The notes under the pieces: generated by a model | What the model was told of the DNA's origin: nothing | The model's database searches: none | What the model saw: the letters and a program-made list of their open reading frames with translations, nothing else | Position numbers and translations under genes: made by a program | From: an uncultured Candidatus Poseidoniales archaeon | GTDB taxonomy: Archaea > Thermoplasmatota > Poseidoniia > Poseidoniales > Thalassarchaeaceae | DNA: 23,745 nucleotides | Reading direction: 5' to 3' | Assembly (NCBI GenBank): GCA_964645485.1 | Contig: CAZXZO010000026.1 | Coordinates: 1 to 23,745 of the forward strand | Shown: piece after piece, positions 1-23,745 of the stretch | Layout: each line of letters begins with the position of its first letter | Numbering within the stretch: the stretch's first letter is position 1

Positions 1-1069
1 TTGCACCACTACCACCTGATGAACCATTGTGGGCTAATTCAGGTTTTTCTTCTAATAACAGAGCAATACCGCCTGCTACCCAAGCAGTTGCAGCAGATGT
101 ACCTGAAGCATGCGCATATGGCCCATATCGGCTTGGTTCCTTAGATTGCTGTGATGGTGGAATCATAACAGGTACATCTTTCCCAGGTGCGGTGACTTCT
201 GGTTTCATATCCGGATTATTTCGTGGTAATATAGGTGGCAGGGGTAATATGCGACCATTGTTGTCACCTTGACTAGAGCCGGACCAAATCATCCCATTTC
301 GGTCAACACCTCCAACACAAATCACATCTTCAACAGAGCCGGGGCTAGCAACATCCCCATCGTCATTTTCACCGTCGTTACCTGCAGCAGCGACTACAAA
401 TACGCCCTGCGATAAAGCGTCGTTAACTGAATTTTCTAATTCGTCGGTACTACTGAGAATGAAATTAAATCCACCAGCACCACCCAAACTCATAGAAATT
501 ATATCGACTCCTGAATCAACGCACCAATCAACTGCTGCCGCAATTGTCTCATCAACTCCTTCACCTTGTGAATTCATTGCTTTTGCAACATATAAATCGG
601 CATCCGGAGAGACACCTTTCAGCCAACCGTTAGCCCAAATTAGGCCTGCCATTGCAGTCCCATGTCCTTGGTCATCATATGGTGAATCCTGGTTTTGGAT
701 GAAATCCTTCCATCCAGCTAATTGACGGCCCCCAAAATCCTGATGTGAAAGGTCAATCCCGGTATCTATGATACAGATTGTCACCCCTGAACCAGAAGCC
801 GAAACCCCATCAATTCCAGTAATTGTTCTGAAATCACTTTGCCAACTGATATAATCTTCAGGAGGAGGCATATTGGCATTATTGGAGCCATCATAGTTTT
901 GATACCAAACAAATAACATATAACCTGCAGAGAGCAACATAATTACTGAAATTAATGATGAAATTATGGCAGTTATTTGCTTCTTATTTAGAGAAAAAGA
1001 TTTTCTCTGAGGGATGTTTAGTTCTGGCATTTCGGTTGTTGCCCAATCAACTCCGCCTCCTTCAGTCAT
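1..1069 (-). CDS. S8 (subtilisin-like) serine peptidase with N-terminal membrane anchor; 3' end truncated by the window edge
   Basis: Translated by hand; absent from the ORF track because there is no stop in the window. Open frame from ATG 1069 (alternative ATG 1030): MTEGGGVDWATTEMPELNIPQRK..., hydrophobic ITAIISSLISVILLLSAGYMLFVWY. Catalytic motifs: IIDTGID (Asp102, nt 764-766), QGHGTAMAG (His136), AAGNDG (oxyanion Asn), SGTSAATAWVAG (Ser325, nt 95-97). Confidence 0.93.
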   Translation of the reverse strand, partial: MTEGGGVDWATTEMPELNIPQRKSFSLNKKQITAIISSLISVIMLLSAGYMLFVWYQNYDGSNNANMPPPEDYISWQSDFRTITGIDGVSASGSGVTICIIDTGIDLSHQDFGGRQLAGWKDFIQNQDSPYDDQGHGTAMAGLIWANGWLKGVSPDADLYVAKAMNSQGEGVDETIAAAVDWCVDSGVDIISMSLGGAGGFNFILSSTDELENSVNDALSQGVFVVAAAGNDGENDDGDVASPGSVEDVICVGGVDRNGMIWSGSSQGDNNGRILPLPPILPRNNPDMKPEVTAPGKDVPVMIPPSQQSKEPSRYGPYAHASGTSAATAWVAGGIALLLEEKPELAHNGSSGGSGA

Positions 1070-1172
1070 GTTTACCCGATTACATGGCGAATGGCCGGTT
1101 GACTTCAAACCGTCGGAATATATGATTAATTGGCACTCAATTAAGTCAATAATTAGAACGACAAAACTACGT

Positions 1173-2387
1173 TTAACCCAACACCGAAATCGCTTCGCTG
1201 AAAATGTCTACGAATTGCCGTGCTTCTTCTTCGGTGTTGTACAAATATGCAGAAGTTCTCAATGAACCTCCTGCTACTTGCTTAGATTCAAACCAATGAT
1301 TTACACAGTGGAATCCAGAACGAACCATAATCGAACCTGACTCATCTAGAATTATTGCCAAATCATGTACATCAATCCCATCGATTAACATTGATGTCAT
1401 TCCACCACGACAACTAGCCTTTGGTGGACCAATTATAGTGACCTCATCTAAGTCCTTGACACCATCTGTTATTATCTGATTTAATCTGATTTCGTGCTCT
1501 GAAAGCCAATCAAAGTCAACATTTGTTAGATATTCAACTGCCGCCTTAGCACCGGCAATTCCAGCATAATTGGATGAGCCGCCTTCCAAACGAGCCGGGC
1601 CAGTCAGAAACTCTAGATTATTTTTTGATGCTGAAACAACAGTGGTCCCACCTCCACTAACAGTTTCAAGGCTAGCCATCGAATCCTCTTTGGCGAAAAG
1701 TGCGCCAACTCCACTCGGGCCAAGCATTTTGTGCAGACTGAAAGCGAGGTAATCACAATCTAAATCATTCACATTGACCTTATTGTGTGGGATTGCTTGG
1801 GCTGAATCAAGCAATATTTCTGCCCCAAAATCATGAGTGATTTTGGTGATTTCAGATACCGGATTTGTAACCCCATCGAGGTTACTAGTGAAAGGAATCG
1901 AAACTAACCGCAAATTTTCTCCGGCATTGGCGCATGTTTCTTCAAAAGCCTGTAAATCAAAGGTGTTATCTTCATTTGAAGGAACTTGTTGTAGGTCAAT
2001 GACACCTTCTTTTTCTAATTGCAACCAAGGTACAAGGTTGCTATTATGCTCTTTATCACTAGTGATAACTACATCTCCCGGCTTCCACTTAATCCCGTGA
2101 GCAACTTGATTGATTGCTGCTGTGGAATTGAGAGTAAAAACAACCTCCCTAGGTGGTGCTGAAATGAAATCTGCTACGGCCCTGCGCGCCTGAGTAGTCA
2201 TCAAGGTCACGGCCGAGCCCCAACGATGTGGGCTACGCCCACCACAACCAGGAGTCTCTGTGTAGTACGATGTAACTGCATCGACTACAGAATCAGGCCT
2301 CAACGTAGTGCAAGCGTTGTCAAGATAACAAACAGGATTTTCTTTCCTCAACGGTGAAAAATCTTCTCTAAATCTATTTGGTGGCAT
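1173..2387 (-). CDS. sufS: Cysteine desulfurase, SufS/CsdA-like (class V PLP-dependent aminotransferase)
   Basis: YLDNACTT, HNSNLVPW, LLDSAQ, FSLHKMLGPSGVG (PLP lysine) and RSGFHC (variant of the group II RxGHHC catalytic Cys motif). GGTGA ribosome-binding site just upstream, overlapping the stop of the preceding gene. Exact orthology (SufS vs other Csd) is not determinable here. Confidence 0.9.
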   Translation of the reverse strand: MPPNRFREDFSPLRKENPVCYLDNACTTLRPDSVVDAVTSYYTETPGCGGRSPHRWGSAVTLMTTQARRAVADFISAPPREVVFTLNSTAAINQVAHGIKWKPGDVVITSDKEHNSNLVPWLQLEKEGVIDLQQVPSNEDNTFDLQAFEETCANAGENLRLVSIPFTSNLDGVTNPVSEITKITHDFGAEILLDSAQAIPHNKVNVNDLDCDYLAFSLHKMLGPSGVGALFAKEDSMASLETVSGGGTTVVSASKNNLEFLTGPARLEGGSSNYAGIAGAKAAVEYLTNVDFDWLSEHEIRLNQIITDGVKDLDEVTIIGPPKASCRGGMTSMLIDGIDVHDLAIILDESGSIMVRSGFHCVNHWFESKQVAGGSLRTSAYLYNTEEEARQFVDIFSEAISVLG

Positions 2388-2391
2388 ATTT

Positions 2392-3540
2392 TCACCATGC
2401 TTCTTGGTCAGGTAAGTGGTTGCTTATTGGAGCACTACTTCCACAACCGGTACAAGTTAATCGATTTGGGAATACTGAGGAACAATCTGTGCATCTCTCT
2501 CCTGGACCGCCTATTCCTTGGCATTCATCTGTCTCACAAGCCACCTCTAAAACACCCGTGGGAAGACGAGTGACTGGCGTGGCATCACCACAAGACGGGC
2601 ATTCCCCGTGTTGACCCTCAAGAGTTTCCCCTTCGCCTCGTAATTTACGGCTCACTTCACGGGCGCGGTCACTCTCAATCTCTTGACCTGTTGCGCCAAG
2701 CATCATTTGGGGATACCAAAGAAGATGTATCAAAGCCCATACACACAAAGTTCCAGAAAAGAAGTATAAGAAACGATAAATTGCCATCCCTGATGAATCA
2801 CGAAATGCCACAGAATGAGCGCCAAACCATCCATTAATGACAACTAACAAGCCCCATACCACTAGAATTAACACCCATGCTTGCAGGCTGTGGTCTCGGA
2901 TTGCATCTTGCATTTTCCTTGGGTCTGGGTGACTATGTTGAGTTACTACATGCAGGTCACGAGTTTGCACAACGGCTTGCCAGGTATTAAAACTCAAAAA
3001 TCCAAGGACGGCTACCCCAAGAATCAAACCCATGAAATTGAAAATGGTGGCACCAAATGGGAAATTTGGAGCACCTGCAATTGAAACCACTAATCCAGCC
3101 TGAACCGAAACCCATCCCACAAAAAGATAGATGGTTTTTTCCCGCATTAATGGGTATTCAGAGAGGATTCTCATGATGAAAAGAGCCCATAAAGAGAAAC
3201 TTGTAATCATCATCGCAAAAGCTTGCCACTCAATATCTGCAATGCCATCAACTCCGACAGCCCATATATTGCCTCCACCTGATAATTCACCGCTTGAGAG
3301 GTCTGAAGAACCAGTAAAGAAAGCCAAAGAGCCGATTACCAGCGTTATGAATGATTTACGGCTCCAGGTTTCTCTTGCCTTTTTGTAATGAAATGATAGT
3401 TCTACTTTCAGGTCGTGGAGTGGGACTAACCAAGGTTGGCTGACTGAAAGATGTTGGTCGAGTCGCATGTTAGAGAGCCGCATACCAGTATGCATCTGCT
3501 CACCTGTAGCCTGCTCAGACTCAGGCTCCTCTTCCTCCAT
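2392..3540 (-). CDS. Hypothetical polytopic membrane protein (~7-8 TM) with C-terminal 8-Cys double-zinc-ribbon-like domain
   Basis: 382-aa ORF with many hydrophobic segments, then CPSC-x15-CETDEC-x9-CTDC-x9-CTGC. Stop is 4 nt upstream of the desulfurase ATG, consistent with an operon. Confidence 0.85.
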   Translation of the reverse strand: MEEEEPESEQATGEQMHTGMRLSNMRLDQHLSVSQPWLVPLHDLKVELSFHYKKARETWSRKSFITLVIGSLAFFTGSSDLSSGELSGGGNIWAVGVDGIADIEWQAFAMMITSFSLWALFIMRILSEYPLMREKTIYLFVGWVSVQAGLVVSIAGAPNFPFGATIFNFMGLILGVAVLGFLSFNTWQAVVQTRDLHVVTQHSHPDPRKMQDAIRDHSLQAWVLILVVWGLLVVINGWFGAHSVAFRDSSGMAIYRFLYFFSGTLCVWALIHLLWYPQMMLGATGQEIESDRAREVSRKLRGEGETLEGQHGECPSCGDATPVTRLPTGVLEVACETDECQGIGGPGERCTDCSSVFPNRLTCTGCGSSAPISNHLPDQEAW

Positions 3541-3635
3541 GTGTTGCCCGAGGATTAATCAGCCATTAAGAGGGCACCCTAATTTGAATTGAGATTCAGT
3601 GTTTTCAACAAAATTAATTGAACCGGATTATCCTG

Positions 3636-3641
3636 AAAAAA
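3636..3641 (-). terminator. Oligo-T tract downstream of tRNA-Thr (archaeal-type intrinsic terminator candidate)
   Basis: Minus strand reads ...GGCT CC TTTTTT immediately after the tRNA discriminator base. Confidence 0.5.
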
Positions 3642-3643
3642 GG

Positions 3644-3715
3644 AGCCACTGGCGTGAATTGAACACGCGACCTCCTCATTACCAATGAGGTGCTATACCG
3701 CTAAGCCACAGTGGC
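3644..3715 (-). tRNA. tRNA-Thr (anticodon GGT), intronless, CCA not encoded
   Basis: GCCACTG/CAGTGGC acceptor stem, GCT/AGC D-stem, CCTCA-TTGGTAA-TGAGG anticodon arm, GCGTG-TTCAATT-CACGC T-arm, discriminator T. Confidence 0.97.
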
Positions 3716-3740
3716 AGTAATGCGGCGACCGGAGGGGCTG

Positions 3741-3746
3741 ATTTAA
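3741..3746 (-). promoter_or_regulatory. TATA-box candidate for tRNA-Thr
   Basis: TTAAAT on the minus strand 26-31 nt upstream of the tRNA 5' end, the usual archaeal TATA spacing. Confidence 0.55.
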
Positions 3747-3832
3747 CGATGTCCATGTGGCTTGATCTCAAATCAATCACGTACTCTTCAATCGTCACCA
3801 TGAAAGGCAGGACATCACTCGGCCGCTTCGCA

Positions 3833-3915
3833 GCCGAGATCGCATAGCCTGGTATCGCGCGTGACTGGAAATCACGTGGGTTCGTCCCGCGAGAGTTCAA
3901 ATCTCTCTCTCGGCG
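3833..3915 (+). tRNA. tRNA-Ser (anticodon GGA) with long variable arm, intronless, CCA not encoded
   Basis: GCCGAGA/TCTCGGC acceptor stem, CGTGA-CTGGAAA-TCACG anticodon arm, GGG-TTCGT-CCC variable arm, GAGAG-TTCAAAT-CTCTC T-arm, discriminator G. The D-stem has one apparent A.C mismatch. Confidence 0.96.
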
Positions 3916-4225
3916 CTTAATAGCAGATTGAATCCAAGCCGAGAGAAGATTTGAACCTAGCGAGATTTCAGATTTTATTGACTCAATTGAAATCTCGCGA
4001 CGGTTTAGAAATGGACTGAGGAACGTAGTTCCGAGGGAATTTCTAGAACAGAAAGGAATGTCTCTCGGCGCTTAATAGCAGATTGAATCTAAGCCGAGAG
4101 AAGATTTGAACCAAGCGAGATTTCCGATTTTATTGACTCAATTGAAATCTCGCGGAGGTTTGGAAATTGACTGAGGAACGTAGTTCCGAGGGAATTTCTA
4201 GAACAGAAAGAAATCTCTCTCCGCG
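3906..4225. repeat. tRNA-Ser-anchored 155-bp tandem repeat (2 full copies plus a degenerate start of a third)
   Basis: Copy 1 is 3906-4060 and copy 2 is 4061-4215; 9 mismatches by manual alignment (146/155). Each starts with TCTCTCGGCG, the last 10 nt of the tRNA. TCTCTCCGCG follows at 4216-4225. Confidence 0.95.
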
Positions 4226-4386
4226 TCATCCTTTCCATACGGAATGAAAATGGGAAACGGGACTAGAGGCCCTAGAACGCAAAGAAAACACTGCCGATGT
4301 AATTTGAACTCGTGTTTCAAATCAAAAAGGTAGAATTAAGGATAAACTCGATAATATCACACCAAAAAACGATGGAATCCCAACTT

Positions 4387-4403
4387 ACGCCCCTTAGGGG
4401 CGT
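4387..4403. promoter_or_regulatory. Palindrome ACGCCCC-TTA-GGGGCGT upstream of the giant surface-protein gene
   Basis: Perfect 7-bp inverted repeat centred 73 nt upstream of ATG 4468; function unknown. Confidence 0.35.
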
Positions 4404-4467
4404 GATAGAATTGAGAAGGGAGGATTGAAGGACTTTAACAAACCGCAATGCATGTGGAGAGGAGCCC

Positions 4468-7400
4468 ATGTCAACCCAGCGAACAACCCGATTTAAGGTA
4501 ATACTAATCCTTGGTCTGATGATTTTAACCCCACTTAGTGCAGCAGATTTGAGCCAATATTCAGGGCCAAATGTAGTTGCTTCCTCAGGAAATACAAGGA
4601 CTGTTGATGGTTGGTCAGTACCGGGTAACTCGACAATTCTTGATGGCTGGCTAAATGTTGAATCAGGAAATTTCCCTAGTTTGGGGAATGGAAGCGGTTG
4701 GGATGGGGGAACAGCCAACGCTAACTTCTCCTTGGGCACCTACCTTGACACCACTTCAACCCACTTTGACGAATTACTCTCTCTCAGTACGAATGGCTCG
4801 TACGGAAATATTGACGAATTTAACAGCCCACCACTCCTAAGTTTGGCATCCGGAATTTATACCGGTGGCACTGGAGTAACATGGTTGCCCACAGACCTGA
4901 ATTATTCGGGGATGCCAGCAACTGGCGGCGGAAATACAGTAACCAACGGAACAATCCCTGCAACTGCAACCGAAGGAAATTTAGTTGTTGGAACTAATCC
5001 GAATGGCGGTGTTCCAGCCGGCAGTAATTCATGGATTTCAGGCGATCCAATCACCTTACCCTCACCAATTGCAAATTTCACTTTTGAGTTTGACCACTGG
5101 TATCACATTCACACTCCGTCAAACATCAATGGAAATATGGATGGCGTTTGGGTGGAATATCGTTTAGATTCCGGAAATTGGACTTGGATGGAACCGGTAT
5201 CTGGTTACAACAATACGATTTCACCAAATGCATCAGTTCCATCAGGCACGACTGCAAATGGAACAAATGGATTCCCTGTTTGGGCAAAAACCGCTTACAG
5301 TGGATGGGAGCACTCTGTTTTTGAATTAGATAACTTGACTGGAATCAACAATGCAACGCAGATTGAATTCCGCTTCCGCATCTGGACCGACACCAACAGC
5401 ACTGTTAGACCTGGCTGGTATATTGATAACATCACAACCCAAAACATCGGTTCTGGCATGGGATTCTGGCACCATGGTTGTTATGTTTCAACTGGGACTT
5501 GTGGCTACTCAAACAATGCGGTTGCGGCTCTTCAACTAAATCAACCAATGAATCTCTCCGGGGTAACGGGAAACCCAATTCTCAGGTCACACTTAGAATG
5601 GGATTTGGAGGGCTCAGGTTGGGATAATTTCTGTGTTGAACTTTCCTTAAACAACAATACATGGGTGGATATTTCAAGCACATCAAACGCCACTACCACT
5701 GCTTGCCGCAGTAGAGCCGGTGCGATACCAGGTAATGGTTATACAATTGGCACAACCACATATGGTGATGAAACAAATGCTTTGATTGACCTTGATTTAG
5801 CAATCCCTGCTGCCTTCCACAACCAATCAAATGTTTACCTTCGATATCGTGTTGACACTGACGGTTCGGTAACAAATGGTGGAATCTTAGATGGCCAAGA
5901 GGGGTTAACCCTTGACCGCATACAAGTTCGGTCTAGTAGTGCTAACAATTCTACAATCCATTTTGATGACCATCTGACCAATTCTGGTACGATGTTCCAT
6001 TACGGGATTGGTACCACAGTTGATGATTGGGGATACGTCATAATTGGAGCAGGTGGATTACATATGAGTTACGGATTTGAGGATTCACCCACAATGCCGC
6101 CGGGAGGATGGAATGTTGTGGATATTGGTTCAGGTGACGTTTGGGAGTATGGACAATTGCCAACAGGAGGTTTTGTTGGCCCGACATCTTGGTCAACTGG
6201 AAATTATGGTTTTGCCACTGACTTAGATAGCGATTATGATGGCAGCACAATAACACATCTGTTTTCCCCCGGATACATGATTCCGTTAGGAGCAAGTGCT
6301 CGTTTGAGTTTTGACCAATGGCGCATAGCAGAATCGGGTTATGATGGGGGAGCGGTATTCATCAGTGTGAACAATGGTTCTTGGCAATATTTTGACCCTG
6401 TGATGCCTAATGGAAGTTCGTGGTATGATGGTGCCCAAAATGGATTTGGAGGACATTTACTTGCCAACTTAGATGTCTTTGATGGTAGGCAATTCCCCGG
6501 AACAGTCCCATGGGAAACAACCACCGCAGACCTCTCAAACTACAGTGGGTCTCACGTCGAATTCAGATTCACATTTGCCTCTGACTCAATCATCAATGAG
6601 GCGGGATGGTATCTTGATAATATTGGAGTCGAAGTTGATTTCTTCGAGAATAGTGGTACTTGGTTGAGTCCAACAATAACTCTAGATGAACTAGGAAATG
6701 GATTTGTTGATGTTTCAGCATTAACACCAAATGGAACTTATGTGACGGGAACAATCACTGATTCTGCAGGAAATGCATTTGATGGATATGACAACCTTAC
6801 ATTCCCGATTTCACTTGCTGGCATTGACCGAGATATTTACCCGACTGCCAAAGTACAATTGAACATGGGAACAAACGACCCGTTTATCTCACCACTAGTG
6901 ACCGATGTACACTTCGGCGCAGTACGATACTTTGCCGGGCTTGATGCACAGAATGGGTGGGATATTGACAACGGACTTGTGCTTGCCAACGGTAACTGGA
7001 CAAACCCAACTGCAAGTCCTCTAACAATAAGAGGCGATTTTGTAACCTCGACTTCGCCAATTAAAAATGTAAACATCTCAGGTGTTGGGACCGGTGTAAC
7101 GGTTCAACTCATTGATAGTATGGGCACAATCATTGGTAATTCCGCTCTCAACAACTTAATCTCATTCACAACACCTGAACCTGGATACGGCCTTCAATTC
7201 AGCATTGCTTCTTCGGGTTCGTTAACTCGGGCGATTGGGGAGGGAGCATTTGGACAACCTACCTTGAATCCAGAAATTGATGTCACGGAAGATGGAACAA
7301 TTGATTGGACCTTCCCGACATCACCAAACTTCGGACATTACGGCTGGCAGTCATACATTTATTCATCTGATGCAGCAGGACAAACCGTTTCAGGAACAAC

Positions 7401-10400
7401 CAGTTCTAGCGTCACATCTACAGCCACTGGAAGTGGAATTGAAGTCTTAATTCCAGAAGATGCTGTTGTCAACGCAGGTGCGATTACTTTCGCTCCTGAT
7501 GCAAGCACAACCAGTAGTATGATATTGAGTGTTGCAGGAATACAATCTGTTCCATACAACAGCGGGCTGTCAGAAATTACCTTCGCCTCTTTAGATTCGT
7601 CGATGATTTCAGCAATCAATAGTCTTGCAACCACATATACAGACCCTGGAACAGGTCGGGATTGGAAAGTTGTAGAAATTGATTTCACATCGAGCCTCTC
7701 TCAATCTATTGATGTATTGAGCGTATCAATTGGCTATGATTTGACTGAAAATGTCACAGGTCTAGGTCAGCAGATGTTTGACTACCATGCTGCTCAACTT
7801 GCTGGAAGTATCCCAGCAACTGTTGACATACCACTGTCATTTGTATCAGATGCTGGAGCAGTTGGCCTAGATGGTGGAATTATTCATGAATTGATGATTA
7901 CTAATCTGCCGTTTACGGCACCTGACACAATGTATCCTGATGGCCAAGTTTACGAAATTACAACTAGGCATCGCCATCTTACAGACAATAACCAAATTGG
8001 TGAAGTGATGTTGATTGGTACAGCATCTGATGGTGAACTGCTAACATGGCACGTAGATGACCTTTCTAATGGTGGAAATTTCGTTAGCAATGGTAGCACA
8101 ATGGCAACTCTTCTCCCCTCATCAACAGTGGCACTGGTCGGTGGCGAGTGGGTAGTAACATGGAGATTTGAAATCACTTGGTTCTGGGATGATGTTGACC
8201 AAATTGATTGGATGACAAAGGCGCTCAACCTTACTGGAGATGGATTGGCACCAGCCTTCGCAATGTCAGGGGGACCTGGCAAAAATGCAATTGAAAACGA
8301 CTTGCAAATCGACCAACTTGAAGTCCGAGACCAATTTGATAGAATAATCGCAATCAATTGGAATGAAGATTTCTACGCAGCAGGTGGGTCAGACATTTTT
8401 GTTTCCGGTTCAGTTCGATTCCAGGACAATGCAAACTTGCGTCCGCTAAACGATGCATATTCAGTAGCCATTAATCTCTCTGGCACGGAATACCCTGCAA
8501 ATAGCCATGACAACGGTTCATTCAGCCTAACTCTAACCCTACCAAACAACGGGTCGTTCAACACTTTAACCTCAAGAATTGTGCGCGTGGGACCGGCGAG
8601 TGGAGCATTTGGTGGCGAGGATAAATCTAACCCAATGGGGACAGTTGAAATAATCACAGATGTTGAAAATCCAACAAGTGAATTATTCCAAGTATTGACA
8701 ACTAACGGGCTTCTTGACGCTAACGGCCATGTTTGGGACCCATATGATTCATTGACACTTCATTTAACAGTCAGTGATGTACAAGCACTTGGAGATGACA
8801 TCACCCTTCACTACTGGAGAGAAGGTACTAGTGATGACAGCAATGGAGACGGAATTGCTGATGAGAATGAGTACCAAACAATGACTCGGCCAATCTCAAT
8901 GCCGGGCAATTCAAATGAACAGCAGATGCAATTCACTGGCTTTGACTTATCTTCAATGGCCGATAATAGTATGCTTAGCCTTTACATTTCAGGAACTGAT
9001 TGGGCTGGACTTCCAATAGAAAGTTCCGGTATGCCGGGCTTAGATAATGACAAAGCCACAATGGTAATTGGCATAGAATCTGATACTGTTTTATTGGAAA
9101 ACTCATTCACCTTGAATACCATTAATGACCATCTTTTAGTCGGCCAAAACCACCAAATTTCAATGGTGATAGAAGATGGAAACGGTATCCATACCATCGA
9201 TGAAATTATCATTTATCTGACCGGACAATCATCAGCCCCAGCAGGCGAAATCCACATTGACCCAAGAGAGTCTACTGCCTCATCACCCTTTGGTAGTTCC
9301 ATCAACATAGGCGATGTAAGCATTGAAGAGTTGGATGAATCATCCAGCAGAGTCACCCTTAACTTCGCCTTGGATTGGCAATTCCCATCAACATTTGCAG
9401 GTAACTGGATGAACCCTGGGGTTCACGTTATTGATGATACTCAAACCGTTGCCAATATCAATAATATTGGAGATTTGAGGTGGAAATTGGACAACCAATT
9501 AACCGTAGATATTGACATGTTACATGACTTATCAGACCCTATTTCTGAGTCGAATGATTCAAAACTTTTCCTTGGTAAAGGTGATATTTTTGCCCTCACA
9601 GGTGAGGTGATTTATGCTGGTTCAGGAGCACCTATTGTTGAAATTCCAGAGAATTTACAATTATGGACAGTAATGGTTGCGAATGGTGTTACATCAGAGG
9701 CAACAATTGATTTGACAGAATCTTACTTCAATACGACTTTAGAGGTTCCAGTCGGATTCCCATCAACCAATGATTTACCTGTCACCTTAGAAATTCTAAA
9801 CGTCCCCGGGGAGGGCGGTTCAATACCTTACACAGACATTTCTCTTACAATAGACAGTACACCACCTGTTGCAGAATTCCTCCCTGGCATCCTTGCAAGC
9901 GTCGAAACAGACCGCCTTACAACTGTTGATGTTCGGATTAATGTTGTAGAGTCAGGCGGTATGTCTGATGACGGTGTTGAAATTCATTGGGTGTATCGTC
10001 GAGGCGGCCTCAATCTCCCGGGGAGTAGCGATTCAACAATAATGGAAAAAGACACTGTGATTGGAGATATCTGGTCTTATTCCTCATTAATTGATATGAC
10101 CCCCCCCGCCCATATTGAACTACAAGAGGGAGACCAATTGGTGGTGTGGTTAGTAGGTTCTGACCGTGCTGGAAATGATTTATTTGGTGAAGGAACAGCA
10201 GATTCACCTCGTGCCCCACAATTAATTATCAGAATTTTTGAGCCTGTCGTATCCAAGGTCGAAATCGATGATTTAAACCCTCCAATGGGCAAAAATGTGT
10301 TCATTCAAACAACAATTAGAAACGATGGAACAACGATGGGAGATACAAATGTCACACTAATTGAAGAATTAGATGATGGGTCATTCCAGTACTACGAATC

Positions 10401-10950
10401 ACACAACATCACAGGCCTAGCCCCACAACAAAAGCAAGTGGTCGCATTCTCTTGGGAAGCATGGGATAGTGGTATGCCTGACCTCTACATCATGTGGAAC
10501 GGTGATGAGTCTGACCTGACTTTACTCCAACCCCAAATTGATGTTCAAAGAGAAGACGAAGAAGGAGGACTCTTCGGCGCAGGCAGCAACATAGGAATGA
10601 TCCTTGGGTTACTAGCCATCCTTGTTACAGGTGGCGTGGTTGCAGTTTTGGCCTTGATGATGCGCAACCGAGATGAATGGGAAGATGAGGAAGAATGGGA
10701 GAATGCAGAGGAGTATGCTGAGAAGATGCTTGGCAAAGAAGAGGTTGGTGATAGTTCTACACAACCCACTATCGTACCAGAAGATGCTCCACTACCTGAG
10801 CAAGCCCCACCACCCGGCTTGACTGATGAGGAATGGTTAACTGCCGCAAAACAGGAGTTACCAGACTGGCCCGATGATGCTCTTTTAGTCTACAGAGAGA
10901 ATGGTTGGAGTGTGGAACAACTCGTTGAATGGAAAGAGAACAACCAATAA
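4468..10950 (+). CDS. Giant secreted, C-terminally membrane-anchored surface glycoprotein (jelly-roll/MAM-like modules, Ig-like region, CARDB)
   Basis: 2160-aa ORF with GGAG RBS and signal-peptide-like N-terminus. Three related modules end in FRFRIWTD..GWYIDNI / LRYRVDTD..GLTLDRI / FRFTFASD..GWYLDNI. Many N-x-S/T sequons; DSNGDGIADENE Ca-binding-like loop; CARDB-like segment (VFIQTTIRNDG); TM helix IGMILGLLAILVTGGVVAVLALMM; acidic cytoplasmic tail. Domain names come from motif recognition, not an HMM search. Confidence 0.9.
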   Translation: MSTQRTTRFKVILILGLMILTPLSAADLSQYSGPNVVASSGNTRTVDGWSVPGNSTILDGWLNVESGNFPSLGNGSGWDGGTANANFSLGTYLDTTSTHFDELLSLSTNGSYGNIDEFNSPPLLSLASGIYTGGTGVTWLPTDLNYSGMPATGGGNTVTNGTIPATATEGNLVVGTNPNGGVPAGSNSWISGDPITLPSPIANFTFEFDHWYHIHTPSNINGNMDGVWVEYRLDSGNWTWMEPVSGYNNTISPNASVPSGTTANGTNGFPVWAKTAYSGWEHSVFELDNLTGINNATQIEFRFRIWTDTNSTVRPGWYIDNITTQNIGSGMGFWHHGCYVSTGTCGYSNNAVAALQLNQPMNLSGVTGNPILRSHLEWDLEGSGWDNFCVELSLNNNTWVDISSTSNATTTACRSRAGAIPGNGYTIGTTTYGDETNALIDLDLAIPAAFHNQSNVYLRYRVDTDGSVTNGGILDGQEGLTLDRIQVRSSSANNSTIHFDDHLTNSGTMFHYGIGTTVDDWGYVIIGAGGLHMSYGFEDSPTMPPGGWNVVDIGSGDVWEYGQLPTGGFVGPTSWSTGNYGFATDLDSDYDGSTITHLFSPGYMIPLGASARLSFDQWRIAESGYDGGAVFISVNNGSWQYFDPVMPNGSSWYDGAQNGFGGHLLANLDVFDGRQFPGTVPWETTTADLSNYSGSHVEFRFTFASDSIINEAGWYLDNIGVEVDFFENSGTWLSPTITLDELGNGFVDVSALTPNGTYVTGTITDSAGNAFDGYDNLTFPISLAGIDRDIYPTAKVQLNMGTNDPFISPLVTDVHFGAVRYFAGLDAQNGWDIDNGLVLANGNWTNPTASPLTIRGDFVTSTSPIKNVNISGVGTGVTVQLIDSMGTIIGNSALNNLISFTTPEPGYGLQFSIASSGSLTRAIGEGAFGQPTLNPEIDVTEDGTIDWTFPTSPNFGHYGWQSYIYSSDAAGQTVSGTTSSSVTSTATGSGIEVLIPEDAVVNAGAITFAPDASTTSSMILSVAGIQSVPYNSGLSEITFASLDSSMISAINSLATTYTDPGTGRDWKVVEIDFTSSLSQSIDVLSVSIGYDLTENVTGLGQQMFDYHAAQLAGSIPATVDIPLSFVSDAGAVGLDGGIIHELMITNLPFTAPDTMYPDGQVYEITTRHRHLTDNNQIGEVMLIGTASDGELLTWHVDDLSNGGNFVSNGSTMATLLPSSTVALVGGEWVVTWRFEITWFWDDVDQIDWMTKALNLTGDGLAPAFAMSGGPGKNAIENDLQIDQLEVRDQFDRIIAINWNEDFYAAGGSDIFVSGSVRFQDNANLRPLNDAYSVAINLSGTEYPANSHDNGSFSLTLTLPNNGSFNTLTSRIVRVGPASGAFGGEDKSNPMGTVEIITDVENPTSELFQVLTTNGLLDANGHVWDPYDSLTLHLTVSDVQALGDDITLHYWREGTSDDSNGDGIADENEYQTMTRPISMPGNSNEQQMQFTGFDLSSMADNSMLSLYISGTDWAGLPIESSGMPGLDNDKATMVIGIESDTVLLENSFTLNTINDHLLVGQNHQISMVIEDGNGIHTIDEIIIYLTGQSSAPAGEIHIDPRESTASSPFGSSINIGDVSIEELDESSSRVTLNFALDWQFPSTFAGNWMNPGVHVIDDTQTVANINNIGDLRWKLDNQLTVDIDMLHDLSDPISESNDSKLFLGKGDIFALTGEVIYAGSGAPIVEIPENLQLWTVMVANGVTSEATIDLTESYFNTTLEVPVGFPSTNDLPVTLEILNVPGEGGSIPYTDISLTIDSTPPVAEFLPGILASVETDRLTTVDVRINVVESGGMSDDGVEIHWVYRRGGLNLPGSSDSTIMEKDTVIGDIWSYSSLIDMTPPAHIELQEGDQLVVWLVGSDRAGNDLFGEGTADSPRAPQLIIRIFEPVVSKVEIDDLNPPMGKNVFIQTTIRNDGTTMGDTNVTLIEELDDGSFQYYESHNITGLAPQQKQVVAFSWEAWDSGMPDLYIMWNGDESDLTLLQPQIDVQREDEEGGLFGAGSNIGMILGLLAILVTGGVVAVLALMMRNRDEWEDEEEWENAEEYAEKMLGKEEVGDSSTQPTIVPEDAPLPEQAPPPGLTDEEWLTAAKQELPDWPDDALLVYRENGWSVEQLVEWKENNQ

Positions 10951-11218
10951 TTCGAATACCAGTCTGAAAAAAAACACTTCTCAAAGCAAGTGATTCCTGA
11001 TAAATCGCGCGGGAATGAAAAATTCTGCAGATTATTGTTGGTTGAGAGAAAATGTGGACCCAAAAATATTCTAAATTTGAGAAGTAGGGCCGCGCGACAA
11101 CGTTTTTTGATATCGCGGATTTGGATTTATTGAGAAACACGCGCGGCCGCGATTCAAAAACATCAAACATTATATGCCTGCGCGATTGGATGGCCGCTGA
11201 GGAAGAAATTCCTTAGGG

Positions 11219-11437
11219 ATGCACATGACACGGACGAGCTTGACTCAGCGGCGCACAGAAATAACGGGCGAAATGGTACAACTCCAGGAGCACGTCGATA
11301 AATTACGGGCAGACCTTGAAGAGCATCGAAAACTGGTAGCAACACTACTTACAATCATCATGGAGGAATCTGATGGAGTACAATCTGGAGCCGCCCCAAC
11401 AATTCCAAATCAACCTAAGCGCGGCTATTGTATGTGA
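11219..11437 (+). CDS. Small hypothetical coiled-coil protein (72 aa; alternative ATG at 11225)
   Basis: Heptad-like ITGEMVQLQEHVDKLRADLEEHRKLVATLL. Fills the gap between the giant gene and the convergent rtcB without overlap. TTATAT at 11170-11175 could be a TATA box. Confidence 0.55.
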   Translation: MHMTRTSLTQRRTEITGEMVQLQEHVDKLRADLEEHRKLVATLLTIIMEESDGVQSGAAPTIPNQPKRGYCM

Positions 11438-11456
11438 ACAACTCACAGGATTTTAG

Positions 11457-12935
11457 TTACCCTTTGATAACTGCTAGAGGACGTAATCTGACAACAGGCC
11501 TAGCGAGGCCTGCTTGAGCAGTTAATCGAATTACATCATCAACATTCTTGTATGCTTGAGGTGCTTCTTCGGCTAAAATGTTAGGAGTTCGTGTATGAAC
11601 ATGAATTCCCTTAGCCTTTAGTGATTCCAATAATTCCTCACTGTCAACACTTTTTCTCGCTGCCGCCCTAGAAAGTTGACGCCCTGCACCATGACAAGAA
11701 GATGCAAAAGCATCGTTTGAACCTGCCTTTGGACCTGCAAGAACCCAAGAGGCTGTACCCATGTCTCCGGGGATTAAGACCGGTTGACCAACACCTGAGA
11801 ACCGTGTTGCTAATTCAGAGTGGTCTCCCCCAAGAGCCCGTGTCGCGCCTTTTCGGTGTACACAGCAAGAGCAAGAAGAACCGTGAACCACATGCTCTTC
11901 CACTTTTGCAATATTGTGGCATACATCGTACACAACTTGCACATTTGCATCATCATTACCAAGATGATGGGCAAGATTATCTCGCAATCTTGTCGTTAAC
12001 GCACTGCGATTAGCGAAGGCGAAATTTCCAGCAGCCTGCATTGCGGCAAAATAATCCTGACCTTCTTTGGAATGGAATGGTGCGGCAGCTAATTGACGGT
12101 CAGGCAGGCTGATATCCCAATGTTCGCTATACCAATCATTTCCTGTTTGATGATATTTTGATTCTAACGCAGTCACATGTTCGCTACAGACTTGATGCCC
12201 TAATCCCCGTGAACCAGTGTGAATCATGGCACATATTTGACCTAGTCTAAGTCCGAATGCTTTGGCGGTTTCTTCATCTTCTACTCTATCTACAACTTGT
12301 AATTCTAAGAAATGGTTACCCGAACCAAGAGTTCCAAGAGACTTTGAGCCACGTTTCATTGCTCTTTGTGAAAGACTGTGTACGTCTGATTCTAGAATCC
12401 CATTTGATTCTATATTGCTCAAATCTTCATGCAATCCCCACCCAAGGTCTGCTGATGCTTCAGCACCACCCTCAAGGATTCCTTGTAATTCTTGATTATC
12501 CAATAGAGCACCACCTTTTCCAGATGCACCTGCTGGGATTCTGTTCGCTAGATGTTTTGCTAGCTCAGGGAGGTCTGGCAATTGGCTAATATCAAGGTCG
12601 GTAGAGCACAAACGGACGCCACAATTGATGTCAAATCCGACTCCACCGGGGGAAATCACCCCACCTTGCTCACCCCAATTCAAGTCAGTTGCCACCACTC
12701 CTCCGATTGGAAAACCGTAGCCGAAATGCCAATCTGCCATTGCCCATGCATCGCCTACAATACCTGGCAAAGTTGCCGTGTTGACTAGTTGGCCCGGGGA
12801 CCGGTCATCACCACTGACGGCTAGATGTGCTTCGTCAGCAACCAACATCGCGTCAGTCCTCATTGAGCCATATTTATTGATGCGGAACAACGCTTCGTCC
12901 ACTTTCTCAATATGTTCCGCCCATTCAACAGCCAC
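11457..12935 (-). CDS. rtcB: RNA-splicing/repair ligase RtcB
   Basis: MADWHFGYGFPIGGV, GFDINCGVR, GTLGSGNHFLE, HTGSRGLGH, HNIAK, HRKGAT, PGDMG, SCHGAGR, EEAPQAYK. GTG start with GAGGT upstream; no intein. Confidence 0.98.
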   Translation of the reverse strand: MAVEWAEHIEKVDEALFRINKYGSMRTDAMLVADEAHLAVSGDDRSPGQLVNTATLPGIVGDAWAMADWHFGYGFPIGGVVATDLNWGEQGGVISPGGVGFDINCGVRLCSTDLDISQLPDLPELAKHLANRIPAGASGKGGALLDNQELQGILEGGAEASADLGWGLHEDLSNIESNGILESDVHSLSQRAMKRGSKSLGTLGSGNHFLELQVVDRVEDEETAKAFGLRLGQICAMIHTGSRGLGHQVCSEHVTALESKYHQTGNDWYSEHWDISLPDRQLAAAPFHSKEGQDYFAAMQAAGNFAFANRSALTTRLRDNLAHHLGNDDANVQVVYDVCHNIAKVEEHVVHGSSCSCCVHRKGATRALGGDHSELATRFSGVGQPVLIPGDMGTASWVLAGPKAGSNDAFASSCHGAGRQLSRAAARKSVDSEELLESLKAKGIHVHTRTPNILAEEAPQAYKNVDDVIRLTAQAGLARPVVRLRPLAVIKG

Positions 12936-13053
12936 GACATCAACCTCTTATCTTGGGTCTGCCACAAGCCCCCTCTTCAAGCGTTTTTCGCCCAAGACTG
13001 TTAGTTGACTTCAAGAGTTGTCTCGTTTTCGCGGCAATAGAAGAGGGGTTAGC

Positions 13054-15924
13054 ATGACATTTGGTGACATTGATATCCCATTTTTCAATGATGCTGGATT
13101 CGTGCGGAAGAAGTGTCGCGTTTCGGACTTATGGTTCTGGACACGAGATAAAACCAGAGAGACTTGCGGTGACACAATAGAAGATGAATACACTTTCATT
13201 GGCAAGCCGTTGATTGCTGGGTTTCCCGAGCGTGGAAATGCACTGTTAACTAAAATGAGAGAAACATTCCTCACTTTTTTTGAAGAACAAGGCCACACTA
13301 GAATTGAACCTTACCCGGTAATTGCGCGCTGGCGAGATGACATTCACCTTACTATAGCATCAATTGCTGATTTCCAACCCGATGTAACTGGCGGCATTAT
13401 TCCTCCGCCAGCAAATCCGCTAACTATTTCGCAGCCGTGTATTAGATTGACCGATGTGGCCGCAGTTGGCCGCTCAGGTCGACATTTGACAACTTTTGAG
13501 ATGATGGCTCATCATTGTTTTAATCGCCCCAAAGATGGTGATGTTGTTTACTGGATTGACGAATGTGTACGGCTCTGTGATGATTTATTTGTGACAAGAT
13601 TAGGAATTGACCCTGACTCAATAACTTACGTAGAAAATCCCTGGTCGGGTGGCGGGAATGCTGGCCCAGCAGTAGAGGTAATTGTCGGTGGTTTAGAATT
13701 GGCAACTCTTGTTTTCATGAACCTAGAAGAGGACCCGGAGGGTGATATTGAAATCAAGGGAGAGTGCTACTCCGAAATGGAATTACAAATTATTGACACG
13801 GGATATGGTTTGGAAAGATTCTGTTGGGCGGCTGCAGGAACGCCTACAATCTACGAAGCAATTTACCCAGAAACAGTTGGTTGGCTCAGGGAATTATCAG
13901 GATTTGACTCAAAATTAGATATGATGGAAGGTATTGATTCTGACCTTCTATTGTCCGAATTATCAATGCTAGCAGGTATCCTCAACATTGACGTCGGCAC
14001 CGATGTTTCATCGCTTTACGAAAAATTGGTAGAAAGACTGGCAAGTCGTGGTGTAGATATTAGTCTAGATGACTTGAAATCCATTACCGAACCACTCTCA
14101 GCAATCTATGCGATCCCAGACCACTTACACGCTCTTTGCAATATGCTTGGAGATGGCTTGGTGCCATCAAATGTGAAAGCGGGATATCTTGCCCGCATGT
14201 TGGCCCGAAGGACTTTGAAAATGCGGGACCAAATTGGAATTGATGTTTCATTGAGGGAATTGGGCGAGCACCACTTAGATGTCAATCTAGTTGGTCGAGA
14301 ATTCACTCAAACAAGGGATGGAATCCTAACTATTCTCGAATTGGAGGAGAATCGTTACGCACAGATGTTGAAGGCCGGTGTTGCTGCTGTCAGAACCGCA
14401 CTCAAAGATGTAGACACAGATGCGGAAGAAATTGACGATGAAATCTTGTTCAACCTTGCGCAAAGCAGAGGATTGCAACCAGACATGGTTGTTGAAATCG
14501 CAAAATCAGCAGGTTGGCCTAATCTGACAGTTAGACTTGGATTGGCAGCAGATATGGCGGCGCGCCATGCTTTGCAAACAAAAGAGACTGCGCTTGGCAA
14601 AAAGACAAGTGGATTGTTCGAGGAAGGAAGCAATTTACCTGCGACTTCGTTAGATTTTTATCAGGACACATCACAATCAGAATTCAATGCAGAAGTGTTA
14701 CACTGTCAAGAATTATCAACAGATGAAATTGCAAAATTAAATCTCTCCACAGAAGTTAACGGGGTACCAACTCATGGAATCGTCTTAGACAGAACTTTGT
14801 TCTATCCAGAAGGAGGTGGGCAGTTAGGAGATTCTGGCACACTAACCAACGGAAAAACCGTGGAAGTTTTAGACTCTCGAATCAATGAAGGAGTAGTCTT
14901 CCACCTTTGTGATGGCCCTCTAGAAGGTAAAGTAGATGGGAAAATCAACGTTGAAAGGCGACTACAATTGATGGACCATCATACATCAGTCCACATTGTA
15001 GGAGGATCTGCTAGAGCAATACTCGGGCCACATATTTGGCAAGCAGGTAGTAACAAAGGGGAACGATATGCGCGCCTTGATGTAACTCATTATCAGCGGC
15101 TCACCCGCTCACAACTAGATGAAATTGAAGACCATGCTAACGAGATTATCACCCAGGATTTACCGGTAGAAAAATTAGTTTTAGACAGAGCGGATGCAGA
15201 TTCTCAATTCGGATTTGAGTTGTATCAAGGTGGACCTCCAAAACATAAGCAAATTCGTGTCATCAAAATAGGCGACCACGATGTTCAGGCTTGCGGGGGT
15301 ACGCATCACGATAAAGTAGGCCAAATTGGTGATATCAGGATAATTCGAAGCAGTGCGGTTCAAGACGGGGTGGAGCGTCTGCAAATTGTGGCAGGAGAGA
15401 CCGGACGGGAGCACGCCCGCAAACAAGAGGCGATTTTAGCCGAAGCGTCTGATGTTCTAGGAGTCAATGCAGAGGAATTACCAACTGCTGTTCAACGGTT
15501 CTTTGACGAGTGGAAATCACAACAGAAAACTATTGAAAACCTCGAGGCAGAAATCGTTAGACTGAGGACCAGTGGCGGCGGAAATGAAAGTTTCGAAAAA
15601 GACGGGGTCCGTTACGTCATAATGGAAGGGACTGGTGACATGAGACAACTTGTAGGAATGGTTGGCGAATTGACTCGTGACCAAGAAAATCCAACTGTCG
15701 CAATCCTAGGGACAAGAGATGGTGGAGGGAAACTCCTAGTTGCTATTACTGAATCTTCGATTGCTTCTGAAAAACATGATGCCGTACAAATTCTCAATTC
15801 TATATCGTCTCACATCTCAGGAGGGGGGGGAGGTAAGCCGACATTTGCTCAAGGTGGAGGTTCAAATCCAGACGGTTTAGGTGATGCTCTTGATGCGGCA
15901 AAACAATTGCTCGGACTACAGTGA
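13054..15924 (+). CDS. alaS: Alanyl-tRNA synthetase, archaeal type
   Basis: TIASIADFQP, QPCIRLTD, GRHLTTFEMMAHH, IDTGYGLERF, FYPEGGGQLGDSG, editing-site DHHTSVH and ACGGTH, DHHA1 GGGGGKPTFAQGGG. ATG 13054 (after GAGGGG) is preferred over the track's 13018. Confidence 0.98.
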   Translation: MTFGDIDIPFFNDAGFVRKKCRVSDLWFWTRDKTRETCGDTIEDEYTFIGKPLIAGFPERGNALLTKMRETFLTFFEEQGHTRIEPYPVIARWRDDIHLTIASIADFQPDVTGGIIPPPANPLTISQPCIRLTDVAAVGRSGRHLTTFEMMAHHCFNRPKDGDVVYWIDECVRLCDDLFVTRLGIDPDSITYVENPWSGGGNAGPAVEVIVGGLELATLVFMNLEEDPEGDIEIKGECYSEMELQIIDTGYGLERFCWAAAGTPTIYEAIYPETVGWLRELSGFDSKLDMMEGIDSDLLLSELSMLAGILNIDVGTDVSSLYEKLVERLASRGVDISLDDLKSITEPLSAIYAIPDHLHALCNMLGDGLVPSNVKAGYLARMLARRTLKMRDQIGIDVSLRELGEHHLDVNLVGREFTQTRDGILTILELEENRYAQMLKAGVAAVRTALKDVDTDAEEIDDEILFNLAQSRGLQPDMVVEIAKSAGWPNLTVRLGLAADMAARHALQTKETALGKKTSGLFEEGSNLPATSLDFYQDTSQSEFNAEVLHCQELSTDEIAKLNLSTEVNGVPTHGIVLDRTLFYPEGGGQLGDSGTLTNGKTVEVLDSRINEGVVFHLCDGPLEGKVDGKINVERRLQLMDHHTSVHIVGGSARAILGPHIWQAGSNKGERYARLDVTHYQRLTRSQLDEIEDHANEIITQDLPVEKLVLDRADADSQFGFELYQGGPPKHKQIRVIKIGDHDVQACGGTHHDKVGQIGDIRIIRSSAVQDGVERLQIVAGETGREHARKQEAILAEASDVLGVNAEELPTAVQRFFDEWKSQQKTIENLEAEIVRLRTSGGGNESFEKDGVRYVIMEGTGDMRQLVGMVGELTRDQENPTVAILGTRDGGGKLLVAITESSIASEKHDAVQILNSISSHISGGGGGKPTFAQGGGSNPDGLGDALDAAKQLLGLQ

Positions 15925-15957
15925 GTAACCAATAACCATTTGTTGGAGATATGTGAT

Positions 15958-16911
15958 ATGACTACGTACTCATCAACCCCATTCCCCCCAAGAAAAATAT
16001 TACCATACGAGGATTCACTCATTGTTATTGGAGTCGATGGCCAATTAGCAACAATTGATTGTGAAAGTTTAGAACAAAAAGGTGGCGTAGTGCAGCCTTT
16101 TCCTAGTCCAATAGAAGACGCCACCATTGTTGAGAACAAGCTGATTGCAACTTGGGTCCTGCCTGAATTATCATTAGCCCGGATGGCTGCATTACCTTTG
16201 AATAAAGAATTCACTAACGGAATTGACAAGAGTTTGTTACGAGTTAAGCAGAATAGAAGAGGACAAGATGTCCCTGTAGCAGGTGCAGATTGGAGCCACT
16301 CATTAGACGCTGAACCACTCGGAATTACTTCCCATGAAGGGTTAATTTGTTTTGCAAACTATAATCGAGGAGTATATTGTATAGACTCTGATTCAAGAGA
16401 AATTTGGAGGATTAAAGAAATAAAATGGCTGAGCCAAAAACACATTGAAGATGCGTCAGTCATTCATGCAGTAACAACAGGACCACATCCCTCTAACAAA
16501 AATGAACAAAGTGTCTGGTTATGGGGGCACGGTTCAGGATGGGTTGCTTTAGAATGGGATACTGGTGAAATCATTGCCCAAGGAACTTTGGAGAATAAAG
16601 GAATTCTTGACCAAGTAAGAACTGACCAGCAAGGTGGTTGGTTAATTGGCTTTGAGAGTGGTGAAATCATCAAATGGGACCCCGAAAATAATTCCGAGGA
16701 AAAAATTGAAGGAGGGCCGTTTTGTGATGCGATTTTCTCAAAAGGTGTATGGGATATTCTCGGCTGGCGTGAAAACATAACTTGGAATGGAAACCAAGTA
16801 AGTAAAACCCCAAGGAAGAACTTGGGTGTCAGTTTGTTGAACCACGAAAAATTCGGCTTGTTGGCCTTGAATAATTCAGGTGAATGGGTGGCTTTTAGCC
16901 ACTCTTGCTGA
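15958..16911 (+). CDS. Hypothetical protein, probable PQQ-like beta-propeller
   Basis: Trp/Gly-rich beta-strand repeats (GVYCIDSDSREIWRI; GWVALEWDTGEII; GEIIKWDPE). Co-oriented 33 nt after the alaS stop. ATG 15958 follows GGAG (the track starts at TTG 15940). Confidence 0.7.
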   Translation: MTTYSSTPFPPRKILPYEDSLIVIGVDGQLATIDCESLEQKGGVVQPFPSPIEDATIVENKLIATWVLPELSLARMAALPLNKEFTNGIDKSLLRVKQNRRGQDVPVAGADWSHSLDAEPLGITSHEGLICFANYNRGVYCIDSDSREIWRIKEIKWLSQKHIEDASVIHAVTTGPHPSNKNEQSVWLWGHGSGWVALEWDTGEIIAQGTLENKGILDQVRTDQQGGWLIGFESGEIIKWDPENNSEEKIEGGPFCDAIFSKGVWDILGWRENITWNGNQVSKTPRKNLGVSLLNHEKFGLLALNNSGEWVAFSHSC

Positions 16912-16914
16912 TTC

Positions 16915-17130
16915 TCACTCTTCTTCGGAGGTGGCTTCTGTTGGTGCTTGTTCTGTAGATTCAGTTGCTACTGGTTCAATAGATGGGCTAGCATCATAAC
17001 CACAGCGACCACAGGTTGAGCGGTTGGAATGATTTGCCAAAAATACGCCTGGACCACAGATCTTGCAATGCGCATTCTTACGAACTAATTTGCCATCTTC
17101 AACAGAATAAAGGCTTGAACGGTTTGACAT
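16915..17130 (-). CDS. rps27ae: 30S ribosomal protein S27ae (eS31) with acidic C-terminal extension
   Basis: [39 protein letters not shown] zinc-finger signature; TAATG overlap with the rps24e stop. Confidence 0.96.
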
Positions 17131-17495
17131 TATTCTTCACCTCCCGAAACATCATCTTCAGTTTCAATTTCTGCGGGTGGTGCAACATCTGGCACCTCAG
17201 CAGGTGCCTCTTCTTCCACAACAACAACACCATGTCTATCAAGAATGTATTGAGGTTCAATTTGCATTGCTTCTGGTGAATCATAAATGAACGCCAGTCC
17301 AGTAGTCAAAGGTTGACCGAACCGTGTGTTCACATCTTTTACGACAACATTTGACGCTGATGAACCCGGTTCAAGTGATGCAACTTTGCTTCGCAAGTTA
17401 CTCCGGCTTGGAGTTGCTGATTGTTCATGCCGCAACTGAAATCTGATTTCGATACGACTCAATAATGAATTTTCTTTTCTGTCTACTATTTCCAT
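17130..17495 (-). CDS. rps24e: 30S ribosomal protein S24e (eS24) with acidic C-terminal extension
   Basis: [31 protein letters not shown] motifs. ATG 17495 with GGAGG RBS is preferred over the track's 17519. Confidence 0.95.
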
Positions 17496-17508
17496 AATAA
17501 TTCCTCCT

Positions 17509-17901
17509 TCAGCGCACATTAACCTTTAGTGCGTAATTTCCTGCCCTCTCAATGTTTAGAATTGATGAAATTTCTGAACGTTCTGGGTTGAGTACTACCA
17601 CGTACCCCTGCCAATCAGAACTTAGATGTGCACCCGGGCAGAACGGACATTCCGGGTTGGTTGGTTTAACTCGCTCCATGTCATCCTTCAATTCTTTAGC
17701 CAATGCCTTGTGTTGGTCATCAGAAGGTTGCAAACCATTCTTGTTAATGTATACTAATTGAACTAAAGCCTTCTTGGTTTTTGCCGATACATCATTGTCC
17801 GACTTAAGGCACCATCCAAGATTGCCAGTGGCAACTTCGACAATTCTGTGACACTCGGAACAAGCAAGTTCGACCTTCTTTGACACCTTATTCACCGCCA
17901 T
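17509..17901 (-). CDS. spt4: Transcription elongation factor Spt4 (RpoE'') with large internal insertion
   Basis: ACSECHRIV ... CPFCPG ... LSSDWQGYVVVLNPERSEIS ... GNYALKV, in the canonical position directly after rpoE1. Start is ATG 17901 or GTG 17886 (GGTGA RBS). Confidence 0.9.
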   Translation of the reverse strand: MAVNKVSKKVELACSECHRIVEVATGNLGWCLKSDNDVSAKTKKALVQLVYINKNGLQPSDDQHKALAKELKDDMERVKPTNPECPFCPGAHLSSDWQGYVVVLNPERSEISSILNIERAGNYALKVNVR

Positions 17902-18439
17902 TTACTAACCATTCGTGAGCACCAAGTCCAGGTTGCTTACAGGTAAGTCCAATCTTTGATGAGCGTGGGTCGTGAGTGTTCAGTGAAAGTGTGACAACCC
18001 TAGAGCGCAGTGGGTCTGCAATAGAGAGTTGAGCGCCAGAACGGCTACCGATGATTTTGCCCTCATTTTGGTTGATTTGGACAGGTTCTTCAAGAATCTG
18101 AGACTTGTGAAGTAAGCCTTCAAGTGGACCAATCTGAACGAACGCTCCAAATTCAAGGACCTCGGAAACTGCACCGTCAACTATCTCGTTGCTGTCAAGA
18201 CGGAAAAGTACAGCCTTGAAACGGACATTCTGGTAAATCGCTCCATCTCCATGGATGATTCTTCCTCGACCAATCATCTCGTGATCATAAGTAACAATGA
18301 CAAAATTGTCATCATCATCAAACTTGCCTTCAAACGCCTGATGCGCTAGTCGGTCAACGTGTTGACTCAATGATTGCCCCTCGCGGATGTATTCCGCGGG
18401 GATTCTGATAGTATCCTCTCTGACTTCAAGTGTGTACAT
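17888..18439 (-). CDS. rpoE1: DNA-directed RNA polymerase subunit E' (Rpo7)
   Basis: MYTLEVREDTIRIP, GRIIHGDGAIY, S1-domain FGAFVQIGPLEGLLHKSQI, KIGLTCKQPGLG. ATG 18439 has GGAGG 8 nt upstream (alternative ATG 18454). Confidence 0.97.
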   Translation of the reverse strand: MYTLEVREDTIRIPAEYIREGQSLSQHVDRLAHQAFEGKFDDDDNFVIVTYDHEMIGRGRIIHGDGAIYQNVRFKAVLFRLDSNEIVDGAVSEVLEFGAFVQIGPLEGLLHKSQILEEPVQINQNEGKIIGSRSGAQLSIADPLRSRVVTLSLNTHDPRSSKIGLTCKQPGLGAHEWLVNGGE

Positions 18440-18446
18440 CTTTTTT

Positions 18447-18560
18447 CCCTCCATTCACCGCTCGCCGAGAGGTGTGCCATGGAACGGAAGGGTTCACAAC
18501 CCTCCCGTCCCTCACAGGCGACGCCTCCAGAAGAGAGGTTTCCAGTGGCTCGCCGACCTG
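18447..18560 (-). ncRNA. Candidate structured cis-regulatory leader RNA (or small ncRNA) upstream of the rpoE1 operon
   Basis: About 65% GC by manual count. 14-bp hairpin at 18481-18511 and a second stem 18551-18560/18515-18523, whose non-Watson-Crick pairs are G.U only on the minus strand. No known RNA family recognised. Confidence 0.5.
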
Positions 18561-18737
18561 CTCCCCCTTTATCAGCAAACCGGTTTCAGTGAATTGACTG
18601 GCAATTCTAATAATAACTAATTCCAGCCTAAAATCAAAATTAATCGCACTGAAATCTATGCTTGAAACCGCTACCAATCATTAACCCGAATCTACGTACC
18701 CGAATATTTTTATGTTCATTTATCTTGATCGAGGAAT

Positions 18738-19691
18738 ATGGGGAGAACAAAAATGTGCCCAACTGACCTTTTTGATAAGAACTTGAATGGTTTTCTAGTT
18801 GTCATTACAGGTGCAAACTCAGGTATAGGATATCAGACATCACGGCAGTTGGCAAAGCAAGGTGCCAAGATAATTATGGCTTGCCGAAATGCCGACTCAG
18901 GCAATAAGGCAGCAGAGCAAATCAGAGCGAAGGATGCAGATGCCGAGGTGGAAGTCAGGGAACTTGACCTTGCCGACCTTGACTCCGTCAAGAAATTCGC
19001 GTCAGCATTCAGTGAAGATTACAACGTACTCAATATTTTAATCAATAATGCAGGTGTCATGAATACCCCTAGAGGTAAAACCAAGGATGGTTTTGAGATG
19101 CAGATTGGTGTCAATCATCTCGGTCATTTTCTTCTCACGGATTTGTTGCTCCCACACCTCAAAAACGCACCTCAATCTAGAATACTAAACCTTTCAAGTG
19201 CCTTCCATGACGTCGCGATGGGAAAGAAGGGCAGGATAGATTTGGATGACCTGCACTTTGAAACAAGAAAATATCATGGTTGGACATCCTATGCACAGTC
19301 AAAATTGGCTAATCTAATGCATGCCAAAAGCCTCTCTCTTCACCTCAAGGAAACGAACGTAACCGCTGTCAGCATTCATCCCGGATGGGTAAGCACCAAT
19401 CTGATGCGCCATACTGCACCAGGCTTTGTCACCAAAGTTCTCATGCGGCCTTTGTTCGCAATGCTCGGTGAGATTAATTCTTGGAAAGGAGCACAATCAA
19501 CATTGTATGCGGCACTGGCTGATGATGTACCGGAAAATAACGGCTCTTACTTTGCACAGTCAATGAGATGGGGTGGCAAAGATCACCGTAATGGCGGTTG
19601 GCCGATGAATTCACCCAATGATGATGCGAATAACAACGAACTCGCCGAAGGCCTCTATCTACTCTCAAGACAACTAGTTGGCCTCACTTGA
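18738..19691 (+). CDS. Short-chain dehydrogenase/reductase (retinol-dehydrogenase/WWOX-like subgroup)
   Basis: TGANSGIG Rossmann motif, LDLADLDSV, LINNAGVM, GVNHLGHFLLT, catalytic YAQSK, IHPGWVSTNL. Confidence 0.95.
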   Translation: MGRTKMCPTDLFDKNLNGFLVVITGANSGIGYQTSRQLAKQGAKIIMACRNADSGNKAAEQIRAKDADAEVEVRELDLADLDSVKKFASAFSEDYNVLNILINNAGVMNTPRGKTKDGFEMQIGVNHLGHFLLTDLLLPHLKNAPQSRILNLSSAFHDVAMGKKGRIDLDDLHFETRKYHGWTSYAQSKLANLMHAKSLSLHLKETNVTAVSIHPGWVSTNLMRHTAPGFVTKVLMRPLFAMLGEINSWKGAQSTLYAALADDVPENNGSYFAQSMRWGGKDHRNGGWPMNSPNDDANNNELAEGLYLLSRQLVGLT

Positions 19692-19710
19692 AATTCATCC
19701 ATCTAAAAAA

Positions 19711-19793
19711 CTGAGGCGAGATTTTATCGTGACCCCCGTAGGGGTCACGTACCTTCACAAACGCGTTTTAGCCTCAGCGGATTTAGTGAAGGT
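19711..19793. other. Intergenic element with three inverted repeats
   Basis: CGTGACCCC-CGTA-GGGGTCACG (19728-19749); CTGAGGC/GCCTCAG (19711-19717/19771-19777); ACCTTCAC/GTGAAGGT (19751-19758/19786-19793). Confidence 0.55.
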
Positions 19794-19823
19794 TGAAGTA
19801 GCGGCCAAAGGGCAAAGCAGTAT

Positions 19824-22800
19824 GTGATTGGGCCTGCCGCGAGGGATTTGAGCGGAAAAACTGCTTTCATCGCGTTATTCATCACTTTCTCAATGCTATT
19901 GCAAATAGTACCACCAACACACCAAAGTCAACCCTTAGATGAACTAACCCCGAAACCATTAGTTGGCAAGAGCACAACTGAATGGACGGATGGGGGAGAA
20001 GCATGGCCTCAACTTGGCAGATATGGTTCTAGAAATGCCTCTGCACCAATCCACAGTGTAAGTGGAGGCCCAGGGAATGGACCTGTATCAGCAGTCTCAC
20101 AATTAGCAACAATAGATGACCCTGTAGTAAATTGGGCTCATTTTTCATCAGGTAGTTATGGCGCCCAAGGATTAGCCACAGTTGTTGGGGATTTCGCAGC
20201 AAACATCGTTGTCACGGGTGACGCCAAAGAGCGTTGTGGAGAAGGACATCTCTTCACTGTGTTAATCTCTGAACGAGAATCGGGGGGCTCTACTCACTCA
20301 TTTTTGAGTATTATTGCGGGAGACACTAGCAGGAAATCTTGGGAGGTTGACCTTGGAGTCACTGATTCAGTAAAGGCTGCTCCAGTTTTATTGGATGTTG
20401 ACGGAGATGAAACTCTCGAAATTCTTGTTGCCTACGATGCACAAGGAACTTTCAACACCGAATTGTGGTCACCAGTCCTGCAATGTGGCGAAGCAGGATG
20501 GAATACAGGTGGAAGCCACTCCTCAGAATTATTGTGGTCATACACAGACCCCGACCTTGGTATTACAGTCCCATCCCCATATGTCCTAGCAAATCATCAG
20601 GTCGGTACTCAAATTCTTCTTGGCGACTTAGATATGGATGGCGATGCTGAGGCAGTCTACTCCTTGGTTGATGAAGGCGATAGCCAAGTCGTTGTATTGG
20701 CGTTACCATTGATGGCTGGAGGCGTGCCAAATCCAATTTGGCAAGTCAGTCTTGATTATGGAGAAATTCCTTCAGACCCAGCGTGGGTGAAAATAGATGA
20801 TACGAATTCAGCAGTATTGTTGACTACAATTGACCCAGATGATGGAAATATCTGGGTGTGGCGACTAGACGGAGGAAATGGTGCACCTAATTGGGGTGGT
20901 GTTTCCCTCAACAATCTTGATGGAAATACAGATTCGCCACACATTCGACTTCCCGGGCCAGTAGTAGCCGAACTTGATGGAACTCCAGGCGCCGAAATGG
21001 TTGTCACCATCCCCACTGATATTGATGGAGGAAGTTCAGGGGATGGCGCTGAATACATCGGAATGGAAGTCAATGATGCCACAGAATTATGGTCATTCAG
21101 AGCAACAAATGGATTTGGTGAAGCACCTCCTGATGTATTTGACACAACTGGAGACGGAATTGATGACCGAGTTTGTTGGGTCACCTGGTATCGTGTTGAC
21201 ACCGACCGCAAGGGTGTGTCAGGATGTCATGATGTTACTGCATCTCTTGGCCCGGCGCTTGAATTCTCACATCTAATGGACCGAAGTTCAGGCAATCCCA
21301 ACGATGAAATTGCTGTCTCGCCACCTTTCCATCTTGATTTGGATGGACAAGGTGCACCTGAAACAGTCGTAAGTTTTGGCCGCACAATATGGGCCTGGGA
21401 TGGAGATAGTGGCACTCAAGCAGGCATAGGTTCAGGATGGGCCGATGAACTTGCTTTACCTCACAGAGCTTGGGCCGCCCCAGCACTGGTCGATTTAGAT
21501 GGTGATGGTGCACTTGACATTTTGATTGGTGATACTTTAATTTCACGAGAAGCCCCCGATATTAGGCCATTTATTGATGGTAGAGGGGTGCAATTCACAC
21601 CGAGTCAACCAGACCCTGGTGAAACTTTCACTGCGACCGCCTACATCGAAAATGTTGGAACTGTAGCAAGCGGAGAAGCAGTTGACGCGGTGTTGTACTA
21701 CGATGGTGTAGTCGTAGAATCAGTTCGGCTTTCAGAAATGGAACCAGTTGCCCCATCCGGAGAAGGAACCTTCTCATCGTTTTCTGTTGATTTGACCGCT
21801 GTACTTGGTTCTCATAACGCAAAAATAGTTGTAGACCCATATGGGAATATCACTCAATCACGATTTGATAATGATGAACAGACAGTTAACCTAACCATAG
21901 TTGAACCATATGATGTTTCAATAGGCTTACCTGTTGACCCACCTAGAGTTGACCCCGGTTCAAATATTGATATTGATATCCCGATTTCATCAACCGGACG
22001 CCTAGCAGGAGTTTGGACAATGTCAATTGATGACTCTAATTTACCCACCAATTGGACTGCACAGGACATCTCTAACGGCGGCTCTACTTCGATTCAAATC
22101 GAGCCAGAACAGCCGTGGACCGCTACGGTTAGAATATCTGCCCCGGCTGAAGCATTAGGCTCAGATAATGGATTTTTAACAATCACCATGACATTAGATG
22201 ATGACACCAACGTAACTGTTTCATCTCTCTTACCTGTTGAAGCAAATAGAACCCGTGGCCTATCAATACGTGGGCCAGCAGGCACGGCTGAGACCACTGG
22301 TTATGGGGTGCCAGGCTCACTAGGGAGTGCTTGGCTACTGGTGGAGAATCTTGGCAATGCAGAGGAAACTGTGAGTAGTAGAACGTGGGACCCGACCTCT
22401 TGGGGAAGTAACCTCACCCTACACGACCAATCGGGAGAACTCACTCTGATCACCCTAGCCCCAGGCCAACAACTCGAACTTCACGCACAATTACTCGTGC
22501 CCGGTTCAACGACTCTCGGGGAAAGTGTAACGACGACCTTGTCAATCTGTATCGGAACTGGTACAGAAGAAGTTTGTCGAGATATTGATATCACATTCGT
22601 TGCAAATGGGGTGGCTGTAAGCCCTGATAATTTCCGCAGTGTTCCAGCAACCGGAATTAGTTGGAATATTGATGGTTTACTTCCACAAAGCGCTAACAAT
22701 CTATCTTGGGATTTGCAATCAAGTGGCATGCTAATTAGCGGCTGGAATTGGCTGGCAAGTGGTGATTGTCAATTAGTTAGCACTCTGCTTTCATGCCACG

Positions 22801-23745
22801 GAAACCCCGGGACATCTTTCAGCGGTTCACTCACGCTGGACCAACCCGTTGATGCCCCACCACAATTCCACCCATTCAGCACGAATGAGTCAAATCATAG
22901 TGGTTACAATCTTGATTTCTCGATGCAAGTATTACAAGTATTCCGGTCCCAAATTACCGTTATCAGCCCATTAGGTGAACCGGTGTTAATGAATGTCTCA
23001 GAACCAACTTGGATTGTGTTAAAATTAGAAAATCCAGGAAATGGACCTGACACATTTGATTTGGTTGGCAGGTTGCTTAGTAACGACAACTTTAGCGAGG
23101 ACCCTGGCATAATATTCTCAATCCCTAATCCAACATTTACAATCAATGCTGCGGGTTTGAGTCAAGTACCAATCCAAATCACACTACCACATGACACTCC
23201 CGCACGTCAAGGAATGTTGATCGAATTTTCGCTACGCTCACGGGGAGATAGTTCAGTTGTTGACACCGCATTAATGGAGATTGAAGCACGACAAGACCAT
23301 CGCTGGAATGTCAGCATTCTAGACAACGATAGAACTGTTGAATCTGGTGGAAGTGTATTCTCAACACCGGGTACCTCAACATCTCTTACACTTTTAGTGG
23401 AGAATATCGGGAACTTTGACGACTCCCTAGATATCTCTTCTAGCCTCACCTTGACAATGGCAGGCAATGACACCAATATTGACTGGGTGATTGGTGATGG
23501 GAATAGTGCCACTTTAGACGTCAATCAAAGTGATACCATTGAGTTGGCTCTAACAATTCCAGAACTATCATGGAATGGCACTATTGCATCAGTTGAATTA
23601 GAATTATCATCTGACGGTCTACTTTTACAAACTTTTGTTGTTGATGTTGAAGTAATTTCGCAACCACTTTGGATTATTCGTGCTACAGGCAGTGACCTAG
23701 ATGTCGCTCCTGGCGGGTCAAACATCACATTGGAATTAGAACAAA
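19824..23745 (+). CDS. Large secreted FG-GAP/VCBS beta-propeller + CARDB + Ig-like (NEW3-like) repeat protein; truncated by the right edge
   Basis: Translated by hand; absent from the ORF track because there is no stop. Frame opens after TGA 19794-19796; start is GTG 19824 or TTG 19848. Signal-like KTAFIALFITFSMLLQIV; repeats LLDVDGDETLEI, LGDLDMDGDAE, AELDGTPGAE, FDTTGDGIDD, LDLDGQGAPE, LVDLDGDGALDI; CARDB-like YIENVG..IVVDPYGNITQSRFDNDE; repeated VENLGN / LENPGNGPDTF / VENIGNFDDSL modules. Confidence 0.92.
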   Translation, partial: MIGPAARDLSGKTAFIALFITFSMLLQIVPPTHQSQPLDELTPKPLVGKSTTEWTDGGEAWPQLGRYGSRNASAPIHSVSGGPGNGPVSAVSQLATIDDPVVNWAHFSSGSYGAQGLATVVGDFAANIVVTGDAKERCGEGHLFTVLISERESGGSTHSFLSIIAGDTSRKSWEVDLGVTDSVKAAPVLLDVDGDETLEILVAYDAQGTFNTELWSPVLQCGEAGWNTGGSHSSELLWSYTDPDLGITVPSPYVLANHQVGTQILLGDLDMDGDAEAVYSLVDEGDSQVVVLALPLMAGGVPNPIWQVSLDYGEIPSDPAWVKIDDTNSAVLLTTIDPDDGNIWVWRLDGGNGAPNWGGVSLNNLDGNTDSPHIRLPGPVVAELDGTPGAEMVVTIPTDIDGGSSGDGAEYIGMEVNDATELWSFRATNGFGEAPPDVFDTTGDGIDDRVCWVTWYRVDTDRKGVSGCHDVTASLGPALEFSHLMDRSSGNPNDEIAVSPPFHLDLDGQGAPETVVSFGRTIWAWDGDSGTQAGIGSGWADELALPHRAWAAPALVDLDGDGALDILIGDTLISREAPDIRPFIDGRGVQFTPSQPDPGETFTATAYIENVGTVASGEAVDAVLYYDGVVVESVRLSEMEPVAPSGEGTFSSFSVDLTAVLGSHNAKIVVDPYGNITQSRFDNDEQTVNLTIVEPYDVSIGLPVDPPRVDPGSNIDIDIPISSTGRLAGVWTMSIDDSNLPTNWTAQDISNGGSTSIQIEPEQPWTATVRISAPAEALGSDNGFLTITMTLDDDTNVTVSSLLPVEANRTRGLSIRGPAGTAETTGYGVPGSLGSAWLLVENLGNAEETVSSRTWDPTSWGSNLTLHDQSGELTLITLAPGQQLELHAQLLVPGSTTLGESVTTTLSICIGTGTEEVCRDIDITFVANGVAVSPDNFRSVPATGISWNIDGLLPQSANNLSWDLQSSGMLISGWNWLASGDCQLVSTLLSCHGNPGTSFSGSLTLDQPVDAPPQFHPFSTNESNHSGYNLDFSMQVLQVFRSQITVISPLGEPVLMNVSEPTWIVLKLENPGNGPDTFDLVGRLLSNDNFSEDPGIIFSIPNPTFTINAAGLSQVPIQITLPHDTPARQGMLIEFSLRSRGDSSVVDTALMEIEARQDHRWNVSILDNDRTVESGGSVFSTPGTSTSLTLLVENIGNFDDSLDISSSLTLTMAGNDTNIDWVIGDGNSATLDVNQSDTIELALTIPELSWNGTIASVELELSSDGLLLQTFVVDVEVISQPLWIIRATGSDLDVAPGGSNITLELEQ

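Follow-up and report, generated by a model that had tools for sequence, protein, structure and literature searches.

An additional predicted domain between the zinc knuckles of Spt4 in Thalassarchaeaceae archaea

Spt4/5 is a universally conserved transcription elongation factor that is usually regarded as invariant in archaea. Canonical archaeal Spt4 proteins, represented by the structures from M. jannaschii (3LPE/4ZN1) and P. furiosus (1RYQ/3P8B), are 59-64 amino acids in length, and the paired knuckles of their four-ligand zinc ribbon are separated by about 8-15 residues. Published structures show Spt4 seated on NGN, next to the upstream DNA. In the Pol II system this DNA is ringed by Spt4 together with NGN and KOW1, which close the DNA-exit tunnel, and the archaeal complex has been modelled with this tunnel unclosed (PMC6150629). 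The NGN domain of P. furiosus Spt5 contacts upstream DNA (bioRxiv 10.1101/2024.01.05.574147), and in the FttA pre-termination complex Spt4 has been described as touching the Spt5 NGN domain only (PMC11616081). Among the papers covered by the literature search none linked Spt4 with Marine Group II or the Poseidoniales, and a search for insertions in the zinc ribbon of archaeal Spt4 returned nothing relevant.

The Spt4 described here shares with its canonical archaeal counterparts the four-ligand zinc ribbon, the operon, the C-terminal core motifs D-W-x-G, R-S-E and G-x-Y-A-L-K and a predicted fold that superposes on theirs at an rmsd of 1.2-1.3 Å over 59 residues. It differs from them in holding 67 residues between the knuckles, which are predicted to form an extra domain.

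The spt4 locus and the inserted domain

The window, by which we mean the whole stretch of 23,745 nucleotides analysed, encodes a 130-amino acid Spt4 (RpoE'') in a cluster of four genes whose order, rpoE'-spt4-rps24e-rps27ae, is the one usual in archaea, with each stop codon region overlapping the next start (Table 1). This operon was kept in all 44 of the loci examined. Both the Pfam model for Spt4 (PF06093; 36 bits, cut-off 25) and the NCBIfam model NF041664 (69.6 bits, cut-off 50) matched the protein, in each case over residues 82-128 only. Membership of the Spt4 family was supported by every line of evidence that could be applied, namely HMM score, zinc ligands, fold, operon and the presence of Spt5 in the genome, the last being an NGN- and KOW-containing protein encoded on contig C12. 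The 130-amino acid protein is the only Spt4 detected in this organism. During transcription elongation it would pair with Spt5, as a heterodimer with the NGN domain that binds the RNAP clamp. Elsewhere in the window, a 323-amino acid open reading frame (15940-16911, forward strand) lies between the gene for alanyl-tRNA synthetase (13018-15924) and the ribosomal genes, converging on the operon.

Table 1. Features of the spt4 operon and of the encoded Spt4, in window coordinates
Feature	Position	Strand	Basis or remark
rpoE' (RNAP subunit E', SHS2_Rpb7-N and S1 domains)	17888..18454	-	upstream operon partner of spt4
spt4 (rpoE'') CDS	17509..17901	-	130 aa and stop; 14-nt overlap with the end of rpoE', 11-nt overlap with the beginning of rps24e
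rps24e (ribosomal protein S24e)	17130..17519	-	downstream operon partner of spt4
rps27ae (ribosomal protein S27ae)	16915..17130	-	downstream operon partner of spt4, after rps24e
First zinc knuckle, C14-S-E-C17	17851..17862	-	invariant in alignment; superposes on solved Spt4
Inter-knuckle residues 18-84, inserted domain (predicted) in place of ancestral 10-residue loop	17650..17850	-	alignment, models, selection
Insert beta-hairpin, residues 19-32, with invariant motif G29-W30-x-L32-K33-S34	17806..17847	-	models and alignment
Insert helix 1, residues 43-55, after conserved A-K41-x-K43-K44	17737..17775	-	models and alignment
Insert helix 2, residues 61-71	17689..17721	-	models
Insert strand, residues 75-78, starting at Met75 (internal start of 56-aa database gene calls)	17668..17679	-	models
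Second zinc knuckle, C85-P-F-C88	17638..17649	-	alignment; superposes on solved Spt4
C-terminal Spt4 core, residues 89-130	17512..17637	-	part matched by Pfam and NCBIfam Spt4 models; superposes on Spt4

The spacing of 67 residues between C17 and C85, which a preliminary description of this DNA had already noted, can be read directly from the open reading frame and compares with 10-15 residues in relatives without the insert, giving a net insertion of approximately 52-57 residues. Homologues of 123-141 amino acids (40-95% identity) aligned with the protein from end to end, whilst relatives of 67-77 amino acids aligned to residues 1-20 and 85-130, with one gap between the two segments. Across 32 aligned sequences C14, C17 and C85 were invariant; position 88, a Cys in this protein, varies between Cys and His among relatives. 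An AlphaFold2 model of the full protein built from the same number of sequences had a mean pLDDT of 82 and a pTM of 0.53, the latter leaving the inter-domain geometry uncertain. When superposed with VIA-align, the model matched M. jannaschii Spt4 (4zn1_B) with Z 9.2 and an rmsd of 1.2 Å over 59 of 59 target residues, spanning model residues 11-129, and P. furiosus Spt4 (1ryq_A) with Z 9.1; the top Foldseek matches were likewise all Spt4. Since both knuckles superpose on solved Spt4, they are predicted to join as in the canonical protein, with the insert looping out between them. In the model the split halves still assemble into the zinc ribbon and core typical of Spt4, and zinc binding is predicted.

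The topology predicted for the insert is strand-strand-helix-helix-strand, with strands at residues 19-24, 29-32 and 75-78 and helices at 43-55 and 61-71. When the insert was modelled alone from 14 sequences, the pLDDT was 83-93 over the core and the secondary structure was as in the full-length model (in window numbering, strands near 29-32 and 39-40, helices at 43-55 and 61-71, and a strand at 75-78). In prediction the insert is thus a small, separate and independently folding alpha/beta domain of approximately 57-67 residues.

Overall identity of the insert across the three genera that carry it is 42-57%. Eleven of its columns are invariant (G29, W30, L32, K33, S34, K41, K44, N55, P59, K72 and D74) and six more are nearly so. 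Basic residues are conserved at K33, K41, K43, K44, K65, K69, K72 and R77 and acidic ones at positions 58, 61 and 63 and at D73, D74 and E76, the window's own protein having Q58 and Q63. Across relatives the insert varies in net charge between -3 and +7, and Cys31 is limited to the window's genus, with Trp in its place elsewhere. Codon-level dN/dS of the insert was 0.05-0.22 at dS 0.3-2.5, compared with about 0-0.12 for the Spt4 core, from which it follows that the insert is translated and constrained; its rate of change within genera is several times that of the core. Some inserts have gained further residues of their own: 7-8 after helix 2 (NELNSATGV or NELNADGV type) in some species of the genus termed g5 below (L020:889-1113 and L022:775-996), and 14 following the L-K-S motif of P0117, a sequence of g3 type.

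These results bear on several points of the preliminary description. Its central proposal, an in-frame, conserved insertion in a genuine Spt4, was upheld by the HMM scores, the alignment and the AlphaFold2 fold, and hypervariability, which it had raised as an objection, is contradicted by the 11 invariant columns and the low dN/dS. It had portrayed the insert as helical, Lys-rich and bearing an extra cysteine. Two helices are indeed predicted, but so are three strands, making the fold alpha/beta; there are conserved lysines, but the range of net charge means that the insert is not consistently Lys-rich or basic; and the extra cysteine, Cys31, is present but not conserved.

Profile searches of 5.8 billion proteins retrieved about 110 insert-bearing clusters, which consisted entirely of Spt4 or Spt4 fragments and belonged entirely to Thalassarchaeaceae (Marine Group IIb). 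The 90% cluster that includes the window's Spt4 has 57 members drawn from NCBI, JGI, ENA, Tara and Logan; together with the number of clusters, this breadth of sources indicates that the insert is real and not an assembly artefact, another concern voiced at the outset. As an observation, the Spt4 insert is solid. Two large proteins from the HMMER scan (P0023 and P0053) were false matches, in which repeats aligned with the D-W-Q-G-Y region and not with the insert.

Searches for a known relative of the insert were negative. The insert alone had no Pfam match at E<=10, a profile of 14 inserts gave nothing significant against PDB sequences (RBM39 matched by chance, at E 0.4), and a query of the ESM Atlas with residues 18-84 returned only the protein's own Spt4 cluster. 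Foldseek searches of the PDB and wide VIA-align comparisons, conducted with both the whole model and the insert alone, gave no match to the insert fold above Z 3.4. Candidates considered amongst these, including AFV1p06, the C2H2 fingers of Kaiso and ZAP1, and winged helices, were rejected because their scores were at noise level (Z<=3.4).

Distribution and history of the insert

The homologues carried the source names Candidatus Thalassarchaeaceae and uncultured marine group II/III. A survey of full-length matches in 100 other genomes of the family Thalassarchaeaceae located insert-bearing Spt4 in three genera only, here termed g1 (the genus of the window), g3 and g5. In g1 the insert was found in six of the eight other genomes with a match, in addition to the window's own, in g3 in one of four genomes, and in g5 in seven of nine. 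No full-length match was found in the 76 genomes sampled from the two other Poseidoniales families. Short Spt4s were encoded by genomes of the same three genera (G093 and G063 in g1; G002, G027 and G038 in g3; G051 and G081 in g5). The suggestion that the insert is lineage-specific was borne out: it occurs only in Thalassarchaeaceae, in subclades of three genera, some species of which lack it. It is not a trait of the Thermoplasmatota at large.

The fourth zinc ligand (window 17638-17649; L008-L024 and L033-L047) also varies across the order. The second knuckle is C-x-x-C in the window's Spt4, C-x-x-H in most Spt4s of g5 and some of Poseidoniaceae, and takes the form C-N-A-H-P-[ED]-A-H-C in Spt4s of g3 and in the g1 forms without the insert. 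Given this variability, CCCH or alternative ligation looks common among the Poseidoniales.

A tree of the flanking genes was inferred from the RpoE' and S24e proteins and rooted on other families. The insert-bearing rows fell into three separate subclades, each with insert-less sister or basal lineages, and forcing them into a single clade was rejected (delta lnL 261, AU p 2.5e-6), implying either lateral spread or repeated replacement. The insert-less Spt4s retain the 10-residue loop motif found throughout the order, ILxDG[IV]DQC, examples being ILDDGIDQC, ILADGVDQC and ILEEGIDEC in g3 and ILDDDQEMC in g1; their loops are ancestral and not the scars of deletion. The inserts are clearly homologous to each other, hence the insert arose once. 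Beyond that single origin, its present distribution requires at least two further events, either transfers into a native spt4 or replacements by the ancestral allele.

These events of gain or replacement could not be oriented, for three reasons. A tree of the inserts alone resolved a separate clade for each genus and gave no direction of transfer. Divergence of the insert scales roughly with that of the host, and when expressed relative to RpoE' it becomes smaller at greater distances, as expected from saturation, so that this measure cannot separate loss from transfer. Lastly, GC and GC3 of the insert match those of each host locus, leaving no compositional trace of transfer.

Possible roles of the insert and alternative readings

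The NGN and KOW regions of Spt5 are 98% identical between G015, a g3 genome with the insert, and G002, which is without it, indicating that the insert needs no co-adapted Spt5. The Spt4 residues conserved in the family are also unchanged in insert-bearing forms, and together these observations fit an accessory, non-essential addition to the surface. In the closest relatives without the insert, the loops that it replaces are acidic (net charge -3 to -4); the exchange of such loops for a conserved cluster of lysines, considered with the open DNA-exit tunnel of the archaeal complex, suggests a contact on the DNA-exit side.

On balance we lean towards a reading in which the Spt4 loop has been replaced by a folding accessory domain that offers a contact surface, tunes elongation and has spread by recombination between spt4 alleles. 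The domain would project from the tip of the zinc ribbon, away from the interface with the Spt5 NGN domain, and could provide the elongation complex with an accessory surface for contacts. Its most likely target would be upstream DNA, or a chromatin protein bound to that DNA, at the open DNA exit, with a lineage-specific protein partner as the alternative. It would tune elongation without being essential, and its passage between genera may have occurred via recombination of spt4 alleles. Set against a contact surface are the recovery of no known DNA- or protein-binding fold, the best structural match having Z 3.4, and a net charge that, at -3 to +7, has no consistently basic character. Purifying selection on the insert could also reflect only the need to avoid misfolding an essential protein. 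A rather doubtful variant would see in the insert a transferable in-frame cassette of single origin, which entered the Spt4 loop of at least three genera by recombination and was kept for a new contact of Spt4/5, for example by closing the DNA-exit tunnel, open in archaea, around chromatin or upstream DNA, or by recruiting a lineage-specific factor.

The insert may instead be a near-neutral passenger, that is, a self-folding peptide in a permissive Spt4 loop, which has no activity, is kept against unfolding and has been moved by allele exchange. This we regard as possible, though not probable. It would account for the patchy distribution, in which close insert-less relatives have a 98% identical Spt5, and is in keeping with the rate at which the insert evolves relative to the core within genera, its variable net charge, its tolerance of secondary insertions (8 amino acids in L020 and L022, and 14 in P0117), the existence of unrelated insertions in the same loop or elsewhere in other Spt4s (P0024, P0065) and the lack of a known fold among the matches. 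A passenger is harder to reconcile with dN/dS values as low as 0.05-0.1, with charges of a surface type (K33, K41, K44, K72 and D74) that are invariant across three genera whilst overall insert identity is 42-57%, and with persistence in about 110 sequence clusters; the appearance of the insert in three separate clades, too, would be more readily understood if selection favoured the allele that carries it.

Two further explanations would deny the insert a place in the mature protein, or treat it as a mobile sequence. NCBI nr holds 56- and 60-amino acid entries (P0068, P0073 and P0079; MERVKPTNPEC... or MKDDIERV...) within the same 90% cluster, which start at the internal Met75 (window 17677-17679) or nearby and match canonical Spt4 in length, raising the prospect that the true product is a protein of 56-60 amino acids and that the 74 codons ahead of it are not translated or belong to another product. 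We consider this very improbable, as such a product would be without the first CxxC, whereas residues 8-20 align to the N-termini of insert-less Spt4s (A-C-x-E-C-H-R-I); moreover, in every relative this 74-codon stretch is uninterrupted and shows purifying selection, the start codon (ATG, 17901) and the rpoE' stop overlap in the manner of a compact operon, and many relatives have Ile or Val in place of Met75. Records lacking the first knuckle look like systematic mis-annotation, the gene having most probably been cut down to the length expected of Spt4. Frequent truncation at Met75 populates databases with non-functional half-Spt4 records and hides the insert variant. Metagenome gene callers produced similar truncations of 82-112 amino acids (P0146 and P0202-P0208); considered as partial inserts, these were rejected as gene calls truncated at an internal Met.

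Least probable of all is that the insert is removed, as an intein, a bulge-helix-bulge intron or an intervening sequence, or that it is a multicopy in-frame selfish element akin to the Rickettsia palindromic elements, even though its host gene is conserved and essential, Cys85 comes next after it and its phylogenetic distribution is mosaic. At 57-67 amino acids it is much too small for a HINT domain (at least approximately 130 amino acids), it ends in N-P-E before Cys85 and not in a C-terminal His-Asn, it has no intein or Hint match in Pfam, and its predicted strand-strand-helix-helix-strand fold is not that of HINT, in agreement with the preliminary remark that it lacks intein ends. Codon-level purifying selection speaks against an untranslated intron. 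Multiplication is not evident either, as no second copy was found at the protein or DNA level in the window's genome (G000), no direct or inverted repeats of note flank the insert, and no relatives of it were found on viral contigs. A 554-nucleotide contig (87% identity) extends without a break from rpoE' to within the insert (17676-18208), but it comes from a run that is labelled metatranscriptomic and was flagged as 'probably DNA', and it was left out of the evidence.

Comparison with known Spt4 proteins and insertions

A predicted folded domain added to Spt4 in abundant uncultured archaea of the ocean would mean that the core elongation machinery has been elaborated in specific lineages. 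Because the distribution is mosaic, species bearing the insert can be paired with species that lack it but have near-identical Spt5, and these natural pairs are ready controls for biochemistry. Spt5 has an extension of its own in this group: the protein of the window's genome (L051:1216-2175, contig C12) and those of four relatives (L048-L050 and L052) are about 305 amino acids long, with approximately 145 N-terminal residues ahead of the NGN (162-225) and KOW (264-295) domains. This extension had no Pfam match at E<=1, resembles by eye a degenerate Nudix fold, and is present with or without the Spt4 insert.

The zinc ribbon loop of Spt4 has received another, unrelated insertion. The MGII-type Spt4s P0024 and P0080 (149 amino acids) also have an insertion between the knuckles, of approximately 85 residues, in P0024 within a core 81% identical to Spt4 of the Poseidoniaceae type (family f3). 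For the P0024 insert, Pfam gave a weak SAP signal (E 0.025) that fell short of the cut-off, and inserts of this type were not found in 150 sampled Poseidoniales genomes. It is non-homologous to the insert described here (hhalign probability 0.4%), and its occurrence in the same loop marks that loop as a permissive site. The idea of a SAP/HeH domain (PF02037) in the window's insert, which had been raised by P0024 and by visual inspection, was not supported, with no SAP or LEM chains listed among the fold matches to the insert (all Z<=3.4). In P0065, a 135-amino acid Spt4 of another archaeal lineage, an insertion of approximately 70 residues follows the D-W-x-G-Y-V-V-V strand, and the zinc ribbon is uninterrupted.

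Eukaryotic Spt4s (yeast 2EXU, human 3H7H/5OIK) are also larger than the canonical archaeal protein, with chains of 98-118 amino acids, and matched the core of the window's Spt4 with Z 7.1-7.5. Their extra residues are C-terminal and lie outside the zinc ribbon loop, and no similarity was found between eukaryotic Spt4 and the insert. A broader parallel exists in the insertions of bacterial RNA polymerase, such as SI3 of beta' and those of the beta subunit, which are lineage-limited surface domains in conserved transcription machinery and are dispensable in relatives. Those insertions occur in the large catalytic subunits and are made of known repeat folds, whereas the insert described here sits in Spt4, a small accessory factor, and has no recognised fold.

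Follow-up and report, generated by a model that had tools for sequence, protein, structure and literature searches.

The window analyzed here, a stretch of 23,745 nucleotides from an uncultured Candidatus Poseidoniales archaeon of the family Thalassarchaeaceae (contig CAZXZO010000026.1), contains a 283-nt gap that separates two divergent genes and holds a GC-rich element. Across the gap, the plus strand carries a short-chain dehydrogenase gene. The minus strand carries an operon of four genes, rpoE-spt4-rps24e-rps27ae, which is kept across the archaeal domain (Table 1). The order of the four genes was unchanged in all loci of both families of Poseidoniales. Their reading frames overlap or abut, and this overlap allows control of the whole operon from one 5' site. 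Contigs from three RNA runs covered the 3' genes of the operon only, with the leader lying outside them, and have no bearing on expression or on the start site. The rpoE reading frame was listed with a start at 18454, a position that falls within the Shine-Dalgarno (SD) sequence; the true ATG lies at 18439-18437. In windows of 100 nt, the GC content was 59-62% in the island against 35-45% in its flanks. An initial reading of this DNA from the letters alone (hereafter the sequence-only reading) had described the stretch as about 65% GC, and while the GC island is real, the figure is too high: positions 18440-18575 measure 60.3% and the rod described below 63.9%, compared with 43.9% for the genome.

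Table 1. Features of the rpoE operon, its promoter and its leader, with positions in the window
Feature	Position	Strand	Basis or remark
Operon rpoE-spt4-rps24e-rps27ae	16915..18439	minus	Pfam matches; same order in all loci of both families
rpoE/Rpo7 (S1 and SHS2 domains)	17888-18439	minus	Pfam
spt4	17509-17901	minus	Pfam
rps24e	17130-17519	minus	Pfam
rps27ae	16915-17130	minus	Pfam
True rpoE start codon (MYTLEV...)	18437..18439	minus	30 relatives keep ATG TAC with an SD 7-10 nt before it
rpoE Shine-Dalgarno, GGAGGG	18447..18452	minus	4 nt past the base of the rod
TATA box, TGATAAAG	18567..18574	minus	Aligns with TTTAAATG, CTTATACA or ATTAAATA at equal spacing in ~110 relatives
Promoter element GGTCGGCG (DNA)	18551..18558	minus	Between TATA box and start; motif common to tRNA, rRNA and ribosomal-protein promoters
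Predicted transcription start (G after T)	18543 +/- 2 nt	minus	Predicted from promoter geometry
5' leader RNA, ~104 nt	18440..18543	minus	Predicted start to rpoE; conserved before rpoE across Poseidoniales
State A, rod hairpin (leader nt 5-87)	18457..18539	minus	-46.8 kcal/mol, z = -3.1
P3, 14-bp hairpin GGGACGGGAGGGUU-GUG-AACCCUUCCGUUCC, apex of rod	18481..18511	minus	Fold and covariation
Bulge UGUGA	18512..18516	minus	5-nt bulge in rod; length invariant in 68 homologues
Upstream GGAGG	18524..18528	minus	Pairs with CCUCU 18472-18468 in rod (helix 3, 91.7% paired)
CCUCU, earlier proposed as anti-SD	18468..18472	minus	Pairs with GGAGG 18528-18524 in the favored fold
P3 3' strand (CCCUUCCGUU C), anti-SD in the model	18482..18491	minus	Would pair with 18447-18456 once State B frees it
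State B, hairpin of kink-turn type	18501..18538	minus	Sequence signature; 68 homologues
State B, non-bulged strand	18538-18529	minus	Pyrimidine run; pairs with GGGACGGGAGG (18511-18501)
State B, G2n A1n	18527-18526	minus	Supplied by upstream GGAGG 18528-18524
State B, C stem of 3 bp, GGC/GCC	18525-18523 with 18519-18517	minus	First two G from GGAGG
State B, loop (GUC), variable	18522-18520	minus	Caps C stem
State B, 3-nt bulge L1-L3	18516-18514	minus	Within UGUGA 18516-18512
State B, G1b A2b	18513-18512	minus	Within UGUGA 18516-18512
State B, bulged strand	18510-18501	minus	5' strand of P3

To place the 5' end of the operon mRNA, we relied on promoter geometry. The predicted start lies 23 nt past the TATA octamer and 8 nt past GGTCGGCG, the geometry of tRNA promoters, and the match of the covariance model described below begins at 18542, next to this position. 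Of 33 copies of GGTCGGCG in the genome, 14 sit 8-10 nt past a TATA-like octamer, and the genes behind GGTCGGCG promoters are two tRNAs, 16S, 23S, S19e, S15, S12, L15e, FKBP, rpoE and others. A whole-genome search with the leader also returned a second copy of the pattern GCTGATAAAGGGG.AG.AGGTCGGCGAG, before the L15e gene. In both tRNA genes, 8-9 nt separate GGTCGGCG from the 5' end of the mature tRNA, so transcription must start within this distance after it; GGTCGGCG is therefore a core-promoter element that stays outside the transcript. It is common to tRNA, rRNA and ribosomal-protein genes and helps predict transcription starts in these genomes.

This assignment decides the fate of two features that the sequence-only reading had ascribed to the RNA, an outer stem (CAGG-T-CGGCG/CGTCG-CCTG) and a duplicated TCGGCGAGC. 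The same reading had cautioned that a TATA-like sequence at 18567-18574 would start transcription near 18545 and exclude the outer stem, and this caution agrees with the promoter geometry, TGATAAAG being at 18574-18567. The 5' arm of the stem, CAGGTCGGCG (18560-18551), contains the promoter element GGTCGGCG and lies upstream of the predicted start, and is therefore promoter DNA. Two copies of TCGGCGAGC do exist, at 18556-18548 and 18468-18460; however, the repeat is without meaning: one copy belongs to the promoter, and the second has drifted, its site being CAGTGAGC, CGACGAGT or TTTTGGGC in genomes with 96-99% identity in the rpoE protein. The promoter role and the drift of the second copy thus rule out both stem and repeat as RNA features. 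What remains is a long leader. From GGTCGGCG to the ATG, rpoE has 112 nt, and the other ribosomal-protein genes under promoters of this type have 19-31 nt, corresponding to leaders of ~104 nt and 11-23 nt, respectively; the rpoE leader is an unusual insertion of ~90 nt. A scan for sigma-70 promoters and terminators, which is uninformative for an archaeon, gave no terminator between leader and rpoE.

The leader was found directly before rpoE in 30 relatives, at 80 loci and at 29 further loci of the two families of the order, Thalassarchaeaceae (f1) and a second family (f3) identified by inference as Poseidoniaceae. Every genus examined in both families carries it upstream of rpoE, once per genome, while farther upstream, past the promoter, the intergenic sequence cannot be aligned among relatives. 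A first covariance model (R1) drew on a single genus group and proved too narrow, matching 26/40 genomes of Thalassarchaeaceae and 14/65 of Poseidoniaceae, and was replaced by a model built from 52 homologues (R2), which matched 38/40 and 44/65 genomes, respectively. Each match adjoins rpoE, with one match per genome. Genera missed by R2 in the two families (g8, g13 and g18) have divergent versions in which the invariant core was recognized by eye. In the other sampled families of the class, R2 matched 0/43 (f4) and 0/2 (f5) genomes, and in the sampled other genomes of the phylum 0/126. Genomes of f4 have ~25 nt from TATA box to ATG, and those of f5 have an unrelated leader of ~100 nt before rpoE. 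The invariant bases of the leader are U..UC..GAGG and UGA.GGACG; at two loci (L173 and L174) the second motif ends in GGACA rather than GGACG. Searches of Rfam 15 at the gathering score returned only two tRNAs in the window, both elsewhere, and with E values up to 10 the region gave only chance-level matches (mir-671, RAGATH-16, HDV-like and snoR14). ARAGORN reported neither tRNA nor tmRNA in the region, and our literature searches found no description of this leader. We regard the GC-rich stretch, with high confidence, as a conserved, structured, cis-acting leader. The sequence-only reading had proposed comparison with Rfam and with relatives as checks on itself, and it came through both: no known family matched, and a rod and its core are kept upstream of rpoE in Poseidoniales.

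The most stable predicted structure of the transcript is a long rod (State A). From base to tip, its helices are ACC:GGU, CUC:GAG, GGAGG:CCUCU and GCC:GGC, followed by the bulge UGUGA and the apical hairpin P3. All homologues fold as the same nested rod despite differing 3' halves, and in nearly all of them the distance from the predicted 5' end to the rod is 2-5 nt and that from the rod to the SD 1-10 nt. Among 52 sequences, 93.4% of cells were paired, compared with 50-63% when the partner strand was slid, and 19 pairs changed on both sides, compared with 8-11 in slid registers. Extending the alignment to 68 homologues gave 89.0% of cells paired (52-58% slid), 22/33 pairs changing on both sides (9-16 slid) and a covariation score of 0.32 against ~0.10, values reached by 0/500 shuffles; fitting to a model biases an alignment toward the structure of that model, and the sequences share ancestry, but the margin is large. 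The rod also arises from plain MAFFT alignments within groups. In P3 (helix 5 of the 68 homologues), 92.9% of cells pair and both sides change in 7/13 pairs, and the many G.U pairs make this helix strand-specific. The 14-bp hairpin with two G.U pairs that had been noticed at 18511-18481 is thus present and covaries, and the segment CCUCU-CUUCU-GGAGG, also noticed then, lies at 18538-18524. When both strands of the predicted transcript region were folded, the minus strand reached -46.8 and the plus strand -39.6 kcal/mol, with z about -3 for both; the advantage of ~7 kcal/mol comes from the G.U pairs. Together with the covariation of the rod, this upholds the proposal of a strand-specific fold selected at the RNA level.

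The same data bear on whether the constraint acts on something other than RNA structure, such as a palindromic transcription-factor site of the CTCYRGAG type in the DNA shortly past the start, a decoy ribosome-binding site or a short upstream reading frame. CCTCCGGAGG forms a perfect palindrome in several relatives, yet in most genomes, this one among them, it has imperfections; moreover, the 3' strand covaries so as to keep RNA pairing, and G.U pairs make the fold specific to one strand. The bases R-U-G of the bulge always read AUG or GUG, 9-11 nt past GGAGG, as a start codon would. However, the hairpin following this putative start measures 30 or 31 nt depending on the group, and no peptide is conserved past four codons. 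These two observations, a shifting frame and the lack of a conserved peptide, led us to reject the upstream reading frame, and we consider this whole group of explanations improbable.

The rod accounts for much of the alignment, but not for its pattern of conservation. The contrast between an invariant 5' strand and a drifting 3' strand is left unexplained, as is the variability, in both sequence and length, of the stretch flanked by GGC and GCC. Nor does the rod explain the invariance of UGA, since these bases sit unpaired in the bulge of the rod. These features have a ready counterpart in a second structure that the 5' half of the leader could adopt, a hairpin of kink-turn type (State B), which is written out as 5'-CCUCUCUUCU-G-GA-GGC-(GUC)-GCC-UGU-GA-G-GGACGGGAGG-3'. 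The two states use the same nucleotides and therefore cannot coexist. At the sequence level, State B has the tandem G.A/A.G arrangement of a kink-turn, with GA opposite GA: G1b and A2b are present in 68/68 homologues, as is U at L3, and G2n together with A1n is kept in 67/68. The bulge that immediately precedes the G.A pairs on their 5' side has 3 nt, with no indel in the 68 sequences, and the pair beside it is C-G in 63/68 and U.G in 5/68. On one side of this core, the C stem, GGC/GCC, pairs in 99% of cells; on the other, the helix after the G.A pairs is formed in 96.7% of cells, compared with 51-70% when slid. For the twelve standard pairs of State B taken together, the figures are 97.3% and 51-70% (all from 68 homologues). 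Position 3b.3n is G.G, G.A or A.C, and a mismatch occupies position 7 throughout. The invariant bases of the leader all map to kink-turn positions of this putative hairpin.

Covariation within State B is thin and confined to two pairs, one of which changes from C-G to U-A in 7 sequences; only two pairs covary because both arms are nearly invariant. The divergent genus g18 (L168) adds two compensated positions, with U-A and C-G where Thalassarchaeaceae have C-G and U-A. Taken alone, the first 46 nt of the predicted transcript fold to the topology of State B at -17 kcal/mol. Minimum-energy folds of the 5' half mostly missed the exact kink-turn register: the topology was the same and the inner register was one base off, a shift that arises because the nearest-neighbor model ignores G.A pairs. 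We conclude that the 5' half carries the sequence signature of a kink-turn, from which we infer a kinked geometry.

The signature also weighs on another account of the leader, that the rod is the only functional structure. In that account, the rod is an operator for a protein of the operon (eS24 or eS31, on the pattern of bacterial ribosomal-protein leaders, or Rpo7/Spt4) bound at the conserved UGA bulge next to the SD, or a 5'-terminal stabilizer that shields the mRNA from 5'-to-3' exonucleases. The rod is indeed the most stable fold with the strongest covariation, its span from near the predicted 5' end to near the SD would suit a stabilizer as well as a steric operator, and the operon context with its overlapping genes fits classical feedback. 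On the other hand, a stabilizer does not need bases that are invariant across an order, and the rod does not account for the invariant UGA or for the GA of GGAGG, which is invariant as well. For an operator, we looked for resemblance to the rRNA site of an encoded protein and found none: comparison of 16S rRNA with the leader gave nothing beyond 7-9-mers, and the one 10-nt match, GUGAGGGACG plus a hairpin at around position 708 of 23S rRNA, is to large-subunit rRNA, whereas the operon encodes small-subunit proteins. Mimicry of this 23S site was rejected, as three such 10-mers in the genome equal the chance expectation. Nor does the match covary between families, which fits chance as well: one genus combines a 23S site of UCAGGGACG with an unchanged AUGAGGGACG in its leader, and in Poseidoniaceae the 23S site remains GAGGGACG and the leader reads GAAGGACG. 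Overall, a leader that works through the rod alone appears rather unlikely to us.

To see what an exchange between the two states would mean for translation, we compared the modelled accessibility of the SD in each. According to the model, State A would leave the SD and start codon free and translation on, with an unpaired probability of the SD of ~0.4-0.9 in the free ensemble. The CCUCU at 18472-18468, which the sequence-only reading had paired with the SD, is not favored there in this fold because the upstream GGAGG at 18528-18524 occupies it. With State B enforced, the best structure has -40.1 kcal/mol, compared with -47.3 for the rod, and in this structure 18491-18482 is predicted to pair with 18447-18456, and bases adjoining these form further pairs around the start codon. 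Accessibility of the SD fell from 0.58 to 0.00 for this leader and, as a median over 82 homologues, from 0.40 to 0.065. Natural 3' halves hid the SD more than shuffled ones in 23/24 representatives (mean accessibility, 0.12 versus 0.29); the shuffles were mononucleotide shuffles and the sequences are related, so the result is suggestive and of modest weight. An apparent compensation in L074 (CCACC with an SD of GGUGG), considered as further anti-SD pairing, was set aside as chance, given that L065 has the A without a change in its SD. SD sequestration, as first proposed, therefore survives in altered form: it appears in the modelled State B, through 18491-18482, but not in the most stable fold, where the SD is free. 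Similarly, the logic of a regulatory leader with SD-like and anti-SD-like segments is still the best reading, although the duplicated motifs and CCUCU as the anti-SD segment no longer belong to it.

The rod is favored by 7 kcal/mol here, by a median of 13 across homologues and by up to 29, so that State B would require both kinetic trapping and protein binding. A small-molecule riboswitch, or a direct sensor of ions or temperature, would be another way to operate such a leader, with the hairpins as aptamer and the SD and anti-SD as expression platform. Two alternative folds that differ in modelled SD accessibility, and some conserved bases that are unpaired, are what such a device would display. 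However, no Rfam family matches, the structure is a plain rod or hairpin with neither junction nor pseudoknot, and the genes encode RNA polymerase, elongation-factor and ribosomal proteins rather than functions in metabolism or transport. Nothing speaks for the small-molecule riboswitch that the sequence-only reading had suggested, and we hold this explanation to be highly improbable.

The reading that we favor, tentatively and with confidence a little short of even, is that the leader is a two-state, protein-operated kink-turn switch. A strong promoter of the tRNA/rRNA/ribosomal-protein type (TATA box at 18574-18567, GGTCGGCG at 18558-18551) would drive the operon mRNA from a start at ~18543. 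State B is confined to the 5' half of the leader, which would be transcribed first, and could form on the nascent RNA, where a kink-turn-binding protein, most likely L7Ae, may capture it. Captured State B would release the 3' strand of P3 (CCCUUCC..., 18491-18482) to pair with the SD region, and translation would be off. When no protein captures it, the downstream strand would displace the kink-turn hairpin to give the rod, leaving the SD free and translation on. Free protein in excess would thus lower expression of all four translationally coupled genes. Somewhat more tentative still is the further step that the pool of L7Ae, or of another kink-turn binder, is coupled through this bistable leader to the stalk subunit, Spt4 and two small-subunit proteins.

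By analogy with known operators, the protein that would work the switch is probably L7Ae, the general kink-turn binder of archaea. The genome encodes both l7ae, at 73378-73755 of its contig C2, and l30e. In Thalassarchaeaceae, the start region of l7ae itself reads ACAC-GA-GG-(7 nt)-CC-AAU-GA-GUGU, the same build as the core of the rpoE leader. This hairpin has the SD in one strand, and the start codon in the bulge and the first G.A pair; its flanking 4-bp helix is kept across genera and is weaker in the genus of this genome. The candidate l7ae start-site hairpin indirectly supports L7Ae as the putative ligand. A strict kink-turn-hairpin pattern run against the whole genome gave 6 matches, about the number expected by chance, of which only that in the rpoE leader lies in an untranslated region; no wider kink-turn regulon was found by this search.

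The GCC-NRU-GA-GG of the bulged strand presumably resembles the kink-turn strand in the 5' stem-loop of U4 snRNA as well as the C box (RUGA). The YNGA of the other strand, which is exactly CUGA in some Poseidoniaceae, we take to resemble the D box. A box C/D sRNA was nevertheless rejected as the identity of the element: there is one C/D-like kink-turn only, and neither a terminator nor a separate promoter precedes rpoE. The only box C/D match in Rfam, to snoR14, had E = 4.4 and 14.9 bits, compared with a gathering score of 40.

The order Poseidoniales, known as Marine Group II, is among the most abundant groups of planktonic archaea and is uncultured. To our knowledge, few regulatory RNAs have been identified in archaea, and we know of none for the rpoE-spt4-rps24e-rps27ae operon. 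The core of the leader is invariant across a whole order of these globally abundant marine organisms, and the proposed mechanism, which is concrete and testable in vitro, would link production of ribosomes and RNA polymerase. Should the proposed switch hold true, it would amount to a riboswitch-like device that senses a protein, and this universal archaeal operon would have its first assigned regulatory RNA. It would also carry control by L7Ae and kink-turns beyond simple roadblocks placed where the ribosome binds, to allosteric switching by refolding, and would be of interest for synthetic kink-turn circuits.

Bacterial leaders of ribosomal-protein operons also govern polymerase genes, as S4 does in the alpha operon (rpsM-rpsK-rpsD-rpoA-rplQ) and L10 in rplJL-rpoBC. 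The rpoE leader resembles the ribosomal-protein leaders in being a conserved, covarying leader before a mixed operon of ribosomal-protein and polymerase genes, in translational coupling and in its lineage-specific distribution. It differs from them in having no detectable rRNA mimicry and in a likely ligand that is encoded outside the operon. Among archaea, leader candidates have been described for S15, eL15 and L4, and none of the candidates concerns eS24, eS31, Rpo7 or Spt4 (Eckert and Weinberg 2020, PMC7247131). When set against the kink-turns of U4 and box C/D RNAs, the rpoE element lacks guide regions and a second pair of boxes, and is part of an mRNA leader.

The closest parallel is offered by the L7Ae kink-turn operators of l7ae and nop5-fibrillarin, through which L7Ae represses its own mRNA and that of nop5 by kink-turns in the 5' region (Daume et al. 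2017, PMC5539422). Like these operators, the predicted rpoE motif lies in an archaeal 5' untranslated region, and it shares with them the paired GA dinucleotides, the 3-nt bulge and the short canonical stem. It would also share the expected outcome, translational repression of genes for the transcription and translation machinery. The genes behind the rpoE leader, those for Rpo7, Spt4, eS24 and eS31, are not known targets of L7Ae. The known operators (PMC5539422), furthermore, are situated at the ribosome-binding site, whereas the putative kink-turn core of the rpoE leader lies 60-75 nt upstream of the SD. At this distance, it could act only by refolding the leader between rod and hairpin.

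The rpoE promoter contains, downstream of its TATA box and ahead of the start site, the core-promoter element GGTCGGCG, which reads GGTCGCC or GGTGG in relatives. When all copies of GGTCGGCG in the source genome were considered, 14 of the 33 were found at TATA-box spacing, and the genes behind such promoters were those for tRNA, 16S, 23S, S19e, S15, S12, L15e and FKBP, together with rpoE itself. The element may be the mark of a translation-apparatus regulon in Poseidoniales, or it may be an extended initiator region. In two Poseidoniaceae genomes of genus g18 (loci L171 and L182), the GGTCG element usual in this promoter spacer is replaced by a second copy of the invariant motif TGA.GGACGG, reading TTGAAGGACGGCAG or GTGACGGACGGCAG.

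The conserved start codon of rpoE is ATG 18439 (region 18439-18454). A mechanical ORF call had placed the start at ATG 18454, a position that falls within the Shine-Dalgarno sequence. In two genomes of another family of the same class (f5; loci L154 and L156), rpoE is also preceded by a leader some 100 nt long. This leader, which includes GGCCCCAGCCUGGGCUGGAC, is unrelated to that of Poseidoniales, is common to both genomes and is a candidate for an independent structured leader.

Coordinates of the promoter element and of other features in the window and the source genome
Feature	Location	Strand	Remarks
Core-promoter element GGTCGGCG	window 18551-18558	minus	8-10 nt past TATA box, ~8 nt ahead of start site
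Further GGTCGGCG sites	source-genome contigs C2, C5, C6, C7, C9, C10, C19, C31, C36, C42		
spt4	window 17509-17901	minus	product 130 aa
Complete 16S gene	C10:32564-34029		
Partial SSU rRNA match	C10:37709-37829		120 nt; 94 bits
l7ae start region with predicted kink-turn-type hairpin	C2:73755-73830 (source genome); loci L198-L226 (Thalassarchaeaceae)		

In the source genome's genus, the Pfam Spt4 model covers only residues 84-128 of Spt4, and the first zinc-binding CxxC motif, CSEC, lies at residues 14-17. Because tblastn matches to this protein in relatives were weaker and shorter, the comparison suggests that about 60 residues were inserted or added before the second motif, CPFC.

Elsewhere in the source genome, positions 1346-1467 of the archaeal SSU rRNA model, at its 3' end, match a stretch that lies 3.7 kb beyond the complete 16S gene on the downstream side.

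Finally, the start region of l7ae in Thalassarchaeaceae is predicted, at the sequence level, to form a textbook kink-turn hairpin, ACAC-GA-GG-loop-CC-AAU-GA-GUGU. Both the Shine-Dalgarno sequence and the start codon lie inside this predicted hairpin, an arrangement in keeping with L7Ae autoregulation being conserved in Marine Group II.
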